The notes under the pieces were generated by a model that was not told where the DNA came from, ran no database searches, and saw only the letters and a list, made by a program, of their open reading frames with translations. A DNA stretch of 64,000 nt from a virus (lineage: Duplodnaviria > Caudoviricetes), in the IMG/VR virus record IMGVR_UViG_3300027715_000011, positions 12,279 to 76,278 of that record, one strand, 5' to 3'. Position 1 is the stretch's first letter, and each line of letters starts with the position of its first letter. Positions 1 to 64,000 of the stretch are shown in pieces. Position numbers and translations under genes: made by a program.

Positions 1-8607: not shown

Positions 8608-10647
8608 ATGGAGTTTATAGAGTTTAAAAAGGCGTTTCAGAAGAACTTTGAGACGAAAACATCTGATATCAATCATCTGTTTACGGTTGATATCGATCCT
8701 GATGAACTGTGGAATCGATATCTTGATAGTTTTCCACCAGGGACAAACGAGATTCTACGTGTCAGACGAGAGTTTGACTGTTCAGCCTGCAGACGGTTTG
8801 TCAAGCAGTTTGGAAACGTTGTAATTCTAAAGGATAACAGACTTGATACGATCTGGAACTTCACCATCAATGATCCGACATACCAACATGTCATCTCTGC
8901 AGTACATGACTTCATCAAGAGCACCGGTAATGTCAATGGTGTCTATATTACCAGAGAGGCTAAAATTGGTGTAGACAAGAATCTTGAGCAGGCAGATGAC
9001 GGTACCGTGCATGAATGGCACCACCTGTTTATGGATCTACCTGCCAGGTTTGTGTACCGTGGTAGTGACACACTTGATACAGTGAGGGGGAACTACACTG
9101 CTATTCGAGATGTGTTTGCACGCTCCCTGTCAGAACTATCGCTGGACAGTGTGGATATTGTGCTTGACCTGATCAATTCGAATACCCTGTACAAAGGAGA
9201 GGAATGGAAAGGTGTCCTCCAGCAGTTCAGAAAGTACAAGGTGGAGTTTGACTCTGTGAAGAATACAGGACTATTCACATGGGAGAAGTCCGTAGAAGCA
9301 GGACCGGTAATCGGAAAGATCCGAAATCATAGTATCGGTACACTGCTTATTGACATCACCGCAGGTATGGAACTTGATGAGGCGGTACGACGGTACGAGA
9401 AGGTGGTTGCTCCTACAAATTACAAACGTCCGAAGGCAATCTTCACCAAACAGATGCTTGAGGATGCAAAGAAGACCATTGAAGATCTCGGCTACATGGC
9501 ATCACTGAGCAGAAGATTTGCTACCCTGGACGATATCACGGTCAACAACATCCTGTTCAGTAACCGAGACGCAACCAAGCGTATCACGGGAAATGACATC
9601 TTTGATGAGCTCGAATCTACTATCACCGTAGATCCAAAGAAGTTCTCAAAGGTCGAAGAGGTCTCTATCACTACCTTCATCAATGACATCCTTCCAACCA
9701 CGCGAGAGGTTGAGATACTGTTTGAGAATAAACTCGCTCCAAACATGGTATCTCTCATTGCTCCTGGAAAACCTGACGCAAAGACGATGTTCAAGTGGAA
9801 CAATGGATTTTCATGGGCGTACTCAGGTAATATCACCGACTCAGTAATGAAGGAGAACGTCAAACTGGCAGGCGGTAATGTCAACGGTGTATTGAGATTC
9901 TCTATCCAGTGGAACGATGGCAAAACTCCTGATCATAATGACCTTGATGCCCACTGTATAGAGCCTGGTGGGAATGAGATATCGTTCATGCGTAAATCAG
10001 GTCATGCCAGTTCAGGATCACTTGATGTTGATATCATACACCCTGAACCTGGTTATCCGGCTGTTGAGAACATTGTGTATACTGATATGCACAGGATGAA
10101 ACCAGGACAATACAAGTTCTTTGTGCGACAGTTCAACAATCGTGGTGGAAGAGACGGTTTCAACGCAGAGATTGAGTTTGATGGTCAGATCTTTGAGTTC
10201 AGTTATCCACGTGAACTTCGTCAGAATGAAGATGTGCCTGTGGCTACGGTGACATTTGATGGTAGTAAGTTTACCATTGTTGAGCATATACCTGCACAAC
10301 AGTCATCAAAAGAGGTATGGAGCCTTCATACAAGTCAGTTTGTTCCAGCATCGGTGATCATGTACTCCCCGAACTACTGGGATGAACAGGACGGTATCGG
10401 ACACCGGCATGTGTTCTTCATGCTCAAAGACTGCAAGAACCCGGAGAACCCGTCAGGATATTTCAATGAGTATCTGAAACAGGACTTGGAGAAGCATAAA
10501 CGTATATTCGAAGTACTTGGAAGTAAATCTGGTGTAGTTGATATAGACGGGCAACTATCAGGGATCGGGTTCAGCACAACCAAACGGGCATCAGTAACGG
10601 TAAAAGTTACCGGTGTAACCGAAAGATTATTTAAAATCAACTTCTAA
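8608..10647 (+). CDS. Conserved large phage-type protein with a C-terminal YfaP/DUF2135-like domain
   Basis: 679 aa; LRFSIQWN...DLDAHCIEP...LDVD...AVENI...Y.FFV.QF pattern; domain name recalled, not searched. Confidence 0.6.
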   Translation: MEFIEFKKAFQKNFETKTSDINHLFTVDIDPDELWNRYLDSFPPGTNEILRVRREFDCSACRRFVKQFGNVVILKDNRLDTIWNFTINDPTYQHVISAVHDFIKSTGNVNGVYITREAKIGVDKNLEQADDGTVHEWHHLFMDLPARFVYRGSDTLDTVRGNYTAIRDVFARSLSELSLDSVDIVLDLINSNTLYKGEEWKGVLQQFRKYKVEFDSVKNTGLFTWEKSVEAGPVIGKIRNHSIGTLLIDITAGMELDEAVRRYEKVVAPTNYKRPKAIFTKQMLEDAKKTIEDLGYMASLSRRFATLDDITVNNILFSNRDATKRITGNDIFDELESTITVDPKKFSKVEEVSITTFINDILPTTREVEILFENKLAPNMVSLIAPGKPDAKTMFKWNNGFSWAYSGNITDSVMKENVKLAGGNVNGVLRFSIQWNDGKTPDHNDLDAHCIEPGGNEISFMRKSGHASSGSLDVDIIHPEPGYPAVENIVYTDMHRMKPGQYKFFVRQFNNRGGRDGFNAEIEFDGQIFEFSYPRELRQNEDVPVATVTFDGSKFTIVEHIPAQQSSKEVWSLHTSQFVPASVIMYSPNYWDEQDGIGHRHVFFMLKDCKNPENPSGYFNEYLKQDLEKHKRIFEVLGSKSGVVDIDGQLSGIGFSTTKRASVTVKVTGVTERLFKINF

Positions 10648-10651
10648 TTTT

Positions 10652-11035
10652 ATGGTGATAACAATGTTTGAAGAAGCAGTACGAAACAAGTATCGATTCC
10701 CATCTAACGTTGGTATGATCAACGTCGAAGATCTATGGGATCTGTCTATCGAGAGACTTGACTATGTATACAAGACCCTGAAGTCTGAACTGAAGAGTGT
10801 TGCAGAAGAGAGTCTTCTCAACAAGGAGACTGACGCTGACAAGGAAGTTCAGAATAAGATTACCATCGTGCAGCACATCTTTGATACAAAGACTGCCGAG
10901 AAGGAAGCCAGGGGAAAACTCATTGAGACTGCACAGAAGAAGCAGCACCTGCTCAGTATCCTCAAAGAGAAACAGAACGATGAGTATAAGGGTAAATCAG
11001 TTGAAGAACTTCAGCAGCTGATCGACCAGCTCTAA
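10652..11035 (+). CDS. Phage-type coiled-coil protein, partner of the upstream gene
   Basis: MFEEAVRNKYRFPS.VGMI.VEDLWDL, then a helical charged C-terminus; followed by a T-run. Confidence 0.65.
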   Translation: MVITMFEEAVRNKYRFPSNVGMINVEDLWDLSIERLDYVYKTLKSELKSVAEESLLNKETDADKEVQNKITIVQHIFDTKTAEKEARGKLIETAQKKQHLLSILKEKQNDEYKGKSVEELQQLIDQL

Positions 11036-11057
11036 ATCTTTTTTAACGGTTAATAAA

Positions 11058-12587
11058 TTAAAAGTCTAGGATAGAGATAGGTTTCTTCTTTCTCATATCT
11101 GATATCTGTGTCTTCATCGACTCTTCCTTCTTTTTGGCAACCTGAAGATACACCTCATCAATAGTATTGTTTGCTATAAGGGTGATCACTCTCCCGTCAC
11201 TGAACCTGGATGTACGTCCTCTCCGCTGGATGGTACGAATACCTGACGGTACCGGCTCATAGAATATGATAACGTTACAGTTAGGGATATCAATACCCTC
11301 CTCAGCTACCGATGTGGCAACCAGGACCTGATACTCACCATCCCTGAACTTCTCAACGGTCTCTATCTGCTTCTTCTGTGACAGGCCGTCATCTGATGAT
11401 CTTGCCTGTCCTACAAACCGTGATACCGATATACCAGCCTCTTTCAGTTCATGCACGATATTTGATACTGTATCCCGGTATGATGCAAATATCAGGATGC
11501 GTGAGTCTGGATCCTTCTCAAGTTCATCCATCACCAGTAATGGCAGGTTGATCACCTTTGGATGCTGTTCATCCTTCCAGTCCTTTGCAATATCAAATAT
11601 CTCAATAAATTCAGGAGAGGAACATAACCGAATATCTGCCTTTGACGATCCTCCTTTCAGTTTATACAGATACCGCTGTAATGCTACTGATCCCTGACAT
11701 TCAGCAAGGCCTATACCATGTCTTACTTTTAATATCTCGGCATGTAATGATACAGCAGCATACCCTATTGTCTGGCTATCACCATCAGAGCATATCATAC
11801 AGTCGATCGTCTTCTTGAGATCGTTGAGTACCTTCATCGGCGGGCTTGTAGTATTTGGCAGGCTGAACCCCATATTCTTTAACAGAGTGAACCGGTCCTC
11901 AAGAATCTGTTTAAACAGATCGCTGATGCGTCTGAGATCATCAGGGAGATCATACCGTATATACTCCATATCAGTAGCATGAACATACGGTACCACGTCA
12001 GGATCTGTGTCAGTACGTGACTCAACGTGTTCTATATCAAAATGCCTCTTGATCTCATCTATCTTTGACTTGTCGCTCCCGGGGGATGCGGTCATGGCAA
12101 GGATGACACCGTTCGGCTTATCTGCTATGTACTGCTCCGCGACGGTAGTATATGCATAGTTTCCGATACCACGGTGACACTCATCTATAATCAGGAGAGA
12201 GATACCTGATAAGTCATACACACCATTCTTGATATCGTTCTCTATGGTCTGCGGAGTTGCCAGGATGACCTTTGATGTATTCCATATCTCCCTTCGTTTC
12301 TTTACCGATATCGTCCCGGTAAGCATATTGATCTGATCCTTCGGAAGTGTGAGGGTTGATCGGTAATAGGTCTCATGCTGAGCAACCAGAGGTTTTGTCG
12401 GAGCAAGCATCAACGCCTTTCCATACTGCAGTCTATGAGCCATTACGAGTACTGCCACGGCCGACTTACCCCTTCCTGTAGGCAGCACTACGAGCGTAGA
12501 TTTGCTTTTAGATGCTTCTGCTATGTTCTTTTGGTACTCACGAAGTTCTATCTTATTCGGTGTGATGAGAGGATGCTCTATATACAT
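11058..12587 (-). CDS. Hef/FANCM-type DEAH helicase, helicase domain only
   Basis: LREYQ, LPTGRGKS, LLAPTKPL-like, DECHRG, TASPG, FVGQA, ATSVAEEGIDIP, IQRRGRT. Start set at MYIEHP (track start 12626). No ERCC4 nuclease domain follows. Confidence 0.9.
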   Translation of the reverse strand: MYIEHPLITPNKIELREYQKNIAEASKSKSTLVVLPTGRGKSAVAVLVMAHRLQYGKALMLAPTKPLVAQHETYYRSTLTLPKDQINMLTGTISVKKRREIWNTSKVILATPQTIENDIKNGVYDLSGISLLIIDECHRGIGNYAYTTVAEQYIADKPNGVILAMTASPGSDKSKIDEIKRHFDIEHVESRTDTDPDVVPYVHATDMEYIRYDLPDDLRRISDLFKQILEDRFTLLKNMGFSLPNTTSPPMKVLNDLKKTIDCMICSDGDSQTIGYAAVSLHAEILKVRHGIGLAECQGSVALQRYLYKLKGGSSKADIRLCSSPEFIEIFDIAKDWKDEQHPKVINLPLLVMDELEKDPDSRILIFASYRDTVSNIVHELKEAGISVSRFVGQARSSDDGLSQKKQIETVEKFRDGEYQVLVATSVAEEGIDIPNCNVIIFYEPVPSGIRTIQRRGRTSRFSDGRVITLIANNTIDEVYLQVAKKKEESMKTQISDMRKKKPISILDF

Positions 12588-12644
12588 ATTACTAATTTTG
12601 TATTCACAATATTTATAATAGATCAAACCAATATATTACTCAAT

Positions 12645-12803
12645 ATGAGGCATGAGAATATAACATTACAATGCCCGGTATGCCACCGAAAGCAGACCGT
12701 AGATGCAGAGGAGTATGAACAGAATATCCTGTATAGAGGGCATCCATATACATGTGGATCTGATACATGCCCATCCCATACCGTTATGAGGCCGGTATCA
12801 TGA
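12645..12803 (+). CDS. small Zn-finger protein
   Basis: MRHENITLQCPVC...TCGSDTC; the real part of track ORF 12375..12803. Confidence 0.6.
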   Translation: MRHENITLQCPVCHRKQTVDAEEYEQNILYRGHPYTCGSDTCPSHTVMRPVS

Positions 12804-13288
12804 GAGTTGTACTGGTAGGTGAGTCTGGATCAGGGAAAGATACCCTGCTTGAATGGTTTAAACAGAACAAATGGCATGTCATCATCTCCCATACCACAAG
12901 ATCTAAACGTGATGGTGAAAGTGACTCGGCATACATGTTCTCAGATCATGAGACGTTTACCAAGCACAAGAATCTCGATATGGTGTTTGAATATGTTACG
13001 TTCGGGGGAAACATCTACTGGACACTTGTCAGTGATTATCTGATCCCAAACTGGGTTATCATCACCGAGACAGAGGGAGCACGAACACTAAAACGGGAGT
13101 TCCCTGATGTATTCATCATTTATTTAAAGACTGATCGTGTTACCCGTATCGCCAGGGTAGGAGAAGAACGGGTGCTTCGGGATGATGGAAACTTTATGAG
13201 TTTTCCCTGTGACTATGTGATCGATAACAATAGCACCATAGAGAATCTCAAGATGCGTCTTATTGCTGCACTTGAATGGGGATGCTGA
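12800..13288 (+). CDS. guanylate kinase-like NMP kinase
   Basis: GESGSGKDTL P-loop, SHTTRSKRDGE, EY...GGNIYWT; start set at MRVVLVG. Confidence 0.85.
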   Translation: MRVVLVGESGSGKDTLLEWFKQNKWHVIISHTTRSKRDGESDSAYMFSDHETFTKHKNLDMVFEYVTFGGNIYWTLVSDYLIPNWVIITETEGARTLKREFPDVFIIYLKTDRVTRIARVGEERVLRDDGNFMSFPCDYVIDNNSTIENLKMRLIAALEWGC

Positions 13289-13968
13289 TGCGAACATTCG
13301 CAATGGCAGATATTCATGGTAGATCTGATAAACTCAAACAGTGTTTATCCCTGGTGAACTTTACCGATGATGACCGGCTCATTCAGCTCGGTGACGTATG
13401 TGATCTCGGTCCTGACACCAAAGGATGCCTTGATATTCTCACCTCAATTAATAATTTAGTCATGATAAGAGGAAATCATGACTCTTCTACAAACGGGTGT
13501 TTTGATGGGAGCGAGTATGGGTGGGCATTGAAATGGTTCATGACCGGTGAGATCATGTGGATGTGGCAGTGCCAGGGAGGAGAGGCTACCATGAGATCAT
13601 ATGACAGTTATCACGGGAATGTTCCAGAATCTCACATCACTCTCCTAAAGAATGCAGTACCCTATTATATCGATGAGCAGAACAATCTCTACGTTCATGG
13701 AGGGTTCAACCATAAGAAACCGATAGAAGAGCAGGATCCAGAGTACTTGATGTGGGATAGGAAACTGATTAATAAGAAATGTAAACCGTGGGGACGGCCT
13801 ATTGCTCAGTATAACAGGGTATTCTTCGGTCATACGGCAGTTCAGGCTATACGCCATGATAAATCATTCGCACTTCCTATTATCAAGAACAACTGTATCG
13901 CATTAGATACCGGAAGTTCTAAACTTACTATTATGGATGTTGATACGCTTGAGTACTGGCAAGCCTGA
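13288..13968 (+). CDS. calcineurin-like metallophosphoesterase (PPP/ApaH-like)
   Basis: ADIHG, GDVCD.G, RGNHD, VHGG, FGHT, LDTG motifs. Confidence 0.9.
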   Translation: MRTFAMADIHGRSDKLKQCLSLVNFTDDDRLIQLGDVCDLGPDTKGCLDILTSINNLVMIRGNHDSSTNGCFDGSEYGWALKWFMTGEIMWMWQCQGGEATMRSYDSYHGNVPESHITLLKNAVPYYIDEQNNLYVHGGFNHKKPIEEQDPEYLMWDRKLINKKCKPWGRPIAQYNRVFFGHTAVQAIRHDKSFALPIIKNNCIALDTGSSKLTIMDVDTLEYWQA

Positions 13969-14007
13969 TTTCTTTTAAAATAGTATATAAACCCTATCTT
14001 TCTTACC

Positions 14008-14916
14008 ATGACGAAGATTGCAATCAACACTACGTCAGCCAACTTTATGCTATCCCGGGCAGCATATAACTGGCTCATTCAGAATTGCGGATGGAGGTAC
14101 ATCGGCAATTATGATGTGTACAAGGAGGGAACAACGATCAACACCGTTGTCAATGCGAACGATGATGCGATACCGGTCACCATCACGGCAACCGCAGGAT
14201 CAAACGGTACCATCACCAGGCGTAACTCAACCACTCCCCTGATCATCGGATCCACTGCTATCTATGACATTGCAGCAACAACTGGATACTACGCATCCAA
14301 TGTTGTTGTTGATGGGTTTGATGGTGGAGCAGGCCTTACTACACTGACATTCGGCTCTCTTACCGACAATCACATTGTGAACGTAACCTTTACTGCAAAT
14401 GCAACCCTTGCAGAGGGAGAACACACCGTTGATATCTATGGATCAGTAGGTGGAACCATATCGGCACGTGGGCGCCAGGTTGTTGCATCGGCAGGAACCA
14501 TTACTGTCACCGCTACACCGTTCTCAGGGTTTACTTATGACTCTATCAAGATCGACGGTACACCAGTAGATATTACGTCACTCGGCACTGGAACCTATAC
14601 CCATGAGTTCTCATCTCTTACTGCAAACGCTCGTATTGAGATACTGTTCAAACCGGTAAGTGTTCTGGAGATCACACCAACCCGTGTAACCAAGCTCCTC
14701 TGGACCGACACATCAGGTACCTGGTACATGAACGTGACCGACCGGTCAGATGCAGATCTTATCAACTGTATCGAGACACTTACCCTGACAAACGCTGCAG
14801 GTACCAAAAACACCCTTAAAATAGTAGAGATCCCTGATAATGTTGCATCATGGGTTGTTGAGCGTGCATGTACCGGCGGAGAACAGATCGTCACTCCGTA
14901 TCAGAAGTGGAGTTAA
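14008..14916 (+). CDS. Phage-type small protein core with two inserted InlB-B-like/Ig-like repeats
   Basis: Core halves KIAIN...FMLS..AY.WL and DRSDADLI.CIE.L...LKIVEIPD flank two repeats (TITATAGSNGTI...GYY...VVVDG...NH.V.VTF); paralogue of 24149..25045. Confidence 0.65.
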   Translation: MTKIAINTTSANFMLSRAAYNWLIQNCGWRYIGNYDVYKEGTTINTVVNANDDAIPVTITATAGSNGTITRRNSTTPLIIGSTAIYDIAATTGYYASNVVVDGFDGGAGLTTLTFGSLTDNHIVNVTFTANATLAEGEHTVDIYGSVGGTISARGRQVVASAGTITVTATPFSGFTYDSIKIDGTPVDITSLGTGTYTHEFSSLTANARIEILFKPVSVLEITPTRVTKLLWTDTSGTWYMNVTDRSDADLINCIETLTLTNAAGTKNTLKIVEIPDNVASWVVERACTGGEQIVTPYQKWS

Positions 14917-14959
14917 TGCGACAATAATCGCGACAGTTTTTGTCGCGATATTCACACTC

Positions 14960-15214
14960 TTATTTTATCTGCTCACGACAGTAGTTGACAAACCACTCAA
15001 CATGCTCCTCAATCACTGGATTATTGACATACACAAATTTATCATCTTCACCCACTATCAATAGGTCTTTTAAATAGTCTATATGCCTTACATCATTACG
15101 ACCAACTTTTATAGACGTGTCAGTGACTTTCTCAAATCGTTGATTTGCGTATACTCCATTGATATAGCATATTCCAATGTTTGTACCCCATTCTTCAAAT
15201 CCTGTTTTAATCAT
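14960..15214 (-). CDS. hypothetical protein
   Basis: 84-aa ORF coupled to the DNA ligase stop. Confidence 0.55.
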   Translation of the reverse strand: MIKTGFEEWGTNIGICYINGVYANQRFEKVTDTSIKVGRNDVRHIDYLKDLLIVGEDDKFVYVNNPVIEEHVEWFVNYCREQIK

Positions 15215-16101
15215 TATAGATCATCCTTGCTTCTGAATCCTAAGAACACCGGGAATCTAGGCAGGTCTTTCTCTCCTGACTTCTGAGATTTATACTTCAC
15301 CAACTGCCCGATGTAATCCTGTTTATTGTTCCAGATCTGCTCCCTCAAATCTGCATCAAATCCTGTGCCGATAGCGAACTCTACACCGCTCTCACAGTCC
15401 TTTACTTTCAGACTTCCGAGTGTATTACCTCCTACAAGGCCGTCTTTGCATGATGACCGCTTGGCATATCCCTTCTCATCTACACCAAGATCGTTCATAT
15501 TGGTCATCAACTCATCCATACCAATCACCTCAGCTTCGGCATCAGTGAACCGTTTGATCTTGAGGAGATACCCTTCTTTTACCGTTGATCTGCCAAACTT
15601 ATACAATGATTTTGGAGATCTGATAATACACCCCTCATATCCCTGTGAGAGGCAGGTCTCCTCATATGCATATAATTCTTCATAATCATGTATTGGAACC
15701 GGAAACACCGGTTTTATAAACATATACTCAAAATATTTTGACAGGTCTGAATAAAGACTTAGTATTCTATCAGCATACCCCATCGTATAGTTATCATTTG
15801 AAACATAATCAAATATATGATACTGAAAATCAGGTTCACCATTAAATGACATGATCTTTGATGATGTCTCATTGAACGTAGACCCTGCAATGATCTCCCC
15901 GTCAATAACACCTGGTATATCCTGAAAGAGAGAAAGGATCTTATTCCGCGTTGCTACGTTCGGGAGATCTTTCAAGTTCCTTGTCATACACCTCCCATCT
16001 TTTACAACACACCGTATACCATCAAATTTTGGGGAGGCAAGTACTGGATAAGTGATCTTAGATATATCAGCGTTTACTGCCAACATAGGCTGAAATGTCA
16101 T
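15214..16101 (-). CDS. ATP-dependent DNA ligase (compact phage type)
   Basis: SPKFDGIR motif I, IDGEI, YHIFD, GYEG.IIR, LLKIKR, GTGFD, RFPVFLGFR. Confidence 0.93.
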   Translation of the reverse strand: MTFQPMLAVNADISKITYPVLASPKFDGIRCVVKDGRCMTRNLKDLPNVATRNKILSLFQDIPGVIDGEIIAGSTFNETSSKIMSFNGEPDFQYHIFDYVSNDNYTMGYADRILSLYSDLSKYFEYMFIKPVFPVPIHDYEELYAYEETCLSQGYEGCIIRSPKSLYKFGRSTVKEGYLLKIKRFTDAEAEVIGMDELMTNMNDLGVDEKGYAKRSSCKDGLVGGNTLGSLKVKDCESGVEFAIGTGFDADLREQIWNNKQDYIGQLVKYKSQKSGEKDLPRFPVFLGFRSKDDL

Positions 16102-16123
16102 ACAAAATAATTTGGTATGATAA

Positions 16124-16465
16124 CTATAAAATCCTTTTCAGTCCGTACCGTTCTGCCCAATATAAGACCTGCTTCATCTCCGAAGCATCAGCATCAAATA
16201 CTACAATATGCGTAGCGTTTCGTATCATCTCCATATACATCATCTCATCTGCATGGAGCCCATACTTCTGTTCAGGAGAGAACACTTGTAACTGTACTGT
16301 GTTTGCATGTGGAGCATACAGGGATCGCACCAACTCTTCCGCTCCTGGATGTGGACCAGTGACGATCTTTGTAGGACCATAGTCGCATAAACAGTCGATT
16401 ATGGTATCGGTGATCAGATCACTGGCATTGACTGAGTATGATCCGGTTAAAAGAATAACACACAT
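16124..16465 (-). CDS. SLOG/DUF2493-like protein
   Basis: ILLTGS...IVTGPHPGAEEL...MIRNATHIVVFD pattern. Confidence 0.5.
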   Translation of the reverse strand: MCVILLTGSYSVNASDLITDTIIDCLCDYGPTKIVTGPHPGAEELVRSLYAPHANTVQLQVFSPEQKYGLHADEMMYMEMIRNATHIVVFDADASEMKQVLYWAERYGLKRIL

Positions 16466-16493
16466 AGAGAAGAGTTGATGTTATTGATATATA

Positions 16494-16551
16494 ACCGGTA
16501 TTGGATACGATCCATAGACGGCACTCTTACCAAGGAGTGTCTCCTACCGGT
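16494..16551 (-). pseudogene. Degenerate tRNA-like element lacking a D arm
   Basis: Minus strand ACCGGTA...CACTC-CTTGGTAA-GAGTG...ATGGATCGTATCCA..TACCGGT: 7-bp closing stem, 8-nt Thr(GGT)-like loop, degenerate T arm. Confidence 0.4.
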
Positions 16552-16667
16552 TAGGTGTCTTTCCAAGCAGTCCATTTGCACACTTAAGTAGTGGAATAAT
16601 GGACAAATCTCTACCGCCTTCATATCCGGTGTGCGCACACCGTGGTGTCTTTGTAGGCTCAAGACAG

Positions 16668-16738
16668 AGGTGAATGCAGGAATTGAACCTACTTACTCCG
16701 CTCTGCAGGCGGGTACTTAACCATTCAGCCAATTCACC
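16668..16738 (-). tRNA. tRNA-Cys(GCA)
   Basis: GGTGAAT/ATTCACC acceptor, CT-GCA-GA loop, GTAGG-TTCAATT-CCTGC T arm, U73 discriminator, no encoded CCA. Confidence 0.9.
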
Positions 16739-16798
16739 AATGGGTAGTTTACTACCCGTGTAAGTATACTCGAACCTTTTATAATCCCTTTCGGGACA

Positions 16799-16874
16799 CG
16801 GATCACGCCGGACTTGAACCGGTAACCACTCATCTTGTGGACGAGTTGCGCTAACCAAATTGCGCCAATGATCC
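16799..16874 (-). tRNA. Atypical tRNA, anticodon ambiguous
   Basis: GGATCAT/GTGATCC acceptor, canonical D and T arms; the anticodon arm ACTCGTCCACAAGATGAGT is 19 nt instead of 17. Confidence 0.7.
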
Positions 16875-16988
16875 ACGTGAAGGATACAGGAGAATATATC
16901 CTCCAAACCCTGTCCAGACAACTGTTTTTAATGGTGTTGTCAGAACCCATATAATATGGATCTTTATACAATATAAATATATCCTTTA

Positions 16989-18173
16989 TTAACTTGATTT
17001 GAAATTGTAAATGGGCTTAATAATATCTATGATATCTACAGTATCTCCAATATACTTAGTGATCTCTTCCATTGGCTTGTATACAAATGGGCTTTCATCA
17101 ATGGTGTTTTGATTTACTGATGTGGTAAAGATACCTTCCATAGACTTTTTGAAATCATCCAATTTGAATGTGCGCTTGGCTTCTTTACGACCCATAACTC
17201 TCCCTGCACCATGTGGAGCACTATAATTCCAGTCAGGATTACCTTTACCTACTGCAATAATAGCACCATCACGCATATTCATTGGGATGATAACTTTCTC
17301 ACCATTTTGCGCAGAAATTGCTCCTTTACGAAGGATCATGTGTTCAGTATCGATATAATTATGAACAGTCTCAAATTGGCTATCTACTGAAATACCAGGA
17401 ACATTTCTAATGATCTCTTGTAACATAGATTCCCGGTTGAGATGTGCATATATCTGTAACACCTTCATATCATGAATATAATCATCAAATGATACACCAT
17501 CCAAAAACGCAAGATCATCGACCAATGGATCTATTGTACTTAACTTTTCACCAATGAAAGATTTATCAATTGTATTATTAATAATCTCTGTTCTAATAGT
17601 GCTTTTTGTTTCACGGCACTCTTTAATTGCTAATTTCTGATAATATTCAGCAACCTGCTTCCCAATATTACGAGATCCTGAATGAATAATGAGATACACA
17701 TCACCATTTTTATCAGAATCTAATTCAATCATGTGGTTCCCTCCACCGAGAGTTCCAATTTGATAATAAGCTGATTCTAACCGTTTAAGATTATTTGCAC
17801 ACTTTAAATCACTTAAATTGATACCATTAGCAATAGGATGTATTGTCTTACGAGAATTAAATCCAGATGGTACACTTCTTCTCACCTGGTGATCAAATTC
17901 AGCAAAATCAATCGGTTTCTCAATATTCAACTTTGCACAGATCACCCCACATGAAACATCCACACCTACCAAGTTTGGAGTGATTCTATCATGAATGGTC
18001 ATGGTTGTACCAATTGTACATCCATTTCCTTCATGACAATCAGGCATCACTTTAATATTAGATTCGCAAGCAGCTTCATTATTACATAAATTTGTAATTT
18101 GTGCAATAGCACCATCTTCTACCAAATCCGAATAGATCACGGCATTGGTATACTTACCATTAATTTCAATCAT
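16989..18173 (-). CDS. rtcB: RtcB RNA 2',3'-cyclic phosphate/3'-P ligase (bacterial/phage short type)
   Basis: MPDCH.G.G..IG, VGVDVSCG, GTLGGGNH.IE, IHSGSRNIG, HNY, RKGA, SAPHGAGR, DESPFVYK. Confidence 0.96.
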   Translation of the reverse strand: MIEINGKYTNAVIYSDLVEDGAIAQITNLCNNEAACESNIKVMPDCHEGNGCTIGTTMTIHDRITPNLVGVDVSCGVICAKLNIEKPIDFAEFDHQVRRSVPSGFNSRKTIHPIANGINLSDLKCANNLKRLESAYYQIGTLGGGNHMIELDSDKNGDVYLIIHSGSRNIGKQVAEYYQKLAIKECRETKSTIRTEIINNTIDKSFIGEKLSTIDPLVDDLAFLDGVSFDDYIHDMKVLQIYAHLNRESMLQEIIRNVPGISVDSQFETVHNYIDTEHMILRKGAISAQNGEKVIIPMNMRDGAIIAVGKGNPDWNYSAPHGAGRVMGRKEAKRTFKLDDFKKSMEGIFTTSVNQNTIDESPFVYKPMEEITKYIGDTVDIIDIIKPIYNFKSS

Positions 18174-18180
18174 GATATCC

Positions 18181-18417
18181 TTACATACCTGATTTATACT
18201 CTTTCACAAACCAGTCCTTTGCACATTTCGATGGAGGTTGTTCCTGATACTCAGCATCTACTACAATAAACTCGCGAATGAGATATACAGAATTTCCGGT
18301 AGCATTCGCTATACCTTGAATTCGATTCTGATCTACCTCGTTATCTGTATCATACGATCCTTTCTCAAAGAATCCTTCCTTCTTTGACCAAAGTGCAGCA
18401 TTCTCATACACTACCAT
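18181..18417 (-). CDS. hypothetical protein
   Basis: Start set at MVVYENAAL; the track ORF extension runs through the upstream tRNA. Confidence 0.6.
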   Translation of the reverse strand: MVVYENAALWSKKEGFFEKGSYDTDNEVDQNRIQGIANATGNSVYLIREFIVVDAEYQEQPPSKCAKDWFVKEYKSGM

Positions 18418-18452
18418 ATATATAATATGGAGAGAAAAGAAGATAAAAGTTA

Positions 18453-18526
18453 TGGGCGATATCGGGTTCGAACCGATGATCTCTCGGGTATGAGCCGAGT
18501 GCATTAACCAACTATGCTAAACGCCC
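18453..18526 (-). tRNA. tRNA with CAT anticodon (Met or Ile2)
   Basis: CTCGG-CTCATAC-CCGAG anticodon arm; ATCGG-TTCGAAC-CCGAT T arm; GGGCG/CGCCC acceptor. Confidence 0.9.
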
Positions 18527-18714
18527 GACAAGTTCCCCTTACCCACCCTCGTTTGATCGTAATCATCGCATTGGTATTAACATTAAATTATACACATTAC
18601 ACAAATAACAATATGGAACTGAATTGTAAATTATGATTTGGTTCCTTCAATATCCAATTAATCATTGTGTGGTTTATGCAATCGCCTTACTTACAAACTA
18701 CCAAACTTGTTTAA

Positions 18715-19008
18715 TTAATCATGAATGATCCTGATCCCATACTGCTCCGCTACAGTATGTTCAATACAGCAACCCCTAGCCTTATTCCATCCTTCCATGA
18801 AATATGCAGCATCTGATTGTGCTAGCATCTGTATTGATTTCCCTAGGTACCATGCTCCCATTGCAGATGTTTCAGGAGCGTCTTCAGCAATGATAGAGTC
18901 AATTACCTCATCTCCATTATCAGTAATGAATTTAACTACTTGATCTCGTTAATACCTGATCTGTTCATTTGACATCCCTAACATTGGTTGACTGATGAAT
19001 ACTTTCAT
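18715..19008 (-). pseudogene. DUF4406-like (nucleoside deoxyribosyltransferase fold) gene with an in-frame TAA at codon 20
   Basis: Hand translation: MKVFISQPMLGMSNEQIRY*RDQVVKF...YLGKSIQMLAQSDAAYFMEGWNKARGCCIEHTVAEQYGIRIIHD; stop at 18949-18951. Confidence 0.8.
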
Positions 19009-19009
19009 A

Positions 19010-19474
19010 TTATCCCTCGATCAGTTCTGTTTTCCAGTTCATTTCCTGGAGTTTTGTATCAATAGTTCGGAATTCTGATGCTACTTTATCTGCTTTATCT
19101 CGGTAATCAGAAACATTTATCGTTGTAATAGTTCTAATTTCAGTTCTTGAGTACCTTGATATTCCGGCATTTGATGCCTGATTTGCAATACTTGAGTAGA
19201 ATTCATGTTCTGATTTAAGGCGATCCCGGTGAGCAATCGCATCTGATATAGACATTGCATCATCGAATGCTGTCTGTGAGTTGATTTTATTGATACATCT
19301 AACCAGATATTCCATCCTGGATAGCACTGACCTGATATCAGTTAAGATCTCAAGTGGTTTTTCAGATGGTTCTTCACCTTCCTGCACAACTACACAACTT
19401 GACATTCTACTCTTTAATTCGTTGAACTTCTTTTGTGCATCTGCACGTTCAATCAATGCTTCGGCAAGTCTCAT
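19010..19474 (-). CDS. DIP1984-family protein
   Basis: MRLAEALIERAD.QK....L..R...V.VQEGE.PSE.P...I.KIN..T...Y.R.EI...ID..LQE.NW..EL. Confidence 0.8.
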   Translation of the reverse strand: MRLAEALIERADAQKKFNELKSRMSSCVVVQEGEEPSEKPLEILTDIRSVLSRMEYLVRCINKINSQTAFDDAMSISDAIAHRDRLKSEHEFYSSIANQASNAGISRYSRTEIRTITTINVSDYRDKADKVASEFRTIDTKLQEMNWKTELIEG

Positions 19475-19489
19475 TATACACCTTTGAGA

Positions 19490-19562
19490 AGCCAGATGTG
19501 AGATTCGGACTCACGATCTCCTGTTTACAGGACAGGTGCCTTAACCACTAGGCTAATCTGGC
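19490..19562 (-). tRNA. tRNA-Thr(TGT), C at position 33
   Basis: GCCAGAT/ATCTGGC acceptor, CCTGT-CCTGTAA-ACAGG anticodon arm, T loop TCCGAAT, U73. Confidence 0.85.
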
Positions 19563-19696
19563 AAATTGAGAGTATTATACAGACTTTTATTCCTCTCATA
19601 TCCATGATCGACGATAACATTACTAACAAGCGGATATTACACAGTGCCCTCCTTAAACACATAAGTAACTCGTTAGCATGCTTTTTCTGCATGGAA

Positions 19697-19772
19697 TCCG
19701 GTTGCTCGGATTTGAACCGAGGGTAATACAGGATCTACAGTCCCGCCCGTTCGACCACTCTGGCACAACCGG
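19697..19772 (-). tRNA. tRNA-Tyr(GTA), archaeal type
   Basis: C1:G72 pair, A73, CT-GTA-GA loop, short variable arm, CTCGG-TTCAAAT-CCGAG T arm. Confidence 0.92.
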
Positions 19773-19789
19773 TACATTATGTTTCTCTG

Positions 19790-19975
19790 GTGACTGCTCC
19801 CACGACTAAAGTCATGGGCTTCTGGGATTCTATACCGTGCTATACAGCCCTAGAGCAAGGCAGACATGTCTGCCAGAAACTATCAGTACAAACAGATGAT
19901 CCAGTTTCTTCCACTTTGATCTTAAGGTGTGTCCAATCTGTTATACATATGTTGGATCTAATAAAAGATAAACTT
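19790..19975 (-). mobile_element. IS200/IS605 remnant: right-end hairpin plus possible degraded tnpB 3' fragment
   Basis: Minus GAAGCCCATGACTTTAGTCGTGGGAGCAGTCAC (19790-19822) matches IS605-type right ends; upstream frame reads DWTHLKIKVEETGSSVC...QTCLPC. Confidence 0.6.
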
Positions 19976-19977
19976 TA

Positions 19978-21220
19978 TGCCATTCATCTCACTTCTTTAG
20001 ATGTGAGATGAATTGAGTAGATAGAGATAAGTATAAATATTAAGCGGTACAATTATAATGTGCAATGTCGCTTAAAGCGTATAAGTTCAGAATATATCCT
20101 ACCAAGGCGCAAGAGACTGTGTTAGAACAGACTCTTGAGACGTGCCGTAGAATATATAACAGGACATTAGCTTTAAGAAAAGATGAGTATGAAGCAACAA
20201 AAACCTCTATTTCTCTGTTTGAAACCAACAAACAGTTGACTCAGTGGAAGAAACAAAACCCGTTTTATTTATCTAAAGTACATTCTCAGGTATTGCAGAA
20301 TGTTCAGGTTAGAGTAGATTTAGCATTTCAAGGTTTCTTCCGTAGAGTCAAGATAGATCCAACTAATGCAGGGTATCCACGGTTTAAGGGACGCGGTAGA
20401 TATAACTCTATCACGTATCCTCAACCCGGTACTGCATTCAGATTAAGATCTGGGTACATTGAACTCTCGAAGATCGGTAAAGTTAAGGTTAAACAGCACA
20501 GAGCAGTAGAAGGTAACCCCAAAACCTGCACGGTTTCAAAGACATGTACCGGTAAATGGTTTATTTCTCTCGCCTGTGAACAAGAACCAAAACAGAAATC
20601 TGAACGAGAGTTTAAAGCAGTTGGTATTGATCTAGGAGTTAGAACTCTTTGCACTTTATCGAATGGTGATGAAGTTCAGCCGCCACGGTTCCTTATGCAG
20701 GATGAGCCTATCCTTAAAAAAGCACAACAAAAGTTAAGTGCTGCTGAAAAAGGGTCTAAACTTAGGAAGAAGTGTAAGAAGGTAGTTGCTCATATTCATG
20801 AACGAATAGCAAACAAACGGAAAGATTTCTGTGATAAGTTAAGTCTATCTTTAGTTCAGACCTACTCTTTTATTGCGTTTGAAGAACTTGAGATTGATGA
20901 AATGGTGCAGAGATCTGATTGTTATATTGAGAAACATATTCTGGATGCTGCATGGAACCAGTTAGTCAGTAAAACTCAGTGCAAAGCGGAAGATGCTGGT
21001 ACAACGGTTATATTGGTTAACCCACGCAACACCACTAAAATGTGTTCTCAGTGTGGGACGTTAGTACCAAAAGATAGGAATGAAACGGTACATGACTGTC
21101 CTGCGTGTGGTCTCTCGTTAGGAAGAGACCATAACGCTGCAATCAACATACTCAGACTGGGGTTGCAGTCTGTGGGTTCAATCCCTAGATGCCCGTCACT
21201 TCAGTGATGGGAGTAATCAC
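19978..21220 (+). mobile_element. IS200/IS605-family element, tnpB only
   Basis: Left hairpin ATTCATCTCAC-TTCTTTAGAT-GTGAGATGAAT preceded by TTTAT; right end GCCCGTCACTTCAGTGATGGGAGTAATCAC ending at 21220. Confidence 0.85.
20065..21207 (+). CDS. tnpB: TnpB RNA-guided nuclease
   Basis: KAYKFRIYPT, GYPRFK, VGIDLGVR, IAFEEL, TTKMCSQCG, CPACG, RDHNAAINIL. Confidence 0.96.
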   Translation: MSLKAYKFRIYPTKAQETVLEQTLETCRRIYNRTLALRKDEYEATKTSISLFETNKQLTQWKKQNPFYLSKVHSQVLQNVQVRVDLAFQGFFRRVKIDPTNAGYPRFKGRGRYNSITYPQPGTAFRLRSGYIELSKIGKVKVKQHRAVEGNPKTCTVSKTCTGKWFISLACEQEPKQKSEREFKAVGIDLGVRTLCTLSNGDEVQPPRFLMQDEPILKKAQQKLSAAEKGSKLRKKCKKVVAHIHERIANKRKDFCDKLSLSLVQTYSFIAFEELEIDEMVQRSDCYIEKHILDAAWNQLVSKTQCKAEDAGTTVILVNPRNTTKMCSQCGTLVPKDRNETVHDCPACGLSLGRDHNAAINILRLGLQSVGSIPRCPSLQ

Positions 21221-21285
21221 GGACACCCTCATATGGAGCAATTGATCGCTTAACGCTGATTCTCCATAGTTTCTGATACCAGAGA

Positions 21286-21355
21286 TGGACCACGTAGGAG
21301 TTGAACCTACATCACGAGTTTTGGAAACTCGTTTCCTGCCATTGGAGAATGATCC
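21286..21355 (-). tRNA. tRNA-Trp(CCA), intron-less, short D arm
   Basis: GGATCAT/GTGGTCC acceptor, CGAGT-TTCCAAA-ACTCG anticodon arm, GTAGG-TTCAACT-CCTAC T arm. Confidence 0.85.
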
Positions 21356-21493
21356 TATGAATCAGGCCTTGGGCCGAATTATTAGAGGTTTGTCCCGAAG
21401 CAGGCTCCTTTGCACCATGCTGTTGATCAAAATCCCATGACCGCTATCTGATCCATTATTATAATTGACTATAATAGTTATAAATCTTTTGTT

Positions 21494-21823
21494 TTACCAA
21501 TTCACCTTCTCAATTGGATACCATGTTCTATTTGCAGGATTTCTATGCCATTTCTGTATAGCCTCTTCAGGTGTTTTAAATTCTCCTGTCTGGCATCCAC
21601 ACCCATCATGATCTTTACAGTTTACGTAATAGTAATACTCGATATGACAATCCCCATATTCGATACACCAAACCTCTGATGGGCCATTACATAATGGACA
21701 ACCAAGAAGAGCCTCTTTTAATTCTATACAACAATGAGGACATACTGCAGTATCATCTGTTTCGATTGTATACCTACATTTAGGGCAGATTAATGTCTTC
21801 ATCTTAACACCATAAAATTGCAA
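21494..21823 (-). CDS. Lar-like (restriction alleviation family) Zn-binding protein
   Basis: CPLC.G...YYVNC....CG......T.EEAIQKWHR. Confidence 0.6.
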   Translation of the reverse strand: MQFYGVKMKTLICPKCRYTIETDDTAVCPHCCIELKEALLGCPLCNGPSEVWCIEYGDCHIEYYYYVNCKDHDGCGCQTGEFKTPEEAIQKWHRNPANRTWYPIEKVNW

Positions 21824-22297
21824 TGGTATTCAACATTAAAATCAGATGTTTTCTTTCGTGCAATATAACCGGTTATCTTCTTTCCACCAAAGATAGATGT
21901 ATGAATCTCATCATCATGAATGATATATTTATCAGATAACTCTTTAGTAAGTTTCTCTTCCTCTAAATAATCATGATTTATCATTTTACCGATGATATGA
22001 AATGATTTATCTTTTATTTCAATTGTAGCGTTGACAACAAGAATATCTTTAGTTGGATCATATGTTGGCATATTATCTGTATTCATGAAAATAAAGATAG
22101 TATTATTCTTCCTTTCTTTAAGCATAATACCTTTAACGTTTTCAACGACCATGTTTTACCTCCAGTCTTATACCATCTTGCGTTTCGATGATGTCAAAAT
22201 CTACATTAGTATATTTATCAATTTTTGCACTAATAGATTCTGATGGATCCAAACCTCTAAAATCACCAACACTTCCTTTTATAATTCCTTTTACCAT
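21799..22297 (-). CDS. two hypothetical proteins (21799-22152; 22142-22297)
   Basis: Overlapping ORFs; second start set at MVKGIIKG, downstream of tRNA-Leu. Confidence 0.5.
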
Positions 22298-22303
22298 AAT
22301 AGA

Positions 22304-22391
22304 TGGGTCAGACCGGACTTGAACCGGTGCGTTTACCCTTCGGTGGCAGATCTTAAGTCTGCTGGATTCTGCCAAGCTCTCCCACTGACCC
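22304..22391 (-). tRNA. tRNA-Leu(TAA)
   Basis: GGGTCAG/CTGACCC acceptor, GCAGA-CTTAAGA-TCTGC anticodon arm, long variable arm, ACCGG-TTCAAGT-CCGGT T arm. Confidence 0.92.
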
Positions 22392-22428
22392 AATATAGTT
22401 AGAATAATTTCATATAAATAATTTAGCA

Positions 22429-22605
22429 TTATGTATAGATCCTACCACACCCGGTGCATTTAAACATTTTATAAAATCCGGTGACATTATCATATTTGTG
22501 TGTAATAGTTTGTATAAACTGTATTGGAGCGCTACACCATGTACATGTATGATTATTAGGGATATCTCCAGCAAATATCGCATTATTTAAGTTTTTACTG
22601 TACAT
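22429..22605 (-). CDS. 58-aa Zn-ribbon protein, not in the ORF track
   Basis: MYSKNLNNAIFAGDIPNNHTCTWC...GFYKMFKCTGCGRIYT; paralogue of the adjacent gene. Confidence 0.7.
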   Translation of the reverse strand: MYSKNLNNAIFAGDIPNNHTCTWCSAPIQFIQTITHKYDNVTGFYKMFKCTGCGRIYT

Positions 22606-22759
22606 AAATCATCCCACAACCAGGGCATTTATATAATGTAAAGAATCCTTTAACCAATTCATCTGGATCACAGGTAACATTATCTTTACATTCTAATAGA
22701 GATCCACACCTAGTGCAGATATAATCTTCAGTGATAGCATCTGCATATATCATCTGCAT
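22595..22759 (-). CDS. small Zn-ribbon protein
   Basis: IYADAITEDYICTRC...GFFTLYKCPGCGMIYVQ; the real part of track ORF 22595..23053. Confidence 0.7.
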   Translation of the reverse strand: MQMIYADAITEDYICTRCGSLLECKDNVTCDPDELVKGFFTLYKCPGCGMIYVQ

Positions 22760-22832
22760 AAATCTTTGATTTATACTATAATAATTATTTGAATACAAAA
22801 TAATTATATACAATAACCTCCTATCAGTAAAT

Positions 22833-24122
22833 ATGACAGAACTTATGGTGGCATCCCCGGTGGAAACCGGTCGCCAGATCATGAGTGAGATATTCAATAA
22901 CCATACCATCAGGTTTGTTGATGATGGCGATCGATGGGTCTCACTCACTGACATACGGAATGCTATTGGTATTGATCGAAGTACATCGGGAAAGATTGTT
23001 AAGCGAATTGAGTCAACTTTCCCCGGATGTTCAAGAGTGGACGTGGCGTCCACGCTAGGAGAGACTGATCCACTCAGGGCAATTCAGAAAGAGACGGTGC
23101 TGAACAAAGAGGGTGTTGTGCATTACTTCCAGATGATGCATGTCGAACGACTGTCCAACCCAAACGTGAAGGCAAACTGTATTGCATTTCAGAAGTGGGT
23201 TGCTACATTCATCGGCAATGTCCTGTCCGGTGACCTTGCAGTACTCGATACCCCTGCAGTAACAGCGCACAGTATTGCATCTGGTATCTACCTTCAGCAG
23301 CTTAAGATCGGGAAAGAGATGGTACGCTCCCATTTCATCCAGACCGAGCAGATGCATATCATGGCACTGAAGAAGGCCGAGGTGGATTCAGGTGTTGATC
23401 TGAGTTGCTGGTACTCCATCATCCCGCAGGAGCATGTATTCTATGATACGCTCAATGCAACCGAGATCGGGGAACAACTTGAACCTGCATTACCGGCGCG
23501 AAAGGTGAATATGCTCTTACAGGAGCACGGGTTCATCAGAAAGATCGGAGAGGGTGAATGGGAGATTACCGATAAAGGTATCCAATATGGAAAGTCGGTA
23601 CCTGTGCATAAGTCTCTCCCTGCACTGATCGCATCTGAACATAATCCGGTGATCAGAAAACCACGGTGGATGAGAAGTATCGTTGATGTACTGCAACAGA
23701 TCATCAACCCTGATATCCATGAAGAGCCGGTGCAGGTCCCACAACTTCCAGAACCAGAGGTGCCTGATGTGGTGCCACCAGTTCAGGATGCCATACTGGG
23801 TGATCTGGTCTATAACGGCACGCCTATCAGGATCCTGAAAGGCATGGTATCCACCTATGATATCATGCGTGCAGCTGGATTCACCAATGCACATCTCCAG
23901 CACGCATTAAGCATCCTATGCAGGAACTACCCGGCGTTATGCTACGAATGCACGCTCGCGGATCTTGGAGAGAAAGAGTATGACAAATCCACCAGGGATG
24001 AAGTACTACTCAGCAAGAAGGGTGTTCAGATCCTGTTTGACCTCATCCCGGCTTCATCGGTACCATCAGTAAATGAGGCGACGCTGAAAGTGAAAATGAT
24101 GGTATTATCAAAACTTAATTAA
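22833..24122 (+). CDS. Phage antirepressor-like protein (Bro-N, KilA-C/ANT-like, second Bro-N-like domain)
   Basis: IRFVDDGDRWVSLTDI..AIG; FQKWV; LNATEIGEQL...ARKVN.LL...GF...WEIT.KG. Confidence 0.75.
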   Translation: MTELMVASPVETGRQIMSEIFNNHTIRFVDDGDRWVSLTDIRNAIGIDRSTSGKIVKRIESTFPGCSRVDVASTLGETDPLRAIQKETVLNKEGVVHYFQMMHVERLSNPNVKANCIAFQKWVATFIGNVLSGDLAVLDTPAVTAHSIASGIYLQQLKIGKEMVRSHFIQTEQMHIMALKKAEVDSGVDLSCWYSIIPQEHVFYDTLNATEIGEQLEPALPARKVNMLLQEHGFIRKIGEGEWEITDKGIQYGKSVPVHKSLPALIASEHNPVIRKPRWMRSIVDVLQQIINPDIHEEPVQVPQLPEPEVPDVVPPVQDAILGDLVYNGTPIRILKGMVSTYDIMRAAGFTNAHLQHALSILCRNYPALCYECTLADLGEKEYDKSTRDEVLLSKKGVQILFDLIPASSVPSVNEATLKVKMMVLSKLN

Positions 24123-24148
24123 TCTTTATCTCTTTTTACTACGTAACC

Positions 24149-25045
24149 TTGAGTATGGTCAAGGTTGCTCTGAACACAATAGATGGCACATTCAACCTAT
24201 CAAAGATAGGGTATACATGGCTGATCACCCATAAAGGCTGGTTCTTCTCAGGTTATTTACCAACCGAAGCCGAGGTAACAACTGAACTTACCAGGGTAAC
24301 AACATTACTTGCACAGAAAGATCTGGTGATAACCACATCATATACCGGTGAAGGTACTATCACACTCAGTAACTCAACCCCAAAGACCGGGGATGATGTA
24401 ACGGTATCAATAGTCCCGGGAACCGGATACTATATCAGTTCAGTGCTGGTAGACGGGGAAGAGCGGGGATCGGTATCATTGATAAAGCTGAACTCATTAT
24501 CAGTAAATCATACAATAGCGATTACATTTACATTAAAGCCTGATATTATCACTCCTGCTATTATTACGGCCATGACTGAAGGCGGTGTTATTACAACTCC
24601 GGGAACTCATTATGTTGAGGCAGGCACCAACTATATTGTTGCATTACGCCCATCTGACGGGTATACTGTAGATTATATCATGGTTGATGCTATTGAGATC
24701 ATATCGCCGGTGTATAACGCTGACGGATCCTATACCACTCAGTTTACTAATATCACCGAGAACCATACGGTATTTGTAGCATTTAAAAAGATAGATGCCT
24801 CTGTGCTGGTAACCGATAGTGTCAAGATCATATACGAAGACAAGTACGGGCAGTGGCAGACAAACGTCGATGATCGTACCGACGTTGATCGTATTGCGTG
24901 TATTGAGGCGTTAGGCACCGTTGCCAATGGAGATTATGCAGTGCTTGAGGTTGCAACTGTGCCAGATACAGTCTCTAAATGGTATGTAAAGCGTAATTGT
25001 AAGGGTGGAGAGGTCGTTACAGAGTCGTATAATACATGGGGATGA
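24149..25045 (+). CDS. Paralogue of 14008..14916 with inserted InlB-B-like repeats
   Basis: VKVALNT..GTFNLSK.GY.WL...two repeats...DDRTDVD.IACIEALG..ANG.YAVLEV..VPD. Confidence 0.65.
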   Translation: MSMVKVALNTIDGTFNLSKIGYTWLITHKGWFFSGYLPTEAEVTTELTRVTTLLAQKDLVITTSYTGEGTITLSNSTPKTGDDVTVSIVPGTGYYISSVLVDGEERGSVSLIKLNSLSVNHTIAITFTLKPDIITPAIITAMTEGGVITTPGTHYVEAGTNYIVALRPSDGYTVDYIMVDAIEIISPVYNADGSYTTQFTNITENHTVFVAFKKIDASVLVTDSVKIIYEDKYGQWQTNVDDRTDVDRIACIEALGTVANGDYAVLEVATVPDTVSKWYVKRNCKGGEVVTESYNTWG

Positions 25046-25085
25046 TAGCGATAATATTATATACTTACATTAAAAAACAACACAT

Positions 25086-25391
25086 TTGATATTTATGGAT
25101 CTTACACTATTTACACCGATCATCGGTGCCATGGTCTATGCGATCGTCGGACTGGTCAGGTCAATACCTGCCGGAGATGATATCTCTGCACCAAAGTTCA
25201 TTGTGACTATTATTGTCGGAGCAGCCGCAGGATATGTCATGATGATGAACGGCATTACCGTTACTGATGCAAGTTTCACTGCTGAGATGGCAAACAACTC
25301 TGCGCTCTACCTTGCAGTCACCTATGTAGCTAATAAACTGGTATCCTTCGTCTACGATTTCATTAATAGCAGGAAAGCAGTTACAGCATAA
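25086..25391 (+). CDS. small multi-TM membrane protein (holin-like)
   Basis: Three hydrophobic segments and a basic C-terminus. Confidence 0.5.
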   Translation: MIFMDLTLFTPIIGAMVYAIVGLVRSIPAGDDISAPKFIVTIIVGAAAGYVMMMNGITVTDASFTAEMANNSALYLAVTYVANKLVSFVYDFINSRKAVTA

Positions 25392-25422
25392 CTTATTTAT
25401 CCTTTTTTAGCGTATATAATCC

Positions 25423-26808
25423 ATGATGGATTATCAGTTCTATTCGATGGATCTGTCAGGGTATATTCCTGACCATGTGTCAGATGTGATGCAACGATTT
25501 GATCAGCACCAGATCTATATCGTAGGAGGGGCATCACTCAGTACGTTTGCAACCATCCACAACCTATCTCCATATAATACAACACCGCATGACTGGGATC
25601 TGTTCTGTTCAGCAACCCCTGATGTCATTATGAAGTACGTACCTGAAGCGGTACCTATCAGAGGCCAGGACCGGATATTTACGGTATCCATCCCTCATAC
25701 AGATATCGAGATCTCTACATTCAGACGAGGGGGAGATCGTACCACATTTGGAACTACCATCCTAGAGCACCTTGATACCTGTGACTTTACCATCAATGCA
25801 ATAGCAATGGATAAGACCGGGTTTATCATGAAGAAGAATGTAGTGAACGATATCCATACAAAAACCCTGAGGTGTGTAGGGAATGCAGAGGAGAGAATAT
25901 CAGAGGATCTTAACCGGATAGTGAGAGCTTTACGATTTGCATCAAAGTACAACATGATAATCCATTATGACCTGTACAAGATACTGAGGTCGTGTTCACT
26001 GGTAGGTATTCCTGTAGAGACGATAGCAAAAGAGCTGATGAAAGCGGCTCCCCATCCCGCTATCGCAGATCTCCTCATTGATACAGGGCTGATGTTTCGT
26101 ATATTTCCAAAGATGGAGGATATGGTTGCCATGACTGCCGGTAAGAACCATACCGAGTCGTTGATAGATCATACCCTCATGGTGTACAAGGGTGTCTGTA
26201 AACTTACAGACAACGCTAATCTCTGCTTAGCTGCATGGCTTCATGATTACGGCAAGATCGATACCATGGATGAGAACGGCAGAGCATACGGGCATGACAA
26301 ACTTGGAGCAGACCAGGTGCGTGATCTGCTTACCGGGTACAAGTTCAGTAAACATGATACAGACTATATCACGACACTGATCAGGTATCACATGTACGGG
26401 TATGTGGACACTCTACGAAACGCCACATGGGCGAAAGCGTTCGATGACATGCTTAAACATAACGTATACCCGTTAGATCTGGTGATGCTTCAGTATGCAG
26501 ATCATACCGGTAGAATCCTCCCTGACGGGTCTAAATGTAAGTACACATTCGATGAGTTCAAGAATACCAATGCCTGCTGGCAGGCATGGCTTCACTTCCA
26601 GGAGAAAGAGATCCCGGTGAACACCAACTCACTTGCAGTTAATGGAAATGATATCATGGCACTGGGGATACCTGCAGGTCCTAAGATCAAACTGATCCTG
26701 AACAAGCTTCATGATATGGTGGCTGATGGTATCATCGAGAATGATAAGGATGTCATGATAGACATCATCAATACTTTCATTATTCAGCCTGAATTGATAG
26801 CAGCGTGA
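25423..26808 (+). CDS. Class II tRNA nucleotidyltransferase (CCA-adding/poly(A) polymerase family) with HD domain
   Basis: YIVGG, HDWDL, EISTFR, DFTINAIA, EDLNRIVRALRFA, DHT...WLHDYGK...YGHD..GA. Confidence 0.88.
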   Translation: MMDYQFYSMDLSGYIPDHVSDVMQRFDQHQIYIVGGASLSTFATIHNLSPYNTTPHDWDLFCSATPDVIMKYVPEAVPIRGQDRIFTVSIPHTDIEISTFRRGGDRTTFGTTILEHLDTCDFTINAIAMDKTGFIMKKNVVNDIHTKTLRCVGNAEERISEDLNRIVRALRFASKYNMIIHYDLYKILRSCSLVGIPVETIAKELMKAAPHPAIADLLIDTGLMFRIFPKMEDMVAMTAGKNHTESLIDHTLMVYKGVCKLTDNANLCLAAWLHDYGKIDTMDENGRAYGHDKLGADQVRDLLTGYKFSKHDTDYITTLIRYHMYGYVDTLRNATWAKAFDDMLKHNVYPLDLVMLQYADHTGRILPDGSKCKYTFDEFKNTNACWQAWLHFQEKEIPVNTNSLAVNGNDIMALGIPAGPKIKLILNKLHDMVADGIIENDKDVMIDIINTFIIQPELIAA

Positions 26809-26816
26809 GTTGTAGT

Positions 26817-27602
26817 TTAGAAATCAACTACAAACTTATGGATATCGTAATCGTAATCGTTTCCGTTCACTTCTATGTAGACATACCCGCATTCAGACGG
26901 GATCAACGAGTTTGTTGTCTTTGATGCAAAGTCATCTATCGTCTTCCATACCGGGGAGATGATCCCATGGATATCATGGGCATTCACTTCTGTAGAGTAA
27001 TGAGTATGTCCTCTGATAATGATGTCAGGTCTATTGGATGTGTCGTAATAGTACGGGTTTGCAACGATGTTGTTGATCTCACTGATCAGCCCGTTTGGCC
27101 GGTTCAGATAGTTAGACCGGTATGATGTCTTATGTCTCAGGTTGATCTTCAGTTTCTCTACCTTATCGGTATACTGTCCTGAGAACCTGTACTTGATCTT
27201 CTTCCTGGATGCAAGTTCCATCATAACTGCCCGGTCAGCAGACATATTGAGGTCAACATGATAGGGAGAGCCCTGTACCATAATATACTCTTCAGATGGG
27301 ATGTCCTCCAGCATGGTTGCAGCGATATTCACCTGTTCATGCATATCTGATGTGATGAGATGGTATCCCCTGCCTTTCTCATTGGTGCCGTCGCAGAAGT
27401 CACCCATACAGTAGACCTTGTCAACATGATCATATGTATGGATCATCTCGTTCCACTCTTTTCTGAGTTCATCCTGTGCTTCGTTTGATAAAATAGTGAA
27501 TTGTTGGTTGGATTCAGGATCTCCGATGGTAACCCGTTCTTTCATTAAACTACAGGGAGCACCACCGTGAATATCTGAAATAACCAGTATACTCGTTGTC
27601 AT
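26817..27602 (-). CDS. metallophosphoesterase (phage type)
   Basis: ISDIH.G, MGDFCDG, GS.YH, RH, RGHTH. Confidence 0.8.
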   Translation of the reverse strand: MTTSILVISDIHGGAPCSLMKERVTIGDPESNQQFTILSNEAQDELRKEWNEMIHTYDHVDKVYCMGDFCDGTNEKGRGYHLITSDMHEQVNIAATMLEDIPSEEYIMVQGSPYHVDLNMSADRAVMMELASRKKIKYRFSGQYTDKVEKLKINLRHKTSYRSNYLNRPNGLISEINNIVANPYYYDTSNRPDIIIRGHTHYSTEVNAHDIHGIISPVWKTIDDFASKTTNSLIPSECGYVYIEVNGNDYDYDIHKFVVDF

Positions 27603-27783
27603 TGAAAAGAGTTGATGTACTGAGTATATAAAGTTACTGGTCTATAACTTAAAATTATACTTATTTACTCTCCCAACCGGGCTATGCTTATATGTACACC
27701 CACACGTACATTCTCGTATTATAGCACCACCAAGCATCTTAACAAATTTGCCCTTTTCATTGCATTCAGGACAGCGTTCTATA

Positions 27784-28146
27784 TCATGCATACTTCTTTA
27801 CCCACATCTCACGGGAGACTGCCTGCACCAACATATTCCGTTCGAAGTAATCAGACTGTATATCATCCTTTAGATCTGATCTCCCGGCAGCCTCTGCAGC
27901 GATCTTCTCAGCAGATTGCCGGTAATCAGATGCACTCTCGCTGATTCGTTCAAGCGTGTGACCTGCACTTGCTGGATACTGTTTGAGGTATGGGATGTCA
28001 TCAGGAAGGATGACAACAATCTCGATCCAGTTGGATGCTGTGCCTTTACCCTTCCGGGCACGAACAACATCATACCCTTGTTCCTTGAGAGCCTTCTTTG
28101 CTAGTTTTGCACCTTCAGACGCTGATATGTATTCCATTTGTTTCAT
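27784..28146 (-). CDS. hypothetical protein
   Basis: 120-aa ORF, last minus-strand gene before the AT-rich gap. Confidence 0.65.
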   Translation of the reverse strand: MKQMEYISASEGAKLAKKALKEQGYDVVRARKGKGTASNWIEIVVILPDDIPYLKQYPASAGHTLERISESASDYRQSAEKIAAEAAGRSDLKDDIQSDYFERNMLVQAVSREMWVKKYA

Positions 28147-28149
28147 CTC

Positions 28150-29040
28150 CTGTGATGAGACACTTCGTCATAACCACATACTATACTATGAGGTATTAGT
28201 ATTTATATTGATCGATCTTGTGAAATTCACACAACATGGGCATTAATTGTTGTCAAACATGATTGAACGATAACTGATGGTTTTATATATGTGAAAAGTG
28301 GTGTTTAGGAGTGGAAACGAAAGTTGTTTAAATAAAACAGTAAATCGGAGCGATGTTGTTTCCTAACATGTATAAGAATTTGCTATTATTTAAGGGTGAA
28401 TTAAAGGTGCGCATGTTAATTTGATTGATTATTATTGAGATATTGTATTATTATTACGTATCATATTACAAAAACGGCGGTTTACCGGTACATGATGAGT
28501 GGAAAATGAGCTCGAAATGAACATGTCGGATACCCATGACATATTCATTACATGAACAGTCGAATATACCCATTATCATATTACCATTATAACTATATAT
28601 ACTTTATCAATATACTTTATATAATAGTTTTATAATTTATATACTACAGTATGCGCGTATTATTAATATGTACACATCAAAATAAAACTCATATTACTGT
28701 CTGTTTATGGGTTATGAGGATGAGTCTTACCACGATCCACCACTACGTCACGGTAACTGAATAATGTTAGGAATCAAGTATGACTAATCTATAATATCAC
28801 TCATATAATATCACTTAAAATTAGTTTTAGAGTATGTATATTGCAGCGCTTTTTAATAAAAACTATAAAATGAATGTAAATGTTAGGTATAATTGCTACT
28901 GTTGTTTTATGATGAGGGTTAGAATCTCAAATAAACGAAGTAAATAAGTCAAATCTGAAAATAAATTAAATGATAGGGGGCATGAAAGGGCCAAAAATAT
29001 AATATGAAAACTATTATATACATCTCTGAGTAAATATAAG
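28150..29040. promoter_or_regulatory. ~900 bp AT-rich divergent intergenic region
   Basis: No ORF in the track; many TATA-like tracts; gene orientation switches here. Confidence 0.5.
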
Positions 29041-29044
29041 GGTC

Positions 29045-29581
29045 ATGTCGCGTAGACCATTATCATGCGATCATGATGCAATTCTTGAAATGTATAAAGA
29101 CGGAGTTACCTACACCCAAATTGCTAAGAAGATGGGTATATCATATGGAACAGTGCGTAACATCCTGATACGGTATGGTGTATTATCAGGAGAGAGGCGT
29201 GTATACAAATTACGCGAGAAACCCAAAACAACGAACAATCATTTTGGTAATATCTGGGCTACATATGAGTCGTTCTCCCTTATAGAGCAGATATTAAAGG
29301 ATCAGTATCTTACTGTTGAGCAGATATCTGACATTATAAAACGTCCAGAATCTGACATTATAGCGATGGTTAATGATTATATGCGTAATAAGAATAATGT
29401 TGCAGAGCGGAGATGTCCTATCTGTAATAGAGAGATATTCGGAAAGCAAAGGAGTGCAAAGACCTGCGGTTCTCCTATGTGTGCATCCCAGATGCGAAGG
29501 TTTACACGTATAGAAACTCTGAAACGAGAGCGTGAGAACCTGCGTATTGATAAGATTCAACAGGCAATATCAGCGGAATAA
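29045..29581 (+). CDS. HTH DNA-binding protein with C-terminal Zn finger
   Basis: MYKDGVTYTQIAKKMGISYGTVRNIL; CPIC...TCGS.MC. Confidence 0.8.
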   Translation: MSRRPLSCDHDAILEMYKDGVTYTQIAKKMGISYGTVRNILIRYGVLSGERRVYKLREKPKTTNNHFGNIWATYESFSLIEQILKDQYLTVEQISDIIKRPESDIIAMVNDYMRNKNNVAERRCPICNREIFGKQRSAKTCGSPMCASQMRRFTRIETLKRERENLRIDKIQQAISAE

Positions 29582-29643
29582 CCATCTTTTTTGTTGGTAT
29601 TACATAAATTATATATAATTTGTGTTGATAGACTAAATTCACG

Positions 29644-30042
29644 GTGTTATATACCGTGGTGAAACGTGGAAGACCGGTCCTATCAATTCCGGTTGAAGAT
29701 ATTATCGCTGACTATAAGTCAGGACTCTCCTTGATGGATATTGCAGGAAAATACAGTATATCTGATATGACTGTATACAACAGGCTCAAGAAAGCAGGCG
29801 TTGAGACTCGTCCGCGTTACAGGCAGGAGAATCGGCGTGTACGGTCAAGACTGAAGCCTGAGGATAAATCACAGTTTACGGCTGATGTTGAATTATACCT
29901 GTATGATGGAAAGAATGCGTATGAGATATCCGTATATACCGGTATCTCGATCAAGGACGTTATCACTGAAGTGAAACGCCAGGAGAGACGGAAATGTTTG
30001 TCATCAACGAAAACACAATCGGACAAGCCCACGAATCAGTGA
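29644..30042 (+). CDS. HTH DNA-binding protein
   Basis: YKSGLSLMDIAGKYSISDMTVYNRLKKAG plus a second HTH-like segment. Confidence 0.78.
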   Translation: MLYTVVKRGRPVLSIPVEDIIADYKSGLSLMDIAGKYSISDMTVYNRLKKAGVETRPRYRQENRRVRSRLKPEDKSQFTADVELYLYDGKNAYEISVYTGISIKDVITEVKRQERRKCLSSTKTQSDKPTNQ

Positions 30043-30842
30043 TCAATTACATATCTGATAACAGCACCTGTCTCAAGACTGAAGACGGTGAATGTACTAT
30101 CGAGACCGGTGAACCTATTGCTATAAAGGTGAATAACCCGTTGCAGGAACCGATGATATCATCAGCATCACTGTTTAAAAAGGGATTTGCTGATACCTAT
30201 AAGAACTCATTCTACTCAGTCACCCTGCGAAAGAACGACGGTACCGATGCAGTATACACCTATGGGAACCGGTTATGTGATTACTTCTCTCCTACTGTCA
30301 TGTTCCACTGTTCAGGAAAGAGAACATATGTTCAGAGGATTTTTGATAAAGTATTTTCATATATCGGATATATGCCGTCAGGCGTTGCAAACTATATTAA
30401 ATGGAAAGGTGACGGGAATTCAGGGGGTATCAACCAGATTCATACATCCATCATCGATCGTATCGTGAAATCACCAAATACACGGCGTGCGATCGCTATT
30501 ACATGGTCACCAAACCATGATATTGAGCAGAACGAACCACCATGTCTCCAGTCTGTATACTGTCGTGTACGACCACATACATCCTATATCGATCTTACCG
30601 CACTCTTCAGGAGCAATGATATGCTCTCTGCATGGGGACAGAATGCATACGGACTTGCTTACCTGCAGAAATACATCGTTGATGAGATAAACAAGAGATC
30701 CAGTATTACCTACAGTGTCGGTACGCTTGAGACGATCTCACTGTCAGCACATATCTATTATACCCGTGACTGCCTTGAATTGAGTAGATTCAAAGATAAG
30801 GCTGATATAGTCAGATCATACTCGTCATTCCAGCGAACCTGA
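29994..30842 (+). CDS. thyA: thymidylate synthase, archaeal type
   Basis: YTYGNRL, PNTRRAIAITW, PPCLQ (catalytic Cys), FRSNDM..AW..N, SAHIY. Confidence 0.88.
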   Translation: MFVINENTIGQAHESVINYISDNSTCLKTEDGECTIETGEPIAIKVNNPLQEPMISSASLFKKGFADTYKNSFYSVTLRKNDGTDAVYTYGNRLCDYFSPTVMFHCSGKRTYVQRIFDKVFSYIGYMPSGVANYIKWKGDGNSGGINQIHTSIIDRIVKSPNTRRAIAITWSPNHDIEQNEPPCLQSVYCRVRPHTSYIDLTALFRSNDMLSAWGQNAYGLAYLQKYIVDEINKRSSITYSVGTLETISLSAHIYYTRDCLELSRFKDKADIVRSYSSFQRT

Positions 30843-30885
30843 CCCTATCTTTTTAAGTTTTATTTACACCTATTATGTAGGTGTT

Positions 30886-31740
30886 TTGTATTTGTACTCT
30901 CCAGCAAAAGAATCTATCAGTATACACAGGGATCTATGTACCCGTATAAAGAAGTCATCTCATTACAGACAGATACATGAGATGCATGGGCGAATGCAGG
31001 AGTATACTCCTCAATATACAGCAATGATGAATGCATATGCATCTGCCATGAAAGAGTACTTCAGGGATCCGTCAGTATACGATACCAAGATAAAACCCAT
31101 TCTTGCACAGCTTACCCGGTATGACGAGATGGTATCTCCGATGAAAGCCAGGATGCATGAGTATACAAAACACCTGACATCATCTGCATTAGACCGGGTA
31201 TCAGCAAACCCTATGCATTCAGACAAAGGATCATTCACATTTACAGGGGAGAATATAGGTAATGCTCAGTACACCGTGGATCAGATCAAACGTATCATGC
31301 ATCCTGACATATTTGATAACCTTGTTGTTACTATACAGGTGAATGATACCGTGCAGCAGTCCAGGGTGCAGCCTTTATCAACTGGATACTTGGTTACGCT
31401 TCCATCACAGTATACAACCGGTGACGTGGCCCATGAGATAGGCCATGTTATAGAGATGTATAAACCTGACATTATGGTACGTGCAAAACAGTTCCAGGCA
31501 TCGAGAACCAGAGGAGAGAACTATCAGTTGTTATCCAAAATCATGCCTGAACATGCATATGACTCTGAATACTGTAGAGCCGGTAACTTCCCTGATCCGT
31601 ATTGTGGAAAGATCACAAAAGACGGGTCTACTGAGGTGTTTGCAATGGGACTTGAGTTTATGGTCATTGATCCGATAACGTTCGCTCATGTTGATCCTGA
31701 GTACTTCCAGATGATACTTGACTGTATTAGAGGTGTCTGA
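30886..31740 (+). CDS. zincin-like metallopeptidase domain protein (copy 1)
   Basis: AHEIGH...FPDPYCGK...TEVFAMGLE...DP..F...DPEYF. Confidence 0.75.
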   Translation: MYLYSPAKESISIHRDLCTRIKKSSHYRQIHEMHGRMQEYTPQYTAMMNAYASAMKEYFRDPSVYDTKIKPILAQLTRYDEMVSPMKARMHEYTKHLTSSALDRVSANPMHSDKGSFTFTGENIGNAQYTVDQIKRIMHPDIFDNLVVTIQVNDTVQQSRVQPLSTGYLVTLPSQYTTGDVAHEIGHVIEMYKPDIMVRAKQFQASRTRGENYQLLSKIMPEHAYDSEYCRAGNFPDPYCGKITKDGSTEVFAMGLEFMVIDPITFAHVDPEYFQMILDCIRGV

Positions 31741-33374
31741 TGAAGGCATATCCGATAACGGTATGTGGGAATGTTGCGTATACCGATGGTATAACCTGGA
31801 AGTCAAAAGATCCTGCACTTGCAGAGTTCTTGAACCATATCAGGAAGAGTCTTGATATGCCCCGGTTGATGCATACACCTGATAAGGCATACTATGTAGC
31901 AGAACGAACGCTCAAACGTCTCAAGGAGTATGGGTTCTGGGATGCAGAACGGCATAGTTCATTCAATTTGTCGCGTGAATGCACTATAGACTGTGAACAT
32001 GTATCATATCAGGATGATTATACACCGTTTATTGATATACCAACTATCAACCCGGCATATAGCAGACATATCATGCTTGAGTCAGGTATCAAGCCGGTCA
32101 TGACTGACGTAATATCACCGTATCTCCCGGTATCGATGCAGACAGCGTTTACAGCGGTGATCACCGGTGCCATGAATCAGGTCACAACATCAATACAGGA
32201 GAGAGATAACAATTCTGATGATATCATCAGTGAACTTGATATATACTTCACGGCAACAAAACCCCTTCCATCAGGTTTGACAATATTCACCCCTCTGATA
32301 GCTGATGGATCACCCGGGGATCAGGTGGATGTTCCTGAGTACATTACTGGATCGCTCAGCTCAAAGGAGATAGACGGAAGGTATTGTGAGATACATGCTG
32401 ATGGATTCTTAAAAGGGGCATTCATTGATGATCCACGGTATCTTATTATCCTGAACCGTGGGATGAAGTACAGGATTGACGCTGCTGACTCTATCAAGGT
32501 GGTGCTCACACCGGTAGGGGTATGTGACACCCCTGATGTAAAGGTGACGTATGCCCCGTCTCCAGAGGCTGAAGAGGTATATAATGCCATTAAAGGGCAT
32601 GTTATGTCAGAGTCAGACATCAATACATCTGCTGATGCATATGCAAAAGAGGTGGACGATCGGCTTGCCAGGTGGCGTATCATGCCTCATACTGATCTTG
32701 CATATACCCCTGAACATAAGTCATGGTTTACCAGATCAAAAGAGTATGTGAAGAGGATGCGTGAGTTTATCAGACAGGCGCAGCATGAGACGTTGTCAAC
32801 CGGTACAGTGGGGCATCTTATATACCGGCTATCAGGTGACGCTACCCTGGATGATGAGACTGTTCAGTCAATAAACCGTATAACGATATATCCAGTAATT
32901 GACTGGTATAAGACTCATCTCCCGCAGAAACTCCTAGACCGGATACTGGTCACCATCATCTGCCAGGATGAGGACGGAAGATCCGCGATGGTAGGGTATG
33001 ACGAGTATCAGGAGATATACCTGAAGTATCAGGCCTATGATGATCCGTCAGTATTAGCTCATGAGATGGGTCATGTCATTGAGATGTGTAACATGGGTGT
33101 AAGGCAGGCGGTGCTCAGGTTTCTTGCATTCAGAGCAGGATCAACCAGGCTTATACGTATGTCTGATGCGTATCCTGACTGGGGATATGGAGAGGACGAG
33201 ATGGCATACCCTGATCATTTTCCGAATCCGTACTGTGGAAAGATCTATGATGATATGAGTACAGAACTCATCTCAATGGGAATAGAGTATATGTTTCGTG
33301 ATCCTGCAACATTTATGGTTAAAGATCCTGAATACTTTATGTTTATGGTTGATGTGATTAAGGGGAGATACTGA
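31740..33374 (+). CDS. multidomain protein: small X domain, degenerate ART-like fold, zincin (copy 2)
   Basis: N-terminal G.VAYTDG.TWKSKDP.L; LPSGLTIF...GD.V...ILNRG.KY; AHEMGH...FPNPYCGK...DPEYF. Confidence 0.7.
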   Translation: MKAYPITVCGNVAYTDGITWKSKDPALAEFLNHIRKSLDMPRLMHTPDKAYYVAERTLKRLKEYGFWDAERHSSFNLSRECTIDCEHVSYQDDYTPFIDIPTINPAYSRHIMLESGIKPVMTDVISPYLPVSMQTAFTAVITGAMNQVTTSIQERDNNSDDIISELDIYFTATKPLPSGLTIFTPLIADGSPGDQVDVPEYITGSLSSKEIDGRYCEIHADGFLKGAFIDDPRYLIILNRGMKYRIDAADSIKVVLTPVGVCDTPDVKVTYAPSPEAEEVYNAIKGHVMSESDINTSADAYAKEVDDRLARWRIMPHTDLAYTPEHKSWFTRSKEYVKRMREFIRQAQHETLSTGTVGHLIYRLSGDATLDDETVQSINRITIYPVIDWYKTHLPQKLLDRILVTIICQDEDGRSAMVGYDEYQEIYLKYQAYDDPSVLAHEMGHVIEMCNMGVRQAVLRFLAFRAGSTRLIRMSDAYPDWGYGEDEMAYPDHFPNPYCGKIYDDMSTELISMGIEYMFRDPATFMVKDPEYFMFMVDVIKGRY

Positions 33375-35779
33375 TGAAGATAACGTGCAACGGCGTCCAG
33401 GCAGAGATAAAAGGAAGCAGATGGACATCTGCAGACAAAGAACTTCAGGAGATCCTCACTGAGTATACCGATATCATCCTGATGTCCACCGATACCATGC
33501 TTCATATCCCTGATGTATCCAAATATATTACATCATTTATTGTTAATAGGCTTACCGATCAGGGAGTAACCTGTGTCATTACTGATCAGCATCCTGACGA
33601 GCCTGAACAGGTTATCATTAGTAGATCAAATAAATTTGATTTTGATAAGAAATATGTGCGTAGAGGAGAAACTCCTCCAAAATGGGCAAAACTGAAACGA
33701 GGGCCAAAAGGAGGACTGCATTATGATGACATCGATCGCACTGTATCATTTATAGAAGACAGGAACTTCTCCCCTGTTCCAGAGACCACTCCTCATCCGG
33801 TGTATATGACAGATAAAGATGGAAACATGATATCTGTCACGTATATCATGAGTGTAGTGAAAAACGTTGTCGGGAAAGAGGGTACTCTGTTCACCATGTA
33901 CTCACTTCCGTCTGATGCGTTTAATGCTCAGTACGGAAGGGGTGAGAACGATTCAGGTGCGTTCAGAGATGGAACAAATCTTATCCTATCGGATGACACC
34001 AGGCTGGGTCCCATTCGTGAAGAGGTGCGGGTAGCACTCGGCCAGATATATCAGATAGACTCGTTGTTAAAACAGGGCATTCTTGAGTATATCACAAACA
34101 GTGTTGCCATTATGCTGAATGTAACGCCTGGTGAGAATACCGAGCTTATGAGGGATATGCTGGATATCCTTGATATACCTGCTAAAACAGCCATATCGAT
34201 ATTTCTCTCACCATATGTAGAGCGTGATATAGCAGGCATTCTTACAGACCGGTTCAAACAGTTGTTCAATGATGGGTACCAGATTATATTTGACAACCTG
34301 GTCTCTGAGCTTGAGAGCACAGTCCCTGGTATGGCATGTCGGTTGGATGAGATACTTAAGTCTGTTCAGGAGAGAAAGCCGTTGTCAGTAGCACTGATGG
34401 TAACCAAGGTATCAGACGATGATCTCAACCAGTTCACTGATGCATACCGGTTCAAGATCACTCATGCAGACTCATGGAAGAGGTTCACCGATCAGATAGC
34501 AAAAATAAAAGAAGATCCCTTTGAGATGAAAGTATTCTTTGAACAGGTACAGTATACCCAGTTTCACATATCACCTGGTATCATCGACAGTATATCAGTT
34601 CATCTGATTGATCAGGCATGCACCGGGCTCCTGCCTCCTAACACCTATATGGCAGGTGTCCCGTCATATATCACAGATGTATTTGATACGGCAGTCATTG
34701 GTGATGTAGTATATCCCTGTACCTGGATACATACCCAGTTCTCACCTGCAGCTGAACTTGTCATCTCGTTCAAGGCAGATAACACAAAAGCTGGTATCCT
34801 GTATCAGGATGACTGGAGTAAAGAGTATATTATAGACAGGAATGTAGGGTGGAAGGTTATAGACCGGTATGAGAACGTCATCTTTGTAGAACCGGTGAAC
34901 CCTGATCCTGTACTTGATCTGTCAGAGTATCAGAGTGATATCACTATGGATGACTGTAATCGTGCAGTATCAGGGGATCTCGTATCTATTCTTGCGGTTG
35001 AAAAAGAGATGAAGTTCCAGATCCCTGAAACCACATTGTATATGGTAAATGGTATTAAAGGGTTGGATGTATACAGTTTGAAAGATGGTGATGAGTTTGT
35101 GCAGCCTGATATTCAGATATGCTCACTTGCTCCGCAGAATCTGTCATTATGTATCGTTGAGTTTGTATACGCGGGTACCTGTGCATGTGTGCATGACTGT
35201 GTCATTCTTCCACGAAATAGATCGTATAAGGTGATCAATTCCCGGGTAAAACATATGGTTGTTGATACGGGCACTCTTGACGTGGTGCAGATGACGTATC
35301 TCACGATACTCCCTATTGAGTCACCTCTTCCGGTATCATGTAACGGTACGGTTATTATGGAGCAGATCCCGAATGTGATACCTGAGAAGGTAGAGCCTGG
35401 TGTCATCCTGTATAAAGGGCTTGATGGGTTTGGGTATACTGTATTGCAGGATCTTCTGATAGGTGATATCATCACCAGTGATGAGGATCACCTGTTTGTG
35501 TATGATTTTGCACTGGCATTAGACCAGGCGGTTCCTATTCTTACTATACCGAACGGGAAACGGGTTATATTCAGAGTGGTACTGAAAGATGGTGATCCAT
35601 TCGTGACCGGAGATAATGCGGTGATATTCCCGATGAACAGGCCTATGGTAGTAAGGGATATCCATATTGGAACGCTTGAGCAGTTCAACAGTCCTGAATC
35701 GGTATACCTGTATGATCTGGAGTATATCGACTCCCCGGTTGCAACAGATTATGAGTATGTTCAGTATCTGGAGATGTGA
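33374..35779 (+). CDS. multidomain protein: X domain, leader motif, three tandem degenerate ART-like folds
   Basis: NGVQAEIKG.RWTSADKEL; KKYVRRGETPPKWAKLKRGPKGGLHY; three units ending I.DRN/LPRN/FPMN.+ V. Confidence 0.65.
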   Translation: MKITCNGVQAEIKGSRWTSADKELQEILTEYTDIILMSTDTMLHIPDVSKYITSFIVNRLTDQGVTCVITDQHPDEPEQVIISRSNKFDFDKKYVRRGETPPKWAKLKRGPKGGLHYDDIDRTVSFIEDRNFSPVPETTPHPVYMTDKDGNMISVTYIMSVVKNVVGKEGTLFTMYSLPSDAFNAQYGRGENDSGAFRDGTNLILSDDTRLGPIREEVRVALGQIYQIDSLLKQGILEYITNSVAIMLNVTPGENTELMRDMLDILDIPAKTAISIFLSPYVERDIAGILTDRFKQLFNDGYQIIFDNLVSELESTVPGMACRLDEILKSVQERKPLSVALMVTKVSDDDLNQFTDAYRFKITHADSWKRFTDQIAKIKEDPFEMKVFFEQVQYTQFHISPGIIDSISVHLIDQACTGLLPPNTYMAGVPSYITDVFDTAVIGDVVYPCTWIHTQFSPAAELVISFKADNTKAGILYQDDWSKEYIIDRNVGWKVIDRYENVIFVEPVNPDPVLDLSEYQSDITMDDCNRAVSGDLVSILAVEKEMKFQIPETTLYMVNGIKGLDVYSLKDGDEFVQPDIQICSLAPQNLSLCIVEFVYAGTCACVHDCVILPRNRSYKVINSRVKHMVVDTGTLDVVQMTYLTILPIESPLPVSCNGTVIMEQIPNVIPEKVEPGVILYKGLDGFGYTVLQDLLIGDIITSDEDHLFVYDFALALDQAVPILTIPNGKRVIFRVVLKDGDPFVTGDNAVIFPMNRPMVVRDIHIGTLEQFNSPESVYLYDLEYIDSPVATDYEYVQYLEM

Positions 35780-35976
35780 GTATGTATATCATCGAGCATG
35801 TGGATCTGTTTACGAAAGAAAATTTGATGTATTTAAACAAATGTGCATTAGATCGAACCTTGTCGATCTATAAGGGGAATGTTATTCCCCTAACCAGTGA
35901 TAACGCTGAAGAATACACAGAGAATGATACTGATACAGGGGAAGAAACTTCCCCTTACTATATGGGGATGATCTGA
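35776..35976 (+). CDS. small hypothetical protein
   Basis: 66 aa, abuts the genes on both sides. Confidence 0.55.
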   Translation: MSMYIIEHVDLFTKENLMYLNKCALDRTLSIYKGNVIPLTSDNAEEYTENDTDTGEETSPYYMGMI

Positions 35977-37914
35977 ATGGTAGATCTTCGCAAGGTGTAT
36001 GTCACCAAGAATCCTAAGCTTGCACCGAAGGGTGCCAAACTCATCACAACCAAGAGGAATGCGGTCTATTACGATACTGATGATCTTAAAGGCGTAAAGA
36101 CGAATGATGTAAAACCATCAGTTACTACACCTGAAAAGAAAGATACCCCTCCAAAGAAGAAACGGTTATACATAAAAGAGGGAAAGAGGTATCATCCATC
36201 CTTTGAGGTGAAGAAGACAAAGACCGGGAGAGGGTATATCGAGTATGACGGGAAGAAACCTGCTGAATATACCGGTATAGACTCACTTAATGATTTAACC
36301 ACTCTCCTTGAACAGAAGTCTGGTGATACTACAGTCATTCAGAAGTATAAGAAGTTGTATTATAATGAAGAATTGTCTGATAAGACAAATAGGCATATAT
36401 CACGTTATGTTTTAGAGAATAAATCGTATAAAGTATTATCAGTCGGTGACGATATATTTGAGTCATTAAAAGGATATAAGGGGGAGGGTGCTATCTCTGA
36501 TGGTGTAGGAAATACTATAGCTATTATATACAAAAATAACATTATTCAACCATATAGGGGATTATTGGCAGTACCTTATATATCTGCACGAAGGTTACGG
36601 GAGACACAGAAGCACCCACTTCCTCAGGATATGATGGAGAGTATCATCTCATCGGTAATGGCAACCGATCATTATGCTCAATTTGGTGATTATGATCCAT
36701 CATATGATAAGATGATTGATTATTATCGATCTATTCTTGGAAAACAGGGTTCCCGGGATGTGGCATTGAAGGCTATCCTGTCACATTATGACATTAATAT
36801 GAATGACCTGTATGCCAGTCTTAAGACAGCACCATATGACAACCCTTCAGGATGGTTATTCAATCAGATTAAGAAGGATTACCCGGAAGCGCCAAAAGAA
36901 TTACTATCATCATTGAAGAAGTCGTTATCGAGTGAGAACTGTTTTAATGATGAGTTTTTAAAAACAGTATCAAAACTGGCTCATTTTTATGATCCAAAAC
37001 TTGATTTCGGAAGTGATCATATTGCAAATAATGCAGTTCAGATCTGTAATGATGGAATATATCTGAAGTATATGAGTGATGGCGCCCTGAAGTGTAAGAA
37101 TTTTGGTATACTTGACAATATCATCTTTAAACTTGATGATCAGAATATCCATACAAAAAGACAGGATCTCTATAAAGTAGTGAATGAGCATGGAAATACA
37201 GTTGTATACCTGCGGAAAGGTGTGAACGCTCTCTCAAAAGAGTCACAGTTTGATATTATTCATAAGGTTATGGGTGATCTCGTCTACGAAAAGTTGAACA
37301 GTATCGGTGCATTACCGTTATCAGATCTCTTCACTGATGATCCTGAAACCAGGAAGGATTTGTTTGTTCAGACGTTTATAAATCAGAGTAAGGATGCTAC
37401 TACGTTATCTGATGATGATATTAAGAGAAGGCATGAACTGAAAGCATTAGTGTATAATAAGATGTATACCGATTCTCCGCTGGTATATTTCAATACCACT
37501 CCTGAAGGTATGAAGAACAAGAGTATGGTAGATGATCTTGCACAACGATACAGTGATGTGAGTAAGAATGCAGAGCATGCCCAGCGGTTAACAATAAAGC
37601 TGCGTGAGACTATCGATCCTGTTGAGAGAGCACGTCTGGAGAGAAATATAGCAGAAGCATTAGGGTTATCTACTGATGAATCATCCCGGGTTGCAGAGTT
37701 GAGATCCAAGTCTGAACAGATAAATCTTAAAGCAACTGCATTACAGGAAGAGTATCTGAAACGGGTGAACGGTTACTGTGAGCAGACCGGTGCCGATCTG
37801 GATGATGTGCTTGAACGGCTTCCATTACTGGATCCTACAGCGGATAAGATATTTAAAGAGTTTAATGAGTTATGTAGGCAGGCTTCAGAGTATAATAATA
37901 GGCTCTTGCATTAA
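35977..37914 (+). CDS. large protein with two copies of the leader motif; probably the N-terminal part of a frameshifted gene
   Basis: DLRKVYVT...APKGAKLITTKRNAVYY and KRLYIKEG...EVKKTKTGRGYIEY; coiled-coil C-terminus. Confidence 0.7.
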   Translation: MVDLRKVYVTKNPKLAPKGAKLITTKRNAVYYDTDDLKGVKTNDVKPSVTTPEKKDTPPKKKRLYIKEGKRYHPSFEVKKTKTGRGYIEYDGKKPAEYTGIDSLNDLTTLLEQKSGDTTVIQKYKKLYYNEELSDKTNRHISRYVLENKSYKVLSVGDDIFESLKGYKGEGAISDGVGNTIAIIYKNNIIQPYRGLLAVPYISARRLRETQKHPLPQDMMESIISSVMATDHYAQFGDYDPSYDKMIDYYRSILGKQGSRDVALKAILSHYDINMNDLYASLKTAPYDNPSGWLFNQIKKDYPEAPKELLSSLKKSLSSENCFNDEFLKTVSKLAHFYDPKLDFGSDHIANNAVQICNDGIYLKYMSDGALKCKNFGILDNIIFKLDDQNIHTKRQDLYKVVNEHGNTVVYLRKGVNALSKESQFDIIHKVMGDLVYEKLNSIGALPLSDLFTDDPETRKDLFVQTFINQSKDATTLSDDDIKRRHELKALVYNKMYTDSPLVYFNTTPEGMKNKSMVDDLAQRYSDVSKNAEHAQRLTIKLRETIDPVERARLERNIAEALGLSTDESSRVAELRSKSEQINLKATALQEEYLKRVNGYCEQTGADLDDVLERLPLLDPTADKIFKEFNELCRQASEYNNRLLH

Positions 37915-37952
37915 AGGAGAAGAACAGCCTGTCTGCTATTGAAACTGAAATA

Positions 37953-38549
37953 ATGGCATTAACGGGGGGGTTAACGTCTGACACTCCATTGATAGTGAAA
38001 CAGTCAACATATCCTGGATATACAGATATCCCTGATAAAACTGCATTTAACAAAACAGTAACGCATGTGAGTGATTGGTTTAGGACTCATGTTTCAGAGT
38101 CGTTATGGAATAAGATACGATTATCAGCAGGGGTTATCACTAGCGGTAGAGCGCATTGTAACAGTAATACCAGTGATGGGAGTATCATAGGGATATCTAA
38201 AGGAGGATTTATAAGCGCATCTACGCTCATTCATGAGATTGGTCATGCAATAGAGCATGATAACCCAAAGGTGAAATCAGAAATTAACGAGTTTTATAAC
38301 CGACGTACTGCCGCATCAGAACTATCCAGGTTAAAGGATATACTTCCTTCATCAGGGTATGATAACGATGAATATACAAAAACTGACAGTTTTCCTGATC
38401 CCTACTGCGGAAAGGTGTACAGTGATCATGCCACTGAACTCCTCTCGATGGGGTTGCAGTTTATGTACGAAGACCCAAACTTATTTATGAAAAAAGATCC
38501 AGAATACTTCAACCTGATATATGATATCATGAAGGGGTGTTACGTATGA
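37953..38549 (+). CDS. zincin-like metallopeptidase domain (copy 3)
   Basis: IHEIGH...FPDPYCGK...TELLSMGLQ...DP..F...DPEYF; frame open from 37902. Confidence 0.78.
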   Translation: MALTGGLTSDTPLIVKQSTYPGYTDIPDKTAFNKTVTHVSDWFRTHVSESLWNKIRLSAGVITSGRAHCNSNTSDGSIIGISKGGFISASTLIHEIGHAIEHDNPKVKSEINEFYNRRTAASELSRLKDILPSSGYDNDEYTKTDSFPDPYCGKVYSDHATELLSMGLQFMYEDPNLFMKKDPEYFNLIYDIMKGCYV

Positions 38550-38815
38550 GATTCTGGTTATGGTTCGGGAATCATAAGGTCTATGCAGACTTTGATGGTA
38601 CTGAATGGACTGCTGAGTTCCCGGTGTTTACCCTTATACTCAACAGACAGATGCCTGCTATTATAGAGGATATGAAAGGACGATACACTCCTATCCCTGA
38701 ACTCTTTATCATGAACAGTATCAATGCAGCATTAGAGCAGTATAGCCTTAAACTTGAGCCTGAAACACCGTTTGTTATCACCGGTGAGATGCCGTGGCTT
38801 GAGTCTACAGTATAA
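38537..38815 (+). CDS. standalone X-domain protein (candidate peptidase partner or immunity)
   Basis: FGNHKVYADFDGTEWTAE.P...LN; overlaps the zincin stop. Confidence 0.6.
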   Translation: MLRMRFWLWFGNHKVYADFDGTEWTAEFPVFTLILNRQMPAIIEDMKGRYTPIPELFIMNSINAALEQYSLKLEPETPFVITGEMPWLESTV

Positions 38816-38854
38816 CGACCTCTTTTTATCTTGTAGTATCAGGTAATATGTGAT

Positions 38855-39475
38855 ATGGATTTCAGATCTATACGCCAGAAACTGTTGGTTGATCTTGCAC
38901 GAATATATGTCACGCATGGTAAACCCATCCCGAAAGGGGCAGTGATTCATAAAGGCGCCAGGAACGGTGAGTGGTATGAGTCAACTCGTGGAACTACGCG
39001 GATGGATCCTGACTACTTAAACCGTACATCGAATAGACATAATGATAAGCAGTATGCCATGGATTCTTATGGTCATGAAGAGGCATTTAATCATGCTCTT
39101 TCATGGGCATCAAACGGTGATGGAAGCGAATATGGATATAAATCACCTCATGAGTTCAAGAAAGGAGTAAAGAAACTGACTGATTTTATATCAATGTATG
39201 GATCATATCCTGAGTTTGGTGAGATGCAACGTGAACTAATGACTGCTATGAGAGATTCTGGATATAATAGTCCGTTTTCAAAATTGTGTAATTACTTCCT
39301 TGATCATTATGATAGATTTAAAAAGGAGAGAATATCACGAAACCCTGATTACAAGACTGGTGTGGGGAATGATACTGATAGATCAGAACATAAACGTAAT
39401 ACATATGGGGAACAGTGGCATTCTGAAGATCACCGAGTGGATAGGCGACGTAACCCAAAATATAAAGATGAGTAG
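38855..39475 (+). CDS. protein with leader motif (DLARIYVT...IPKGAVIHKGARNGEWYE)
   Basis: N-terminus aligns by eye with 3191..4582 and 35977. Confidence 0.65.
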   Translation: MDFRSIRQKLLVDLARIYVTHGKPIPKGAVIHKGARNGEWYESTRGTTRMDPDYLNRTSNRHNDKQYAMDSYGHEEAFNHALSWASNGDGSEYGYKSPHEFKKGVKKLTDFISMYGSYPEFGEMQRELMTAMRDSGYNSPFSKLCNYFLDHYDRFKKERISRNPDYKTGVGNDTDRSEHKRNTYGEQWHSEDHRVDRRRNPKYKDE

Positions 39476-39490
39476 CACCAAACTCTTTTT

Positions 39491-39895
39491 ATGGCAATAA
39501 TAGTCATAGATTTTGACAATACGATAACATCAGGCGAATCCTATCCGGCCTGTGATCCTATCAGACCTGGAGCGCCAAGGGTTATCAACAAATATTATGA
39601 TCAGGGTCACTGTATCATTATCAATACCTGCAGGTGTGGAGAACCGCAGGATGACGCAGAGCAGTTTCTGATAGATAACGGTGTTAAGTTCTGCCATATC
39701 AATCAAAACTGTAATATTCGGATAGAACAGTATGGGAATGATACCAGGAAGATCGGTGGAGATATCTTCATTGATGACAAGGATATTCACGTTATCTGCA
39801 GTGATTATGGTATTGACTGGGGTATGATGGATCTTAAGATATCGATGGCGTTACGGTATATTAATGCGACACCTTCCAGATGTAACCGGTATTAA
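39491..39895 (+). CDS. HAD-superfamily hydrolase (BT0820-like)
   Basis: IVIDFDNTI, NTCR.G, RKIGGDIFIDDK. Confidence 0.8.
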   Translation: MAIIVIDFDNTITSGESYPACDPIRPGAPRVINKYYDQGHCIIINTCRCGEPQDDAEQFLIDNGVKFCHINQNCNIRIEQYGNDTRKIGGDIFIDDKDIHVICSDYGIDWGMMDLKISMALRYINATPSRCNRY

Positions 39896-39932
39896 TTTGT
39901 ATTATATTTGATATATTACCGATTACAAACAT

Positions 39933-41063
39933 TTGTTCGTGGAACTAAATAAAATATATTGTGGAGACTCTTTGGAAGTATTGAAGACATTTCCTGATAA
40001 CTCAATAGACTGTGTTGTAACTAGCCCTCCTTACTTTTCTTTGAGATCTTACCTTCCTGAAGATCATCCTGATAAAGATAAAGAAGTTGGTACTGAAACG
40101 TCACCTGAAGAGTATGTAAACACTCTTACTATATTATTTAGAGAAGTGAGAAGAGTATTATCACCATCAGGTACATGCTGGTTAAATTTAGGAGACTCTT
40201 ATGCTTCTAATGGTATTTATATAGGGGATTATCTTAAGAATAAACCCGATCATACTGATTTACATACGAATCATGCATCAGCATACCCTCAAAAACTTAA
40301 AGGATTTAGAGGTGGGGAATATAATATTAAAAAGAAAGATTTATTAATGATGCCTCATCGAGTGGCTATTGCTTTACAAATGGATGGGTGGTATGTTAGA
40401 TCTGATATTACATATCATAAAAAAAACTGCATGCCATCCAGCGTTAAAGATAGACCAGTATCTTCAAAAGAGTATGTATTCCTTTTAACTAAATCACCCG
40501 AATATTATTACGATTGGGAGGCTATAGCCACAGAACCATCAGATAGTTATGTAAAAGATAAAAGACCTCAAGGTGTAATACGCCAGCGAGTGAATAAAGT
40601 ATCAAAGTATCATGATTGTGATTCAAAGATTGCTAAACAATTTATTAAAAATCCATGGCATAAATATTGTGATGGGGAAATAACTGAAGAAGAATATTTA
40701 GAATGGCATAAGAAACGATTTAATATAGAGGATGATACACAACGTAAGCAGGATGAAGTTGGTAGATCTGATTATACTGGATTTAATGATAGATATAAGC
40801 CAGTATCTAAAGTGAGAAGACGAGATGTATGGTCTCTGACTGTTCCTGGTAATAAATTAAAGCATTTTGCGATGATGAATGTTAAGCTTATTGATCTTTG
40901 TATTAAAGCCGGGTGCCCGGAAGGTGGAGTAGTTCTTGATCCCTTTATGGGCGCTGGGTCTGTAGGGCTTGTAGCCAAACAACTTGGAAGAAATTATGTG
41001 GGAATAGAACTAAATCCAGAATATGTAAAAATAGCAGAAGATCGAATAAATAATGATAGTTAA
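39933..41063 (+). CDS. DNA modification methyltransferase (N4-C/N6-A, beta class)
   Basis: GDSLEVL, VTSPPY, WLNLGDSY, HFA, VVLDPFMGAG. Confidence 0.93.
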   Translation: MFVELNKIYCGDSLEVLKTFPDNSIDCVVTSPPYFSLRSYLPEDHPDKDKEVGTETSPEEYVNTLTILFREVRRVLSPSGTCWLNLGDSYASNGIYIGDYLKNKPDHTDLHTNHASAYPQKLKGFRGGEYNIKKKDLLMMPHRVAIALQMDGWYVRSDITYHKKNCMPSSVKDRPVSSKEYVFLLTKSPEYYYDWEAIATEPSDSYVKDKRPQGVIRQRVNKVSKYHDCDSKIAKQFIKNPWHKYCDGEITEEEYLEWHKKRFNIEDDTQRKQDEVGRSDYTGFNDRYKPVSKVRRRDVWSLTVPGNKLKHFAMMNVKLIDLCIKAGCPEGGVVLDPFMGAGSVGLVAKQLGRNYVGIELNPEYVKIAEDRINNDS

Positions 41064-41112
41064 GGTAATATTGTAGAAACAAATAAATACTACCTATTGG
41101 AAACATTTAAGT

Positions 41113-43762
41113 ATGCGTGAAGTAGAACGAAATGAGCGTGCTCAGTTTCTTGATGTAGCAAAGGGAAGAGTCAAGCGTATCGGTCAGATTCTCACCAAGG
41201 CAAATGCTACCATCAAGTCACTTGAAGATACCAGGGATCAGTTAAATACTGTTATTAGCCGTGACCTTTCTGAACAGGGAGATGTAACGGTTGTCAAGAA
41301 TCTTATCAAGAAGATGAACATGGCTCTTGATGATCTTGAACATACAAGCTGATCACTTGTATAGATATCATTAACTTATTTTACAGCATATATCCAGTAT
41401 GGATATTGTGATGCAGATAACACCAGATACAACGTATATGGATGTTGTCAGGAACTATCAGATGGATAAGGATCTGGCGCATGCCAGATATGAGGTACTG
41501 CTTGATATCATCAGATGGGATAAGAAGAAGTCATCAAAAGACGAGTATATTGATGCAGCAGATCGGTATATTGCTGACCATACGTCAGAGTTCCTTAATA
41601 CATACCGGAATACATCGGTTGATATCGAGATACCGTTCAGGGCATTTCTGTTCAGCATAGCCAGGTCACGACGTACCTCGTTCTTTGGAAGAGGAAAATT
41701 CGACTGGCACACCGGCGAATGGCCTGATTTCTGGAAGATAGTAGGATTTGAAAGTTAATTTGTTGTATTATTTATATAGATTAAATAGAAACTATGTTGT
41801 ATGGAAGATACATCCTTTATATCAGTAATTGAGAAAGTTGACAGGATCAACGAACAGATGAGAGATGCTGCGGTAGGGTTAACCCAGACTGAATGGTTTT
41901 ACATCGACAAACTCAGGGATGATCCGCTTACAAACTTCAGTGCATACATTGATGCGGTAAATGAACTCCATTATCATGTAGAGTCGATCCTTAACTTTGT
42001 GAATGCAATGAATGAGGATCTCGGCATCACCCCTCTCAACGACTGTTGATGAAACCGTTTATCAGACATATACGAAATATCCCGGCTGGTAACCATATAC
42101 CCATATTAAATCCCATAGAGAAAGAGGATAACGGGGAGGTTAAATTACAGGAAACTCCCAGGGTGTTCTCATCCGACGATGACCTTCTGATAAAAGAGAA
42201 GGAAGAGAAGGACGAACATACTAAATGGTATGGGTATGATACAGTTAATACGAAGACAGGAATCTATAAGAAAGAGTTTGTGAGGAAGTTATGAAGTGTA
42301 ATATGTATATTGTTGATTGGATCGGTAAAGACGGAAAATCAAAAGGAACAAACGAGTCTTCATTCCGTTCTGACCAGGTATATTCAGGACGAATTACCAT
42401 AAGCGGGCTCACTCCGGAGCAGGAAGAGGAGTTACAGTCACGTATGGATAATGGTCAGCTCGTAAAACTTATTGTGGAGGCTGATGAGTAATGTACTTTG
42501 TAGGAGAGAAAGGTACCATAACACCGGTCGTTGATGTCCATGCCGTTATTGCATATGAGATACGGGAGGACGAGAACGGCTGTACCATTATAGCAAAGAC
42601 GTTCAGGCATGATCTTGATTATGTGGTAAAGAAGACGAAGACTGTTGATGAAGCACTTTCGTGGATCAAGAGTCTGGAGAAACAGGCAGATACCATAGGA
42701 TCCAGACATAAGGTGATTGAAGATGTTTGAGCCACAGGTGTTTGCAGAGTCTACCATAGGCTCTCATCTCTGGTCTGACACACCAAACCAGGTAAAGAAC
42801 ATCACCGAGATCAGGTTTTATCCGTCAAAGGCTCTCCTGTTGAACAGAGTATCAGATGAACTGATATTCCTGCCAGAGCAGTTGACTAGGTTCAACAATA
42901 CCGATGGTATCAAGGAGGATATCCTCAGATATGAGATAGCAGGGTTCATCTCATCTCTTGCAGCAGGAAACTGGGCATCGTTCATCTCTCTGATCAGTAA
43001 TATCGTAGCAATACCTGATGAGAAGTACACCAGTCTCTGGTATGATCTCAGAGATGTAGTTATCTCCCACTTTCATGAGAACAAGATCCTGTATGATGGG
43101 TTTGTTGATGTCATGAATGATGTAAAGGAGTATCCTGATATCATCAATAGGAACTGCAGTATTGTAGAGCAGATTCTCGCTAATAAAGAGATTGACTTCA
43201 AGAAACATACAAAGGTTACTGTTGAGAAGATATCTGATAAGTGGAGTAAAGGTATCAATGATACCTACCCGATGCAGGTATTCCAGCAGGATCTTATGAA
43301 TTGGCTCTATGAGTTCAGGTTATACTCTATCGAGGAGAGTAGATGAAGGACCTCTACATCGTCAACAAGGATGGTGAGAAACTATTGTCAGTGATAGATG
43401 GGTCATCGGTCACATACCTGAACATCAACTCACCAGATTTTGATAAGTCATTAACACTGATACTGCTCGGAACTGCTGTTACGGTGTTATCTGGAATCCT
43501 GTCATCTGATCCGAAGGTGATGTATAAAGGAGTACCTATCACGGTACCATGCTACTCATCGATCACCATTGTGGGTGAGGTAATACTGGCGTATTATGGT
43601 ATTGAAGGTACTGCCAGTTACCAGGAACTTACAACGAATACATTATATGCGCTAATACGCGATCGTATTGCAAATATAGAGTATAAGATGAAGGACATTG
43701 ATATAGCACAGACGACCAAAGAAACATCAGATCGTATCTTATACATCGGTGGATTTCATTGA
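41113..43762 (+). CDS. run of small and medium hypothetical genes (41113-41352, 41399-41758, 41801-42049, 42046-42294, 42291-42491, 42491-42730, 42717-43346, 43343-43762)
   Basis: Co-oriented, often overlapping ORFs; no recognisable motifs. Confidence 0.6.
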
Positions 43763-43798
43763 TTCTTTTTTATAAGTAGGGTTGTTGACCTATGATCC

Positions 43799-44158
43799 AT
43801 GGAACTGAATGGTCATTGGGGGATCCATACGATCCTCGATATAACAGAGTGTACAGACCGTATTGCAGAGCGTGACACCATTGAGCAGTATGTCAAGACC
43901 CTGTGTGATGACATCCTTGATATGAAGCGGTTTGGTGAGCCTACCATAGAGCGCTTCGGTGATGGGGACAAATATGGTTATACACTTGTACAGCTCATAT
44001 ATACATCAAGTATTACTGCACACTTTGCAGAAGATACCGGATCCATGTATATCGATATCTTCTCATGTAAACCATATAATCCAGATGCTGTGTCAGATTA
44101 TACAATTCAGACCTTCGGTGGCAAGATAGTAGCAAAAGAGGTTATATATCGTGGTTAG
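43799..44158 (+). CDS. S-adenosylmethionine decarboxylase proenzyme-like protein
   Basis: WGIHTILDITEC...LDMKRFGEP...GYTLVQLIYTSSITAHF...YIDIFSCK.Y. Confidence 0.82.
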   Translation: MELNGHWGIHTILDITECTDRIAERDTIEQYVKTLCDDILDMKRFGEPTIERFGDGDKYGYTLVQLIYTSSITAHFAEDTGSMYIDIFSCKPYNPDAVSDYTIQTFGGKIVAKEVIYRG

Positions 44159-45383
44159 GAAGAATTGTAAACAGTGTGGGAAACCATTAAAACTCTCCCC
44201 ATATAAAGCGAAAGAGTTCTGTAATAGAAAATGCGAAACATTATATAAAGAATCACACAATCTTATAAAAAAGAAATGTATAGGATGTGGCTGTATATTT
44301 GAGGTAGATAAGGCTCACAGACATCAAAAATACCATAGCGATGATTGTTATCATGTAAACAAACCGAAAACTTAATATATAACGTAATAGAAAACTATTT
44401 ATTATGGAATGTGACAAGTGTCAACATCATAGTGAATGGAAAGGCGGGCCATTCGATAAGATCCATTATTGTTGGTTTACCGGCAATCAGGTAGAGATGG
44501 ATGAGAAGTTTGTATGTCCTGATAAGAAAGATACGATAACACCTATTCTGAAAGACGTGATCACCTTCTGTTCATCATGCAATGCCATGGATCCGGCTTT
44601 TATATCTGACTATCTGTATCAGCAGGCAAAACAGTTTGAATCTATTGCGTTTGATAACAAACCTAATACTGATAATAAACTGAATCGGGATAGGCTTGTA
44701 ATGCAGTATGATGCAGAGACCAATACCAAGAAGTTCACTATATGTGACAGCAGGTTCTGTAACGGATGCCCGTCACATATAGTAACAAATCATGATCAGG
44801 TATTCTTTTGTAAGAGTCTTTCCAGTGGGTTTGTAAAGAATATCATCGTCGTTGATGGACATGAGATGATAATCAGACCGGAGGAGTGTAAAAAATGAAC
44901 GCTGATGATGAGAAGGCGATCAGGCAGTATATCGAGAAGATAGAGGATATACTCGAACGATCCCCTATCAGAACCGGGGATTATGTCATGAGTAAGATCA
45001 CCATCACCGGGATTATCCAGGGCAATAAGTATCTGGTGAGTGATGTAATCGAGACACAGGATGAGAGGTTCCTTGTTTTGAAAGGAGAGACCTGCTATAT
45101 GTATACAAGCAGTCCATATACCTATCCAGGGCCAACAGTTACGTGGGATACCACTCTGATGTCTGGATCAACTCCTACCATAACCAGCGACTCATTTAAG
45201 TATAACTCACCGGCGTATTCAGAGAGTAAACCGTTGAACTCAGTTGATGGTACATCCACGTCAAATGTTAAGGACTGGTTAAATGGTAGTGTGTCATGGT
45301 ATTCAACTACCGTATCAGGTAACTATATAGTGGTTGTACCTGAAACATTAGTAGAGAAAGTTGTGAGTGTGAAAGTAGAGTGA
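44151..45383 (+). CDS. three hypothetical genes; 44151-44375 and 44404-44898 are Cys-rich, plus 44895-45383
   Basis: CKQCG...FCNRKC repeats; CDKC... Confidence 0.6.
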
Positions 45384-46459
45384 TCGAGAATACCCGTATA
45401 CCAACATATTCAGACTGTGTTAACTTGGTAGAGTCAAATGTTGCCTTCATCAAGAAGATTGATGTGGTGAATGATATCCCGGTTGCATCGTTTAAATATA
45501 AGCTGGCTTCATATGGGGATTTCATATCCACTCCGTTTGCCCGTAATATGAGAGGCATCACATTCAGGGAAGATACAGAAGAACTTCTTGCGTTACCATA
45601 CTTCAAGTTCTTTAACTATAATGAGAACCCGCTCACAGAATCATCAAAGGTTGATAAATGGAATATCAATAAGATACGGGATAAACTTGATGGATCCCTG
45701 GTATACTACTATCAACTTGACGGTGAAGTTATGGCAAAGACAACGATGTCATGCGAATCATCAATGGCTGTAGCAACACTCTCAATGACTGATATAGAGC
45801 ATATCAGTACATTCGTTGAGGCAGGGATTACACCTATGGTAGAGTATACCTCACCTGATAATCATATTATTGTACCGTATCAGACAACCAGACTTACCAT
45901 GCTTGGTATGAGGGATATGCACACCGGAGAAGTATATGACTATGACCGGGGAGTATACCCACTTCCTGATGAGTATAGCGACGGGATGCACTCAACATCG
46001 GATATTATACGGTTCTGTTCAACATATGAGACTATCGACAGGGAAGGGTTTGTTGTCACGTTTCAGAACGGAGAGATGGCAAAGTTCAAGACTGATAGAT
46101 ATAGGGCGATGCATAAACTCAAGGATTCACTATCATACTCCACAATTGCTGAGCTTACGCTTATGGAAGGGTTAGACGACATGATCTCGCTCTTTTATAA
46201 TGATCCGGTGGCGTTGAATAGGATCAATACGGTATCTGCAGAGGTGCGGGATACCTGGAATACCTTGTGTAGTCAGGCTGAATCATTCTACAATGATACT
46301 TATACAAAGGAGAGAAAAGAGTATGCACTCTCTGCACTCGACCGGTTTGGAAAAGAGTCTCTGCAGTTTGGATATGCGATGAATCTGTATAATGGAAAGG
46401 ATAATATGGATAAACTTAAGCAGTCGTTTCTGATGCACCTAAAGGAACAAGATAACTGA
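45380..46459 (+). CDS. T4 Rnl1-type RNA ligase
   Basis: RGITF...KFFNYNE, DKLDGSL, EYTSPDNHIIVPY, REGFVV, KFKTDRY. Confidence 0.9.
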   Translation: MIENTRIPTYSDCVNLVESNVAFIKKIDVVNDIPVASFKYKLASYGDFISTPFARNMRGITFREDTEELLALPYFKFFNYNENPLTESSKVDKWNINKIRDKLDGSLVYYYQLDGEVMAKTTMSCESSMAVATLSMTDIEHISTFVEAGITPMVEYTSPDNHIIVPYQTTRLTMLGMRDMHTGEVYDYDRGVYPLPDEYSDGMHSTSDIIRFCSTYETIDREGFVVTFQNGEMAKFKTDRYRAMHKLKDSLSYSTIAELTLMEGLDDMISLFYNDPVALNRINTVSAEVRDTWNTLCSQAESFYNDTYTKERKEYALSALDRFGKESLQFGYAMNLYNGKDNMDKLKQSFLMHLKEQDN

Positions 46460-47134
46460 CGTCATATAACCCATACTTCCCCTCCCGATACTCTTTTACC
46501 TCACCGTTGAACTTCACAGGTGTTCCAGCATCACACGTCTTTATCTTGCTAAACCATCTGTACGGCACAATCACCCATATATGGTTTGCAATGAGTTTAT
46601 CAACACCATCACGTTTCACACTGTGAATACAGATACAGTTGTCAGCAAACATGTTGATCACGCTGCAGCTCAGTATACCGGTAAGGGTGAGCCTTTTTCC
46701 GACATAATGTCTCAGATCTTCACGGAGATCAAGAGTCTCTTTATACTCGGTATACTTGTTGAACATCTGCCGTTCATACTGGTTCATTTCATCCCCAAGC
46801 TCAGATGTGAAGAGTAACACCACTTTATAAACTGGTCAGCATTACAATCAGGTTGAAGAAACGAGCATACTACATGCACCTCTCCTGCAAATGCATCCCT
46901 GTTCCGCTCTTTATGAATCTTGATAGAATTATGATCATCTATCTCAAGGTACTCATCAACGGTCATGGCAGTTGTGGTTGATGATGTGGTACTGCTTAAC
47001 TCTAATCCGTATACCTCATTTATCTTTGCAATAAACTCTTTGAACCTGGTACGGCAGTGAGTGGTATACGTAACATCAATACAGATACAGTCCGAACCAT
47101 CAACATAGTTTGGACTGATACGGATATCTAACAT
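46416..47134 (-). CDS. two minus-strand hypothetical genes (46416-~46790; 46784-47134)
   Basis: ORFs converging on the RNA ligase. Confidence 0.6.
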
Positions 47135-47187
47135 ATCCTATATGTTGGGAGAGACAACATAAATATTATTGTGACAGAGATCTGATC

Positions 47188-50100
47188 ATGATACGTGTCA
47201 AGATTACTGATGCGGATGCGATAAAATCTCTAAAATATGAGAATGTGAAACGGTATCTTATCGATCATGGATGGAAAATTGAGGTGATGCAGGAGTATGG
47301 ATGCAGATGGTCTAATCCTGATTATGATGATATTCTGCTTGTAGCACTTGATATCGCAGGTGATTATGGCAGACGGTTAAACCATGCGATAGAACTCATT
47401 AGTGAACTTGAGAAGAGATCAGAACTTGATATATTCACAGAGATGGGTGGAGATCTTGGAATCACCGTATAAAGCATACCGGGTATATATCTGGGAACCT
47501 GAATACTCGACGATCATCTATGCCAAATCGGCATCTCAGGCGAAATCGAAATATTATAATGATGGTGAGTTTGGACTCGACTTCTTTGATGCAGTAAGAC
47601 AGATGGTGGTAAGGAGAGAAAAGGATAGAGATATTAACCAACCGCTAGAGTATATAAACCGGAGATATGGTACTTCGTTCATAATAGGGCAGCATATAAT
47701 TGCAGATAACGCACGAGGGTGGATCATCGGAGAGAAGAACGGGTACGTAAAGGTAGGTCATGGAAATGGACGAGAATGGGTATATCATCCATCTGATGTG
47801 AAAGCAATATGATCTACAAGAACTTCCTGTATATGGGTAGAGTCGATAGATCCCCGTGTGAAGTGATAAACGGGTTAATGAGTTATTATCCAAAACGGGA
47901 TAAGATCCATTACGCATTACAACCTGATATCCATTATGCGGAGAGTATATCAGCATATAACTTCTGGCATGGCGTAGAGTTATTATTGCAACCAACCGGA
48001 TACCGGCTACGCATGGAGGAGTGTCGTGGCCCTATGGGAGAATGGTCATTCCATGCCAGGGTAGAAGATAACTCAGGGTATATACCGATCCTGAATCTGG
48101 ATGAGAATAATTATAATTATCGGTCAGAGTATTACACGATGGATGGGAATATCTTCCAGGTGATCATCAATGCAGTGCAGGAATTTGTCGATGAATGGAA
48201 GAAGGAGAAGAAAAGTCTTATTATGCATAATATACTAACAACTATATAATGGCTAAATTGTATGAAACTATACCAAACGGGGATATCATCTACCATATGG
48301 TATGCTGCAAAAATGCATTTAGGTGTAAAAAGACTGCATGTAGACTGTCATGCACTTCATTTGTGCATGTTGATGAGATTACGGACGATGTATGAGATTA
48401 CTTTTATTAATTCTACTTATTGTTGTGCTAACCTGTGGATGCACATCAAGTTTTCCATGTGATGGCGTATGCGTAAACAAATATATGGTTGATCCCGGGT
48501 ATCATTCTGCGTATCCTATGTATTATGTGGTATACCAGGATGAGAATGGATATAACAATACCAGACAGGTAAGTCCCGATGCCTATGCCAATGCGTGTAT
48601 TGGAAAGCAGTATGTATGGAGCCCTATATGAGAGAATGTCCGTTCTGTCATTGTACTGATCTGCATCTTATCATGATAGATATCAGGCAGAAAGAGGGAC
48701 AGTTGGTGGCGATGGGATGTGATGAGTGTGGGACACAGGGGCCTACTGCATATTGTCAGTCAACTGATGAAGCGGCTATGGAACGTGTTGCACAGCATGA
48801 ATGGGATTATAACCCTAATGTTAGGTGTATCCATGAAGTATGTCTCAATAAAGAGACCGGGATCTACTACTGTAATGAGATCAGCGATCCTGACCTGAGC
48901 AGGTTCAGATACTGTATACTTGAGATGGTAGATCAACCCAAGTGCCGATGCTATGAGCCGGTTTGATGAAGCACTGTGTGTAGCCAGGTATGGTATATCA
49001 AATATACCCGATACCATTAATTATGATGTAAACATACCAGTTGATCCAGTACAGGATCTAGAAAAAGCAGTACGGTATATTACAAATCAGATGAGTGTGA
49101 TAGGACCGGAGATTCTCATCACTGTTCATGATGATTGTATTGGAGTATGGGATATATCAGTATTAAAGAGGCGCACATGGGAGACTTTGTTCACGGTAAG
49201 TATGTAGGAGAGAAAGAGCAGAAAGAGCATATCGTAGAACTTACTACGGTTGATGGTGAGAAGGTCAGGGTAAACATTACCGGTATTGCCGAGATATTAC
49301 AGGATTATAATGATGAACTGTATGATCTCCATATTACCATGTTAAAGGTTTTGCAACGGACGGATATCTTGATCGCAATGGTGGGGCAGCATATCAATCA
49401 TGATTATACATAGTCCGTCAACGTGTATGTGGTGCAGATTCTCAGAGAATATCAATAAAAATAAAGGGTTACCGCTGTACTTGTGCAACAGATCAAACAC
49501 GGTATGCATGGAACCCGTTATAGAATGCGATGCATTCAGGGATTACAGGGAGTGTAAGTATAGAGACGCGGTATGCCTGAAGTATGGGCATGTATGTAAT
49601 ATTGCCGGGAACCATGTTACATGCCAGAGATATTGTGTATCATTCGAGATGATAGGGAAGGTGAAGTATGAGGACGATGTATCAGCTTGACAAAAACGGA
49701 GAAGTGTACAAATCCAGGAAACAGGCGTTTATTAAAGCGTTTAGTTTATCAAGTAAACTGTATGAGAAGAGAACTATATCAGGGCCGTTATCAATCCTGC
49801 AGTTGCTTACTGATTTCAAGAGAGGGAATATTGCAGTAACTGAACGGAATAAGAAGCATAGTGACCGGTATATTGTGAATTACTATATGGTTACCGATGA
49901 CAAGACAAAGAACCCATATATTGTATACTCAAATCCACTCTCTAAAGTAGTTGAGTTTATGACAACCAATGGGAGTATTATCATTAAGGATATCATCATG
50001 GTGAAGATGTACTCGCTTACTGATATTGCCAGGTATGTATCAAGTATTGCAACGTATGATATTAATAAATGTAAATCATGCATCAAATCTGTGACATATC

Positions 50101-50222
50101 GCACACTTTTATTCACGAAGGTTGATGAAGGGATACCTGAAACAATCCTGGTGTGTTTCAAATATGGTAGTATTGTTACACCGATTAACGTCTCATCATT
50201 GCGGCTGAATTGCAACCAATAA
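47188..50222 (+). CDS. run of small hypothetical genes, including a Lar-like Zn protein at ~48625-48966
   Basis: Overlapping ORFs; CPFC...CDECG.QGP motif. Confidence 0.55.
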
Positions 50223-50253
50223 CTATTTTACCATACAATACCAAATAATTTAT

Positions 50254-51294
50254 ATGAAATGTTTATATCATCATGATCCTGATGGCAAGTGTGCTGCAAC
50301 ACATGTTAAACAGAACACGCCAGACTGCACACCAGATGACTTCTTTGAGTGTAATTATGATAAACCGCTCCCTGATATGTCCAGGTGGTTTGGTGAATTC
50401 ATCTATATCGTAGACTTCAGCATCCCGGTAGAACTCATGAAAGAACTCCATGAGAGAAATAATATCGTTATCTGGATAGATCACCATGAGACTGCAATAG
50501 AGAAATATAAAGATTATCCTGAAGCTATTGAAGGGGTGAGAATTGTAGGTATTGCAGGCTGTATGCTCACATGGCTGTATTTTAATAGATACGATGTCAT
50601 TACAGCAGCAGAATTAAATAAAGATATGGTTATTGACTGTATATATGAACAGGCTCCTTTGTACACCAGGTATATCCATCTATGGGATACGTGGCAGTGG
50701 AAGGATAATGACCGATCAGATAATATTAAATTATTTGTAATAGCACTTGAGGCAGAAGAGAATGATCCATTTGCAGGAATATGGTATGATTTATTTGATT
50801 TCCCTGATGCGTTTATTTATGAGATGGTAGAACATGGTGCAAATATGCTTAAGTTCAGGGATGCATATAGCAAGAATGTATGTGATGAAATAGGTGAGGT
50901 TATAGAGTTTGAGGGATATCGGTGTTATGTCTGTAACATCCCGAAGAGCAACTCAGAATGGTTCAACTCTATATCGAAAGATACATACGATATAATAATT
51001 CCGTATTACTATAATAATAAGACTAAATTATGGGTAGCAAGCCTATATACGCTTAAAGACATCGACGTATCGAAGATTGCAGTGAAATACGGAGGCGGAG
51101 GACATCACTCTGCTGCTGGGTTCCAAGTAAAGGAATTACCATTTGTTATTAATGAAACAGAGGCTAAATTAAAGGCATTACTGTATGCATTGTATGAGTT
51201 AGGTATCACTGAATGGTCAGGGTATAAGGATGCTATTGGATATTACAAATCAAGTGATTTCCCAGATCATGCAATACCGGGGTACATAGAATGA
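50254..51294 (+). CDS. DHH/DHHA1 phosphoesterase
   Basis: HHDPDG, IVDFS, WIDHHET, SLY, YGGGGHHSAAGF. Confidence 0.9.
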   Translation: MKCLYHHDPDGKCAATHVKQNTPDCTPDDFFECNYDKPLPDMSRWFGEFIYIVDFSIPVELMKELHERNNIVIWIDHHETAIEKYKDYPEAIEGVRIVGIAGCMLTWLYFNRYDVITAAELNKDMVIDCIYEQAPLYTRYIHLWDTWQWKDNDRSDNIKLFVIALEAEENDPFAGIWYDLFDFPDAFIYEMVEHGANMLKFRDAYSKNVCDEIGEVIEFEGYRCYVCNIPKSNSEWFNSISKDTYDIIIPYYYNNKTKLWVASLYTLKDIDVSKIAVKYGGGGHHSAAGFQVKELPFVINETEAKLKALLYALYELGITEWSGYKDAIGYYKSSDFPDHAIPGYIE

Positions 51295-54200
51295 TGTCAG
51301 AGTGGATGATCAATCTTTCAAATGCAGCCAATATAAAATCAGATGAGGATGCAAATAAATTTATTGAAATTATTACAACTCTAAATGATAATTTTGATGT
51401 ATTATCATGTGCAGAGTTTAAAGACATGGTTAAGCTAACTCAATCGGAATATATTCCAGTTGAAGCATTAAATAAGATTATATATGATTTTGAAGTTTTA
51501 TATAATGAAATAAAAAGTATGCCATTTCAGAATGATATGGATGCCAGGATGTTATGTCAACTACAACGATTTATAGATCATTTAAAGAAAGGGAGGAATT
51601 TACTGTATGAACTATGACGTGATCGAGTATAACGACCATCTGGGTCATGATGCCTATGTTCTCTATAGTATCAACATCAGGGATCTTGATGAGAAAGAGA
51701 AAGATGAACTTTTGGCTATAATTAAACCATGGTATGATGACCACATCAAATACTTCAAGGAAGATCCTTTTTAAGAAGGGTGAAACATCTATCATCCTTA
51801 CACTGAATAATGGAAATCTGGAGTTTGCAACGGTATTAAAGAACGACTCCCCGGTATGTGTATCAAATATGGGAACCGCATCAGGCATCATTGCCATTAT
51901 TGAACATATGATGACCGGCGGTACATGGGAAGCATACACCGTAAATGATAAAGGAGAGAAAGAAGAATATAACTCAGGAGTGATTCAAGCAATATGAAGA
52001 AGATAACATGTCCGAAGTGTAACGGAACCTATGAAGTTGACGGTAAAGAGTGTACTCGTTGTCACGGTACAGGTAAAGTATGGGTATCAGACGAGGAGAG
52101 TCCATGAATGAGGATGCATTAGCAACAGTGAAAAATCTGATCGTTGATGATATGAAACAATTAGGTACTATATCATACATAGAATCATGGGAGACTATGA
52201 GTAATGTTGAGTTTTTAAAGACGTATAAGTCGTTATATAAAAAACATAATGGTAAATTATTTGTATCAGAGGAAACCATCAAAAAGATAGGGGAGATTGT
52301 TGATGATCTTAATAAACAACAAGATCCTGATATGGAAGATTTGAGACGACAACTTATCAATCTGGAATCAGCGTCCGACGATCATTACCGTGATGAGATC
52401 AGACAACTCATGAGTGAGTATCCTAAAGGGAAATGTTGTGATGCGATGTATGCAGCATTGGATGCCATGGGTAATGCTGTTAATGCATTGCTCATATTCA
52501 TGACATTTGACAATAATCAAGATATTGATGTGGCAAAACGGTATGTTGTCCAGGTAGAGAGGTTAAAACGCCTGATGGAAGAGGAGGGTGTATGCAAAAC
52601 TGCATGACTTGTGTCTTTAACATTAGACCAACTCAGTACTCAACTACCACCTCTATCTTTGGTGCTATTACAATTAACGGTACAAATGGAGGGTGTCGCG
52701 GAAATAAGCAGATGTATGACAGGAGAATGAAACGTTTTCAAGATAAAGTAAATGAAGGATCATTGGATTCTGATGAATTTATATGGAATAAATCATGTGA
52801 ATTAAATCCATGTATTATGTATCGAGATGTCGAATATATCAAAGAATGTATAAAGGAAGGTAAGATATGACATATGAAGAAGCATTTGATAATATCAAAA
52901 GCGCAAATACTTATACAAGGTTCTTTACCGTTATAGTGCTCATATGTGTTTGTATATTGTTCAGTATGTATTATGTGAATATTAGAAACCCGGTAATAGC
53001 ATGTACACTATTGGTAATAGTATGGCTATGTGCAATAGGTTTTTTCTTAAAGGAATATGCCATTAGGGAAGAACTTAGAAAGATAGTATTAGGAGAGTAC
53101 GATCAATAACTATTTCTATTATCACCTCACTATTATTTTGTATGAAAGGTGATTATTTAACTGATATAACCTGTAAAGATGCAGATTTTGATCTATCTAA
53201 ACCATATGAAATATCATATGTAGTAAAGAAACGTAAAACTGGCAGCGAACTATTTAATTTTTCAGATCCATATTTGGATATTGTAAAGATACATCTTAAG
53301 GAGTATAATAAATGGTATTTCATTCAATGCATGAAGGATGGCGATACCGTTACAGTAAAAGTTAATGGGAAACAAGTATACCCTGAAAAACAGGAGAGAA
53401 AGAAAGATAAAGGTCACTCATGTATCCAGGTATATCTGAGAAAATATGGACATAAAAGAACATGGCATTGATTATAGTATGTGATTATTGCAAATCACAA
53501 AATATTAGACGTATAGACGAAAGGTTAGTACAGTGTGAAGATTGTAAATCGGTATTTATATCAGAACTGATTGTGAGTGAGCCAAAGGTATTGTTCTGAT
53601 GTCAGATGAGATAATATGTCCATATTGTAACCATGTATATACCGAATCATGGGATCTTCACCTTACCGGGGAACCAGAAGATATTGAGTGTGAAGAATGT
53701 GGTAAAGTATTCAAGGCATGGGTTGAGTATTATCCAAATTATTGTGAGGAGAAATGAAATATTTACCATTACTGGCAGTTGTAATACTGCTTCTATGTGC
53801 AGTGAATTATGCATATCATGATGGAACTGCCGTTAAAGCGTATAGAATGATGCAACCCGATGCTACGGCTGAACATCATGAAATATATTGTTATATAGAT
53901 TTTAAAAATTACTTTGGTCAGATTGTAACTGTAGAGTTTGACAGAAAAACATGGGACACTATTCATAAAGGTGATCATTATCACTGGTGAATTTGATTGT
54001 GATCCTTATTTAGCACCTATTGATTATTCAAATGTTAAATTCTGGTTTGTATGTAGAGATGGAATAATGGGATATAGTAATGAAGAATCATGCAAACACG
54101 GTGCTGAATATTATGGTGTATTATATCATAAATTTGATGGTGAATTTGGGTATTTTGAGAAGGGTAGATGGGTTAAAGTGTTAAATTATGAGTGAATCTA

Positions 54201-57200
54201 ATCGAGGGTATTACTATTGTGATACATGTCAGCAGATACGGTGGGAGTGTTACGTAAAGGATGGAAAGTGTACATTCTGTGGGAATGATATACGATTCAT
54301 TAAGGATGAGACTGCTCCACAAATAACTCAAGCAACGAAGATCGAGTTGATGCAAGAACTCATAAAACAGAAGGATGTTGAATTAATTCCTGTGTATGAG
54401 TGTGCAGAGATTCATTCTGACAGTATTATGGAATATGATGAACATGGAAACTCATATATTGCTGATCATTATACCCATAAGATAGATGGTCCTGCAACCA
54501 TCCTGGTTGTGAGGGTGAAGAAGGATGTCTAAATTCATTTGTAAATCTTGTGGGGATTATGAATGTAAACTTGAAATGATTCCTGATCCTGCAACAATAC
54601 CGTGGGGGTGTCCACAGGAAAGAGCTTGCGGCTCTGAATGGGATGAGGTTGTTGATGATCACTTGTTTTTAGACGCACGGGGTGTGTAGTGTGATGTTTA
54701 AATCAAAAACTCCTGAATTATGCATTAGATGTAAAGGGAGGAGTGAAAATAGTATTATCTTTTATTGTGATTATTGGGGGAAACATATACAAGTCTCTCC
54801 AAAGGAAGATGCCTCTTTTGAATGCAGTTATGGCAATAAGTCAGAGAATCAATTTTCTATAGATGAATGGATAATCCGATTAAAAACAGGAGTATGGAGT
54901 TCTGTAAATCCTACTGATCCTATTATAATAAAAATATTTAGTTGGGGATATACTCTAAATACACTTCCAAAATATGGACTTAATCCATTTATAGAAGAGA
55001 AATTTAATGGAGATTGTGAGAGAGAAGCAAAAAGAGTAGTAACTCTACTTACAGATGGAAAGTCACCCATTGAATTAGTTCATTGTTCTGATATAATGGT
55101 ATAAAAATGAAATTATCATATAAACAATTCATTGAACTATGTAATCCTGGACCATTTGAGTTTGATGAATTATCTGATGGGATGATCATTTGGTGGCAGT
55201 TGTGTGCATATGGAACTATTCATATAATTACTGACTGTAACTGGTCACATAGAGGATCGCGTGTATCATTCGATAAATTAAACCCACATATTATAAGGAT
55301 TTATGTTGAACGTAAATTTAGAGGTGAAGTTTGGGATGTTGATTATAATCAGGAGAGAAATTAATAAGTGAATTATATGAAAATAAAGAGAAGTCCATTT
55401 TATATTGCAGATATTGGTTTCTTCAATAAAAAACGTATTATTGATGTTAAAGGATATCGTAATAGTCTAATTGATGCGAGAGATCAGGCTATCATAAATG
55501 GATCGGTATATAATGATGGGAAGATTGCACAGCTTAATATGATTATTGATGAGCTTAATGATATTCTTAATTTAGAGTTATAATGTCTTATTTTGATACA
55601 ACTCCATTATCCAAGGAAGGATATGATATCTGTTGTAAAAGAGATATTGGAGTATACTCTCCACCATATAAGATATATTCATTATTAGATATTAGTAAAA
55701 TTCCAGTAATAGAATTCACTGATGAACAATACAAAGAAATTGAGGATATGGTAAATGAAATGATGGAAGATATGAAACGACAAAATGCTAAATGGGAGTA
55801 TGAGCGGAAGTATGGCAAAGATCTCCCTACTGGGTGGGGAATAAGTAGATATCAATTTATATTAAGCCGGTAAATGATACATATGGACGATGAGACAGTT
55901 AAAAAGTTATCAGATGAGGAGAAAGAAGATCTCCGTAAGGTAATGCAGATGCTCGGGGAGCAAGGTCCCGAACAATAATTATTTATAAATTGTTCACTCT
56001 ATTTTATAGATATGGAAAGTAGAAATCCGGTTAACTGTGATCACAGTGACCTATATGGTTACTGTGAACATATTGACGCAAGAAAAGAAGTTGGAAAGAC
56101 AAACGAAAAGATGAGATGTCCATTATCTAATGAGTATATCAAACTTTGCAAGTATTATAAAGAATATATATGGCCTAAATATTATATATGTTGTAACGGA
56201 GATATACGTGTTGCAGGACCATTCTGGGATGAGGCAGATGCAAAATCTGCAATGAACGGTATGTATAACGTCAGTATCATTGTTGTAAACCGATAACTTT
56301 AACTCTTTTTGCTACAAATTAATTAGTATGGAAGTATGTGGCATCATATACAACACGAGAAGTAGACAGTATACCGGAAAGAAAGGAATGAACAGAACCA
56401 TTGTACATACCAAACGCCTCACAAAAGAAGATGTGATCAATGCTTCATACAAGCGGCAGATCGTTCTTTTGCAGAATGGTAAGAAGGTCATCACGTGAAT
56501 GATATAAGAACCATATCTGATGGTGAAGAAGTATACGTCAGTATAACAGACCTCAAAATGTTCCTGTATAGATGCAAACAGGGAATGAAACAGTCACCGG
56601 CTCTGAACTATAACACGGACGTGCAGACCTCATCTATGGCAACGATTGATGTAATAATAGAAGCAATGGATGATCTAACCCATGTGTAATAAGGATACAT
56701 TACTGGAGCTTAAGAAACAGCAGATATTGGAACTGCACAATATCAAAGTAGCAGAATGGAATGCACGATCACGGCTGATGAACGAGATCAGATCTATATA
56801 CCCATGGTATACCAGGCGCTCAAACTATTGGACATCGAGACCTGATTATCAGCAGTATGAAAAGGAGCAGGATGAGATTATTGCGTGGGCACATCTTACT
56901 ACAGAAAAGATTCATGCTTGGTTTATTGACGCGTTATCAGGTAAAGAGGTAGATATACCAGCGATCTCATTCCCATTAATCAGGCTTGCAAATAAGCTAA
57001 AGAGTAGGTTAGAATGATCCAAATAAGGAGAGAACTAATGAAATCATTACCAATAGTATTATTGATACTGATATTTGTAGTGAGTGTAGTATCAGCAAGT
57101 ACCGTAACATTTACTGTAAAAGATCGGTATATTATAGGGTTTAGTACAGGTACATCATCACTGGTGATAGAAGATACGAATAATAATGTATATTGTATAT

Positions 57201-58437
57201 CTGATATGGCTTTAGTAAATGCAATCGGTGATAAGATCATGATAGCAGCGAACCAGTACAAACCGAATACTACCCATACCGTTATGGTGGATGATTGTAA
57301 TAGGATACAAACATGACATACCTTATCACACCATCGTTAGATGCGATCAATGTAGACGGAACAGAATATATTATGGTATATGACCGGTCAGAGTTCAGTA
57401 CCGTTCAGATCAACAAGCACTCAGATGAGTGGATAGACATCAGTCCTAGATTCACAGGAGAGAAACACAAGTACCAAGCACTGCAGTTCATGAAGAGTTA
57501 TATCTTAACAATGGGCAACAAACCTGCCATTATTGAGATATCTGATAGTGGGTGTATTAACACCACTCACACTTAAAGAAAAGATATATATTATTTTACT
57601 GACAACCTATAGAGTATGTCAGAAAGTGATGGTGGTATGGGCGGTGACTATGATGGTCGCCGATGTAGGGACGATGATTATTGCTACTGTTGCAGTCCCA
57701 GGGACGATCAAAAAGATACTGTAATCAAGGTAGATATCTGGGAAGTGATTGCAGGCTTGATTATATTCATTATAATAGTATATGGTATAGTTTACTTTTT
57801 CGGGCATATGTCATGATTAAGAAAGTAGTAGATCCATGGCCTAACTATATTGATCAAGTAGCAGTATGGGAAGATGTAAATGCAAGTCTCTTTTATGTAA
57901 GGTTATTGGACTCAACATATCAGTTGGATAAGAAAGAGTTGGAAGATTTAAGAGGGAGAATACATGGAGTAATAGGATATGGGTTTAAGCAGTTACAGCG
58001 ATGACGAGTTACGTGATGAACTCAAACGCAGGAGAGAACTGAGAAAGAATAACGATCAGTATGTTATAGAACAATACCTAAAGGAATGGTTCTTTCACCT
58101 GGATCATATTGGTGTAAGAAGTATAGGAGATCGTACCATACTATCAGGGCCATTGATTCAGTATAGTATCCCTAAATTAGTAAATAATACTAACGATGAT
58201 GAAGGTATTAATGGACATATTATAACAAAAGGATTAAATCACATTATCCACGAGTCATTGAAGGTATCAATAGAGAACTACAGAAAACGATATGCATCTG
58301 ATAACAATAAAGTAATAGTCACTACATGTATAGATGAAGAATATATCATCATGCATCCAGAGATGTATCAACGTATCAGACATAATGCATACGCATCTGA
58401 ACTATTCAGGGAAGTTGTAAGTAAATACTGCATGTAG
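51291..58437 (+). CDS. dense array of about 25 small hypothetical genes, several Zn-ribbon or membrane proteins
   Basis: Short co-oriented ORFs with overlapping stop/start and CxxC pairs. Confidence 0.55.
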
Positions 58438-58535
58438 AGCCATGTGTATCCCTTCGGGTTCCGTTGGTTCTATAACTCCGGAAGTTTAGGAGAGAAACCA
58501 TAACTATTTTGTAATAGTATATCAAATAATATTTC

Positions 58536-61500
58536 ATGTACGTAAGTAAAATAAGCCGGGATGATACATCAACTGTATATGATGTAGACATGATTCATCT
58601 TACATTGGATCAATTACGAGATCTTGAACAGTGTGATGATTACAGTATTGATAAGATGTTTATTAAAGACAATCATTTTGATGTAGTAACCACATCCACC
58701 GACAAGATTGATAACATCCTGAAGATGCTCAAAGAAGCAGTATCTGATTGTGAGGAGGTTAAACTTACATTAGCACCACATATTGCAGAGATCGATCTCT
58801 GTGCTAAATGGACTGTTACTGTAGCGAATGTATCAAAGGATATACTCATCAAACTTATGCAGAACAAGGATATTTCCTGGAGATGTATCGGTATGATCAG
58901 AAATTACATAGATGGTTTACTGGTAGATACCATTTCTGTGAAGTTTGAGTATAAATATGATACGTGTGAGTATAGTGGAGTATATACAAACATCCAGAAA
59001 CTTCTAGGAGAGAACTGATGGATATCTACAGAATCCTTATTTTAAAAAGTAACGCTAAATACAAAGTATACTCAACCGTAACCGTTGATGAGATGGTTCA
59101 GCAGACTAAGTATGATAGTGTAACCGTATTAGATTGTCTTGGTAAATGGATGTTTAAGATATCAGTCTTAATGTATTGGAGTAATTTTGATGATGTTATA
59201 AAGCATATCAGAAAGATGCCGGAGTTTCCATCATCAAAGAATATAAATGACAGAGCTCAGGTAACTTCTATAGTGCATAACGAAAACTATGATGTCATTA
59301 CAGTGTCTGATGTTACAGTAGAGCAGGCCGTAAAGTTGGCATGTTTTGACGCTGAAGAGATCATCATAAAGATTGAAGGAACCTCTATATTAACGGTGCA
59401 GTTGTGCTTTAAAGAAGTAAAGTGCATCCTGTTACTTATCAGTTATTTACATAAAATCCTAGTAGGGTAATCATGGACATAAAACAGATTACAATGTTCA
59501 ACTTTGATAGATCAACTATTCGTGCAATAATATCACTAGATGATATGGACGCTGCCGAACGATTAGGCGATGTAGTGATCATCAAATGTTACCAAGACTG
59601 GTTATTTGAAGTAGACATCACTGGGTATATCGGAAATATAGAACAGTATATCAGACAGATGAAAGAAGAGCCTGACAAGAAATTACCAGAGAATGAAACA
59701 TTTCAGATAGGTAGTTTCTCAGAAAGTAGTAAGACTTGCCATATTGAGTTACGGTATCTTACCATAGAGCAGGCAGTGAAACTATCTCATGTAAAAGATT
59801 TCATACAGATTGATATCCGTAGATACGATACAGGTATTGTTGTAACTACACATATGAATAAGGTAAAGTATAAATCCAATATACTAAAATACATCCATAA
59901 CCTACTAGGAGAGAAACATGATAAAAATAGCAGTGTATAATAAAGAAAACGAAACAGAAGTAATCTTCTCAAACGTAACGTTAGATGAATTAGTAGAGAT
60001 AGAAGAGAAGTATATAATAAACGATGTAGTTACTAAAGATAAAATCAGAACAGTAGTATGTGTAACAGATAGATCCATAGAGTATGAACTACAAGATATG
60101 CCTTCGTATATTAGCGGTAATGCAATATGTCATACAATAAATCCAACAATGGTAGGATTTAAAGTATTACCATACGTATCAGCTGTAACATTTTCAACAG
60201 GCGTAAAATACGGACCAACAACCTATAAAGCTAATGTACTGTTTCAAAACATATCTATTGATAAACTGCTAAACAGGAATGACTGTAAAGTAACCCTAGC
60301 GTATATCACATTAGACGAAGAACTGAACTTCGTATCAATAGGAGTATACATTCCGATAGAAACACCTACATACAAAGAACTGGTACCGAAGATCAAAGCC
60401 ATTCTCAAAACATTGTAGGAGTAAAACAGTGAATATTAAACGGATTAAAAACTTTATATTAGGTGTAGATACAGATCATATCCTATATAAGTATAAGAAC
60501 GGTAAAGTGGTAGATGATGAAGATCTACATAAAGTAGAGTTTTACTTTAGTACTGGATTAATGAAGCAAGGTACTCATGAATGTATTGACAATGACAGAA
60601 GAATCCATTACCAGACAACTGCCAGAACAACCAAACTAGGAATGGATTACCTAAAGTATCAGTAGAACCAACCGTGTCAACGACTACAGTCGAGTTCCGC
60701 ACCTCCAAAGACAATCTGGTTATATAATTCCAGGAATTACTAGGAGAGAAATAAAGAAGTACTAAATGATTTCAAACTCTTTTTAATACATTCAGATACG
60801 TGAGCATAATACTCTGTAGCTAATTTAAACGGCTGAATAAGGTTACCACCTTCATAATAGTCATTTGATACATACAGAACATTAGGAGTTCCACATCTAC
60901 CAAGGCAACATACACTCTCCCCGGGAGATAGTGTAGGGTCTACAACAATAATGATAAGAGTATACGAATAATCAGAAGTAGACTCACGTATAGTTTTCAC
61001 ATCCATAAAGATTATATGAATGTCAAACAAAATAATAGTTATGATAAAGACAGCAGTATACGAGAAAAAGAAAGGAACAATAGTAATATTCTCATCAGTG
61101 GAAATGAAAGATATTCCAGATATAGAAAAGAAATACCTCATTAAAAAATTGCATAATGATACAGTAATATGCAGAAGTAGTAGAGGTATATTTGATGAGA
61201 TATATAACATACCAGGCTGTGTAATAGTGGCAGATACCTGCTGGACAATATGTAATGCATCAGCCAAGGCATGTATTGTAGATATGCATTATGATCATGG
61301 AGCATTCACAGTCACATTCGATAATGTAAAGGTACAGAACATACCATTAACCCATACAGTAACTAGGGTAGAGTTACTCAGTGAAGGATCAGTATATACC
61401 GTAGATGCTACTGTAATGTTCATATCAGAGAGTGGTAAGTATACTGACATCCTCCCTGAAGTAAAGAATTACTTAGATGTACTGAATAAATCAAATACAC

Positions 61501-61565
61501 CTATAATAGATAATCTTGACATTAATGGCATTAATAGCGAAACAGTATATACTAATATTAAATAG
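58536..61565 (+). CDS. array of distantly paralogous ~150-180 aa proteins (58536, 59018, 59473, 59918, 61020) plus 60429-60665
   Basis: Recurring '..V(I)..vT(l)Del..(l)E' N-terminal pattern and an internally duplicated look; similarity judged by eye. Confidence 0.5.
60665..60695 (+). repeat. 31-bp direct repeat, copy 1 (copy 2 at 63970-64000)
   Basis: GAACCAACCGTGTCAACGACTACAGTCGAGT is identical at both sites, just after a TAG stop; contains a CGACT-AC-AGTCG hairpin. Confidence 0.9.
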
Positions 61566-61711
61566 GAGAGAAACCAATGAAAAAAAACAAGTAAAATTAC
61601 CATCCATGTTGCATTTAATCCTAACCCTAATGCAAAGTGTTTTAAAATAAACTTGTTTTCCAGGGATTTATTGGTTGGAGATCAAAGTAAACAATCTAAT
61701 TCAAAACGATC

Positions 61712-62718
61712 ATGAAGAACATCAGTAATATGGATCTCCCTTTTATTTACAGTATAACAGATGAAGAGATCCAATGTGAATATCCGGTATACATAGGAAT
61801 ATACAATGGGTTAGAAGTAAAAGCAGACAGAGAACGAACAGTCACTGTAATGTTTGCATACATAAAGGATAAACGATATCTCATAGCAGAAGATCATTTC
61901 CCTATAGACGATATTGAAGTATGGAGATATAGACATATCAGTAACCTAAAGGAAGAGTTAGACAACATAGAAAAGAGCCAGCAGAACCTCCAGTTAATAC
62001 ATGATATCATAAGTAACATATAGGACAGAACCATGGACATTAAAGTAGTAGAAGAGTTTTGCAGACAGATGGATATACCTGAGTGCAGTGAGATCTATAA
62101 CAGTGAATGCATTTATAATATAGGTACTAATTGTAACTGTAACAAGTCACATTATACATTCTGTCCGTTTAGATCACCATTATACCCACAATCAGTATGT
62201 AAGAAGTATGAACCATCCTACGGATATGTTGCAGTAAATAATGATAAAGTAATAAGCAGAGTAATGAGAACTACTGCTGAAGTATTGGACTGGGTAGACA
62301 GGTGTAATTTATATAGAGTAACAGTAATGCCTATGGCATCATTACTATTGATGTATAAAATAAATTATACATTACGGTTCAGTAAGGATGCAAAATATAC
62401 ATCCAACTTCACACCTCCTGAAGATTAATATTAGGAGAGAACCGGTAATGTTCTATTGATAACATACTCATAACTAATATATGTAAATAAACTATATATT
62501 ATAGTATGCACGTAGAAAAGGAAACCACATATAGTATAGTAGAGTTGTCAGAAACAGAACTGAACGTAATAAGACTGGCATTGATCAGATATCAAGTACA
62601 TGATGACGGTAATGAGATTATGTGTAAGTATATGGTCCAGAAGTTAGATCAAGTGAACAGTAAGATAGTAGCAGATTCTACATCTCAATATATTCATCCT
62701 AAAAATATAACTAATTAA
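61712..62718 (+). CDS. three small hypothetical genes (61712-62023, 62033-62428, 62506-62718)
   Basis: ORF track; each preceded by an AGGAG-like or TATA-like motif. Confidence 0.55.
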
Positions 62719-62738
62719 GGAGAGAAACACAACATCTT

Positions 62739-63963
62739 ATGCATGCTAAAGTAATTACTCCAGAGATAGATACCAATCAGTTTATAATTAATACTAATCT
62801 TAATGATAAGACGGTAATTATAAACTATTTTGTTAAGAGATATGATGAAGATTTTGATGAGCATTTCATAGATGCTGAACTAGGGTATACGTATGTTAAG
62901 GTAAGTTTCCATCCCAGTAGAGAAGAGTATATCTTTAGTAGGAAAGGAGATAGCATAGTTATACGATATGGCAAATCTGATGATATAGTTCATGTTACTG
63001 GATATACAGGTGCTGTAGTATTTAATGCAACCATCTCTACCGTAGTGGTTTATGATTATGGTGTTACATTCGATATAATAGGGTATGAGTAAAGAGAACC
63101 AGGTAATTTCATACCTCCTAAATCTAGGAGAGAAAACTATATCTATTTTAAATATAAATATAGTAATATGAATGTTACATCCATCCCGATATCACACGAA
63201 TCTAACAAGTTTTCAGTATCTATAAATAAAGAAGATAGAGTATTGATCCGCTATTTTGTAAAGGATAGATTCGATAATAAAGATAATATGCATTTTCCAG
63301 GAGCAAAACGAGGTATGGTATATGTAAAGTTATCAGTAATACCAGAGAACACCACATACATATTCTCTGCGGTTGGACATATAGTAGATATAATTGTTGA
63401 CAATATGTCGTTATCTAGTACAGGATCAGGTCTTATGACACTGGATAATGTATCTATTGTTACAGTAACCGATTCTACTAATAAGTTAGTTGTAACCATA
63501 GATCAAATTACTGATTCTTTAACTTTGAAAATCTAGGAGAGAACAATTATATAATTTTAAAATAAACTATAATAGTATGAATACCAGTGTAACAAACTCA
63601 AACGGTATATCAGCAGATGTATACTCTATAAATACATTTGAAGTAGATAAGTCAATAAATATAGTGTATTGTATTAAAAAGAAAGATGACAATTTATACT
63701 TTCCTAATGCAGAAGAAGGTAACGTATACGTTAAAGTTAGTTTTAACCCATGCCGAGAAATCTACCAAATTGATGCACAAGGAAACCAAATAGATATTGT
63801 AGTTAGATCAGGTAAAGAGGATGTTATAAAGTATAACCAAAGTGAATCAGGAGTAATGGTATTGGATACTGTTAAAGTATCATCCGTAACTATAAAGGAT
63901 ACTGGTAATGGATTATTCATCAGAATTAATGAGCGTAATTCTGTTCCACCAATGATCCTTTAG
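62739..63963 (+). CDS. three tandem paralogous beta-rich proteins (62739-63092, 63168-63536, 63577-63963)
   Basis: Shared V.I.Y.(V)K..D....F..A..G..YVK(V)S..P....Y.....G..(I).I. Confidence 0.8.
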
Positions 63964-63969
63964 AACCCG

Positions 63970-64000
63970 GAACCAACCGTGTCAACGACTACAGTCGAGT
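63970..64000 (+). repeat. 31-bp direct repeat, copy 2 (may extend past the window)
   Basis: Identical to 60665-60695. Confidence 0.9.

Follow-up and report, generated by a model that had tools for sequence, protein, structure and literature searches.

The closest described counterparts of the locus reported here are toxins carried by MuF minor head proteins of tailed phages. These toxins are followed by small putative immunity open reading frames (ORFs), and 20% of them carry a domain of a class named 'metallopeptidase' (PMC5576092). So far, the only characterised MuF toxins are Apk2 and Bxa, the tested set being Apk2/IapK/Aph1 and Bxa (PMC11699363). A second group, the phage polyvalent proteins, assembles several effector domains in one polypeptide and includes the MPTase zincins (MPTase-PolyVal, PF18818), for which a role in autoprocessing or as effectors has been proposed (PMC5512222). 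A third relevant group is formed by the M34 peptidases (anthrax lethal factor and the Pro-Pro endopeptidases PPEP-1/2/3), which are secreted bacterial enzymes with no known gene-coupled inhibitor.

Here, we describe a locus within a 64,000-nucleotide stretch of viral DNA (the window) that shares features with each of these groups. Three HExxH motifs are found in the window (Table 1), each followed downstream by PYCGK, TE...MG and DPEYF motifs. The C-terminal domains that bear them are 35-40% identical to one another, with 36 invariant columns in their alignment, confirming the positions, motifs and paralogy reported in the first-pass annotation of this DNA. Each zincin is followed by a copy of a small partner domain, X, and profile searches of the whole 76-kb record returned exactly three zincins and, for X, those three domains only. 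As that annotation had also described, X is fused to the next cargo after genes A and B, with a stop/start overlap at both junctions. A free-standing X does follow the third zincin, but its start is more likely the ATG at 38546 than the GTG at 38537 proposed previously. Each of the three overlap starts is preceded, 7-12 nt upstream, by a GGAGG- or GGGG-like stretch.

Table 1 Features of the zincin-X locus (positions are those of the window)
Feature	Position	Strand	Description	Evidence
Gene A, zincin	30886..31740	+	284 aa from TTG 30886, or 252 aa from ATG 30982	
Gene A parts	zincin ~31336-31737	+	helical N-terminal part; zincin with HEIGH at 31432	zin5 HMM E 2.2e-63
Gene B	31740..33374	+	544 aa; start overlaps A stop (TGATG, 31738-31742)	
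Gene B parts	X ~31740-31950; zincin ~32964-33371	+	X; middle region; zincin with HEMGH at 33060	alignment, X profile
Gene C	33374..35779	+	801 aa; start overlaps B stop (TGATG, 33372-33376)	
Gene C parts	X ~33374-33620; shared tag ~33635-33733	+	X; tag; ~680 aa cargo without zincin	X profile
Small coupled ORF between C and F	35776..35976	+	66 aa; outside the X family	
F-D	35977..38549	+	tag + cargo (F, 35977-37914) + C-terminal zincin (D, 37953-38549, HEIGH at 38232)	
Gene E, free-standing X	38546..38815	+	89 aa from ATG 38546 (ATGA overlap with D stop, 38546-38549); or 92 aa from GTG 38537	
Gene G	38855..39475	+	206 aa; N-terminal tag as in F and in the post-X part of C	

The ATG at 30982 may be the genuine start of gene A, as the related protein P0003 begins at residue 33 of A, and gene G, judging by its tag, is probably a further member of this group of cargo proteins. 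No significant Pfam or NCBIfam family was assigned to the zincin, X, C, F or G, PHROGs returned only 'unknown function' or 'minor head protein', and megablast of the locus against phage records gave no match. Protein C has no Pfam, PHROG, NCBIfam or PDB sequence match and shows no internal repeats when compared with itself by BLAST. The protein atlas gave a weak ADP-ribosyltransferase lead for C, with a score (0.80) inside the chance range, and nothing for F.

In the record, F and D are separate ORFs. The 198-aa zincin ORF at 37953-38549 is, however, probably the end of an 857-aa F-D protein rather than a gene of its own, because an independent assembly with one extra base joins both ORFs. This Logan contig (8,722 nt, depth 17.8; runs X1/X2), assembled independently from what is likely the source sample, presents a T>A change and one inserted G at 37899, and the extra G merges the two ORFs into a single reading frame. 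F and D also form a single protein in the relative P0013 (926 aa), and the ATG of D lacks a Shine-Dalgarno-like stretch. We also considered programmed frameshifting between F and D and rejected it: no slippery heptamer is present, and the alternative assembly is simply one base longer. No RNA data set was listed as containing this stretch.

The structure model of D (pLDDT 89, pTM 0.87) displays a zincin topology, with strands at residues 57-62, 68-73 and 76-81 followed by a helix (89-103) bearing H94, E95 and H98. The candidate third zinc ligand, the presence of which the first-pass annotation had left as a decisive point, is E162, the Glu of the TE..SMG motif at the start of helix 163-173. 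This residue is present in A, B and D and invariant, together with H94, E95, H98, R118, E140, Y151 and D182, in 60/60 diverse members of the family, and this pattern is likewise kept in 89/89 relatives. The zincins of A, B and D thus appear to constitute a catalytically intact gluzincin family, judging by these residues and the predicted fold; peptidase activity and metal binding are predicted properties. The family comprises 5,924 representatives (protein clusters) at E<=1e-3; a word-based homologue search with D returned only one relative. The domain is nearly always at the extreme C-terminus, with at most nine residues following it in 130/144 domains (117 loci).

Which described peptidases does this domain resemble? 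The best solved folds in VIA-align are PPEP-3 (9g0j, Z 9.2, 147 residues aligned), PPEP-2 (6fpc, Z 9.2) and lethal factor (1yqy, Z 9.0), moderate values that show a likeness of fold and not membership of M34. Nearly the whole domain is covered (137-153 aligned residues), and the HExxH motif, the Glu ligand that follows it and, a few residues ahead of that Glu, a conserved Tyr are shared with M34. By contrast, 12-13% of residues are identical, neither solved chains nor Pfam peptidase families are matched significantly at the sequence level, and the zincin described here is phage-borne and paired with X. Foldseek of the zincin model gave a weak match (E 0.04), searches against the Pfam and NCBIfam peptidase models returned none at E<=0.1, and a profile search of PDB sequences yielded chance-level HExxH matches only.

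The first-pass annotation had linked the domain with the MPTases of polyvalent proteins. Its assignment as a zincin stands, but A, B and D have no PF18818 match and the fold is closer to M34. As a weak match (1e-4) is found in 2/89 relatives, a distant kinship is possible. The two groups are alike in being phage HExxH plus Glu zincins with a distant likeness to lethal factor, in reaching, among some relatives, one to five copies within a single protein, and in their linkage to MuF and virion genes (PMC5512222). They differ in that the main MPTase phage clade has His and Asp whereas the zincin here is HExxHxxE with a conserved Arg, and in that a dedicated partner is unmentioned for MPTases in the same paper. 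Polyvalent proteins unite several unrelated effector domains, interspersed with peptidase domains, in one polypeptide; some relatives of the zincin do hold 2-5 zincins in one protein, and the parts in the window are separate coupled ORFs whose cargo has no recognisable domains.

X itself is a genuine homologous family with a fixed position after the zincin, as judged from profile comparisons and gene order. With a profile built exclusively from the X domains of other viruses, hmmsearch against 6,362 ORFs retrieved XB (E 4e-6), XC (E 8.5e-6) and XE (E 0.0097; E 0.0019 in a second profile search), and hhalign gave probabilities of 95.2%, 95.2% and 81.9%, respectively, XE being the weakest member in the window. 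The homology of the three copies, previously suggested from a shared motif, is therefore upheld by profile alignment. In the model of X, three strands and three helices form a compact core that is followed by a flexible tail of low confidence, with no convincing match among solved folds (best Z 4.2; Foldseek E>1). In the first 16/16 related loci, an ORF of 70-99 aa lies at -10 to +4 nt from the zincin stop. Many loci are overlapping or related contigs and counts do not equal independent events, but on this understanding 83 of 106 distinct downstream ORFs are 60-119 aa long, 52 overlap by 4 nt and 73 belong to one HMM family, with 93/96 X matches abutting a zincin stop.

Free-standing X proteins usually have [VI]Y at the C-terminus: Tyr is the last residue in 47/72 X proteins, and Val or Ile precedes it in 58/72. 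The endings [VI]Y, VF or HY are likewise seen in partners that fall outside the X family, among them those of S. pyogenes 315.3, Veillonella and Megasphaera. In the window, XE ends in ...STV and not in [VI]Y, and the fused copies keep a Tyr near the border between X and cargo (B ...DDY/TP; C ...KKY/VR, the slash marking the border). An X stably joined to the cargo protein that follows was found only in this virus and in the relative P0006, which is 49% identical to B along its full length, X part included. A search with the X alignment for longer proteins returned only B itself, a weak hint that X-cargo fusions are rare. A search of viral contigs with protein B gave no related loci.

Homology and synteny across viruses indicate that zincin and X form a widespread two-gene module of tailed viruses, often located on MuF minor head proteins. 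The MuF domain (PF04233) is carried by 26/89 zincin relatives, including gp028 of Flavobacterium phage pippi8-1 and the head morphogenesis protein of Bacillus phage vB_BpsS-36, the genes of which adjoin portal and terminase genes. The MuF protein of S. pyogenes phage 315.3, listed in Table S1 of the MuF survey as MuF3 with a C-terminal extension and toxin status 'unknown' (PMC5576092), bears this zincin. The toxin-immunity-like adjacency that had been recognised here from the gene order is found well beyond this virus: numerous phages have the same zincin and X module on their MuF minor head proteins, in the arrangement known from MuF polymorphic toxins and their small downstream immunity-like ORFs (PMC5576092). 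Cultured carriers of the module also include lactococcal P335-type phages. The module is not specific to archaeal viruses, being widespread in bacteriophages; for this virus, which the first-pass annotation had taken as archaeal, evidence for an archaeal host is mixed. Tandem arrays with X between the zincins also occur elsewhere, with up to five zincin proteins in two related loci (L040, L041) and three in L020, L069 and L090. A further instance of iteration is PaV-LD ORF080R/081R, where ORF081R is annotated 'virion structural protein'. In addition, about 17 of the best 150 relatives carry 2-5 zincins in one polypeptide (700-4,676 aa). Their internal zincins are followed by a linker and not by X, an arrangement that fits a role as releasing peptidase at least equally.

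Set against the MuF toxins, the locus is similar in that a predicted enzymatic domain occupies the extreme C-terminus of a protein, which in the MuF case travels in the capsid, and is followed by a small coupled ORF. The ORF of <150 aa found directly 3' of MuF toxin genes corresponds to E, the start of which overlaps the stop of D; the equivalent X of A and B is, as a variant, fused to the next protein. Unlike MuF toxins, A, B, C, F and D have no PF04233 and present a short tag or nothing in its place, the constant part is C-terminal and the variable part N-terminal, the module is present three times with two partners fused onward, and the genes do not lie in a DNA-packaging/head module beside the portal gene. 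Zincin proteins in L005, L006, P0037 and P0013 likewise carry the tag of F, G and C at their N-terminus, and a regular-expression search recovered this tag in near relatives of this virus only. A general [VI]Y cleavage site within the tag was considered and dropped, as it could not be extended beyond these near relatives.

Taken together, these results lead us to favour, at about an even chance of being right, the interpretation that the locus encodes peptidase effectors that resemble MuF toxins, are probably carried in the virion and are each paired with X as cognate inhibitor. The virion part is drawn from the presence, in relatives, of zincin and X on the MuF protein, which resides within the capsid and exits with the DNA, and from the N-terminal tag shared with zincin proteins of relatives. 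The locus would form one translationally coupled operon in which three paralogous, active gluzincin endopeptidase domains end the larger proteins A, B and F-D, each followed by X. The zincin proteins would be taken into the virion by means of the short N-terminal tag in place of MuF and exert their effect early in the cell infected next. Each X would bind its cognate zincin and most likely act as a stoichiometric inhibitor ('immunity'), silencing the peptidase inside the producing cell. Homology, catalytic residues, predicted fold, synteny and coupling, the arrays elsewhere and the F-D join are direct observations; peptidase activity, binding and inhibition by X, virion loading and the chain of fused proteins are what we infer from them.

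How might X silence the zincin? Potato and leech carboxypeptidase inhibitors, which target funnelin-type carboxypeptidases, consist of a small fold with a flexible C-terminal tail, the free carboxylate of which enters the zinc active site in a product-like manner. By analogy, the tail of a free-standing X ([VI]Y-COOH) would probably fill the active-site cleft like a cleavage product, a hypothetical binding mode. X has no homology to these inhibitors. This model cannot hold unchanged in the present virus, because XE lacks the terminal Tyr and XB and XC lack a free C-terminus, unless the fusions are cleaved. In the fused arrangement, binding of X to the preceding zincin would link A to B and, in turn, B to C; among these proteins, only C bears the tag. 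A further, rather improbable extension is that the zincin-X contact serves as a coupling device: A and B would be daisy-chained to tagged C and co-loaded, and the zincin would then cut after the border Tyr, freeing the cargo and leaving a bound X...Y-COOH inhibitor. If so, the free-standing [VI]Y-ended X of other phages would represent the 'pre-cut' form.

Cleavage could also be the main purpose of the module. In this alternative, which we regard as unlikely although it is the likeliest of the competing explanations, the zincin is an autoprocessing peptidase that cuts its carrier or its neighbours, releasing the variable cargo before packaging or after ejection, with X as a pseudo-substrate or product mimic setting the timing of the cut. 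A zincin that stays constant beside variable N-terminal and middle parts, opposite to what classic polymorphic toxins show, agrees with such a function, as do the interspersed zincins of the multi-zincin relatives, a feature shared with MPTases (PMC5512222), the resemblance of X tails to a P1-Tyr cleavage product and the Tyr retained near the X/cargo border in B and C. However, no conserved [VI]Y site was found at a fixed position 5' of the zincin domains, the Tyr of B and that of its 49%-identical relative are not exactly aligned, and many carriers are only 120-260 aa long, leaving little cargo to free. Strict pairing with a dedicated small partner is, moreover, typical of toxin-immunity pairs.

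The genomic context raises the question of whether the proteins are packaged at all. The locus neighbours are HTH, thymidylate-synthase-like, HAD phosphatase and DNA methyltransferase genes, with no head module, and neither MuF (PF04233 at E<=1) nor portal or capsid genes were found in the 76-kb record, which represents ~53% of the complete genome, such that a distant head module may exist. This absence, and the position of the locus amid regulatory and nucleotide-metabolism genes, count against packaged effectors. They would suit an intracellular module, either a host-takeover or anti-defence protease or a toxin-antitoxin-like addiction or exclusion system with X as antitoxin or regulator, located far from any structural gene. 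We nevertheless consider this explanation rather doubtful: relatives are often C-terminal parts of MuF or head-morphogenesis proteins beside the portal gene, zincin proteins elsewhere are headed by the tag seen in F and G, and the record covers only about half of the genome. Finally, a morphogenetic role, in which the zincin would serve as protease and X as chaperone or scaffold while heads assemble or mature, is suggested by the PHROG and GenBank labels 'minor head protein' and 'head morphogenesis protein' and by the portal-adjacent position in many phages, but is very improbable, as these labels stem from the MuF part and not from the zincin, the domain is absent from many MuF proteins, and 3-5 divergent copies per genome with unrelated N-termini are unexpected for an assembly factor.

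Phage toxins of the MuF type presumably enter the cell together with the DNA, and tests so far cover just two of their enzyme classes, alarmone synthetase and ADP-ribosyltransferase. The zincin is one of the largest such families, with thousands of clusters, and has neither a database model nor a known substrate. The conserved [VI]Y C-terminus of its partner provides a concrete idea of how the peptidase may be silenced and of a possible cleavage target. The fused X domains of this virus offer a natural case in which to ask whether the contacts between toxin and immunity protein can also assemble and co-load effector complexes.

The first-pass annotation had described three paralogous C-terminal HExxH domains (zincins), each followed by a small partner domain, X. 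The three motifs were found exactly at 31432, 33060, and 38232, in proteins A, B, and D, with PYCGK, TE...MG, and DPEYF after each. The three domains share 35-40% identity, and 36 columns of their alignment are invariant. The X domains are far more divergent (18-27% identity), and their homology was therefore tested with profiles free of window sequences. An HMM was grown from the small ORFs that, in other viruses, follow related zincins, and was searched against 6,362 ORFs. Among the six-frame ORFs of the window, it matched only the N-terminus of B (XB, E = 4e-6), the N-terminus of C (XC, 8.5e-6), and the free-standing protein E (XE, 0.0097), for which hhalign gave probabilities of 95.2%, 95.2%, and 81.9%, respectively, against the X profile. 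Both methods bear out the proposed homology, XE being the weakest member. Zincins and X domains each number exactly three in the whole record.

The genes from 30886 to 39475 are tightly packed and constitute one translationally coupled operon. The junctions read TGATG at A/B and B/C and ATGA at D/E, the 66-aa ORF and F abut directly, and GGAGG- or GGGG-like stretches lie 7-12 nt upstream of the starts of B, C, E, and F at the coupled junctions. By comparison with the related protein P0003, A may start at the ATG at 30982. The operon is preceded by two HTH proteins and a thymidylate-synthase-like gene, and followed by a HAD-type phosphatase and a DNA methyltransferase.

Genes of the zincin/X operon, from the ORF list
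Gene	Coordinates	Strand	Length
A	30886-31740	+	
B	31740-33374	+	
C	33374-35779	+	
66-aa ORF	35776-35976	+	66 aa
F	35977-37914	+	645 aa
D	37953-38549	+	198 aa
E	38546 or 38537 to 38815	+	
G	38855-39475	+	

F and D lie in different frames in the window, and no ribosome-binding stretch was found upstream of the ATG of D. In the 926-aa relative P0013, by contrast, the first 707 residues align with F and the remainder with D. The F/D junction is also covered, at a depth of 17.8, by Logan contigs of runs X1 and X2, an independent assembly probably of the source sample (the two runs being possibly one data set filed twice). These contigs differ from the window solely at 37899, where T is replaced by A and one G is inserted; with these letters, 35977-38549 reads as one 857-aa ORF instead of 645 aa plus 198 aa. 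Because of the one-chain form of P0013, the missing ribosome-binding stretch, and the Logan letters, the separate zincin D is most likely an assembly error (an indel in the IMG/VR contig) or a minor variant, and the real F-D protein most likely carries tag, cargo, and zincin in a single chain. Inside F, at 37036-37254, a second contig of the same runs (depth 7.1 versus 15.9) shows 24 differing positions and two indels over ~220 bases, pointing to a coexisting related strain or paralogue in the sample.

No Pfam or NCBIfam model matches the zincin, which is recognized by PHROGs 33618, 8561, 20397, and 19443, the last labelled 'minor head protein'. When 1.84 billion cluster representatives were searched with a profile of the domain, 5,924 proteins matched at E<=1e-3 and 3,744 still at 1e-10; in ~137 of the 150 best, no more than 10 residues separate the end of the domain from the C-terminus. 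An AlphaFold2 model of D, computed from an alignment of 60 diverse sequences, is confident (pLDDT 89, pTM 0.87) and displays the zincin layout, in which a helix and a three-stranded sheet precede the HExxH helix and further helices come after it. Exhaustive structure alignment against 48,161 solved chains placed at the top the Pro-Pro endopeptidases PPEP-3 and PPEP-2, at Z 9.2, together with the catalytic domain of lethal factor, at Z 9.0. Foldseek agreed weakly with this ranking, and matches to the model in BFVD are phage 'head morphogenesis domain' proteins. In fold, the domain is similar to M34 peptidases, without being a member of that family by sequence; nor is it a sequence member of Pfam MPTase-PolyVal (PF18818), which 2 of 89 relatives match weakly. 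H94, E95, H98, and E162, the last lying in TE..SMG and being the predicted third zinc ligand, show no variation in the family, the three window copies included; over the same set, E101, Y151, Y156, R118, E140, and D182 vary little or not at all.

In tblastn searches of phage records, the zincin forms the very end of several phage proteins. In Bacillus phage vB_BpsS-36 and Flavobacterium phage pippi8-1 it is carried by MuF/SPP1 gp7-type head proteins, with PF04233 at their N-terminus, adjoining portal and terminase genes. It also ends PaV-LD ORF081R, annotated as a 'virion structural protein' and paired with a second zincin protein, ORF080R, and SpyM3_1120 of S. pyogenes phage 315.3. MuF is carried by 26 of 89 zincin representatives; no match to the family was found anywhere in the 76,278-base record, which is rated ~53% complete and of which the window is part. 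MuF proteins are capsid-internal, and that of 80alpha, gp44, has been described as an ejection protein (PMC12323379). MuF polymorphic toxins were defined by Jamet et al. (PMC5576092), whose table gives phage 315.3 as MuF3, the toxin status of its C-terminal extension being 'unknown'; Apk2 and Bxa are the only characterized MuF toxins (PMC11699363).

In each of the first 16 related loci, the zincin gene is followed by an ORF of 70-99 aa at a spacing of -10 to +4 nt. Extending the set to 117 loci gave 144 zincin domains, some of these loci being overlapping or related and hence not independent. Among 106 distinct downstream ORFs, 83 measure 60-119 aa, 52 have a 4-nt overlap with the zincin stop, and 73 belong to the single HMM family X. 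Nearly all external matches to the X profile (93 of 96) abut a zincin stop, a partly circular figure as the profile was grown from such ORFs. The C-terminus of X stands out most: X ends in Tyr in 47 of 72 proteins, with Val or Ile before the last residue in 58, often as G-[RVA]-[VI]-Y, and partners unrecognized by the profile also end in [VI]Y, VF, or HY (phage 315.3, Veillonella and Megasphaera prophages, L010, L045, L086, and L114). A different helical partner with a shared FGxxSLDRV motif accompanies the same zincin in Firmicutes prophages (L003 5363-5596, L029 3406-3654, L037 3525-3773, and L039 3377-3610); it is not recognized by the X profile, yet ends in IY, VF, or HY. The conserved functional element of the partner may be its C-terminal end rather than its body. 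In the X model (pLDDT 82), core residues 4-63 form a beta-hairpin, one strand, and three helices, followed by a low-confidence tail, and no matching solved fold was found. A body with a flexible tail and a conserved hydrophobic-aromatic carboxy end would fit a product-like plug of the peptidase cleft.

The zincin/X repeat also occurs outside the window: three related loci (L020, L069, and L090) hold three zincins each, L040 has four zincin proteins and L041 five in a row, with X genes between most. In these two arrays (IMGVR_UViG_3300017971_000921 and IMGVR_UViG_3300017971_007885), each X stop overlaps the start of the next zincin gene by 4 nt, and the X proteins end in L or Q, not Y. In ~17 of the top 150 representatives, a single polypeptide, 4,676 aa at the longest, contains two to five zincins, the internal ones being followed by linkers, not X. 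A short linker, KHLxGxHDQxxHG, recurs after internal zincins in P0008, P0009, P0010, P0020, and P0042 (NPYHDARGRF in P0004), and may represent a linear signal or cleavage site in giant polyvalent proteins.

In the window, two of the X domains are fused N-terminally to the protein that follows: B comprises X, a middle region, and a zincin, and C comprises X, the tag, and cargo. Since P0006 is 49% identical to B over its whole length, X part included, the fusion in B is no artefact. Such fusions were seen only in the window virus and this relative, with none among the other related loci; searching a database for longer proteins that contain X gave only B, weak evidence of rarity. The tag is found at the N-terminus of F and G and after X in C, and also heads zincin proteins in L005, L006, P0037, and P0013. 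It spans ~30 aa, [KR][VI]Y[VI]...PxPKGA...G.RGG.YY-like, at 35977-36085 (F), 38900-38990 (G), and 33635-33733 (C), with an apparent second, degenerate copy at residues ~62-95 of F. The cargo of C (residues ~312-608) gives a weak ADP-ribosyltransferase-like fold lead (atlas score 0.80, TM 0.52 to Vis-type ART), with strand motifs such as DCVILPRNRSYKVI resembling the ARTT region; no Pfam or PDB sequence support was found for it.

The virus had been taken as archaeal, for which the evidence is mixed. In favour, its class I tRNA-Tyr (19697-19772, minus strand) has 76 nt, no long variable arm, and a C1-G72 start, which established tRNA identity rules assign to the archaeal/eukaryal and not the bacterial type. 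Against it, the 80 best cellular relatives of the RtcB ligase (16989-18170, minus strand; 47-54% identity) are all bacterial, mainly Bacillota/Clostridia. The best match of TnpB (87% identity) is on a 1-kb contig doubtfully binned as Saccharibacteria, which is probably viral or mobile DNA placed in the wrong bin; this IS605-type gene lies among tRNA genes (20065-21207, plus strand), and its next matches, 46-47% identical, are from Chloroflexales. One zincin locus (L027) lies in a Woesearchaeota MAG contig; the zincin/X module is mainly a bacteriophage feature.

We favour, at about an even chance, that the zincins are peptidase effectors akin to MuF toxins, loaded into the virion and each inhibited by its cognate X. 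In the window virus, the tag would replace MuF as the loading signal. With two X domains forming part of the protein that follows, binding between partners would tie A to B and B to C. In this speculative chain C alone has the tag, and F-D would make up a second unit together with E. The main rival, which we consider rather doubtful, is a releasing peptidase, as proposed for MPTases of polyvalent proteins (PMC5512222), with X as a pseudo-substrate; a zincin kept constant on variable cargo and the multi-zincin giant proteins speak for it. An intracellular role without packaging agrees with the non-structural gene neighbourhood and seems unlikely. A purely morphogenetic role agrees poorly with the presence of three to five divergent copies in a genome and is very improbable. 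In comparative-genomic terms the locus is a real, well-supported feature, a variant of the MuF-toxin/polyvalent-protein peptidase modules, with putative biochemistry.
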